Below are positions 1 through 64,000 of a stretch of DNA of 64,000 nucleotides, piece by piece; the first letter of the stretch is position 1, and each line of letters begins with the position of its first letter. The notes beneath the pieces were generated by a model. That model made no database searches, was not told the origin of the DNA, and saw only the letters and a program-made list of their open reading frames with translations. The position numbers and the translations under genes were made by a program. The stretch covers positions 340,290 through 404,289 of the forward strand of contig NIVC01000926.1 in NCBI GenBank assembly GCA_002269645.1, given 5' to 3'. Source of the DNA: Macrostomum lignano (lineage: Eukaryota).

Positions 1-803
1 TTCAGATGCTGAGAATCGGGATTCAGATGCTGAAAATCAGGATTCAGGTACTGAGAATCGGGATTCAGATGCTGAAAATCAGGATTCAGGTACTGAGAAT
101 CGGGATTCAGATGCTGAAAATCAGGATTCAGGTACTGAGAATCGGGATTCAGATGCTGAAAATCAGGATTCAGGTACTGAGAATCGGGATTCAGATGCTG
201 AAAATCAGGATTCAGGTACTGAGAATCGGGATTCAGATGCTGAAAATCAGGATTCAGGTACTGAGAATCGGGATTCAGATGCTGAAAATCAGGATTCAGG
301 TACTGAGAATCGGGATTCAGATGCTGAAAATCAGGATTCAGGTACTGAGAATCGGGATTCAGATGCTGAAAATCAGGATTCAGGTACTGAGAATCGGGAT
401 TCAGATGCTGAAAATCAGGATTCAGATGCTGAGAATCGGGATTCAGATGCTGAAAATCAGGATTCAGGTACTGAGAATCGGGATTCAGATGCTGAAAATC
501 AGGATTCAGGTACTGAGAATCGGGATTCAGATGCTGAAAATCAGGATTCAGGTACTGAGAATCGGGATTCAGATGCTGAAAATCAGGATTCAGATGCTGA
601 GAATCGGGATTCAGATGCTGAAAATCAGGATTCAGATGCTGAGAATCGGGATTCAGATGCTGAAAATCAGGATTCAGGTACTGAGAATCGGGATTCAGAT
701 GCTGAAAATCAGGATTCAGGTACTGAGAATCGGGATTCAGATGCTGAAAATCAGGATTCAGGTACTGAGAATCGGGATTCAGATGCTGAAAATCGGGATT
801 CAG
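1..803. repeat. Intronic minisatellite, 42-bp unit made of two related 21-mers (ttcagatgctgaaaatcagga + ttcaggtactgagaatcggga)
   Basis: Direct tandem periodicity; explains ORF 6..923. Lies in the last visible hexokinase intron. Confidence 0.95.
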
Positions 804-855
804 CTGATACATTTCTCAAGCTATAAAAGGGCAGCAAAAAGCGCCTCAAGTTCAC

Positions 856-3800
856 CTCGTAATCGGGGCACAATTCCTGCACTTTGCGTGTCATTCGCTC
901 GGGAAAGTGCGGATGAAACTTGAACAGCGATCCGTCGATGCCAACAGTCACGTGACCGCTAGGCTTAATCCGTTTCAACAACGAGGCGATGCCCGTAGCA
1001 ACCAGAAAAGCGGACCTGGTCGAAACGGCCTCGCAAATGCTCCGAACGATGACAGCTTCGATGGGATGGACAAGCTTCAAGCCCAAGTCAACAGTGAGCA
1101 GCTGGTCCGTGCTGTAGTAGTGCTTTGGCGGATCTCTCTCAATCTCGCTCAGGTATTTGGTCAGAAAGGTCATGGGCTGTACAAGGGACTCGGGCATGCG
1201 GCCGCCAAATATGATGCCATCATCCACTAGGGATTTGATAGCTAAGCGAACTATTTCGCCAAGGTACATGCCGCTGATGAGCTTCTCGAACACCTGAGTT
1301 GGAAAGGAATGGGGGGTGTTCGAACAGGCTTATTAAGTAACATAAATACAAATTTGGAAAGTAGAAACAAACATCCCCACAGTAGAATCCCATATCCAAA
1401 AGTACTCAGAAAAACTTAAATCTCCACAGTAGAATCCCTAATCCCAAAGTAGAATCCCACATCCCAACATTAGAATACCACATCCCTAGGGTAGAACCCC
1501 ACATCCCTACAGTAGAATCCCACATCCCTACGGTAGAATCCCACATCCCTACAGTAGAATCTCACATCCATACGGTAGAATCCCACATCCCTACAGTAGA
1601 ATCTCACATCCATACGGTAGAATCCCACATCCCTACAGTAGAATCTCACATCCCTACGGTAGAATCCCACATCTCTACAGTAGAATCCCACATCCCTACA
1701 GTAGAATCCCACATCCCTACGGTAGAATCCCACATCCCTAGGGTAGAATCCCACATCCCTACAGTAGAATCCCACATCCCTACAGTAGAATCTCACATCC
1801 ATACGGTAGAATCCCACATCCCTACAGTAGAATCTCACATCCCTACGGTAGAATCCCACATCCCTACAGTAGAATCTCACATCCCTACGGTAGAATCTCA
1901 TCCCTACGGTAGAATCCCACACCCCTACAGCAGAATCCCACATCCCCACAGCAGAATCCCGTACAGCGAAGAGGTTAAATGGGGACATACCAAATCCCCG
2001 CAGTGGAATCCTAAACTACACGCACCTGAAACCCCGGATTAAGACTCTTCTTATCGATCTCCCTATCAAAGTCGGTTTGGAACCGGTCCAAGCAGCCGTC
2101 GGCTCCGAAGTTGCCCCACTCTGTGTTGACAACCACCGGACCGTCCGGGCCGCCGTCGGACACTCCGGCCAGACTGTCCGAGTACCGCTCCATAGACGAG
2201 CGTCTCTCAACGTAGGCGGCATTGGAGCCCGTGCCAACGATGGCTGCAATTTGGCAGCGAGGATCTTCCAGGGCGCAGGAGGCCAGCGTGCCGACCGTGT
2301 CGTTGACCAGAGCGACGCAGACGATCGGCAAAGCTGCCTTGTCGATGGCTTCCTGGAAAGTTTGCCGGATTTAACTAAATGTTTACTAGTAATCGAGATC
2401 CCAGTTCAGACCCTGTTGATCCCGATTCTGACCCTATTGATCCCGATTCTGATCCTGTTGATCCCGATTCTGATCCTGTTGATCCCGATTCTGATCGTGT
2501 TTATCCCGTTTCTGATCCTGTCGATCCCGATTCTGATCCTGTTTATCCCGATTCTGATCCTGTTTATCCCGATTCTGATCCTTTTTATCCCGATTCTGAT
2601 CCTGTTTATCCCGATTCTGATCCTTTTTATCCCGATTCTGATCCTGTTTATCCCGATTCTGATCCTGTTTATCCCGATTCTGATCCTGTTGATCCCGATT
2701 CTGATTATTGATCCCGATTCTAATGTTATTGATCCCGATTCTGATCCTGTTGATCCCGATTCTGATTATTGATCCCGATTCTGATCCTGTTGATCCCGAT
2801 TCTGATCCTGTTGATCCAGATTCTGGCCGTGTTGATCCAGATTCTGGCCCTGTTGATCCCGATTCTGATCCTGTTTATCCCGATTCTGATCCTGTTTATC
2901 CCGATTCTGATCCTGTTTATCCCGATTCTGATCCTTTTTATCCCGATTCTGATCCTTTTTATCCCGATTCTGATCCTGTTTATCCCGATTCTGATCCTGT
3001 TGATCCCGATTCTGATTATTGATCCCGATTCTAATGTTATTGATCCCGATTCTGATCCTGTTGATCCCGATTCTGATTATTGATCCCGATTCTGATCCTG
3101 TTGATCCCGATTCTGATCCTGTTGATCCAGATTCTGGCCGTGTTGATCCAGATTCTGGCCCTGTTGATCCCGATTCTGATCCTGTTGATCCCGATTCTGA
3201 TGTTATTGATCCCGATTCTGATCTCGTTGATCCCGATTCTGATCCTGTTGATCCCGATTATGACCCTGTTGATCCCGATTCGGACCCTGTTGATCCCGAT
3301 TCTAATCATATTGATCCCGATTCTGATCCTGATTAAGCTTAAATCTGCAAAATTGGTTTCGCTCACCTGCAGCAGCTTGCAGACATCATGGCCCACAACC
3401 CCTTTAGCCGCAAAGCCTTTAGTCCACATAATCAAACTGCCGCTGCTCAGCCCGTGCTGTTCAACAGGGAAGGAGAAGGTGAAGCCCAGCTTCAATCGCT
3501 CGCCATCAGGTCCGGCAGACAGTTGATTAGCTTGCAAAAAATCCCGAAGAGTTCCAGCAATGAAGGTAAAAAGGGCGGCACCATCGCCGAGCATCAGCTC
3601 CTGAGAGTTTGATATAAAATTAAGTTGAGTGTCTATTTATGCTACTTCAAGTAGCAATGAAAACATTCTAGAAATAAAAACTGAAAAAATATAGTAGCTA
3701 AAATTAATTGAAGCTCTAAAATTGTAAGCTACTGAAAGTAGACATGCATGACTAGCTAGTTTGCGAGTTCGCACCTGCGGAACGGCGTACACGTCTTCGA

Positions 3801-5948
3801 GTATCTCCGGCTCCTGGTCGCTGCCACGCAGTCGGACCAGCAGCACGCGATAGTTTGTGCCGCCCAAATCTAGCGCCAGGTAGTCGCCAGTCTCGCTACC
3901 AGCCGGCAGTTTGGTCACGTAGGAACAGAGCATTTTCACGGCCGGCTTCGGCCCGCCCGAGGCTTTGAGTCCGGCTTCGAAACTTGACGCCATCAGGTCG
4001 CCGATGGCTTTGTAATCGTCTGTGCTCAGACTGAGACTGGCTATGATGGAGCGGGCCTGTGCGGGTAAGCGGGTTGGACAGGTATTCCTTGAGTGAGTGA
4101 CAAGATCCCGAAGCCCGCTACTGAGAATCTGACAAGATCCCAAAGCCTTGAATGACAAGATCCCGAAGCCTTGAGAGACAAGATCCCAAAGCCTTGAGAG
4201 ACAAGATCCCAAAGCCTTGAATGACAAGATCCCAAAGCCTTGAGAGACAAGATCCAAAGCCTTGAATGACAAGATCCAAAGCTTTGAATGACAAGATCCC
4301 AAAGCCTTGAGAGACAAGATCCAAAGCCTTGAATGACAAGATCACAAAGCCTTGAGAGACAAGATCCCAAAGCTTTGAATGACAAGATCCCAAAGCCTTG
4401 AATGACAAGATCCAAAGCCTTGAATGACAAGATTCCAAAGCCTTGAGTGACAAGATCCAAAGCCTTGAGAGACAAGATCCCAAAGCCTTGAGAGACAAGA
4501 TCCAAAGCCTTGAATGACAAGATCCAAATTCCAAAGCCTTGAGAGACAAGATCCCGAATCCTCTAGTGACAAGATCCCGAATTCTCGAGTGACAAGATCC
4601 CGAATCCTCTAGTGACAAGATCCCGAATCCTCTAGTGACAAGATCCCGAATCCTCTAGTGACAAGATCCCGAATCATTAAGTGGCAAAATGTACGTAAAA
4701 CGCAAAACTGACAATAGATAAACATGTAAGTGACTTCGCATTCTAAAAATAACCCAATTAACAGGTCTGTTTATCAGCCTGGAAAAGGCAAGGTACAATC
4801 ACACACGTATAATAAAACAATCTTTAGACTTTAGACTCTTTTTTTATGATGTCTGTCAATGTATGACCAATAATAAAACTCCAACTCTTATCTTGAGTGG
4901 GTGCAAAGGTCTAAAACCTGTTTTAACTGCCGGTACAGACCTCAGCTTGATAGAGGAATCTATTTTTAAGAAAATTCCGACTTCGATAAACTTCATTTAC
5001 ACGTAGTACCTACCCAACTAATTGACAAAAAGGACGTTAAAAAAACCTACAACTCGCCCACAAACCATTAAACTCTGCGTAACACAGACTTAGTCACATG
5101 ATATAGTTCCTTTAGTTTGTATAAACAGTAAGTTGTAACAAAAATTTGTTAGTAACCAACTAGCTTGTGTCATATAGGGAACTGATGTGTCATAGACAGC
5201 TTGTGTCATACATAGGGAACTGATGTCATATACAGCTTGTGTCATATAGGGAACTGATGTGTCATACTGTCATAGACAGCTTGTGTCATATAGGGAACTG
5301 ATGTGTCATAGACAGCTTGTGTCATAGGGAACTGATGTGTCATAGACAGCTTGTGTCATAGGGAACTGATGTGTCATATGGAACTGATGTGTCATAAACA
5401 GCTTGTGTCATAGGGAACTGATGTGTCATAGACAGCTTGTGTCATATATAGGGAACTGATGTGTCATAAACAGCTTGTGTCATATAGGGAACTAATTTGT
5501 CATAGACAGCTTGTGTTATATAGGGAACTGATGTGTCATAGACAGCTTGTGTTATATAGGGAACTGATGTTTCATAGACAGCTTGTGTTATATAGGGAAC
5601 TGATGTGTCATAGAATAGGCAGCTTGTGTCATATATAGGGAACTGATGTGTCATAAACAGCTTGTGTCATATAGGGAACTGATGTGTCATAAACAGCTTG
5701 TGTCATATAGGGAACTGATGTGTCATAAACAGCTTGTGTCATATAGGGAACTGATGTGTCATAGACAGCTTGTGTTATATAGGGAACTGATGTGTCATAG
5801 ACAGCTTGTGTCATACTGATGTGTCATAGACAGCTTGTATTATAGGAAACTGATGCCATAGTCAAAATTAACAGCACCATTAAGAGATTTTTAATCTCAC
5901 CTTTTCTGGCAGCTCGGGAGTTTTCTTGTGTGTTTCCAGCACTTCCAT
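856..5948 (-). CDS. HK: Hexokinase, single-domain (~50 kDa) type. Exons 5948-5901, 4056-3775, 3600-3367, 2352-2026, 1293-856; last exon lies beyond position 1
   Basis: Motifs [12 protein letters not shown] (ATP), [11 protein letters not shown] (sugar), [51 protein letters not shown]. All junctions are GT-AG, phase 0, and join to 443 in-frame codons starting [16 protein letters not shown]|ARSIIASL. Confidence 0.95.
1375..2010. repeat. Intronic minisatellite, 21-bp unit gtagaatcccacatccctac(a/g)
   Basis: Tandem copies between hexokinase exons; explains ORF 1470..1988. Confidence 0.95.
2395..3333. repeat. Intronic minisatellite, 21-bp unit gatcccgattctgatcctgtt with higher-order blocks
   Basis: Tandem copies; explains the DPDSDPV/IPILILL ORFs. 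Confidence 0.95.
4098..4675. repeat. Intronic minisatellite, ~23-bp unit gacaagatcccaaagccttga(ga/at)
   Basis: Tandem copies in hexokinase intron 4057-5900. Confidence 0.93.
5160..5860. repeat. Intronic minisatellite, ~36-bp unit atagggaactgatgtgtcatagacagcttgtgtcat
   Basis: Tandem copies in the same intron. Confidence 0.93.
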
Positions 5949-8900
5949 ACCGTTGTAGTTCCTCCTGAAAATCATTATGTAAACAATAATTTTAATTACA
6001 ACAAAACTGCTATGGTTGTAGTTGGATTAAAAATGAAGCTGACAAAATGCTTCACTGTACTTCGAAATTTAAGTTAATGCGACACAGTACACTTTGCGCA
6101 TAGGCACTGAGCTGCTCATACAAAATAATCGGAACAGACAGACAGACTATCAATAACTGCGAGTTACTTAGTGCAGACAAACTGTTGCAGATTACTGTAA
6201 GACACTGGGCAAGGTGTTTAACCTGCTAACAAAATAATGTTTTGCAGTAGACACACGCAAACCAACTATTAGGCAGTTTAATGATTCGTTGCCCTTTCAG
6301 GCCTGGTATTATGTTGCAGACGAAAATACAAGTAAGCTCGTGAGAAATTAATACTGCGTTGTGGCACAGACATTTAGTACTGTGTTAGGGCACACAGACA
6401 CGCACAGACACACTTGTTATATTCAGACCAACTTTTAGCTTAATTATTTAATAAATTAACTGTAATCTCTGAGATATGAGCTGCTGGAATATTGGGGCTT
6501 CTTCGATTTTGGGGTCACTGTGCAATTTACACTCCTGAGGACCAACCCCAAGGCATAGAGTTCACATGCCTGCACTAATTAGAAATTCTGGGCCATATTT
6601 GAATGCATATTTGACAAAGTATTTAATTAAAAACACTAATTTCATAGAGAAATTACCTGACCCTAACTGTACCAAGGCACCAGGTCAGAGGAAACAACTA
6701 ACTTCCCAAAGATAGGCACTAAACATAATTATTACTCACTTCAATAACTTAGGGGGAATATATTATATAGAATAGTGATTGCTGAGTCAGTATAGCTGAA
6801 AATAATCAGGTGGCAAAGCAAACAATGATAAAAAAATTTGTTTAAATTGATTTGTTAATTTTAATTTAATAGTTGCATTAGTGATTGCATGGTAAATTTA
6901 TAACTAAGATTATTTAAAGTGCAATTTTTATCTACTATAAATATTTTGCTAGCTGAAATGCATGTCAGATAGTAACCTTAAAAAGCAACCAATTAATCAA
7001 TAACTTACATTTTCCAAAGTGCAGAGATTTCAAGCTGATTATTAAATAGAATATGTAGATCACAAGGACATGAAATTGAAAGTTTATAATTAATTTATAT
7101 ATACAAATTTATTTGATTGGTGTATAGAATGGTGTATATTGATATGAATAATTCTAAAAATGGGCCTATTTTTACAATAATTTTATGTGAAATAGCAATG
7201 ATTTCCCAATGTTGTTTTCTTTATTCCTTTTTTATCTTCTATCTCTTTTTGTTTCTATTGTTCTTTTCATTTTGAATAGAGTTCAAAATGAAGAGTTCAA
7301 ACTCTTTCATAGTTATGAATATGGCTATGGAAGCATATGGATATAGAAGTTTTAGATAGAACATATAGATACAGATATGGTTATAGGAACAAATATTTCC
7401 CATATCTAGTTCTTATATTGAGGCCACTCAATAACTTAGAGAGTCAAGCAATATAGATGTTTGAAAATAAATGCATTTTGTTGTTGGGTTAGTAGGGGTT
7501 AAAGTTAAGATGAATGTCTTTATTTTCAATGTGAAGGAAGCTCATAAGTCCCTAGGGTGGGGGATTCAAGCAATAGAGATGTTTGACACCAAATACACAT
7601 TATAGTTAAGATAGTAAAGACTCAAGTTAAGCTAAATTAAGCAAATAAAAAGCTGCCTAGTATTTGCCACCATCAACGAAGGTTAAACTACAAAAATTCA
7701 AGAGCCTTTTGCTGCCCAATCTTCCTGGGAACCAACTGATTAGCAGGCCATTATTTTACTTTACTTAAACATTACAAGAACAGATATATGGGGAGACAAG
7801 GAAAAAAAAGAGAGAGAAAAGGAGAAAAGGGAGAATGGAAAAAGAAGAGAGATTAGAGAAGAAAAAGAAAAGAAATAAGAAGGGAAAAGGGAAAAGGGAA
7901 AAGAATGATCAAGTTGATAGACATTAGACATTGAATATCATAGATACATTCTGCACTATCTATATAATACCATTCAAAACTTCATTATGCATTCTTGCAA
8001 CTAGGCATATAATAGCCAATAGCAAAAGTCCCAGTGTCCTATCTATGGCATTCTTGCCAAGTGTTGCTAGCAGGTGGCATATTGCAAATATATGCCTAGC
8101 AGGAAAGTTATAAAAATTTTATTGGCTAGCCTATTGATTGGATATAGGTATAGATATATTATAGGAAAAAAATCAGGATATAGTTAGGCCTATGTTATAT
8201 TATATAGTGACCTTTGTGAAAGTTTGATATACATGTAGTATGACTTATTTATTTCTAGAAATTTCTCCATAAGGGGCCTAGAATGCAAATTAAATTCTAG
8301 AAAGTTCGCTTATGTTAGGCCTAAGTAATTTTAATACTTGTATTATACTTAGGTCATTATAGGCCTAGTTACAGATATAGATATAGGCATAAAAAATTGG
8401 GGCAATCTTCAAGTTTCGTTCGTTTAATTATTTCCGGAATTATTTCGCCCTCTATTCAAGGGTGGTGGGGGGTGGGTGTTGGAATTAAACGAACGAAACT
8501 TGAAGATTGCCAAAATTGGCTATGGCAAAACTCAAATATTAGACTTAATGGCCTAGTTAATGAGTTTTAAAATATTAAATAGGCCTAGCTTTATAGACAA
8601 GGCCTAGTTATCAGTCTTTCTAAGTCTAGTCTAGAAAGGTCAAGTTCACAACCTAAGCCTTAGGCTAAGGTTATCAAAATGAATATAAAATTAAGACATC
8701 ATATGCTATAATATATAGTTAGGCCTAGACTAACAATAACATGTCTAAATAGTAGGGCGTAGGCCCTAATAATAATTTTAAGTTTATTTGGACTATGCCT
8801 ACTAGACCTTGACCATTGACCAGCAGTTTTTCCAGTTTGAATTAATGAATTAATTGTAAATTGGTAGGCCCTATTGGGCTTATTGTTAAAATATAGAAAA

Positions 8901-11004
8901 AAAATACATTTAATTTAATTGACAGAGGGCCTAGTTTTTAATTTTATATAGGCCTAGTCGAGCTAGAGCCTAATCATAGGGCCTAATATCAAATGATCTT
9001 GATCTGCCTGCTTTTTAGTTTTGGTCTATCCAAAATTTGGTAAATACTAAATTAATAACACTTTCATAAATACTAATAATATAATTATTAATATTACTAA
9101 TGCGGGTAATAATGACCAGTATTTTCTTGAACCGTGATCCAGTTAGCTGTTTAAGTAGGCTTGGGCCTAGTTCTATATTATTATTTCCTAGCTATTGAGA
9201 TTTAGCTGCAGGAAATAAAACTTGGCGATAACGTGGTCACTTTAGTCGTAGTGTTTTATTCTGTAGCAGTTGCATCCGCAAGTAAACGCAATCACTATCA
9301 GTCTCAGACCAAAAGATAGATAGGAAGTTGTATAGGTGTAGGCCTACCGTCGTTGCGTGGGTGGGTGTGGCGCGGGGGAGTGTCTTCTTTCTAAGAATGA
9401 CAGGTGGTGGAAGAACGCGCTTAGTGCAAGGTGGCGTCGATGCGAACCAATTCAGTGGAGAGAGACTTTTTTAAATAAATAACTCTAGTTTGAAACAATT
9501 AAAAAAATTATAATTTATTATAAGAAAGATTGCGAAATAGTTAATTATTTAATTATTTTTAATCATTTTATTTTACTTTACAAAAGTTTTACGCGGTTTT
9601 TTAATAAAACTTTTTTCCCGCGACACATACAGACTGTGGGATTGAGAAAAATATCAAGCAGAAACTACATAAATCGCCCCTTGGTAGGAAGGCGCGTCGC
9701 TATAAGAGCGACTCCAGGACGACATAAGTCGAGTTGTTTCGATTGAAAATTCAAGACTTACAATCTACTGCATGGGTTCGGGCTCCTACTGTATCTGTGC
9801 ATTTGATTCACGAATAGGTGACATGTACTTGCCCACTTTACATGCCAAGTACATGACATGGGCTTTAGCCCTTAAAAACCTGTTATATTGAGACCCAGAT
9901 AATATAGCTTGCGTATGGTGCATTTTTGAATATTGGAATTTAATTGAATTGAATAGCTCTTTTTACATGCATGAAAACCAGTATGTACAACCTCGAACTC
10001 CTATTTGACGCTTTGGTAAAAGCTTTACATGTAGAGTATATATCTTATCTTACATGGTAGAGGTTCTGTGCTGCCAGCTGTATACAATTAGTACATGTAA
10101 TATGCATGTACGCTATTACATTCTGACATTTAAAACAATGAGGCAAAACATGTAATGGTACATGTAATAATTAATGCCGGAAGCAATCCTAAAGGGGCGC
10201 CAATAGTATAAATGATGTCTAGGGTGGCTGCACCCCTTCTCTCTTGCGGTGGGGTGGGCGCTCGACCTCGACCTGTCCTATCTCTTGGAACCGCCTCCTG
10301 TCACTTGGGAGCGCCACCTGTCTCTTGCCCGGGTCCCCACTTGTCCGCGTCAAATGTCTATGGCCGGCATGGTATGGAAATTTCAGATCCGATTCGCTCT
10401 TCTCATTAAGCTCCTTGAGCACCATCAGTTCAGGTTGATCACTACGTAAAGCACGATTGACAATTTAGGGTTGTTTAATTCTATAATTCTGAGCCAGGAA
10501 TCCTCGGTGCGATTTAATTATCCTCAAAAGTGAAATACTTTATACCATTACTGGCCTAAAAAAAAACAGAATAATTCTGAAATTGCAACACAGCAATCGA
10601 ATTTACACGAAAAAGATAACTCAAACAAATGAAACGATAGAAGGTCAGGTCAGCTGGGAAACATGTCCTGATAACAATATACATGTAACAGCCACCATCC
10701 AATTCTAAATACAAGACAAGGCAAGATGGCAATGGTAAATAGCATAGCAACCGAGGGGCTAGGCCGGCGGGAGCGCAGCAAGGCAGGGACTTCTGCGATA
10801 TTAACTTACCGGTAAATTTATATCGCAGAAGTTCCTGAGCAAAGGAGCAGAAAATTGAAAAGGACTCATAACTCACCTCCGCCAATCGCTCTAACTCAAA
10901 CAAGGCAAAAGATGAGTCTATGAGAATTTCCCGCGCGAGTTTTTCCCGCTGCGAGTTTCTCCCGCTGCGAGGTTTTGCCGCTGCGAGGTTTTCCCGCCGA
11001 CACA

Positions 11005-11378
11005 GCAACTGACACTCTGGGAAGCTGGCCCAGCAACTGAGGATCTGGAAGGCTATCCCAGCAACTGACACTCTGGGAGGCTGGCCCAGCAACTGACACT
11101 CTGGGAGGCTGGCCCAGCAACTGACACTCTGGGAGGCTGGCCCAGCAACTGAGGATATGGGAGGCTAGCCCAGCAACTGAGGATCTGGGAGGCTGGCCCA
11201 GCAACTGAGGATCTGGGAGGCTGGCCCAGCAACTGAGGATCTGGGAGGCTGGCCCAGCAACTGAGGATCTGGGAGGCTGGCCCAGCAACTGAGGATCTGG
11301 GAGGCTGGCCCAGCAACTGAGGATCTGGGAGGCTGGCCCAGCAACTGAGGATCTGGGAGGCTAGCTCAGCAACTGAGG
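11005..11378. repeat. 28-bp minisatellite cagcaactgaggatctgggaggctggcc (copy 1 of 3 in window), preceded by about four 15-bp ttttcccgctgcgag units at 10930-11000
   Basis: Tandem copies; the same unit recurs at 19.4 kb and 60.1 kb. Confidence 0.93.
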
Positions 11379-12279
11379 GCTTTGGTTGTCAAGTCCTAGG
11401 CAGTGTGAAAAATCAAGCCCATTTGCTGTGACTCTTCTACACAAGCTTTGAGCCAAAGGGTGAGCACCGCTGAATATTTTAAGAATTGCAACCCCAACCC
11501 CCAGCATGCATTTCAATTCGTTTTGCAAAAGAATTAATCTGCTGGGATTAAAACATTTTCAGTGGTTTAGTTTGTCTCTTCTATGCAGAGGTGTTTCTGA
11601 AAATCAAATCGAAATGTTGCTTGATGCAGTCAAAAAATGAGGATTTAATAATTTTTTCTTGTTTCGAAAGGCAGCAATATGACAGTGTGACAATTAGTTA
11701 GCAGTAGGGACACTACCGTTTTAACTGGTTGCTTTAGATTCTGCTGTACGTTGTAATTGTTTCGAGGTGTTCACTACTTAAGAAGCGTGTAAAGTAGTGT
11801 ATTTGGTGCGCTGTACTATTTTTAGCTGGGTTTTAAAAGCTGATTTCTTTATTCATGCTAGGTTGCTTGTTTGATCACTAATTATTAGCAATAAAAATAG
11901 AGAGAAAAAGGCTTGAAATTTGAAAGCAATTGTCTGGTATTTCGGGCATGGCAGACTTACCTACCGGGCGTTCTTTTAGTCCATACATGTATTTTGACAA
12001 GCACTTCTGCAAGAAAAAACTTCCTTTTGTATTTACCTACTCTAAACTTCGAAAACTGATCTCATCTCGCATGGTCTCATTCTTGCACCTTCATCTACCT
12101 ATCTTCTTTGTAAAGCTTTCAGTAAGGTCACCTTGCCCATTACTTCCACTGTTCCTACATAGAATATCCCCATCTCTACAAGCGACTTTCATGCCCCCAA
12201 CGTGGAACTGCACACTCATGTTGGAGCTACATGCAAATTTCAATGTTTTTCTCGCATAGTCCGAAAATTTTCTACTAAG

Positions 12280-12996
12280 TTAGTTGAGACAGAACTTGAC
12301 CCAGTCGGCGCTCGTCTCGATCTCCTCCTCCACCTGAGCGTCGGTGAACAGCAGCAGGCGGCAGGCTCTCAGCTTGCTGTTGTACAGCACGTGTCTGCAG
12401 TTTCCATTGCGCATGGCGGCCGCTGTGCACTCGATAGCGCTGCTCACGTCCGTCACGTCTTTGAAGCAGTACTTGGAGTTGTACTGCACTCGCTTGAACT
12501 CAGCGGCTCTCCAGATGGCGACAGACGGCTTTCGGACGCTCGTCTCGCTAGCAAACTCGCAGACAAACCCGGCAGAGAAGCTGCAGGATGTGTCGGCAAG
12601 TCGGCCGGAGGTTTCGGACAGTCGCAGGCAGTCGTCTCCGCTTGGCTCACCCGACTTGAACACGGAATTGTCCTCCGGAAGCTGTCCTCTGCCATTAACC
12701 CTCTGCCAGCCGGACCTGCTGTGGCCTCTTTCATCCGGCAGGTCGCTCACTCAAACCCACAGGTTGCAGTTGGCGCTCGGAATTTCGTTGCTAGCCAGCA
12801 GCTGCAGCGAGCTGTACGAGTTGACTAGCTCGCCCTTGATCGCGGCGCACTGCCGGTTGGCCTCGCACCAGCTGTGACTCTGAGCTGTGCTCACGAACAG
12901 GCATTTTTCTGCCTCGAGTTTGAATGGAGCTGGGCACGGTTGAGCCCATAGCAACACAGGCTGGCTGCACAGGTAGAACAGGAGCAGTAGGAGCAT
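12280..12996 (-). pseudogene. Secreted C-type-lectin-like + PAN/apple-like protein with in-frame TGA at 12753-12751 (W-V-*-V-S-D)
   Basis: Signal peptide MLLLLLFYLCSQPVLLWA; CTLD cysteine pattern (C..CL..WCEANRQC..LWV..C..C..FVCE). ORFs 12751..12996 and 12280..12750 share one frame. Both paralogs have GGA (Gly) at the stop position. Confidence 0.8.
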
Positions 12997-13608
12997 TTGC
13001 TTGACAAGCCAATTTTTTTAACGATTCTGCGAGAGGCTGAGCAAGCCTGGCGCTAATCGCATCTTTGCCTGTTCCTTTATACGCGCAGAATTCCGGGGCA
13101 AAATTCCTAACTAGCTAATTAGGCAGGTAAAAAGGAGGCTTCTAGCATCCGCATGGTGGAGTTTTTCATATATTGGAAGCCCCTTAAACATGAATGGCAA
13201 TTGTTTGCAGAGGTTGTGTCTGGTTTGATTTCTAGTTCTCCCCTTCTTGGAAGAACTCACATCTGCTGCGAAACTTTCACACGAGACTCGGCTTAAATTA
13301 GGCGTCTCATAATTAGAAAAAAGACCTTGACAAGCCTCGAAGTCTAAAATGTCTTTTGTAGCACAATGGGCTCATGAAACTCAGCCAGTTGGCCATGAGA
13401 ACAGAAAAATCAGTCATGCAGCTCAACAGAACAAAGCAGGCCCTGTTAAATGACTCAGACGATAACACGGTTCGCTTAATTTGCTTGATAGAATGCCAGA
13501 GAATAGACCGAACCACGGAGCTTGTGTTTTATTAATCTTAACAGGAAAGTTTCTATTTTAGAGGACCATTCCAAATCGATTTCTTGCACTGTCAAAAGTT
13601 TCTTCAAT

Positions 13609-14352
13609 TTAGTTGAGTCGATACTTGACCCAGTCGGCGCTCGTCTCGATCTCGGCCTCCACCTGAGCGTCGGTGAACAGCAGCAGGCGGCAGGCTCTCA
13701 GCTTGCTGTTGTACAGCACGTGTCTGCAGTTTCCATTTCGCATGGCGGCAGCTGTGCATCTAATAGCGCCGCTCACATCCGTCACATCAGTGAAACAGTA
13801 ATCGGAGTTGTACTGCATGCGCTTGAAATTATCAAGCTTCCAAAAGCCAGAAGTGGATGTCCATGTAGTCGACTCGTTGGAAAACTCGCAGACAAAACCG
13901 TAGCGATGGTTGCAGGATCTGTCAGCAAGGCCGCTATCGTTTAAGCTGCGTAGGCAGTTGGTCCCACCTGGCTCGCTTGGATGGAACAAACTGTTGTTTT
14001 CCGGAAGCAGGCCTTTGCTGTTTATTCTCTGCCAACCAGCCCTGCTAGTGCCTCTCTCATCTGCCAGGTCGCTCAGTCCGACCCACAACTGGCAGCCGCG
14101 GTTGTCACTCGAAATGTTTCTGCGAACCACCAGCTTCACGGACTCGTACGAGTTGACCAACTCACCGCCTATGGAGGCACAGATACGGTTGGCCTCGCAC
14201 CATGTGTAGCTGTGCGCTGTGTTGACGAACACGCACTTGCCCGCCTCGAGGTAGAATGGAGAAGGGCACGACAGCAGAGCAAGCAGTGGAGGCAGAGATC
14301 CAAGGCAAACCGCCAAGACGACAGCAACCAAAGTAGTGGTACGAACCGTCAT
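13609..14352 (-). CDS. Intronless secreted C-type-lectin-like domain + C-terminal PAN/apple-like module, 247 aa
   Basis: Hydrophobic signal peptide; WCEANRICASIGGELV, LWVGLSD, EPGGTNC, SCNHRYGFVCE; tail C..AAMRNGNCRHVLYNSKLRACRL resembles the PAN C-x3-C-x-C pattern (assignment by eye). Confidence 0.85.
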   Translation of the reverse strand: MTVRTTTLVAVVLAVCLGSLPPLLALLSCPSPFYLEAGKCVFVNTAHSYTWCEANRICASIGGELVNSYESVKLVVRRNISSDNRGCQLWVGLSDLADERGTSRAGWQRINSKGLLPENNSLFHPSEPGGTNCLRSLNDSGLADRSCNHRYGFVCEFSNESTTWTSTSGFWKLDNFKRMQYNSDYCFTDVTDVSGAIRCTAAAMRNGNCRHVLYNSKLRACRLLLFTDAQVEAEIETSADWVKYRLN

Positions 14353-14812
14353 GCCAGGACTTAGCGCAAAAGCGAAATTTCATCAGTCTCATCTTGCTTT
14401 ATTTATAACTTTATTCAAATGCAGTTACTCCCTTCTTACCGCGTTAATTGTTTAAGAAAAGCCTTCTCGCTAGGCGTCCGTGTTTCCCGTATTGCGTCGG
14501 TCGAAGCAACTTCCTAGCAAAAAACAATGTTCTTTCCGTTTGCTGCATCGATCGCATCAACTTCTATTTAGTAGAGACCAAAAATCCTGCCATTGTTGCA
14601 TCCCAGCAAGTCTTCCGTTGTCTTCTTTTTTCTTTCTTTTTTCCTGTCAAATTCCCTATGGCTTGGGAGGCAGTTCCCAACTGTGACTAGTAAAACTCGA
14701 GTACAAATTTGTATGCGGTAAGAGGATGACTTTGTCCATATGATTCTCCTCGTGCCTCCGAGCGGTTTGACAAAGCAACATCGACTGCTTTCCAAGGCTT
14801 CTCTGAAAAAAT

Positions 14813-15120
14813 GGGGTTGTAGCCTTGTGATTGGAGCCTCAGACTCACGACTGGAAGGTCGGTGGTTCGATTCTCGACTCACTACGAGCAATTAGTGTCC
14901 TTGAGCAAGACGCTTAACTCTGAATTGGTTCAGTTCACCCAGCTGTAAAATGGGTGCCAGCATTAGCTGGGGTAATTGGGGGTGTGTGGCGACCTTCCAG
15001 TCCTTGGACTGAACAGCCGTACGCAGCCTTCAGATGCGCCGCGCAATAGCTGCGGCTGAGCTGTCGGTTGCACGTCTGCCTATTGAGGCAGCTAGGTGTA
15101 ATCAAATTTTATTATTATTA
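14813..15120 (+). mobile_element. tRNA-derived SINE with CORE/Meta-like central domain and (TTA)n tail
   Basis: A-box-like tagccttgtgattgg, B-box ggttcgattc, central gtgtccttgagcaagacgcttaact...cagctgtaaaatggg, tail ttttattattatta. No TSD found. Confidence 0.7.
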
Positions 15121-17619
15121 CTGGAACCGACAAGGACTCGTGGTATGACTGAGACGAACGAAGAAACGCAACGTATGTCTCAATTTCACTCACTTCGCCT
15201 TACTTTGGGATTCAAAAGGCCCAGATTACTTCAATCGTCCTTGTGTACTGATCCCACCCACTTGAAGACCAATTATGTATATACATATTTTGAGGCCAAT
15301 ATTTAAAAACACTGACCATCTCAAGATTATTGGCCCGTAAGTCACAAATCCTACAGCACCTCTTCAAAGAAATTTTATGATGTCTAGAAACACCAAGACA
15401 TCTTATGTCTAAGTCCCCTTGGTGTCCTTTGGAGTTTGGAAGTGTGAAATGATAATATACATGTACATGTAAATTTTTAATCAAAGGTCGCGCATAATCT
15501 TCCAGGATACCAAATGCACGATAGCTAAGAGCTTTCATGCACTACATGATGTAACTCCTGCCATTATTATACATGTAGATATCTGTCTGATCGAGCTGCA
15601 GATGTCTAAACATACAAATTTGTACATGCATATTTAACAAATTTGTACACGCCGGCATAATTCAGTGTTGAAAACGCAAGTTCATTTTAAACTTGTTAAA
15701 GCAGTACAGTAACAACTACAACAGGAAGGGTGCCATGATCACACACAAAAGCATAATACATGCACATGCACATGTATATAAATCGACATGAAAAGTTTTA
15801 TTATTTGTATTTTCAAGCGAAATGAAAGCATTCCTTGCCATGGATGAGCAGAGCTAGATATTACCTATATAATTTTTGCACTGCATATGCACTGCAAACT
15901 AACAAATATACGAGGGTATGTGCGTAAGTGCTAGTAACTACTAGCTGTAGGCAATGTACCGCATCATATATGATAACTGACACACTATATATTATAACGC
16001 GCGCAATCAGACAATCTGAAAAATACACGAAGCAAAAAGCATTTGACGGAGACGAACACAGAAGCTGACAAAAAAAGCTATGTACTGTAAAATACACTAA
16101 GCATTAGCTACTACTCACAGCCATATCGTTGGTTGTATATGAATCGTAGAGATGTTATAATCACGGTAAAAAAATACAATGACGTGAAATGGAATTGAGC
16201 GCAATTGTTATAGAGTTATTTTTCATTAAAAAAACCTGTTGCAAATCAAGCAGATCGACAAAATCAGTTTGTAGGAGTACAGATTCCAGTGTGCGCAGAC
16301 TGCTATTTTAATAACATAATATAAAATAGTTGTGTTATCATTATCAGCCAAAAACATTAATCACAGTTATAGTACGGAGTCGTTTCAGGATTTTACAAGT
16401 AAAATTAGATTTTTTAACGTCACATCGATGCAGATTTTATATTACACAAAGTTTGTTTAAATTTGAATTGTCTGAAAAAATGAGCTTACACTCACGTTTT
16501 AATCTGAATCTTTCTGAAAAGTTAATGCCTGTTAGAAAAAATACACAACATAGCTTACAGAGAACAAACTGATATGCACAGGCGTGAAATCTTCCGGCTT
16601 TAGTAATCAGTAACGAAGTAATTACTAATTTCTATTTAAACAAAAAAGTTAATCAAAGAATCTGTATCACAGTCGCAAATAATTCTGAGAGTAGGGTAGT
16701 TAAAAAGCCAAATTAAAAATAAATTTAAGTTTTAAACTCTACGGAAAAGTATAGCTTGGAATGTTTTCGTTTCAAGAGTTAATCACAAAATACTTTTGAA
16801 TAAAAATATCAACTTTAATTTAACATAAAAAATTCAGCTCTTTTTTGCTGAATTAAGGCATTAACTGCAGGCATAGATAAAATATCCCGAATTTGAGTGG
16901 ATATTTTTGTGGGTGGCACTGAGAGTTGCGTAGTAAACGGTTTGGCGGGGCGCTTTAATATCTGTTGTTGGAATTGGAATGATGTCGAATTAAAATTGGG
17001 CACAGCAATGCAGCGTGTGAAAGAGTTCTTACAGAGAAATTGCTACATAAATAGCTGAAATTTTAACTTAGATATTCAAAAAGCATCATTGAGTGACCTT
17101 GGTTACTTTTAGCTACGAGCATAAAAGGTAACAAAATGAGAATAAAGCATTTAAAATCACCTATAAACTTATTTCAACAATGCTCAATGAAAGCGATTAA
17201 CTGACATTTCCTTCACCTGCATAGCACTTTCTCTAGCAAATCCTTGTTTAAAAGAAAAGTCGAAAAGCTGCAATGTAAATTAAAACAAAACAATCTCGAA
17301 GGAAAAGCACACAATTTTATAAAACCCGGAAATGATTTTTAAACGAGTTGAAATATTTCAAAGTGAGCAATTTTGCGAAGAGCTAAGCGGAGCAAGTTAT
17401 TTAAATACGACGTTATTCTCAATCTACATTCAAACTACGCACATCTAACAGTTGCATGGAGAGAAGCAAATAAAGCATAAATAATAAACGCCAATCAAAT
17501 CAAAAATTGAGCCGGCTAAAAGCAGCAGAGAGGACAAAAACAAAAATCAACCGACGTAGGTTTGCATTTCCATGAAAAAACAGCCAGTGTTTTTTTTAAA
17601 AGCAAATTTAAAACGTAAC

Positions 17620-30683
<13,064 letters not shown>

Positions 30684-31054
30684 TTTGGTCGGGCTTTATG
30701 TAAATTAACCCGAAAGCCGGAGCGAAGGCAGTTCGGTTGAGTCGACTTTATAATTAGTGCTCAGGTAGGTATATTTAAGGCGTGCCGCAATGACGCAGTG
30801 AAAAATTCCTTTGAGACCAGTTGCGATAAAAAGATAGAGAGATTCTAAGAAAGTCTCGTTTCAAACTGTGACCCTGCGAAGATACGCTGAACTTCTGCTT
30901 TGGAAGAAAGAAAATGTATTTATTTTCTTACCTGCGTTCAACAGAGATCGGAGCTATATAGAAAAATCAGAGACTGCTTAGGGAAACCGAATTGTTCTTT
31001 TCTCTCGTTTCAAACATGACCTTATTTGAGGCTAATACAGAGATTCGCCGCTTC

Positions 31055-31120
<66 letters not shown>

Positions 31121-32091
31121 TAAATGCACACAGTCTTGCTTTGGTGGGGACTCGAAGCTCTGTTGCTTGTACACGTGCGTACCTTCTCTCTTGAGAAAAT
31201 AAAGAATTCAACGCACAAAACAAATTGCGCAGTATGGCAAAAATGACGAATAGAAAGCCCCCCCCCCGACTGGTGGTCGAATAGTCAGAGAAAATAGGAA
31301 TTAAAATGAGCTGCAGGTGGCTGTGTTGCTGTGCCCCACTGCCCCACTCCTGTGCCTTGGCCGACTATGGCTGGCACCGAGTATGCATGCCCCCCGCAGG
31401 CTGCCTTACCTGTTTGAAACGAGTGGCATCATTATTAGCGAACTCAACCTCTCTGACCCACCTCTCACTGTCCCTGTCTATCCTCTGCGTTATTCCTATT
31501 TGGCATTTCTTCTGCTTGACAGCTCATTTCTGACCTTCCTGTTCTCTTGGACATATAAGCTTCTGTTCTGCTCTGTATAAACAGTATGCCGAGTACGTGC
31601 ACGGGGTTCTGGGGTGTATAAATTGGATGGAGAGTTACCTAATGCTGGAACTGCACATACAAAAATAAGGGCAAACACACGCAAAATGGCATACATTGAT
31701 TAAATAAACAGTCTACTTATTAGCTTACCGAATTTCCTCCTTGATTTCCTCAATAGAAAAGCATTAAAGCAGACAACACGGGATGGAAGTCATCAGGACA
31801 AAAATCAGCAAAACAGTTATAGTTAAGATAAACAAAAAAACAAAAACAACAAGGAGTGACGACACAATTCATAGACATTAAAATTGTTTAAGGAAAAAGG
31901 TGGGCAAACAAAAATTTAATTGAATACCTGCAACTGCTGAGAATTCTAGCTATAATCCCACCACAAACTCAACCAAAACCAGCAAAACTGAAGCATACAG
32001 ATGCCGAACAACATTTATTTGTTTAAATATCGGGTCTACTCAATATTGGGCAGAACCGCATTGAGGCGTCTCGCACTGCTCTCTGGCTTAC

Positions 32092-33621
32092 CTTCGCGTG
32101 ATGTCGGAACGCCGTTGCTGCTTCCTCAGCTGCTTCATTGCTGGCTCCGAGGCCAACAGTGCTGAGCTCGTCATAGCTAAAATATCTGGTCATCTTTGCT
32201 TTCAGATTCTCTTCCTCAAATGTGGGAATAGATGCCTCCTTCTTAGGCCTTGTGCTAACAGTAAGGTCTTCTGCGGCATCGAACGTGGCCAGGATGGTTG
32301 GATTCTCGTAGCTAAATATGAAATCGCTAGACTTATTCCTGGTCAGCTGCTGCTCCTTTGACTTGGGCTTCTTCAATATTGACTTCGGCTTCTTCATAGC
32401 AGCAACTTGGCTGGCGCTGGGGCTGGAACCCACTGGGTCCGAGTACAACGACGAGTTGAGGTCGGAGGCCCTGTCAATGTCGATTGACATGCCGTCGTCG
32501 GCGCTGGGATCGATGTACCTGCCCGACTCCGACTTTGAAACCGTTCGAATAGGAATTCTGCGACCGTAAATATCCTGCGAGGACAGCTGCTGCTGGGTGT
32601 CCGACATCGCCTGCTGACTGTGATAAGATCCATCGCTTGACTGTCTGGAGTGCTGGTGCTGATGACCGGACTTCTTCGGCAGAGTGGTGTAGTCGCCGGC
32701 TCCCCGCTGCGCCCTCTGCTGCTTCAGCTGCTCATCTGAGATGTACATGTAGTCCGAGCCTCTGCCGTGAGACTTCGGTGCTGCAGCTGCCAACTGTTCA
32801 GCCTTGCTCCTGCTTCTCTCCGGATCCTCTTTGGTCACCTCAACGAAGGTGCTGCCAAAGCTCGGCCGCTTTTGCACCCGAGGCCTTCGATGCAGTGAAC
32901 TCGAAGAGCTGCTCTCGTTGCTGCTGGTTCGTCTCACGCTGCTGGATGACTCCTGAGTCGGCTTCCGGCTCGGCATTGGGGCCGTCTCCACGAATAGCTT
33001 GCCCTGCTTGATCTCGATAGCTTTCACGATCGGCTGATAGGTGTCCTCTTGTATCGCCTTCCTGTGCCGTGGAGCCTGCGGCTGCGCCACGTTGGCCGTA
33101 GATTTGGACAGGTGGCTGCCCAGACTCTGCTTTGACAATTGACCGTGCGCAGCGCTTGTGTCCAGCACGTAGTAGTGCTTCGCCGCCTCCTTCTTTGGCG
33201 ACTCGTAGCTTCTTTGTTGCGTTCGAGAACTGTGCTTTGAATTGTAGGCGTCAAGCGTGCTCGGGGGGTGCTGCATGCGCCTGCTGCTGCTGCTGCTGTT
33301 GCTTCCGATGCTACCGGAATCCATCAGTACCTGCGATGATGTACTCTTTTTCAGTATGGATTGAAGCGGCTTCTCCTGCTGATGATCTTTGGCGTGGAAT
33401 GTCTTTTTTGACTTCATGACCCGGTTTGAAATCATGTGACCGCCGAAGCCCAGCTCCGAGCTGCACACATAGTCGCTCTCTTGCTGCTGCGGAGGCTTCA
33501 GTTGACTTTTTGGACGGTACTCTTTCGGCGTCTCTTGCGTACGGGCACTTGCTTCGCATGTTTGCTCTTGATCGCCAAAAGTAAGATCCGATAAAGAAGA
33601 GGATCTAGCAAACTTTATCAT
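32092..33621 (-). CDS. Large (510-codon) Ser/Gln/Lys-rich, probably disordered coding exon of unknown identity; possibly an alternative 5' exon of Shank
   Basis: 532-codon non-repetitive ORF starting at ATG 33621 with exon-like GC content; strong phase-0 donor AAG|GTAAGC at 32091. No domain recognised. Confidence 0.65.
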
Positions 33622-35461
33622 TCCAACAGCGACTAAGCTTATACGGCCACTCTATAAATCTCATAAACGATAATAGTTCTATTGCTACCATAAACACAAA
33701 AAATAAGCTCTACTAAGAAAAATTAATAGCTTACTTTTGTCAAGTTATGCCTTGCTAGTTTATAGGACTAAATGTGAAAAAATTTATACAAAAGTGACAT
33801 GCAAGCAAGGCGCGCAAAGTCTCTTTTATAGAAGCAAAAGCAATAATTGCGCGGTGAGGCAAGAAATACTCCTATCTGTGGGTGACTTACTCAATTATTT
33901 GAGCCAGCGCACGTCCGAACGATGAGTCATCAGCTTCGCCATTTCTGATTGTTCCCTAAAGCAAAGCCTAAAATGTACATTGGCTGTGTAGAAAAAGTTC
34001 ATACAATGGTATTAGGAAGTTTATTATACAGAAGACGGATCAGTTAGAATATTTATTTTCATTGTTAAAAGGTTCAAATTTACAGCAACTATTTAACTGT
34101 GTAATTTCTTTGATAAATATTAGTTATACATATGGAAAAAATCAAAAAATCGAAATTCTTCGAAACCAACAAAAACTACACGTGCCTTTTGTTCAAGAAC
34201 TTTCCGCTGTGTCATCTCTGACTTTAAATTTGTAACTATAGTTGGTACATGTATAAGTCTGCAATAAATGCGTTGTAAGAGGCTTTTTAATTTGCTAAGC
34301 ATGCATACAGAAGCATACATTTTTATTGTTAGCTATTAAGATATTAATAAAATAATAATAATAAAATAATAATAAAATACAGAGTAATAAAATACAGCAG
34401 AAATAATAAAATAAATAAAACATAATCTAAATAGATATTTGATTCAGTATGCTGTATACCCTATATTCTAAAGGCTAAACTAATAGTTAACAAGAATTCA
34501 TTGTATTTTTACTTCTCATCCATCAAAGTTCAAAGCAGAAAAGTTTTATACTTACTAAATATGAGAATTTAGCCTGCTAGATAATTAATCTTCAGTTATT
34601 TGTCACCTCGAATTTATTAGGGACCTACTATGGATGTCAATAATTCTAGTGCATCTGTATTTATTTTATATATTTTTTGCAGATAATTAAGCATATTTAT
34701 GACAGATGCTCTCTAAAAGTCAATTTTTTATGTCTTGGTCAGATTATTTGAAGTAATAGTTTTCTAAATTGGATCAGACTTAAAAATTGCATTGTCTGTT
34801 TTTTAATTTTTCTGCAATAAAGCATGTAATAGCATGCAATAAAACATAAAGGATGTATGGGGGAATAATACAAGGGAATTTTTTTATTGATGCATTAGAG
34901 TTTATTCTTTTGCTATGCCTATAGTAAGCTAACTAGTATATGAGGATACCAATAGTTATTAGGTGTTAAAAATGAAGGTTAATTTGGAATTTAAAATTCA
35001 TTGCATAGAAATTATCATTTAGTTTTTGAATTAGTTTCGACGACGCAGTTTAAGCACCTGAGATGTACATGTACAGCGCAGTCTCTAAATAGAGACAAGC
35101 AGCCACTGGGTAGAGAGGACTAAAAGAGAGCCATAGCCTGCCTGTGCTCTTAAGTTGAAGTAATTTCAGTGTTTGCAACAATAACGCTTGCTTATATTGT
35201 GTGCATCTTTTCGAGTTGCCACTCAACTGTAAATAGTTTTTTATGCAAAAACTGTTCTCATTTGATGAATAAGAAGTACAGTTCGCTTGAGCCCTAACAA
35301 ATTCACTGCGGTTTTACAACTTTAAAAAAAGTTTTTTAGCAATATTTGCAAAGCTTACTTAGAGTAGCTAGAGTGCATATAACAAGTTTATTTTCGTCCT
35401 GATGAGTAAAACCTATTGTAAGGATTTTACTGAATTGCTGCTTTCAAACTTTGGCGCCGTA

Positions 35462-35720
35462 CAGGGGCGTCGCCACCGGGGGGACAGGGGGCAATGCTTT
35501 GTCCCCCCACCCCATCTTTATTGACCTGCTATGCAAATCAATAATTTTGCTGCTTCAGGGCGACAAACATAGCGCATGCAGCGCTAAAATGAGTGCCTGC
35601 GGCGCTGACAACACCGATTCTCAGAAAAAATGTACATGCAGAAATTTATTCATGTACATGTACGTCGTAAAATTCATTGCTTTGTGTCCCCCCAACAAAA
35701 AACCATGGCGACACCCCCTG
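35462..35720. mobile_element. MITE with CAGGGG-type TIRs (hAT-like)
   Basis: Ends caggggcgtcgcca / tggcgacaccccctg; flanks gcgccgta vs gcagcata are only 5/8 identical. Confidence 0.55.
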
Positions 35721-36616
35721 GCAGCATATAATATTGACTATCTTTCTATACAAAGGCAAAGGTGCCAAGTCAAGTGTATTCAGTGAGCAAAGCTGCAAAA
35801 TTTGGACCAGCTTTTAGGCTTAAAATTTTTTATTCTCGTTGTATGTTTCTTTCAAACAGACTAACCCAGCCCACGAAATGTTTCTAAGAATTAAAGACAG
35901 TTCTCAGGTATGCCGTCTCAGTCTCAGATACACTTTCCGGCCAGCCTCACTCGATTTTCTAGCGATGCAAACTGAGCGCCTCTTTCGCGTGGTTAGCAAT
36001 GGCAGGGGTCTTTGAGCAGTAAAAAAAATCCGAGCACAGACCTTCCTACCCTCGAATTGTACATTGAATTTGTTTTAATGCGTTGCTAAGTCGGTGAGGC
36101 TTGAGTTATTAGTAAGACGCGATGTCGCATTGAGTTTGGATGGTTAATGAGCCCTCGCTAGCTTGCTAGTCGCTTGCGATACTCGCTTGCGATACTTATT
36201 CCATTAAATTTTTCACCTCTTTTTACGAAGAAAAAAATGTACGTTTTAGGGGCTTCCAGTTGCACCCAGTTGACAATAGCAGTCTAATTTCCTGCTTTGT
36301 TAGAAAGAAAATAGTGGAAAGACTTTTCAGTCCGATAAATAGCGGTTACAAGCGTGTATGCAGAAACTATACTTAAAGCATGATGAAATACAACTTTTCC
36401 ATCTCTCAACCCCAAGCTAGAAGTAACCTATAAGCGTTCGTATCTTTTAGTAGACTCTTCAAAAAAAGAGAAAAAGCATACAGTTTTTTGTTAGCAACAG
36501 TTCGCTTCCAGGGAATAAGTGTTTCAATTTTAGGCCTAAAATCTGACTGTCGAATTTTGCTATTTCCACTCTTATCATAGAATTTGTTTACTCCTGATTC
36601 ACACTCAGTTTAATCA

Positions 36617-39600
36617 ATGGGAGCTTGTTTTTCGACGAAATCCGGGTATGAGGTACTGCAAGACGATGTAAGTTTCCCAGCGAGTACCGTAGAGTATGAT
36701 CAGTGGAATCGATATTTTTTATGCTTCTACACTGTATTTTTGGTCATTTGCTTTTGATTTTCCTGAGATGTCAAGTCTTGGGGGGTTTCTGAGATGTGAG
36801 GCGGCGGCTTGGTCAGGCGAGAAGTCTGCGTTTCGTCGACCTGCTTTTAAGAGACGCTGAAATCTGCGACCCCCGCGGACTCGATTGCCCAGGATTGCTG
36901 TAGTTTGTTGTTGTTGTTGTTGCTGAGATGTCAAGTCTTGGGGGATTCCCGATATGTCAAGGCTTAAGAGGGAATTGCTGAGTTGTCAAGGGGAGATCAT
37001 ATTTTATTGAGGGATTTGCATGAACTGTCGAGGCGACTACATGATTTATTGAGACGATAGCAGGAATTATCTAGCAGGTAGGACGATTTTAAAGAGAGTA
37101 GCATGACATATTGAGGGAACAACATGGTGTGTTGTAGATTTACAGGTAAAGCATGAAACTTCGAGGGGATTTCTCGGTAAAAAGTTCCTGATAAAGCGTT
37201 TCCAGGGAATAGTTTGAAATTTCCAGGTATAGCGTGAGAGCAGGAGAGCAGGGGATATCAATGAAAAATTGCAAGAGATATAGCTAAGAGATATCGATGG
37301 GATGGCTAGAGATGCCAATTGTTAGCAGGGGATATCAAGAGATCCAGAGAGCTAGAGATACGAGCTATCAAGAGATAGCTAGAGATATCAAGGGGATAGC
37401 AAGAGTTATTTAGCGCATAGTATAGGGAATAATTTAGGGGATATCTAGGTGAGAACATAGCGTGATTCAGTTTAATAGTTTTTTATTTCCTAGGATATTA
37501 AAAGCGTGTTTTTCTTTCCCCAGAGGGGGATTTGGTATGCTAGTTCCCTTTATTGCTTTGAGTCGCACTAGGCAGCTGCAACTGATGTACTCGTACGTAT
37601 TTACCTTTTTTGAAGATAAGCTTTAACTTAGCTAATTGGATCGCCTTTAACTTTTTGCAGATTCCATTCAATCGAATCTACCAGCCAGGAAGAAGAAACG
37701 AGGCAGAAGCCCCAATTCCTCGGGAGGACGAAGAACGAAACGAGCAAAAAGTCCTAATTCTGGAGGAAGGCACCCCCATTGCCTGCACTAGCCGATGGAA
37801 TACTGATTACGCAATAGTTGCCAAAGATCTTCACAATTCCAAACTAATCAAACCTAATGAAAACCGCCGCGCCTGCCACAAAATCGAAGTCATAACTTAT
37901 AGATCCGATACGGTAGCGATTCGACAGTTGTGCGACTTTTAACATCTTTGTCTGGCTATTAAAGCTTTTGCTGACAATCTTCGGCTGTCAGTCAAAAGTT
38001 GTCGCACGGAAGACACTCTGGTTGGACACCATGCGACAGCGTTTGTACAAGCTGGAATACAAATGCAGTAATGGAGTCAAAGTGAAACCAGAGCAGGTTT
38101 TGCAACGTGCGATCTCTCGAATTGGCGAACGCAAGTACGATTCCAAATGGAACAATGACCAGGACTTCGTTCGCTGGTGCTGCACCAAGCACTGCGACAA
38201 CCAGAAGTATTTTGAAATTCCAGTCAAGTCAATTGATCAACTGAAAAGCGTTTTTGACGCAAACGGAAGGAAAAAATATGCACTTATTGATGCAAACGGA
38301 AGGAAAAGATATGCACTTATTGATGCAAACGGAAAGAATAGATATGCACTTATTGATGCAAACGGAAAAAATAGATATGCACTTATTGATGCAAACGGAA
38401 AGAATAGATATGCACTTATTGATACAAACAGAAGAAAAAGATATGCACTTTTTGATGCAAACAGAAGGAAAATATATGCGCTTATTGATTCAAAACTGTT
38501 AACTTTATTGTCCAATTTCACTGAGCTCAGACACCAGGATAAATCACATATGGTACTTACATGTACTGTAGACAATTTGTGTAAAGACACTTCATGCTGC
38601 AGTGGAAACAGTTCGTGTTGCAGTGAAGGCACTTCATCTTGTTGTAGAAACACTTTGTGTTGCAGAGAAGACACTTCGTGCTGCAGAGAAGACACTTCGT
38701 GCTGCAGAGAAGACACTTCGTGCTGCAGAGAAGACACTTCGTGCTGCAGAGAAGACACTTCGTGCTGCAGAGAAGACACTTCGTGCTGCAGAGAAGACAC
38801 TTCGTGCTGCAGAGAAGACACTTCGTGCTGCAGAGAAGACACTTCGTGTTGCTGTGAAAACACTCCGTTTTGTTGCAAACGTTATAAGTACTTCTTTACG
38901 GTTCAGAAAGTCGAAGTAAAGTCAAGAACAAGAAATAAAGAAATAAAGAGCTTCGGGCTTTCAGCTGTTTCTTAAGAGACTGCAGAGACTGCAGAGGCTG
39001 CAAAAGAGTTCTTTGAAAAAAAGACAAAAAAATTGATCGGCAAGTCAATCTGGTTGAACCGTCGTGGCACAGTTCAGACTAAAATCGATAGCGAGACCTT
39101 CTGCAACTGGCTACAAAAGTCAACAACTCCCACGCTAGATGACATTGAGCTGCTGCCATGGGCTGGCGACTGTTGCTGCAGTTGCTGCAGTTCTCGTCTT
39201 TGCTGTGACTCTAAATGCGGTCAACAACCGACATTCAACAGTCATGAATTTGGTGAACACGTTGTCGGTGAACACGTCGAAGTAAGCCCGAAGCAGGGTA
39301 CTCCGTACCATATGCTTATCACGGAGATCGTTAATCCAAAAACCAATGATTGCGTTTACAAAGGCATAACCTCCCGATATAAACAAGGTATTCAACATGA
39401 GCAATTTAAGAAACTCAAAGCAATCGTAACCTTCGACCAGGTTGAGTTGCTTGCGTTTAACGACGAACCCAAAGATTTCACTCTCGCTAATAGAGAGGCT
39501 TCGGGCACAATATCTGATTGCTGGAATTTCTTCTGGATCACATTTCTTGTGCTGTCGTTTATCGTGACGCATTTCCGGTTATTAAAAATTCTTGCTGTGG

Positions 39601-40196
39601 CGGCGCCGCTATTTAAAAATGATAATTGCACAACTCAGCACCTTTTGAAGCCTCCGCTGTGTTTTGACGTTCTTGATGAAGACTGCAACTGTCCATGGGA
39701 GCAGATCATCATAATCGTTTATGCCAGCATTGCTGGGGTTTGCTTACTCATCTTGATCGGACTGCACTTGTTCGAAGTCCCGTGCTCGAGAGGCTGTGTC
39801 AACGGGTGCCGTCACAGACCGCTTAAGACTACTCGCAAACGGATGAGCTGGAGTTTGATTGAAAGCTCAATTAACTTTGTGATTGTTTTTGGTTTGATTT
39901 ATTTTCAACTTTGGCTCAGGCAAAAATTGAGTAGTGAGTCGAGATTAGGCAACACATATTCATTTCTCATCACGTCTGCTGTCTCCATCTGCTTGTTTCT
40001 CATCAGAGCGCTGCTGCCAAGATGGATCCGCTGCTGCTGCCCGAGCAAGGATGCGGCTTACTGCTCACACTGCTGCTTCTGCTGCTGGTGCTCTGGCAGC
40101 ACCGAATGTTGCGGGGTGGCTGATCACGAAGCCATCATTACCAAAGAAGAGGTCCATTTCAACAGGCAAAATGAACCAGCAGCAGCAAATGCATAG
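36617..40196 (+). CDS. Predicted myristoylated membrane protein with tandem degenerate LRAT (H-box/NC) units. Exons 36617-36667, 37661-37912, 37992-40196; internal TAA at 38973-38975 unresolved
   Basis: MGACFSTKSGYEVLQDD|GTAAGT joins in phase to tttttgcag|IPFNR; a 79-nt GT-AG intron joins ORF 37610 to ORF 37968 in frame; EQVLQRAISRIGERKYDSKWNNDQDFVRWCCT resembles LRAT RAxSRxGExxYxLxxNNCEHFxxWC; ORF 39033 is in the same frame and has about four hydrophobic helices. Confidence 0.6.
38257..38490 (+). repeat. 33-bp in-frame repeat encoding DANGRKRYALI, about 7 copies
   Basis: gatgcaaacggaaggaaaagatatgcacttatt tandem copies within ORF 37968..38975. Confidence 0.9.
38585..38875 (+). repeat. 21-bp in-frame repeat encoding CCREDTS, >10 copies including degenerate flanks
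   Basis: tgctgcagagaagacacttcg tandem copies. Confidence 0.9.
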
Positions 40197-41034
40197 ATGA
40201 GTGAACTGCAGTTTTCTGGGTTTTGAAAATAGAAATAGTTCAGTACCGCCTTTGCATGGTGTGTTACAGAATTTACTTAACCTAGGAAATGATACGCTCG
40301 TATTAATTTTTCAGAGGTGTACTATGACCCGACTGTTTTAACGCTATTCTGTCCCATAGTTCCATAGGTTTACGTGTTGCTTGTGTGTTTTTCTAAAAAT
40401 TTTATGTATTTTAAACGTGTTGACTATAAATTTTAACTTTTACATTAAACAATATTTTCATATTTTTGATTGGTACATTATTAACATACGAGCTGTCATT
40501 GATTTAGAAATGATAAATTCACTAGTTACATGCTAGCTGTTAGATCTTATAGTTTTAGTTACAGTTATCTGTGTTGCTTCAAAAAATTCTCGTTAGTAGC
40601 TATTTTTTACTCTAATACATTGCCAATGTGTTAATCCCATTTCTTTTCATTAAAATTGACGTATTCGCGCGAACTTCTCTTATAGCTACATATTAGGTAC
40701 AGTAGCACATTTTATGCGCTTCCATGAGAAGCGAAGTATAAATTGGAATACTAGAAAAGCTGATTAATTTTAATGCACTCAGTAACATGAGAGCTCACTC
40801 TAAAATATGAGCTGCTGTATTTAAAGTATCGAGTTAGGGAGATCACGAGATGTAAAAAACAATCGCATGAAACCAAGACGACATATACTGATAAAGTCAT
40901 TGGCTAAAAGCATTTTTTAGAACTGCTATTGGACGGAGCTGCATTTGTAGCTGTTTATAAAGTCTCAATCATACTCAAACCTGCCTGTAGAAATTTTCCC
41001 ATTAAGAAATCCCAGCTGTCTTTGAAAAAGAAGG

Positions 41035-41760
41035 ATGAAATATTCGTTAAGCAACTTCCAAGCGTTTCAAGCGCTTTTCGGCATTGTAATCCAGTTGCTG
41101 CCTGCAGTGCGGGCTCTGGCGTGTCCGGATCCGTTCAGCCCCGAGGCAGGCAGGTGCGTGTTCGTGAGCACTGCTCAAGATTTCACCTGGTGCGAAGCCA
41201 ACCAGCGGTGCGCTGCAATCCAGGGCGAGCTGCTCAACTCGTACAGCTCGCTGCAGCTGCTGGCTCAAGGCAGCTTTCCCAGCCTCCGCTGCAGCTGCTG
41301 GCTCAAAGGCAGCTTTCCCAGCCTCCGCTGCAGCTGCTGGCTCAAAGGCAGCTTTCCCAGCCTCCGCTGCAGCTGCTGGCTCAAAGGCAACTTTCCCAGC
41401 CTCCGCTGCAGCTGTTCCCTGTGGCTTGGAGTCAGCGACTTGGCCGATGAACGGAACACAAGCAAATCAGGCTGGGTGAAGATCAACGGCAATGGAATTT
41501 TTCCCCTCGATAATGCTTTGTGGGCTTCAAATATGCCATCTAACAATGGGAATCAGGACTGCTTGGTGCAGTCTGAAGGAGAGGCGCTACTCAAGGATTT
41601 AAAGTGTTCAACCCGTCGTGGCTACGCATGCGAGTTTGTTGCCAAAGATGAACTTCAGACTGGGCCGACCGGCTCCGCTGCCTCTGTGCCTTCGGGATCT
41701 GCCCTCATGAGTGTGAATCGGTCAATTTTTGTGCACAAGCCCCAAACTACAACTATGTGA
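41035..41760 (+). CDS. Secreted C-type-lectin-like protein, third paralog, with an internal 39-bp expansion and no PAN tail in this exon
   Basis: RCVFVSTAQDFTWCEANQRCAAIQGELLNSYSSLQLL and LWLGVSDLADER..GWVKING align with the 12-14 kb genes. Possible donor GTGAGT at ~41756. Confidence 0.8.
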   Translation: MKYSLSNFQAFQALFGIVIQLLPAVRALACPDPFSPEAGRCVFVSTAQDFTWCEANQRCAAIQGELLNSYSSLQLLAQGSFPSLRCSCWLKGSFPSLRCSCWLKGSFPSLRCSCWLKGNFPSLRCSCSLWLGVSDLADERNTSKSGWVKINGNGIFPLDNALWASNMPSNNGNQDCLVQSEGEALLKDLKCSTRRGYACEFVAKDELQTGPTGSAASVPSGSALMSVNRSIFVHKPQTTTM

Positions 41761-43090
41761 GTAGTGAACTCGCGTGGGAATCGAACTAAGGAGTCATGGC
41801 GCGAGAGTCAGACATCACCCCTTCTGCCGTGTCACAGTCACAGCTGCCCTGGAACTGGTTTAATTGAAGAGTGACTTGAGCAAGCATATTCATTTGCGTA
41901 CGTACGAAATGAATATTACTAACTCGTACTAACCACGGCCAACGTTGCTTAACTTTTATCCTATAAACTGTAAAAAAGTTGCAAAATTCATACAATTTTT
42001 TTAGCTAATCGAGTTTCCGGTATGGAAACAATGCATGTAGATGCATTCTATTCACCATGCACGGAAAACTGCATTTCCCCTGAAAAAAGTCTTTCATCGA
42101 TCCAAGCAGCCTACCGGACGCTGACATCCGCACGCTAGATTTCTTTGTCTCTGCAATCGATTCTTGAACAATCAGCAGCATCTCTCCTTCTTCGCATTTG
42201 TTGCAGTCCGGAAAGCCTACCAGGATCCCATGCAGCACACGTCCTCATTCCTCATCCTATGAAAATAGTTGCTACGAGTATACTTCACGGCTTCTACATG
42301 CCGATTTCAGTAAATTTGTCAGCAATTGTCGCCTCATTTTTACTTTTTTTGTTGGCTGAGTCTTACTTGACTGACTTACCTGACTCAGCTGCAGGGGGCT
42401 CCGTGCATCCGGATGCAGCGAGAGGAGGCGTTGCCGCCCATTCTGCCAACCCCTGGCGACCACGGGCAGCTGGCGATGCGGTGTCGCGCAGGGAGATCCG
42501 GTGCTGCCGGTGTCCGCAGCTCGGTCCCCCTCCGGAGAGTCCAGGAGGTGGCTTGTCGCTAGCCCGGTAGCCCTTAGTCAACTGAGTCAAGTTTTGTTAA
42601 ACTGTATCGACTTGATTACTTTTCCCTCTTTGAGTTGATATGAGCCGGGTCTTGCCATATTAATACGATAAAAATGCGCATTTTAACTTTCTTAAATTGT
42701 GTCCATGCAGAGGAATGCCTTCATAAAAATCTTGAATAAACTACATGTAGGTTTTTAAAGCCTAGCTATTTGCATACCAACATAATGTAGCTTTTCAATC
42801 AGAAACTGGGATTTGGGATTTTGAATTTCGGATATGGGGTTTGGATTTCGGATTTGGAATTTGAGATTTAAGATTTTCAAACAGAGACTGGGATTCGGGA
42901 TTTGCGATTATTTTATTTTTTTTTATTAGAGGCAGGGGGGTTGTGTGCACACTGGCGCACTTAAAGCGACATAGACACACAACCGGCGAGAGGCATTACT
43001 GCCCATTCCGCCGACTCCCCTGAGCAGGCACACAAGCGCGCGGATACGTACGCAGGCACACACTCACACAGGAGTGTACAGCGGCCCTAA

Positions 43091-43278
43091 CTTTATTTTA
43101 TCGTTAGGCATGTACACTTCACTGCGCCTTGGGGGGTTGGCTCTCAAGGCCGTTAATTCCACGAGGAGAGCCAAGCCGAGATTCCAATTCAGCCCCAAAT
43201 TGATGTGATTGCACTTGGAATTGAGCCTGGGTCGCTGGCACACCAGAGCAGCTGCGCTACCGCTGGGCTACGGCCCCC
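43091..43278 (-). mobile_element. Probable tRNA-derived SINE
   Basis: On the minus strand: gggggccgtagcccagcggtag (A box TAGCCCAGCGG), ggctcaattcc (B-box-like), ending gataaaataaag. Confidence 0.5.
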
Positions 43279-43444
43279 TCCCTACCTTGTGCTTCGTGTT
43301 AATCAATAATTTTTCTTCAGGGAGCCAAAAAAGCGCCTTCGGCGCCAGAATGAGTGCCTGCGGCGCTAAAATGAGTGCCTGCGGCGCCAGAATGAGCGCT
43401 GACAACACGATTCTTAAACTAAAGTAAAGCCATCAGCTGCATAG

Positions 43445-43777
43445 CGGAGTCCTTGGAAACTGAGGATCCTGATGAGAGTCTGGAACGACTCTGAGCACTG
43501 GGCCGAGTACTCCAGCTTCTCCGTGGGTCCTGAGTCAGACAACTACCGGCTGAGCGTGTCCGGCCTCTCCGGCAGCGCCGGCATCGGCGACAGCCTCGCG
43601 ACTCGCGTCGCTGCTGGCCCGCACCGCGCATTCAGACTCGCTTTGGGCTGGCGGAGAACTCGTGGCCTCGTGGTCGGAGAGGCTCTCGCGGCCCGACTGC
43701 CACAGCTGCCCGTGGGCGGTGGCGGCTTCGGTCGCGTGATGCAGCACTGCAGCCAGCAGCAGAGTGAATTGACCTGA
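43445..43777 (+). pseudogene. Fibrinogen-related domain (FReD) fragment, degenerate after GDSL
   Basis: WKLRILMRVWNDSEHWAEYSSFSVGPESDNYRLSVSGLSGSAGIGDSL matches the FReD consensus LRxDL..W.G...AEYSSFxVGPESDxYRLxVSGYSGxAGDSL; the downstream FSTxDxDND/GGWW motifs are not recognisable. Confidence 0.6.
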
Positions 43778-43961
43778 CCTTTAACTGTCCGAGGGGGGAC
43801 GCGCGCCGCCTACGCCTGGTCGGCACAGACGTGGAGCGCCTCCTTTCCGAGCCGGGCCGGGCTCTCTCGCTCCTACGGAGCATGGGGCGCTGGCCCCGTC
43901 TATTTCCGCGCCGCCGCGCCGCTAGACGAGCGCTGAACAAGAAGAAGAGCGACTTGACGAG

Positions 43962-44428
43962 CGGGTTGGAGCTGCATTTGATCTGAGTGTGGAATGTCGG
44001 GTGGGTTGGAGCTGCATTTGATCTGAGTGTGGAATGTCGGGTTGGAGCTGCATTTGATCTGACTGTGGAATGTCGGGTGGGTTGGAGCTGCATTTGATCT
44101 GAATGTGGAATGTCGGGTTGGAGCTGCATTTGATCTGAGTGTGGAATGTCGGGTTGGAGCTGCATTTGATCTGAGTGTGGAATGTCGGGTGGGTTGGAGC
44201 TGCATTTGATCTGAGTGTGGAATGTCGGGTGGGTTGGAGCTGCATTTGATCTGAATGTGGAATGTCGGGTTGGAGCTGCATTTGATCTGAGTGTGGAATG
44301 TCGGGTTGGAGCTGCATTTGATCTGAGTGTGGAATGTCGGGTTGGAGCTGCATTTGATCTGACTGTGGAATGTCGGGTTGGAGCTGCATTTGCTCTGAGT
44401 GTGGAATGTCGGGTTGGAGCTGCATTTT
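43962..44428. repeat. 36/40-bp minisatellite gggttggagctgcatttgatctgagtgtggaatgtc
   Basis: Tandem copies. Confidence 0.95.
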
Positions 44429-44590
44429 CTCTGTGTGTGGAGCTCACTGCATGCAGAGCGGGGCCTCATTCGAAGGCTCCGGGACCGGCTTGGAGTCTGA
44501 GGCAGCCCGGAGCTGCGACTGCTGCCCGCAGCGGCCTCTGGCGGCAGGGGCTGCCCATGCGGGACGGCTGTTGGACTGGGGCTTGAGAGT

Positions 44591-44700
<110 letters not shown>

Positions 44701-45059
44701 GATGCAACTGGGGCCAACCAATTCATTTGTCAAAATCACTCTCTAGCAAATCAAAGGGTATAACTGATAACTCCTGACCTCCAGATGTTCAATGAGAAAA
44801 GAAATTTATCTCTCTTTTTTCATGAGCCTCTCGACTTCATCAGGCTTCCTCTCCATGCGAAATGCGCAGTGAGCCGGGGCTGCCTGCAGCAACTGCAGCG
44901 GCTGCGCACCCCAAGCCAGGGAGCGCTGGAGATGTGGAAGTGACGTCAAGAGTGGGGCCCAGGCGGACCAGCTCAGGCTGGAAAAACTTTAATATCTGCC
45001 TAAGTAAGTCTCGATATTTTTTAATAGCATCCAGCAATCTGCGCCCTCGTTGGGGCGCC

Positions 45060-45338
45060 CGTCTCCTAGGTAGGCACCCCTGTCTCCTAGGTAGGCACCC
45101 CTGTCTCCTAGGTAGGCACCCCTGTCTCCTAGTTAGGCACCCCTGTCTCCTAGGTAGGCACCCCTGTCTCCTAGGTAGGCACCCCTGTCTCCTAGGTAGG
45201 TACCCCTGTCTCCTAGGTAGGCACCCCTGTCTCCTAGGTAGGCGACCCTGTCTCCTAGGTAGGAGACCCTGTCTGCTAGGTAGGAGACCCTGTCTGCTAG
45301 GTAGGAGACCCTGTCTGCTAGGTAGGAGACCCTGTCTA
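45060..45338. repeat. 21-bp minisatellite cctgtctcctaggtaggcacc
   Basis: About 13 tandem copies; explains the LLGRHPC ORF. Confidence 0.95.
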
Positions 45339-46149
45339 TACTATCCGTGGCCTTTTTGCTTAGTCATTTCGCGATAGCAGCGTAGCATGATACGTCGTAG
45401 CTTTAGCACCAAGCAGACAAGAGCAAACAGCTGCTAACTTCTCTGCGTTCTCTGAATCTTTTATTTCTTGCTTGAAATTCAATTGAGTTATACTTATACA
45501 AAAATGCCGACGATCAGTCTTGCGTTCCTGGCTGCGCCAGCAACTACATAAGCGGTGAAAGGTGCACCGTGTGTATACTTTTCCGGAAGTCGAAGTCGTA
45601 GTCGAAAAATTAAATTCGCACTGCTTCAACATTTATTTTTGCGGCATGAACTGGCAAGCAATACTATTATGCTTAATTTAATTATTAAGGCAAATAAGGC
45701 GAATTATAAGGCGAATTTAATTTTTTGACTACGACTTTCGACGTCGGCCCGACGTCCGACCAATAGGAAACACGTAATGTTACATAGACGTCGTACGACG
45801 TCGGTCAGAGGTCGGTGCGACGTCGGCCGACGTCGGATTGTTGTACGGGATTAAACTTTAATTTCTATTAATTTATTATACACATCGCTTCACAAGCAAA
45901 AAGGCCACTAAAACGATAGACATATACACTCAAAGCGGCCTTTTTAGAATTCTGCCAATATTTGCAAGTGCAACATCCTGTGTTGCTTATAGTATAGTAT
46001 TCCATGGAAATTTACTGGAGGGGAAAGCTACAGAGAGCAATCAAAAGTAATAGGAAAAACACGTTGCAGAAAACCTATTATTATCCTGTTAGTCCGTTAG
46101 TCCGACGTTCCGAATGAATAGACCATTCGTGGTGGCCGATTAACGCTTT

Positions 46150-46510
46150 GGGGGGGGGGTTCACAAACTCGAAATTTCACGTCGAAAGCACCTCTTTCAC
46201 AAGGTCGAAAACTCAAATAGCAGCCACTTTCACAAGGTCGAAACTTCACAAGGTCGAAATTTTACAGCATCGAAAACTTTAGCAAGGCACTTCATAAGGT
46301 CGAATTTCACAAGGTCTAAATTTCACAACGTAAAAACAACTGCATGGTTCTTGTTATACTAAGTTTTCGATTGACGTTGTGAAATTTCGACCTTATGAAG
46401 CCCCTTGCTAAAGTTTTCGATGTTGTGAAATTTCGACCTTGTGAAGTTTCGATCCTGTGAAATAATTTACTTCTCGACGTTGTGAAATTTCAACCTTATG
46501 AAAGCACCCC
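46150..46510. mobile_element. Foldback/MULE-like MITE with internal ttcacaaggtcgaaa subrepeats
   Basis: Left half (ttcacaaggtcgaaa)n and right half (tttcgaccttgtgaa)n; flanks ttaacgctt / ttcacgctg (7/9); related to the 47957-48183 element. Confidence 0.7.
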
Positions 46511-47483
46511 TTCACGCTGGCCAGATTTTAGATCTAATTACTAAACGGATATTAAAACAAAGTCTTTGACAAACGGATATCTAGAGATGCAAGAAACTTA
46601 ATTATTTTTATTGGTGTATGGCATTGAGACTAACATAGCTCACTTAGCAATTCGATATAGTCAGACTTCTTTCTTTGCCACAATTTTAAAATGAGCCATC
46701 TTTCGAAGCCTGCAGGGCCTTCGCCGACCTACAACCTATAAAAATTGAGCTGTAAGCGTTGTACCTCGGATCTCTCATTAAAATAATAGGAGACTGCGGT
46801 CTACAAAGTTCGTTTATTTTTTTCTAACTTACAGGCTTTCTTTGAAGGATTCACACGTGCTCTCTTACATATAAGATTTCTCGTTCAGTGATACTGACAA
46901 GCTGATAGGCCTATAGCTCTGTTGATCTTTTGAATCTAAATAAAACGCATAGTTCAGTATACTTTATAGGATTAGTTAAGAAAGTAAGCAAAAAAATTTG
47001 GATTTTTTTAATAACTTCACCAATGTTGTGTCCTATATAAACCAAAGACCTTAGTTTATGCCATGATTGTATTGTATGCCAAGTGCATCAAGGAGCCCTT
47101 GTGTGTGTTATACTGTGTTATATATTTGGATTTATGGTTTTATTGTCAGTTTGGCACTTGGTACTCTTGGCTTTCCTAAAACATTCCCTGTTTTAGTGAA
47201 TTTTTTTGTTCTAATTCTTGTATATTTACAATTATAATATAAATGTATGTAGCACCTTTTTGTGGGCTTTGGTATTTTAAAACAAGGAATATAAACAGTG
47301 AAAACAAAGATAAAAGCAAGGCAAAAGAGGCTAATTGGTAAATATAAATGCCTTCTAAATTTGCTCAAGGTAGGCTATAGGCTAAATTGATACACAATAA
47401 GGTTTATATATGAGTACTAGGGATATTGACCCCGGGGAGTGCTCCCCGGGGCCCCGGGGAGCTTGTCGGGGAATACTCCCTGG

Positions 47484-47782
47484 CATACATGCGCAACAGT
47501 CAGCCGAGTCGGCCGATCCGGCCGACCGATCTGGCGGCCAACCAAGGAAGTCGCAAAAATGCCCACCCGAAAAAATAACCAAGTAGTAGTACTAAGTAGC
47601 TGATGAGGCATTTTGGCTTAATAAGACAGTCATAGTTACTCCTGCCGTTTACCCAAAGTTGCGTTAATTTTGCATTAGGGTTTTTTTTACATGTAAGTCG
47701 CATTTTTGGCCAAAAACTACGTCACATTTTTGTTGAAACTAAGTCGCATGGCCGACCAAATTTCGGAGGTTGCGCATGTATG
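47484..47782. mobile_element. Nested hAT-type MITE, 299 bp
   Basis: Perfect 14-bp TIR catacatgcgcaac / gttgcgcatgtatg; perfect 8-bp TSD CTCCCTGG at 47476-83 and 47783-90. Confidence 0.9.
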
Positions 47783-47956
47783 CTCCCTGGGAAATTAGAC
47801 TGGGGACCCCGGGGAGAAAAAAAAGCATTTTTAACTTAATTTTTGCCATTTAAATAAAAAAATCATTCACAGAAAGCTGATTGAAACTCTGTCTATGCTT
47901 TTTTACCGCAAAACTGCTTATTTCAATGTATTATTTCAAACACAACACGTTTGAAT

Positions 47957-48183
47957 AGGGGGGGGGGTTCATAAGACCAAAATTTCACAATGCCGAAACA
48001 CCATACTTCACAAGACCGAAGCTTCATGGGACCAGAATTTCACATTGTAGAAAACTTAATACAGTAAGGATTGTATTGCATGCAGAATTTTCGGCGTTGT
48101 GAAATTTTGGTCTTATGAAGTTTCGGTCTTGTGAAGGGTAGTGCTTTTCGGCATTGTGAAATTTTGGTCTTATGAAAGCGACC
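47957..48183. mobile_element. Nested MULE-like palindromic MITE, 227 bp
   Basis: Long TIR ttcataagaccaaaatttcacaatgccgaaa / tttcggcattgtgaaattttggtcttatgaa; perfect 9-bp TSD CGTTTGAAT at 47948-56 and 48184-92. Confidence 0.85.
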
Positions 48184-48924
48184 CGTTTGAATGTTTTTTT
48201 TCACTATTAGTCTTTCAATCAAGCAAATTGAACGTACGAGCGTAGAAACCCGTCAGGAAAAAAGCCTTATTAACTATTGTGTTGGTCTGCGTTGACGGCT
48301 TGACGCATTTGACGCAGGCACAGCGCTGTGTCCTGCGTCAGTCACTGACGCATAGGGGGGTGTCATACAATAACAAAATACTCCCTATTAGACAGGACAA
48401 AATGGTGATTTACATGTATCTACAAGAAATTAAAATTCCGATTAAAAACAGTCTCATTCATTAATTATCCTCCCACGAGTGTAGCTGCTGAGTATACATT
48501 TTCCGCCTCCAGAGTCTGGACCCTTTCTGATAAAGGTGCGTGCACGATTTGGTGATGCCACGTTGTCAAATACAGTTTTAAACAAACATTGCTTAAAGTT
48601 TTTACCCTTGCGCCTTGAACGTGTAGTCTATCCAAAGCTTTTATCAAAGTTTAAAAAACGCCACTTAATGACTTAAGATCTAAGTTATCTGCCGTTTTTA
48701 CTTATTTTTTCTTTTCCCCGGGGTCCCCGGGGTCCCTGGGGAATGACAGTAAATTCCCCGGGTCCCCAATAAGAAAATTCCCCGGGGAATCGACATCCCT
48801 AATGAGTACAGTGCAAAGTGAAAATAGGATTTTGTCATCTATGCAATTAGAAAATAGAAAAAAATATTGTGGAATTCATGAGCAAGAAATCAATTAAAGA
48901 TTGGAACTGTAGTTGATATTTTTA

Positions 48925-49510
48925 GGGATCTGAAGTTGAGATTATTGGGGATCTAAAGTTGAGATTATTGGGGATCTAAAGTTGAAGTTTTTTTTGGGGA
49001 TCTGAAATTGAGATTATTGGGGATCTGAAGTTGAGATTATTGGGGACCTGAAGTTAAGATTATCGGGGATCTTAAGTTGAGATTATTGGGGATCTTAAGT
49101 TGAGATTATTGGGGATCTGAAGTTGAAGTTTTTTGGGGATCTGAAATGAGATTATTGGGGATCTGAAGTTGAGATTATCGGGGATCTGAAGTTGAGATTA
49201 TTGGGGATCTGAAGTTGAGATTATTGGGATCTAAAGTTTAAATTATTGGGGATCTGAAGTTGAGATTATTGGGGATCTGAAGTTGAGATTATTGGGGATC
49301 TAAAGTTTAAATTATTGGGGATCTGAAGTTGAGATTATTGGGGATCTGAAGTTGAGATTATTGGGGATCTGATGTTGAGATTATTGGGGATCTGAAGTTG
49401 AGATTATTGGGGATCTGAAGTTGAGATTATTGGGGATCTGAAGTTGAGATTATTGGGAAACTGAAGTTTCGGTTTTTTACAATCTAAAATTGAGATTTTT
49501 GAGGATCTGA
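48925..49510. repeat. 23-bp minisatellite ggggatctgaagttgagattatt
   Basis: Tandem copies, intergenic. Confidence 0.95.
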
Positions 49511-51052
49511 ATTTAGGATTTAAAGATCTTGTAAAGTTGTAACCAGAACTGGGAAATTATAATTGAGTTTCTGGCATCTGAAAATGCAAATTATTTAAGT
49601 TTTATGTTAGCCTTACTAATAGTAGCACAATTCTACTTATTCAGCAATTTTTATTTAAAAAATAAAAGGACAACAAAAACTACGAGTAGAATAAAATTCT
49701 TCTTGCACAAGATGCATCATCCTGGTTTCCCGGGTATCAATCCTTTAATTCTAAGTTTAATGTTTGAAACTTTAATCGTTAGTAAAACTGCAAATGGTTA
49801 AAAACTGTTTACTGGAAAAAATTAGAAAAATGACAACTGTACTATGCTGCATACTGTACAAACAGTGAATATATGCGCTACTGTAGTGTACAGTGCATTG
49901 ATTGGGGTGTACACTTCAAGTTCAGCCAGCAAGGATAGAGGGGAGAGAGAGAAGGAAGGGAACGGGGAGAGAGTGGGTGTGAAATATGTGGCATCGCCTC
50001 TTTGGATTTGCATGGGTCCGGATGTGACTTGGCCTGTCTGCCCCAGCTAGGACTTGTGCGAATTTGGGTTTTTGGCTAAGTACACAGCTTAAGGCAGGGC
50101 TGGACTGTCTTTCTAGCTGCTAGCTAACAGGAGACTAAAAATAGCTCTTTCATAGCGTCATTTCACTTGCCTGCAAGCACTCTGTGCTACGCCCCATATC
50201 TCCTTTTCTCTCTCTCTACCCCTATAAGCTGAATGTATAACATCTATAATATACCGAAGTGTAGTTTATAAGCTAGCACCGTCTTTCCCTCAGTGTAGCT
50301 CGGCTTCTTTTCCTCTCTACACAGATAAGAAATAGGGATAGAGAAAGAGAGAACTGAGAAGGGCGAGAAAGAGAGACAGAGAGACTCGCAGAGTACAGTT
50401 GGGAACTGCCTGCTCACCAACTCTATTCGCTTACCCTCTCCACCCGCTCTCTGCCTGACCCTTGCTGCGCTTGCGTACTTGCACAGAAAACAAGGTAAGA
50501 GTGACACACAAACCGGCTTATGGGTAGAGAGATTCAGATTGTAAGAGAGGAGAGAGAAGAGAGGCATATAGAGAGAATTTCTCAGTCTGTTCAGCCGTAG
50601 CTAAGAGTAAAGAGGGTGACTGCTAGTCCAGGTGAGTTTCTCTCGCATCTGCCATAGGTTATATCCTCCTCCCCCTTGGTCTGCCCAACAGAATTAGACA
50701 GCTTTAAACTGGGCCTTATAAAGTAGCCAGCTGTCTGCTACTAGCTCAGCATCCTTCAAGCTTCATCAGAGAGCCAGAGTGAAATATAGATAATCCGATA
50801 GACCAACATATCTAATTACATTTTATATGTATAGAGATTTTAAAGCCGCTAGACTACAACAGGTATTATACACATTATAAATATTTATCAATGACCTTTG
50901 TAATGTACATATACTATATATAATATTACTAAATATGTACTTTTGTTTTTTAGACAGCGGCATCGCAGGCTACAGCAACAGGAGACGAACGCTCGAACGG
51001 TACCGGTTCACAGCAGCAGCAACAGCAAGCCAACGGTTCCAGCGCTAACAGC

Positions 51053-54000
51053 ATGTCTAACAATAGCCGATCAGCTGTTAACGGCACCAACGGTGTCGAG
51101 ATAGACGACTCGCTGTACAGTCGGCAGCTGTACGTGCTCGGTCACGAAGCTATGCGCAGTATGGCCACATCCAATGTGCTCATCTGCGGCCTGCGCGGTC
51201 TGGGCATTGAGATTGCTAAGAATGTCATCCTCGGCGGAGTGAAGTCGGTCAGCCTGATGGACAACTCGCTGCCAGATTGGTCAGACCTCACTAGCCAGTT
51301 CTACATTGACGAGTCAGATATTGGCGGCCCGAAATCCCGGGCTCAAATTTGTCTGCCTAAGCTGGCCGAACTCAACAATTATGTTCGAGTATCGGCGCTT
51401 GAAGGCGAACTAACTGAGGATGCGATTAAACAGTTCCGAGTTGTAGTGCTGACTGACTGGCCAATGGCTGAGCAGTTGCGCATTAATCAGGTGTGCAGGA
51501 AGCATGGGGCCAGGTTTATTACCGCCTCTGCTGCCGGCCTGTTTGGCGGCATCTTCTGCGACTTTGGCGATGCGTTCTCCGTTACTGACAAGAATGGCGA
51601 GCCGTGCAAGAATTTCATAGTAGACTGGATTGAGCAATCGGCAGATGGGACTGTGACCTGCGCTCAGGACTCTAGGCACGATCTGGAGGATGGGGACTAT
51701 GTCACCTTCACTGGGGTGCAGGGCATGACCCCGTTGAATGGCTGCGCTCCACGGAAAGTGCAGGTGAGTTGTGCCACGCTGGCTCTGGGTTTGAGAAGAA
51801 TGTTTTAGAATATTTAAAACGATTAAAAATCTCTCCCAAATCCACAAGAATCACTCATAAATCCAACTAAAATTATTAATAAATCCACCTAAAAAATCTC
51901 CTAAATTCTCGTAAGAATCGCTCCTAAATGCCCCTAAGAATCGCTCCTAAATATACCTAAAAATCCCTCCTAAATACACCTAAGAATCGCTGCTAAATAT
52001 ACCTAAGAATCGCTCCTAAATACACCTAAGAATCGCTCCTAAATATACCTAAGAATCGCTGCTAAATATACCTAAGAATCGCTCCTAAATAGACCTAAAA
52101 ATCGCTCCTAAATACACCTACGAATCGTTCCTAAATCTGCTAAGAATCGCTCTTATAAATCCATCTAAAAGTCACTTCTAAATCCTCTTAAGAATCACTC
52201 CTAAATCCCACTCGAATCGTCCATAAAATTAAATAGAAAAAAACACCCGTTTCAAGGACGTTTCGTCAGTTCACATTAATTTCCCAGGCTATGTACGCAA
52301 AGGTATTGCTTAGCTAGCATTTCCTCAGTATCAATTTTCTGCATTCCGCACTACATCAGTACCAAGTGCGGCCTGTTAAAGTTTAGTCAATTACTGTGCA
52401 CTAGTGACTGTCTGCCCCATGGCAGACCCAATGAGTTCAAGTATAAAAATAGATCTTCGTATATTTTTGCGTCAGTTTTACTACACCAAAAGTAAATTTC
52501 GATTGTCATGTACCTTGTTTATTACTCTACTAAGAGTAGAAATATGAAAATATGAAAACTAAATTTTCAGGTGGTGAACCCAAGCAGATTCAAAATCGGC
52601 GACACTAGCGGATTCCCGCCCTACGAGAAGGGCGGGTATTGCAAGGAAGTGAAAATGCCGGAACAGATCAGCTTTAAATCTCTGCAGGATGCATTGGCTA
52701 GTCCCGAGTTTGTCATCACGGACTTTGCCAAGTTTGACAGGCCGGCACAGATTCACGCACTGTTCCAGGTAATTTTTATTTCACTTAAATAATCACTGCA
52801 TATCTCAGCCACGGATCTATCAATCATCAGCTCATATCTATCAAACTGATCTATCAATCATCAGCTGACATCTATCAAACTGATCTATCAGTCATCAGCT
52901 GACATCTATCAAACTGATCCATCAATCACCAGCTGACATCTATCAAACTGATCTATCAATCATCAGCTCAAATCTATCAAACTGATCTATCAATCATTAG
53001 CTGACATCTATCGCACTGATCTATCGTGCAACTATCAATCCCCAGGCCCTGTCCGAGTTCGAATCCCGCCATTCGGGCCGCCGGCCGGAGCCCGGCAACG
53101 CCGCGGAAGCCGCCGAGCTGGCCAGAATCGCTGAGGAGATCGCCAAGCGCCAGGGTCTCGAGCCCGCCCCCGACCCCAAACTGGCGGCCACCTTCGCTCA
53201 GGTCAGCTCGGGTCAGCTGGCCCCGGTCCATGCCGTGATTGGCGGCACAGCCAGCCAGGAAGTGATGAAGGCCTGCTCTGGCAGGTTCAATCCTATCAGA
53301 CAGTTTCTGTACTTTGACGCGCTCGAATGCTTGCCCGAAGGTGCCGCACCCTCGGTGGCGCCAGCCGACGGGAAGCGGTACACCGGCCAGACTGCCGTGT
53401 TTGGTGACGAATTTCAGGTGAGCCAGTTTTCTAATTTATTTATTTTCCGAAATCCATGACATCTATAAGCATTTGCGCTACTTTAGATGGCTTAGTGTCA
53501 TTAGCTCGTAATTGTGAAATAGTTAGTCCCCAAATGGCAGGTGTCATTAATCCTCTATTGCCCAAATGCATTAATCCCTAAATTACAGGTGTCATTAATC
53601 CTCTATTGCCCAAATGCATTAATCCCTAAATGGCAGGTGTCATTAATCCTCTATTTTAAAATTCATTAATCCCTAAATGACAGGTGTCATTAATCCTCTA
53701 TTTTAAAATTCATTAATCCCTAAATGACAGGTGTCATTAATCCTCTATTGCCCAAGTGCATTAATCCCCAAATGACAGGTGTCATTAATCCTCTATTGCC
53801 CTAATTCTTAACCCCCAAATGACAGGTGTCATTAATCCTCTATTGCCCAAATGCATTAATCCCCAAATGGCAGGTGTCATTACTCCTTTATTGCCCAAAT
53901 GCATTACTCCCCAGATGACAGGTTTCATTAATCCTTTATTCCCCAACTTCTTTAATCCTCTATTGCCCAAATGCATTAATCCCCAAATGACAGGTGTCAT

Positions 54001-57000
54001 TAATCCTTTATTCCCCAAATTCATTAATCCCCTTATGGCAGGTGTCTTTAATCCTCTTTTGCCCAAATCAATTATTCTCCTTCCATCTGACAACTCACTT
54101 CAGTCTCGCCTCGGCTCCGCCCGAGTGTTCCTGGTTGGCGCAGGCGCTCTGGGCTGCGAGCTGTTGAAAAACTTCGCCCTGATGGGCATCGGCACCGGCA
54201 GCCGCGGTGGTCAGGTGATCGTCACCGACATGGACCGGATCGAGAAGAGCAATCTGAACCGGCAGTTCCTGTTCCGGCCCTGGGACATTGGCCGCGCCAA
54301 GTCCACAACTGTCGCCAAGGCTGCCATCAGGATGAATCCGAATTTCAAAGTCGAATCGCAGGAGAATCGAGTCGGTCCAGAGACCGAGGCCATCTATACC
54401 GATGATTTCTTTGAAAACCTCACCGTTGTTGTCAACGCATTGGACAACGTCGAGGCCAGGACTTACGTTGATCGGCGTTGTGTTTATTATAGGAAGCCGC
54501 TGATGGAGTCCGGCACCACAGGGACCAAAGCCAACACTCAGGTTGTGCTGCCGTTTCTCACCGAGTCCTACAGCAGCTCGCAGGATCCGCCGGAGAAAAC
54601 CACGCCAATTTGTACTCTGAAGAATTTCCCCTACCAGATTGAGCACACTATTCAGTGGGCTAGGTGAGTTGCCGTTTTTCACAATCACAGGTGCCATTTT
54701 TCTTTAATCACGGGTGCCATTTGTCTTAATCACGGGTGCCATTTTTCTTACTCACGGGTGCCATTTTTCTTAGTCACGGGTGCTACTTTGTTAGTCACGG
54801 GTGCCATTTTTCTTAATCACGGGTGCCATTTTTCTTAATCACGGGTGCCATTTGTCTTAGTCACGGGTTCCAGTTTTATTAATCACGGCTGTCATTTTTA
54901 TTAATCACGGCTGTCATTTTTATTAATCACGGCTGTCATTTTTATTAATCACGGGTGTCATTTTTATTAATCACGGCTGTCATTTTTATTAATCACGGGT
55001 TCCAGTTTTATTAATCACGGCTGTCATTTATATTAATCACGGCTGTCATTTTTATTAATCACGGGTGTCATTTTTTATCACGGGTTTATTATTAATCACG
55101 GGTTCCATTTTTATTAATCACGGTGCTATTTTTTTAAAGTCACAGGTGTATGAATTATAATTGCCAATATTTTGAGTTATTTTTTACTTTTCACCCAGGG
55201 ATTACCTGGAGGGCGTGTTCTGCCAACAGTCGCAGACTCTGCACCAGTTCCTTCACGATCCCACATTCATGGAGCGAACCCTGGCTCTGCCCGGCAACCA
55301 GGGCATTGAGACGCTGGAGGCCATCAAGACCAACCTGTTGGACAAGCGGCCGAAAGATTTTGCCGACTGCATCACCTGGGCCAGGATGCAGTTTGAAGAG
55401 ATCTTTAACAATCAGATTCGGCAGCTGTTGTTCAACTTTCGCCTAACCAGGTTTGTGCGGTTTTAATTGGTGTCAACCTTGGTTGACCTCAGTCCCATTG
55501 TGTGACCGTCCGTTATAGAAGACTTCTGCACTCAATTGATCCCAACCCCCTGCGTGGAATGCCTTCAGGTGACCCTATCTCTACCCCATTGATATCTTCA
55601 TGTGACCCCATCTACTGCACAATGTCCTCAGGTGACCTCATCTACCCCACAATGTCCTCAGGTGACCCCATCTACCCCACAATGTCCTCAGGTGACCCCA
55701 TCTACCCCACAATGTCCTCAGGTGACCCCATCTACCCCACAATGTCCTCAGGTGACCCATCTACCCCACAATGTCCTCAGGTGACCCCATCTACCCCACA
55801 ATGTCCTCAGGTGACCCCATCTACCCCACAATGTCCTCAGGTGACCCCATCTACTCCAAAATGTCCTCAGGTGACCCCATCTACCCCAAAATGTCCTCAG
55901 GTGACCCCATCTACTCCAAAATGTCCTCAGGTGACCCCATGTACCCCAAAATGTCTTCAGGTAACCCCATCTACCCCACAATGTCCTCAGGTGACCCCAT
56001 CTACTCCAAAATGTCCTCAGGTGACCCCATCTACCCCACAATGTCCTCAGGTGACCCCATCTACCCCACAATGTCCTCAGGTGACCTCATCGGGCGCTCC
56101 GTTCTGGAGCGGCGTGAAGAAGTGCCCAACTCCGCTGTCCTTCGACGCGGCCGACCCGACCCACTGCGAGTTCGTCACCGCCGCCGCCAACCTTCGCGCT
56201 TTCGTGTTCGGCGTCCCCGGGGCTTTCGGCGATCGCAAAGCCATCGGCCAGCTGGCGGGTTCCATCCGTGTGCCCGAGTTCGTGCCCCGGTCGGGCGTCC
56301 GCATAGCAACCAACGACACGGAGCTGCAGAGCCAGCTGTCCGTGTCCTCCTCGACCGAGCCGGACGCGCTGGACAATCTGGCCAAGGATCTGCTCGAAGC
56401 CAAGTCGCAGTTCGCCGCCTCCGGCCTCGCCGACTCCGTCCGAGTGGTGGAATTCGAGAAAGACGACGACTCGAACTATCACATGGATTTTATTACCGCT
56501 TGCAGCAACCTGAGGGCGGCCAACTACGATATTGAGCAGGCCGACCGGCACAAGACTAAACTCATTGCCGGCCGCATTGTGCCCGCCATCGCCACCACAA
56601 CCTCCGTAGCTGTCGGCCTGGTCTGCCTGGAGCTCTACAAACTGCTGCAGGGTCGGCAGAAGCTCGAGGACTACAAGAACGGCTTCTTGAATCTGGCGCA
56701 CCCGTTCTTCGCCTTCTCCGAGCCGCTGCCGCCTGCCAAGCACAAGTATCACGACACCGAGTTCACCCTGTGGGATCGGTTCGAGATTGACGGCGACATG
56801 ACTGTGCAGCAGTTGATTGATCATTTCCAGGTGAGTCTCCACTTAGTCTCTGGTAATTTTCTTCACTGTCTCAGTGTGAGCTTCAACTGTTATTGATTTC
56901 TTATTTGTAGGAGAAGCACAAGCTGGAGGTGACCATGATCACCCAGGGCATCTCCATGCTGTTCTCCTTCTTCATGCCGCCTGCCAAGAAGAAGGCTCGG

Positions 57001-57075
57001 CTCGGCTGCGAGTGAGTTGCAGGCTTTCATACTGCCTGACTGTGTCTGTCTGTCTCTATCTATCTATCTGTCTGT

Positions 57076-57159
<84 letters not shown>

Positions 57160-57379
57160 ATCAGTGTCCGCCAGTCTGTCAGTGAATCCTCAAGAGTCCC
57201 AGCCGCTCAGCTCTCCCTCCCGCCCCCGCAACCGCAGGATCTCTAAAGTGGTGGAGGAGGTCACCAAGAAGCCGATCCCGGCGCACGTCAAGAGCCTGGT
57301 CATCGAGCTGTCCTGCAACGACAGCGAAGGCGAAGACGTTGACGTGCCCTACGTGAAGTACAACCTGCCCGGCAAGTGA
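51053..57379 (+). CDS. UBA1: Ubiquitin-activating enzyme E1. Exons 51053-51763, 52571-52768, 53046-53417, 54104-54663, 55199-55450, 56081-56830, 56911-57011, 57238-57379; apparent 1-bp deletion near 55440
   Basis: [46 protein letters not shown], catalytic [61 protein letters not shown]. Exons sum to 3086 nt; adding 1 nt gives 1028 aa. Confidence 0.96.
51880..52210. repeat. UBA1 intronic 23-bp minisatellite cctaagaatcgctcctaaatata
   Basis: Tandem copies. Confidence 0.9.
52810..53040. repeat. UBA1 intronic 34-bp minisatellite atcagctgacatctatcaaactgatctatcaatc
   Basis: About 6-7 tandem copies. Confidence 0.9.
53530..54065. repeat. UBA1 intronic 48-bp minisatellite with internal palindrome aatgaca-gg-tgtcatt
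   Basis: About 11 tandem copies; explains the repeat part of ORF 53819..54667. Confidence 0.92.
54680..55150. repeat. UBA1 intronic 22-bp minisatellite aatcacgggtgccatttttctt
   Basis: Tandem copies. Confidence 0.92.
55560..56092. repeat. UBA1 intronic 30-bp minisatellite atgtcctcaggtgaccccatctaccccaca, ending across the true 3' splice site
   Basis: About 16-17 copies; the last copy reads cctcag|gtgacctcatcg into the exon. Confidence 0.95.
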
Positions 57380-58821
57380 GGCCACAGCTTGGCGGCCCAG
57401 ACTAGCGAAAGACTTCAACTAATGATTTTCGTGTTCATCCATGTTGTCACCAATCCAGGCCCGAGCTCTTCGGTTCTAAAATTAAAATTTCAGTTGTTAT
57501 TCCGCCGGTCTGTCGCAAGAGCAGAAACTCAACCCAACACTTCGATAACCCAAGTTCATTAATTATTAATAAATTTGAAGTCCCTGTTTGTGCAACCATT
57601 TTTGTGAAGCATAAAAAATTTAAATAACCGCGAAGTTTAACTCTCAGCGCACTTAAACAACATGGCTATTCAGAATTGCTAAGTTTAGTGGCTCTCTACC
57701 TGCGTGCATTAATTTTTCACTATAATAAATATTGCTTTATTTGTCAGTGAATTGCTAAATTTATCGTGTGCCCGAATACTTGCTAACTGAACTGTCAATC
57801 TTAAAGAGCATTATATTATTAATAAATAATAATTAGCAAGTAACTTGTCGGTCGTATTTTATTTCAACTGATGCTTTATCTGACAAATTATATATTGAAA
57901 TAATAATAATATTATAGTCTGTAATATTGATATCACTCCCCAAACCGTGGGAGTCCTGTGCTCTTTGTTATCCTTTAAGCCTTGGTCTTTGTTTCGTTAA
58001 TAAATTATGCATCGTACTTTTTAATAACAGAAAAACACAACTTTGCTACTTATAATTAGTGACTCAGTAGTGTAGTTATGACATTAGAACCGCAAATATC
58101 GATTATTTAACAAACATGGAAAGTTCCAATTTAAATATCCGCTTAGAATTGTATAGCAAATTGACTACCAATAGTTCAATGCATCAATTGTTATCCCTTT
58201 CGAATTCACCGTTAAGTCCCTGCTTCAAGCAGTTATATCCAATATCTTGTCTACTTTTTGGTCTTCTAAAAAAGCGCGCGCACCTGCGGCTGCCGCGCTG
58301 AGCAGTCGGTGCCAGCCCGCCGTTCACCCGCCTATTCAGGCCTGGATCTTTCTTTTTTAATTCTAGTATACTGAATAATATTATTTATACTTATGCTTGT
58401 CGACTGCTTATAAATTTCACAACTCGAATGCTTTTTTCTGCAATCCCGTCTTACAGGCCATAACTCCTCAGCCGCCACTGCATCATAAACAAAGCATGGG
58501 TCGGATTGGTGTGGAGAATGAGTCCGCGCTAATGAATTCCATTCATTTTGCTTTTGTCTCCGAATCCATTTAGGCCGTATGCTATCCGGTTGAATAATAA
58601 AACAGTATCGCCTCCATCGAGCGGTTCGCTTGCCCAACCCATCAATTTGTTTCGGCATTGAAAAATCCGTTTGTTCGTTTGTCGACTCCGTCATTTTCGG
58701 AAATCTACTAAAAGTAGTATAGTAAAATGATTGACATCTTTGAGAATGTAAAAATATCTCTAGGATTGCGTTTTTGAAGAAATGTGTTTTATTCATTATA
58801 CATTCATTATTCATTATACAT

Positions 58822-59084
58822 GTATTTTGACCGTGATTTTAATTGTGTGTACCTTCGGAATAGAAATACTTTTGCAAAAACGTAAAAGATTGTCATCATT
58901 GGCGAAGCGAAGCAAGGGCTCAGATACTACTCAACAGTAGTTAATATGCCGAAAATGGTTGATTACAATCAATCAGCATGATTGAATTAGTGGATGCATG
59001 CGCTTAGAACGAGTAGACTATTGCACATTGTCTACCGATATGCTGCGATCCGCCTCTAACACCGCTCACGCGGTCAAAAGTACA
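58822..59084. mobile_element. Possible MITE (~260 bp)
   Basis: Imperfect terminal inverted repeats gtattttgaccgtg / cgcggtcaaaagtac; internal gcgaagcgaagc motif. No clear TSD. Confidence 0.45.
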
Positions 59085-59664
59085 TAACGACATTCGTCAA
59101 AATACAAAAGCTCCGATTCGGCAATAATCAGTTGAAATGTAAATCGCATTATTGTAAAATCTTTTGTAGAAAAATCTGGAATTTAGAGGCATCCATATAT
59201 ACAGGTAATGAGAGAAGTGACTCGACTGGAATATTATGTACAAAATAGATTGGTAATTAGCTAGAGCGAGGACAATGGAAGCATCGAATAAAAAGAATGG
59301 CATTTGAGCGGCGCTTTGAAGGCTTCAATCCGTATAAATTAATAACTGGACAATGCATCACACCTGAATATTTCTTCATAAAATAGGAATTATCAAGGCA
59401 TCAGCAGTTAAAAAAATAAACAAACTTTTTTCCGACTGGGAAGTTGTTTTCGATACATATCGTATGCTTCACATGCTATAAATAACAATTCAATTTAAGC
59501 CGGAAGGCCAAAACCGATATTATACAAACATACTGATCCTGCATAAAAACTTAATTTAATAATTTAAGCTAAAAACGATACACAAATATCGCTCTAAAAT
59601 GTTCTTTTCGATACATATCGGCATATTTACAAAGAGTGTAAAATTTGCATCAAATTAATTCGCG

Positions 59665-62600
59665 CTACAAAAGCGAGCCCCCAGCAGAGGTCGATGGCCC
59701 GGCAACGGAGGAAGCCGCGGCTGCCGACGCCGAGTGTCGGACAATTCGTCGGGAACGTCGCTGCTGACGTCGGGACAGTCGCTCGCCGTCGCTGTCCTCG
59801 TCGTAGCCGATCGCGTTGTTGTCGGCCTCGAAGCTGCTGTCGGAGTCACCGGAGTCGTTGATAGCAGTTGATGACGCGGTCAGCACGCCGGCCGGGCCGG
59901 CCGTGAGGTCGCGGAAGGCGATGACAGCGCTCAGCAGGGGGTCGCCGACCCCGGCAGCCACAGGGCGGCAACGAATGCCAGGACTGTCAGCGGGCCGCCG
60001 ACTGAGAGGCGCCAAATCTCTGAGGCCGGCTGCGGGTTGGCGACCGTGCAGGAGCATCTGGGAGGCTGGCCCAACAACTGGGATCTGGGAGGCTGGCCCA
60101 GCAACTGAGGATCTGGGAGGCTGGCTTAGCAACTGAGGATCTGGGAGGCTGGCCCAGCAATTGAGGATCTGGGAGGCTGGCCCAGCAATTGAGCATCTGG
60201 GAGGCTGGCCCAGCAACTGAGGATCTGGGAGGCTGGCCCAGCAACTGAGGATCTGGGAGGCTGGCCCAGCAACTGGGATCTGGGAGGCTGGCCCAGCAAC
60301 TGAGGATCTGGGAGGCTGGCCAGCAACTGAGGATCTGGGAGGCTGGTCAAGCAACTGAGGATCTGGGAGGCTGGCCCAGCAACTGGGGATCTGGGAGGCT
60401 GGCCCAGCAACTATCTGGGAGGCTGGCCAGCAACTGAGGATCTGGGAGGCTGGTCAAGCAACTGAGGATCTGGGAGGCTGGCCCAGCAACTGGGGATCTG
60501 GGAGGCTGAGAGTGAACAGCTATGGAAGGCAGCCACAGGCCAAAATCAATAAAAAACAGGCATCTCACCCTGTGAAAGAAGGCAATGCCAGCCACACAGG
60601 CCAGCGGCACGGCAAGGGTGCAGGACATGCAAGCTGCCAGGCTGTTGGTCAGGTAGCAACCGCTGCAGTGTGAAAAAGTCGTAGCCACTTATAAATTTGA
60701 AATAATCGAGATTAAAAGACAATCTTTAAATAAGTCGGACAGAACTCACAGCACCAGCAGGAACTCGGACAGCGCCACGCCAGTCAAGCCGTGGAACACG
60801 AATCTGCCCCAGTTGGTGGCGTTGGGCAATTGGAACTGTTCCAGCCGGGAGTAGTGCAGGATGAAGAAGCCGGGCCACATGGTCATGCAGCTGACTGCAC
60901 CGATGAAGCCTGAGCCCAGGTGCGGGATGCATTTGACATTTTATCCCACCTGAGAATGACTCGATGACCCGATCGCAGAATAACCCTATGATCAAACCTG
61001 AGAATGACTCTATGATCCCACCTGAGAATGACCTATGATCCTACCTGAGAATGACGTCATCAACCCACCTAAGAATGACGTCATCAACACCCGAGAATGA
61101 CGTCCTCAACCAATCCGAGAATGACGTCATCAACCAACCCGAGAATGACGTCATCAACCAATCCGAGAATGACGTCATCAACCAACCGAGAATGACGTCA
61201 TCAACCCCCGAGAATGACGTCATCAACCAACCCGACAATGACGTCATCAAGAAATCCGAGAATGACGTCATCAACACGCCAGTGAATGAGATCAAGACTT
61301 ACCAAAAAACATCGCTAAGGAGGGCAGCGACCGCAGTCGTGGCGCCCGACGCCTGAGCCCTACGAGGCTTAAAGCGACGCACAGGGCGCCAAGCGCCGCT
61401 AGAACGGAGCCCACAGACCGCTGCCGGTGGAGGCGCAACAACAAAGAGATGCCGCCATGCGAGCAGCTGCGGCCAGGCGATCAGCAGGGCACCAGCGACG
61501 CAGGCCAGGACGCAGGCCGCTTTGCTGAGCGTGGCGGCGTCCGGCTCAGCGCTGCCGGTTCTCCTGCCGCCTCGGCGACCACTAGTGTCCGGCGCCACTG
61601 ACGGAAAGAGTCCGGCCAGCAGCAGCGCCGCCACAGGCGCCACAGCGGCCGAGACAAAGGCGACAGCTGTTTGAGTTGACAGGGCTTGGCGCTGGGACTC
61701 CAGCAGGCACCAGGTGGATACGAACCAGAGCGGTGCGAACATTAGCGCCAGCTGTGGTGGTGGGGGGGCAATGAGGGGACTATAATTATTTTCGATACAT
61801 ATCGGTCACCATTTAAATTCGATGCTATCATAGAATCTTATACGATTAAAAACTACCAAGAATTGTTTTTCATCTCTTTCGATACATATCGGATAGGCAT
61901 TGAGTGCATTGTGATAATGAGCTCACATATCGGAAGATTTAAGATAGACAGCATGCCAATTATCAGTTTTTATTGCGTAACAGACTTTTTAACAATAGCT
62001 GACTCTCGGTCAAGTGTGCCCGGCACTGCACTCCTACCACTCCCTGCCGCGTGCTTGCGTCAACCCCCCCCCCATTCTGTCTCGGCTGGCTGCGCCCCAG
62101 TGCGCCCCTCGCTCGCCCTGCGATTGGCTGGCGGTCCAATGTGTACTTCCCTCCACCAATCGCGACCCCGGCGCGCTTTGTAACTTTTAAGACTCGTAAC
62201 TTTGGCTATCTGGGCCTGAGGTAGCGATACCCCAGGGCTTAACCAGCTAGCGTAAATATAAATTTATGCAGGAGCGATTGATATATACGCAGCTGCAAGC
62301 TCCGTTACAACCAAAACTGAACTTACTCAGAAGCCAATCTTTACTCAGAACTTTCGCCAGAAGTTGAGAGAAGCAACCCTGCCGCCGCCATGACTATTGC
62401 GAGAAAATAAGAGAGTGAGTCGCGTGTCTTTGTAATTTGCGGGACTGGCTGGGTTTAATTTGTGCCGTAGGGCGTCCGAAGTCAGTCCGGCCAGTTGGCT
62501 GACGCCATCTTCGGCTCGTCCACTGAGATAACTAGAGTTGCGGTCCGGCCTTTAGCACAACATGCACACTGTACGTATAATAATTAACAATGTTGTTTTC

Positions 62601-64000
62601 CATACATATCGGCAGTCACAGATACATCAAGAAATCGAGATTTAGGATTGCAAAAGGCTAAACTCGTGTTATAACCCGCTATTGAAAATTAGAGCAGATA
62701 CATAGTTATATTCTTTTCGATACATATCGGCAGTCTCCAAACGCCCACCTTGACAGTTTCCACCAGTGACAGAGTCCCAGCTGCGGCAGACGCTGGATCA
62801 GTCGGAGTCGCTTCAGCTGCCTCGCTCGCCGGCGTCACCTCAGCATCGGCATTGAACTCGACATTCTCGTCATCGAAATCGTGCTCAAAATCATCGTAAT
62901 CCAACTCGTCTTCGTCGAATTCGTCCAACTCGTCGGTGACTTCTAGCGACGATTCCAAGGCTCGCTGGTAGGCCTGATAGGACATCCTCGCCATCGAGGC
63001 GGCGTGGCTTCGCTTTCGCTTAGCTGGGCGAACCTCCGAGATTCGAGAGAATCGAACGCCCACGAGCTCGTCTGGCTCAGGCAGAGGTTGAGACTGCGGC
63101 AGCAGGGGGGAAGCTTCATCGGCGGCAGCGAATGCTCCCGGGGCCGATGGGGCAGGCGAAGCATATTCGGCGTTCAGACTGGAGTACAGCTCCGCCTCCG
63201 TGCTGCTCGAGTCGAATTGGACCGGCACAAAATGGGGGTCGCTCTGAGAGAGGAAAAGAGGGTTGGATTGCATACAGTACTAACAGTAAATTGACCTCAG
63301 ATGACCCCTGGGTTGACGTTAGAATTAACGATCTGACCTCAGATGACCCCTGGGTTGACGTTAGAATTAACGATCTGACCTCAGATGACCCCTGGGTTGA
63401 CGTTAGAATTAACGATCTGACCTCGAGTTAATATCTGATTGGCCTCAGATTGATATCTGGATTGACCTCAGATTGATGACCTCAGATTGATATCTGTGTT
63501 GACCTCAAAATGATTTCTGGATTGACCTCAGATTGATATCTGGATTGACCTCAGATTGATATCTGGATTGACCTCAGATTGATATCTGTGTTGACCTCAA
63601 AATGATTTCTGGATTGACCTCAGATTGATATCTGGATTGACCTCAGATTGATATCTGGATTGACCTCTGATTGATATCTGTGTTGACTTCAAATTGATTT
63701 CTGGATTGACCTCAGATTGATGACCTCAGATTGATATCTGGATTGACCTCAGTTGTTATCTGGATTGACCTCAGGTTGTTATCTTGATTGACCTCAGATT
63801 GATATCTGGATTGACCTCAGGTTGTTATCTTGATTGACCTCAGATTGATATCTGGATTGACCTCAGATTGATATCTGGATTGACCTCAGATTGATATCTG
63901 GATTGACCTCAGATTGATATCTGTATTGACCTCAGTTGATATGTGTTGACCTCAGACTGACCTTCCTATCAGCGGAGCACTGTCCCTTTACCCAACTTTT
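59665..64000 (-). CDS. SLC35F5: SLC35F5-like (EamA/DMT) transporter, 5' end beyond the window. Exons >64000-63962, 63243-62749, 61751-61303, 60909-60750, 60662-60569, 60029-59665; two apparent frameshifts (~61430-61480 and 59949-59952)
   Basis: SDPHFVPVQF, VRFSRISEVR, ARMSY, VK|LALMFAPLWF, ATLSKAACV, GSVLAALGAL..AMFF|GFIG..MWPGFFILHYSRLEQFQLP, GVALSEFL, GCYLTNSL..LAVPL, GDPL all follow the order I recall for vertebrate SLC35F5; GT-AG junctions. Confidence 0.85.
60057..60507. repeat. 28-bp minisatellite (copy 3)
   Basis: Same unit as 11.0 and 19.4 kb; in the last SLC35F5-like intron. Confidence 0.93.
60950..61280. repeat. Intronic ~24-bp minisatellite gagaatgacgtcatcaaccaaccc
   Basis: Tandem copies, most containing the palindrome TGACGTCA. 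Confidence 0.92.
63290..63958. repeat. Intronic repeats: ~43-bp unit x3 (63290-63425), then 23-bp gattgacctcagattgatatctg array
   Basis: Tandem copies sharing a gacctcagat core. Confidence 0.92.

Follow-up and report, generated by a model that had tools for sequence, protein, structure and literature searches.

The gene described here, which codes for a protein of a Macrostomum-like flatworm, lies at positions 36617 to 40196 of the window, i.e., of the whole 64,000-nucleotide stretch of DNA that was analysed. Two groups of Macrostomum lignano sequences serve as points of reference: A0A1I8HFC8 (hereafter P0001), a 680-aa 'uncharacterized protein', and a long family of proteins of 800-1400 aa annotated as 'LRAT domain-containing protein' (e.g., PAA65928.1, PAA66167.1, PAA47239.1). 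The features of the gene are the following.

36617 to 36667, plus strand: exon 1, with ATG at 36617 and 17 codons (MGACFSTKSGYEVLQDD), delimited by sequence and frame.
36668 to 37660, plus strand: putative intron 1, 993 nt, GTAAGT...TTTTGCAG, placed by splice signals and frame only.
37661 to 37912, plus strand: exon 2, encoding a linker and the N-terminal half (beta strands) of LRAT-like unit 1.
37760 to 38192, plus strand: LRAT/PLAAT-like unit 1, aa 51-168, interrupted by intron 2 (Pfam, profile against PDB, AlphaFold, Foldseek).
37913 to 37991, plus strand: intron 2, 79 nt, GTAGCG...GCTGTCAG, frame kept.
37992 to 38972, plus strand: exon 3 up to the in-frame stop, which completes unit 1 with its C-terminal half and contains the two minisatellites and the start of unit 2.
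38254 to 38494, plus strand: in-frame coding minisatellite, 33 nt x 7.3 (YALIDANGKNR), of which P0001 has at most one copy.
38490 to 39122, plus strand: degenerate LRAT-like unit 2, SKLLTLLSNF...KYFFTVQKVEV...KKLIGKSIW...IDSETFCNW, collinear with unit e of the long family.
38584 to 38868, plus strand: in-frame coding minisatellite, 21 nt x 13.6 (CCREDTS), inside unit 2 and not in P0001.
38973 to 38975, plus strand: in-frame TAA, between ORF 37968-38975 and ORF 39033-40196, both in the same frame.
38976 to 40196, plus strand: continued reading frame, 406 codons plus TAG, in which unit 2 ends and is followed by a Cys cluster, unit 3, four TM helices and a Cys-rich tail.
39252 to 39533, plus strand: degenerate LRAT-like unit 3, GEHVVGEHVEV..PYHMLITEI..VYKGITS..QVELLAFNDE..SDCWNFF (profile comparison).
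39522-39614, 39702-39773, 39852-39917 and 39957-40016, plus strand: four predicted TM helices (Kyte-Doolittle hydropathy).
40029 to 40112, plus strand: Cys-rich juxtamembrane tail, RCCCPSKDAAYCSHCCFCCWCSGSTECC; the 55 residues from R781 to the C-terminus include 11 Cys.

Because exon 2, whose acceptor at 37661 reads ttttgcag followed by ATT, has no ATG ahead of the LRAT unit, an upstream coding exon is needed. Between 34.5 and 37.6 kb, the interval examined, exon 1 with its directly adjoining GTAAGT donor at 36668 is the sole sensible candidate that begins with ATG, ends in phase 0 and offers a GTRAG donor to that acceptor. Sequence and frame agree here with a previous sequence-only reading, which had proposed a 17-codon MGACFSTKS exon with a donor splicing in phase, and all the peptide strings that it quoted are found in the sequence. 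The 79-nt intron that it placed between the two ORFs keeps the frame, and the junction 37912>37992 is further supported because the LRAT-unit HMM is contiguous across it, with positions 1-40 matched up to exactly 37912 and positions 42-107 from 37989 onward. At this same site the P0001 model carries a 27-aa insert, which is probably unspliced intron 2. Short internal repeats are present in intron 1, and Rfam gave no match in the window.

Exon 1 carries an N-myristoylation-type motif (G2, A3, S6, T7), and its Cys4 may be palmitoylated. As the sequence itself shows, MGACFST fits the pattern G-{EDRKHPFYW}-x(2)-[STAGCN]-{P}, in an exon that is itself a model. No counterpart of the MG exon occurs in the homologue models, P0001 beginning with MPKDASGNK and the long family with MQ, MA, MS or MH; N-myristoylation is predicted at the level of a motif, on a one-candidate exon model.

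Against Pfam PF04970 (gathering cut-off, 24.3 bits), unit 1 reaches 27.4 and 28.8 bits, and the profile of a 44-unit family finds 4q95 in the PDB at E 6.9e-10 and PLAAT3 at about 1e-7; this profile was needed, since phmmer with unit 1 against the PDB sequences gave no match. The AlphaFold model of the unit (pLDDT 79.5) shows five strands followed by two helices, and Foldseek places at the top the PLAAT3 crystal structures 4fa0, 4dot, 7zom and 7c3z, with probability 1.00 and a TM-score of 0.62-0.69 on target. Judged by profiles and by the predicted structure of the spliced unit, the permuted NlpC/P60 domain of unit 1 is of the LRAT/PLAAT type, as the sequence-only reading had suggested. A word-indexed protein search with unit 1 also returned no match, which reflects a failure of tool sensitivity, as P0001, recovered by exhaustive search, shares a 13-residue word with it. 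In the 44-unit alignment the three triad columns are all replaced: exon 2 supplies Asp66 in the first-His column and Thr96 in the second-His column, and Asp157 stands at the position of the catalytic Cys, with NNDQDF where NNCEHF would be expected. The substitutions previously read by eye (H>D, H>T, C>D) are those found in the alignment.

The remaining units are degenerate. Neither unit 2 nor unit 3 alone matches Pfam LRAT, BLASTP among units 1, 2 and 3 detects no significant similarity, and an LRAT-unit HMM iterated over 29 proteins takes in unit 1 and leaves units 2 and 3 of the window copy unmatched, with sub-threshold matches of the N-terminal half for unit e of the long family and unit 3 of P0001. 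At the profile level the relationship emerges: the unit-e/2 family aligns with the 44-unit LRAT profile with probability 90.7 (P 1.3e-6), the unit-f/3 family with probability 84.6 (P 6.8e-6), and unit d with unit e at P 0.0013. Moreover, hhalign of the window copy plus P0001 against the C-terminus of the long family (P 2.4e-4) sets units 2 and 3 in register with its last two units, in the same order, unit 3 facing the NCEHF-bearing one. Profile and collinear homology (P about 1e-6 to 2e-4) support the view that units 2 and 3 are decayed LRAT units, so that the earlier proposal of tandem LRAT units holds fully for unit 1 and at the profile level only, not by Pfam or BLASTP, for the other two. 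A weak similarity of unit 3 to Peptidase_S80 (Pfam E 0.008-0.05, 13-16 bits) lies below the cut-off of 23.4, has no other support and was rejected. The full-length AlphaFold model, built on a 9-sequence alignment, was left out of the fold search because its mean pLDDT is 38.8.

The claim that all units are catalytically dead fares differently along the chain. It is sustained for unit 1, where the triad is replaced, and for unit 2, which has Asn instead of His at the first-His column and DSETF with Ser468 at the catalytic-Cys column. It is not supported for unit 3, which keeps the first His (H541, also in P0001 and the long family), with Thr at the second-His column and Cys611 lying 0-3 residues from the catalytic column in this copy only, P0001 having no such Cys. 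The helix of unit 3 that is expected to bear the catalytic Cys has been shortened and continues into TM1. Because His541 is kept and Cys611 is near, this unit may retain some activity.

Beyond unit 3, the previous count of about four TM helices is matched by the four hydropathy segments and by four long helices (485-519, 547-577, 587-624 and 629-659; pLDDT 50-66) in a low-confidence AlphaFold model of 712 aa. TM1 starts inside the last helix of unit 3, so that a hydrophobic anchor directly follows the LRAT domain. The TM segments obey the positive-inside pattern (n=4); the first loop contains conserved Cys residues (C..C..DC.CPWE), the second is strongly basic (CRHRPLKTTRKRMSW), and the whole domain is conserved in P0001, as is CCPS.D.AYC.HCC..CWCS of the tail. 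The Cys clusters noticed before can be located at 39168-39218 and in the tail, whose Cys residues are candidate S-acylation sites.

P0001 is the only full-length homologue (E 1.5e-121, 46-47% identity), collinear from unit 1 to the Cys tail, and a profile of the window copy plus P0001 returned nothing else from the 5.8-billion set. The two have in common NNSQDFVRWCCTKHCDN in unit 1, KLIGKSIW...FCNWL, VGEHVEV...H..ITEI, the four TM segments and the Cys motif of the tail. P0001 differs in lacking the 33-nt and 21-nt arrays, a stop at the position of the TAA, the Cys near the border of unit 3 and TM1, and, in its current model, the MG first exon, while it seems to retain intron 2 (27 extra residues). 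As for the long family, its third-from-last unit matches unit 1 at E 3e-13 to 1e-9, and the order of units is the same: a dead unit of the WNSSRDFARWCSIKH type, a dead unit of the DFCxWL type and a terminal unit, then several hydrophobic C-terminal segments, although the profile alignment of the two TM regions is not significant (P 0.35). The long proteins differ from the window copy in having three additional units upstream and neither a Cys-rich tail nor an MG start. Their last unit retains NNCEHF (Pfam LRAT, 33 bits), whereas in the window copy and P0001 it is shortened and the motif is missing; one long-family member, P0006, also lacks the terminal NNCEHF. By homology, the window gene descends from a Macrostomum family of multi-LRAT membrane proteins, of which it is a shorter and decayed side branch. 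The architecture, which had not been recognised from any described family, is present end to end in P0001 and, as to unit order and TM segments, in the long family: it is already in the databases as unnamed proteins, and what we describe is a lineage-specific pseudoenzyme and not a new kind of protein. We found no paper in the literature combining Macrostomum and LRAT. With a neighbouring UBA1 exon as query, a tool that misses some relatives gave best matches of only 58% identity, none of them a Macrostomum entry.

A single continuous protein had also been assumed. The in-frame TAA at 38973-38975, overlooked earlier, divides the two long ORFs, so that the product is not one open reading frame here. 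The stop falls inside a stretch conserved with P0001 (SFGLSAVS, stop, ETAE...AKEFF in the window copy; SFGSTAVPVGIAKEFL in P0001), and the frame that follows has no ATG in its first 112 codons and is 46-47% identical to P0001 along its length. All in-frame GT...AG pairs that could remove the TAA as an intron were listed; those with the best donors, 38916 (GTAAAG) and 38881, delete residues conserved with P0001 (KS..I.SFG..AV or AKEF), and for this reason such an intron is judged unlikely. With a TAA in coding sequence that is conserved, this copy may fail to give the full-length product. Upstream of it, the two minisatellites make up together about 525 nt of exon 3 and split unit 2 as earlier delimited; eight copies of the CCREDTS array are identical, and both minisatellites are recent. 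A 9-nt triplication lies directly 3' of the TAA, and the surrounding genome is rich in minisatellites.

These observations lend themselves to more than one explanation. The window copy could be a young pseudogene or null allele, with a TAA that arose as a true nonsense mutation and minisatellites that expanded under relaxed constraint, leaving at most a 428-aa N-terminal fragment functional. The homologue reads through the stretch that the stop interrupts, every intron candidate costs conserved residues, a 9-nt triplication comes directly after the stop, and the coding sequence has taken up eight identical 21-nt copies and a 33-nt array that are absent from P0001, in a genome where minisatellites abound. 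However, this is a single lesion: the 406 codons past it are open, with TM helices, loops and Cys tail conserved with P0001, both array periods are divisible by three and keep the frame, and a single-base error of assembly or reads, or a heterozygous variant, would look alike. We hold this account to be possible but doubtful. It is unlikely that the gene model is instead wrong at its ends, the MGACFS exon being a chance ORF with the true start elsewhere (e.g., in a 5' exon that is trans-spliced or lies farther away), or the two ORFs belonging to two transcripts. Such a proposal would explain why the MG exon is absent from every homologue model and has an unremarkable Kozak context, and why a TAA formally splits the locus, yet the need of exon 2 for an upstream coding exon speaks against it, as does the MG exon being the only strong phase-0 donor candidate within 3 kb, and the ORF after the TAA, open for 112 codons before its first ATG, continues the homologue's sequence unbroken.

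The third explanation concerns unit 3, which might still be an enzyme using His541 and Cys611 as a minimal Cys-His dyad at the membrane entry of the catalytic helix; on this view the gene, like its longer paralogues, would encode a PLAAT-like acyltransferase or phospholipase that is embedded in the membrane and has two regulatory pseudo-units in front. Those relatives do carry an intact NNCEHF unit at the same position, adjoining the TM anchor, His541 is common to the window copy, P0001 and the long family, DCWNF resembles NCEHF, and Thr occupies the second-His column even in the apparently intact long-family unit. Nevertheless, P0001 has Trp or Leu in place of the Cys, about 8-12 residues ahead of the Cys helix are deleted with respect to intact units, the MAFFT alignment puts the Cys three columns off the catalytic one, Pfam LRAT does not match the unit, and in this copy it lies downstream of the stop codon, all of which makes retained catalysis very unlikely.

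Among known proteins, LRATD1 and LRATD2 (FAM84A/B) are LRAT-domain proteins that are said to lack the catalytic Cys, and they provide the nearest functional analogy for a lipid-anchored pseudo-LRAT, although they are a vertebrate family with one LRAT domain per protein and no TM domain. None of them is among the 19 matches (E <= 1e-3) of the exhaustive search, so that orthology to LRATD is unsupported. They are proven NMT substrates, experimentally N-myristoylated (PMC8689648). PLAAT/HRASLS1-5 and LRAT itself (Pfam PF04970) are circularly permuted NlpC/P60 proteins (PMC3142127), and the resemblance to them lies in the fold and domain family of unit 1 and in a membrane anchor placed directly after a catalytic-type domain; however, each of them has one domain, in which the His-His-Cys triad is active, and one TM helix at the C-terminus, whereas the window protein has three units, none with an intact motif, and four TM helices. 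Many LRAT units per chain are also seen in Ptychodera flava XP_070560329.1, Potamilus streckersoni KAK3603616.1 and Dreissena polymorpha KAH3867275.1, where intact (NNCEHF) and Cys-less (NRSSDF, NTSRDL) units are mixed. These hemichordate and bivalve proteins are distant (E 1e-7 to 1e-4, unit 1 only), differ in unit number and contain nothing equivalent to the four-TM domain or Cys tail.

Altogether, the best reading, to which we give a probability of about 0.6, is that of a non-catalytic, lipid-anchored membrane scaffold derived from decayed LRAT units, possibly recently inactivated in this copy. The read-through product would begin with a short N-terminus bearing a myristoylation/palmitoylation-type signal, continue with three consecutive LRAT/PLAAT-type modules that would have lost the Cys-His catalytic apparatus, and end with a four-helix membrane domain and a Cys-rich tail, predicted to be cytosolic. 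Acylation of the N-terminus and of the Cys clusters would cooperate with the TM bundle to hold such a scaffold flat on the cytosolic face of the membrane, where the pseudo-acyltransferase modules may bind lipid or partner proteins with no acyl transfer, by analogy with the Cys-less, N-myristoylated LRATD1/2; acylation, topology and scaffold role are inferred. If the TAA is active, the window copy would yield only a 428-aa myristoylated protein devoid of the membrane domain. The stop cuts unit 3 and the membrane domain off from units 1-2, and both minisatellites expanded recently; this copy may therefore be a recently truncated or inactivated allele.

A bolder and rather improbable extension of the scaffold reading would be that the macrostomid family comprises active membrane-anchored multi-LRAT acyltransferases together with shortened, fully decayed paralogues, which would have acquired a signal for dual acylation at the N-terminus, Cys arrays open to palmitoylation and a new four-TM domain, and would serve the active enzymes as regulatory or lipid-sensing partners, in-frame minisatellites of the CCREDTS type rapidly tuning the number of acylation sites.

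From the point of view of annotation, both public M. lignano models of the family are incomplete, and the stop codon of this copy needs checking. No general principle is changed by this case, which offers a concrete instance of a multi-domain pseudoenzyme built from the PLAAT/LRAT lipid-modifying fold, and, within one animal lineage, a decay series that leads from paralogues with an intact terminal unit to paralogues with none. M. lignano being a tractable flatworm model, its dead LRAT units are open to RNAi and in situ hybridisation, and they bear on the human pseudo-LRATs LRATD1/2.

The gene at 36617-40196 (+) comprises the following elements, the exons being placed by sequence and frame and the membrane segments by hydropathy:

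36617, + strand: ATG opening exon 1, 17 codons (MGACFSTKSGYEVLQDD), then a GTAAGT donor
37661-37912, + strand: exon 2, with the acceptor ttttgcag/ATT, 84 codons and the end ACG/GTAGCG
37992, + strand: start of exon 3, after an intron 2 of 79 nt ending gctgtcag/TCA
39522-39614, 39702-39773, 39852-39917 and 39957-40016, + strand: four hydrophobic segments

Frames agree across all exon junctions, in keeping with the exon and intron frames claimed by the sequence-only reading, whose quoted peptide strings are likewise all present. Moreover, with an HMM derived from 75 LRAT units, positions 1-40 stop exactly at 37912 and positions 42-107 begin at 37989, a homology that independently supports the second junction (37912>37992). 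Intron 1 carries a short motif (TGAGATGTCAAGTCTTGGGG...) twice, ~170 nt apart (36750-36800 and 36920-36991), as well as repeats of 29 nt (tandem) and 21 nt at 37362-37420.

Among 1.84 billion representatives, searched exhaustively with HMMER, 19 proteins matched, the best being an uncharacterised M. lignano protein of 680 aa (P0001, A0A1I8HFC8; E 1.5e-121), 46-47% identical to the gene model and collinear with it over the whole span between unit 1 and the Cys tail at the C-terminus. Its 27 extra residues, exactly at the position of intron 2, are probably an unspliced intron in the P0001 model. The next matches were M. lignano 'LRAT domain-containing' proteins of 800-1400 aa (the long family); tandem-LRAT proteins of a hemichordate and bivalves are more distant. 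In the long family, the third-from-last unit (WNSSRDFARWCSIKH) resembles unit 1 (E 3e-13 to 1e-9), the following one ends DFCxWL where unit 2 ends TFCNWL, and the last opens DHIIL..VHFIVTEWD..GVTYE..IEKVVHNSE, similar to GEHVEV..YHMLITEI..YKGITS..QVELLAFNDE of unit 3; unlike unit 3, it then has an intact NNCEHFVNYLIYG, followed by several hydrophobic segments. The exact architecture, previously taken to be unlike any described family, is already in UniProt as unnamed proteins, and a literature search found no paper linking Macrostomum with LRAT. The gene model resembles LRATD1/2, proven NMT substrates (PMC8689648), in being Cys-less with an NMT-type N-terminus. Nevertheless, the 19 matches included no LRATD protein, and its product would therefore not be an LRATD orthologue. 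Another M. lignano protein, of 70 aa (P0003, A0A1I8H6L1; compared over 37700-37890 and 38222-38244), shares 80% identity with exon 2, more than P0001 does, and its end SSQLIN is an out-of-frame reading of the FEIPVKSIDQL region, a picture suggesting that M. lignano has a copy of a closer paralogue or orthologue that carries a deletion and a frameshift.

Unit 1 (residues 51-168) matches Pfam LRAT (PF04970) with 27.4-28.8 bits, the gathering score being 24.3. In an alignment of 44 LRAT units taken from relatives, the first-His column (consensus HHxIV) holds Asp66, the second Thr96 (VITY for VIHY) and the nucleophile column Asp157 (NNDQDF for NNCEHF); therefore, the substitutions H>D, H>T and C>D read earlier are correct. 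The 44-unit profile matched the structure of a HRASLS3/LRAT chimera (4q95, E 6.9e-10), as well as those of PLAAT2, PLAAT3 and PLAAT4 across the whole domain. AlphaFold2, run on the same alignment, gave five strands then two helices (mean pLDDT 79.5, pTM 0.77), for which Foldseek placed PLAAT3 first in the PDB (4fa0, 4dot, 7zom, 7c3z; probability 1.00, E 5e-3 to 1e-2, target TM-score 0.62-0.69), followed by PLAAT4 at 0.96. Given these PLAAT3 matches, the permuted NlpC/P60 fold expected from the sequence-only reading is indeed found.

Units 2 and 3 alone gave no Pfam match, no BLASTP similarity to unit 1 and no match by an iterated LRAT HMM. In profile comparisons, the gene model plus P0001 aligned with the long-family C-terminus in the expected register (P 2.4e-4), and against the 44-unit profile the unit-2 family reached a probability of 90.7 (P 1.3e-6, full domain covered) and the unit-3 family 84.6 (P 6.8e-6). 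We accept both as putative decayed LRAT units, supported largely via their M. lignano counterparts; the full-length AlphaFold run (pLDDT 38.8) yielded no confident structure of them. In unit 2, the first-His column is occupied by Asn and the Cys column by Ser468. Unit 3 presents Thr at the second-His column, as does the intact long-family unit. Residual activity of unit 3 would find an argument in its first His (H541), which is kept, and in Cys611 (SDCWNFF), 0-3 columns from the catalytic position in the copy in the window; however, P0001 has Trp or Leu there, and ~8-12 residues are lost before the nucleophile helix, which runs straight into TM1, making such activity highly doubtful. Because of H541 and Cys611, the death of all three units is likely rather than proven. 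Thus, the tandem dead LRAT units proposed earlier hold for the replaced triad of unit 1 and, by profile, for the nature of units 2 and 3, while the death of unit 3 is unproven.

The two long ORFs (37968-38975, 39033-40196) lie in the same frame, an in-frame TAA (38973-38975) coming between them. Since P0001 is continuous at this point (SFGSTAVPVGIAKEFL vs SFGLSAVS-stop-ETAETAEAAKEFF), an intron over the TAA seems unlikely. Of the in-frame GT...AG pairs that could excise it, each loses P0001-conserved residues or has poor signals. The options are a nonsense mutation of recent origin, an error of heterozygous or assembly type, or read-through. The 406 codons downstream are still open and conserved, so the lesion, if real, is young. 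That the copy in the window is itself a young pseudogene, as a stop where P0001 reads through would suggest, is a minority possibility of some weight, against which these same codons stand. Directly 3' of the TAA, a 9-nt unit (GAGACTGCA) occurs almost three times (38976-39002, +; ETAETAEA) and is missing from P0001, so that the stop borders a small, unstable repeat. As for a wrong 5' end or a split gene, P0001 starts MPKDASGNK, without the MG exon. Within 34.5-37.6 kb, a start at ATG combined with a phase-0 end at a GTRAG donor is found in just two ORFs, of which the MG exon alone is sensible, and exon 2 contains no ATG upstream of its encoded domain; we consider this alternative improbable.

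Two tandem arrays, which like the stop are absent from the sequence-only reading, take up roughly one quarter of the first ORF: 33 nt x7.3 (YALIDANGKNR) and 21 nt x13.6 (CCREDTS, eight copies identical), the latter physically interrupting unit 2. Both periods preserve the reading frame, and P0001 has neither array. The whole window (1-64000; eukaryotic, GC content 45%) is packed with minisatellites of period 20-48 nt (53 TRF rows with score >= 150; for instance 1-803, 2397-3331, 20509-21317, 23177-23839, 27919-28813 and 55558-56091), and the coding arrays therefore fit a genome-wide tendency. Several long ORFs, such as 6-923, are merely translated repeats. Just 3' of the gene, a 39-nt repeat (41249-41414, +; x4.3, 98% identical) is translated as QRQLSQPPLQLLA repeats inside ORF 40929-41450. 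Among the neighbours, UBA1 (ubiquitin-activating enzyme E1) exons lie at 51053-56896 (+), with ThiF, E1_FCCH, UBA_E1_SCCH and E1_UFD domains, minisatellites in the introns and best database relatives only about 58% identical. An ORF at 24768-25481 (-) with mariner/Mos1-type transposase HTH domains (HTH_48, E 5e-13) is probably a transposon remnant, and those at 26098-26835 (-) and 29904-30683 (-), with weak, sub-threshold Pfam matches of ankyrin-repeat and FERM_f0-like type, may represent either repeat artefacts or exons belonging to unannotated neighbours.

The four hydrophobic segments are kept in P0001 and appear as long helices in the AlphaFold model (pLDDT 50-66). Cys residues are conserved in loop 1 (C..C..DC.CPWE), a strongly basic character marks loop 2 (CRHRPLKTTRKRMSW) and the tail holds 11 Cys in 55 residues. 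By the positive-inside rule, an N-in, C-in topology would fit, so that both the Cys-rich tail and the LRAT units would be cytosolic.

The protein is within the LRAT/PLAAT fold family, well described together with its permutation (PMC3142127), and fails the catalytic criteria of that family. With a probability of about 0.6 for the statement as a whole, far higher for domain identity and far lower for function, an active multi-LRAT ancestor would have given rise here to a derived, non-catalytic and multiply lipid-anchored membrane scaffold.
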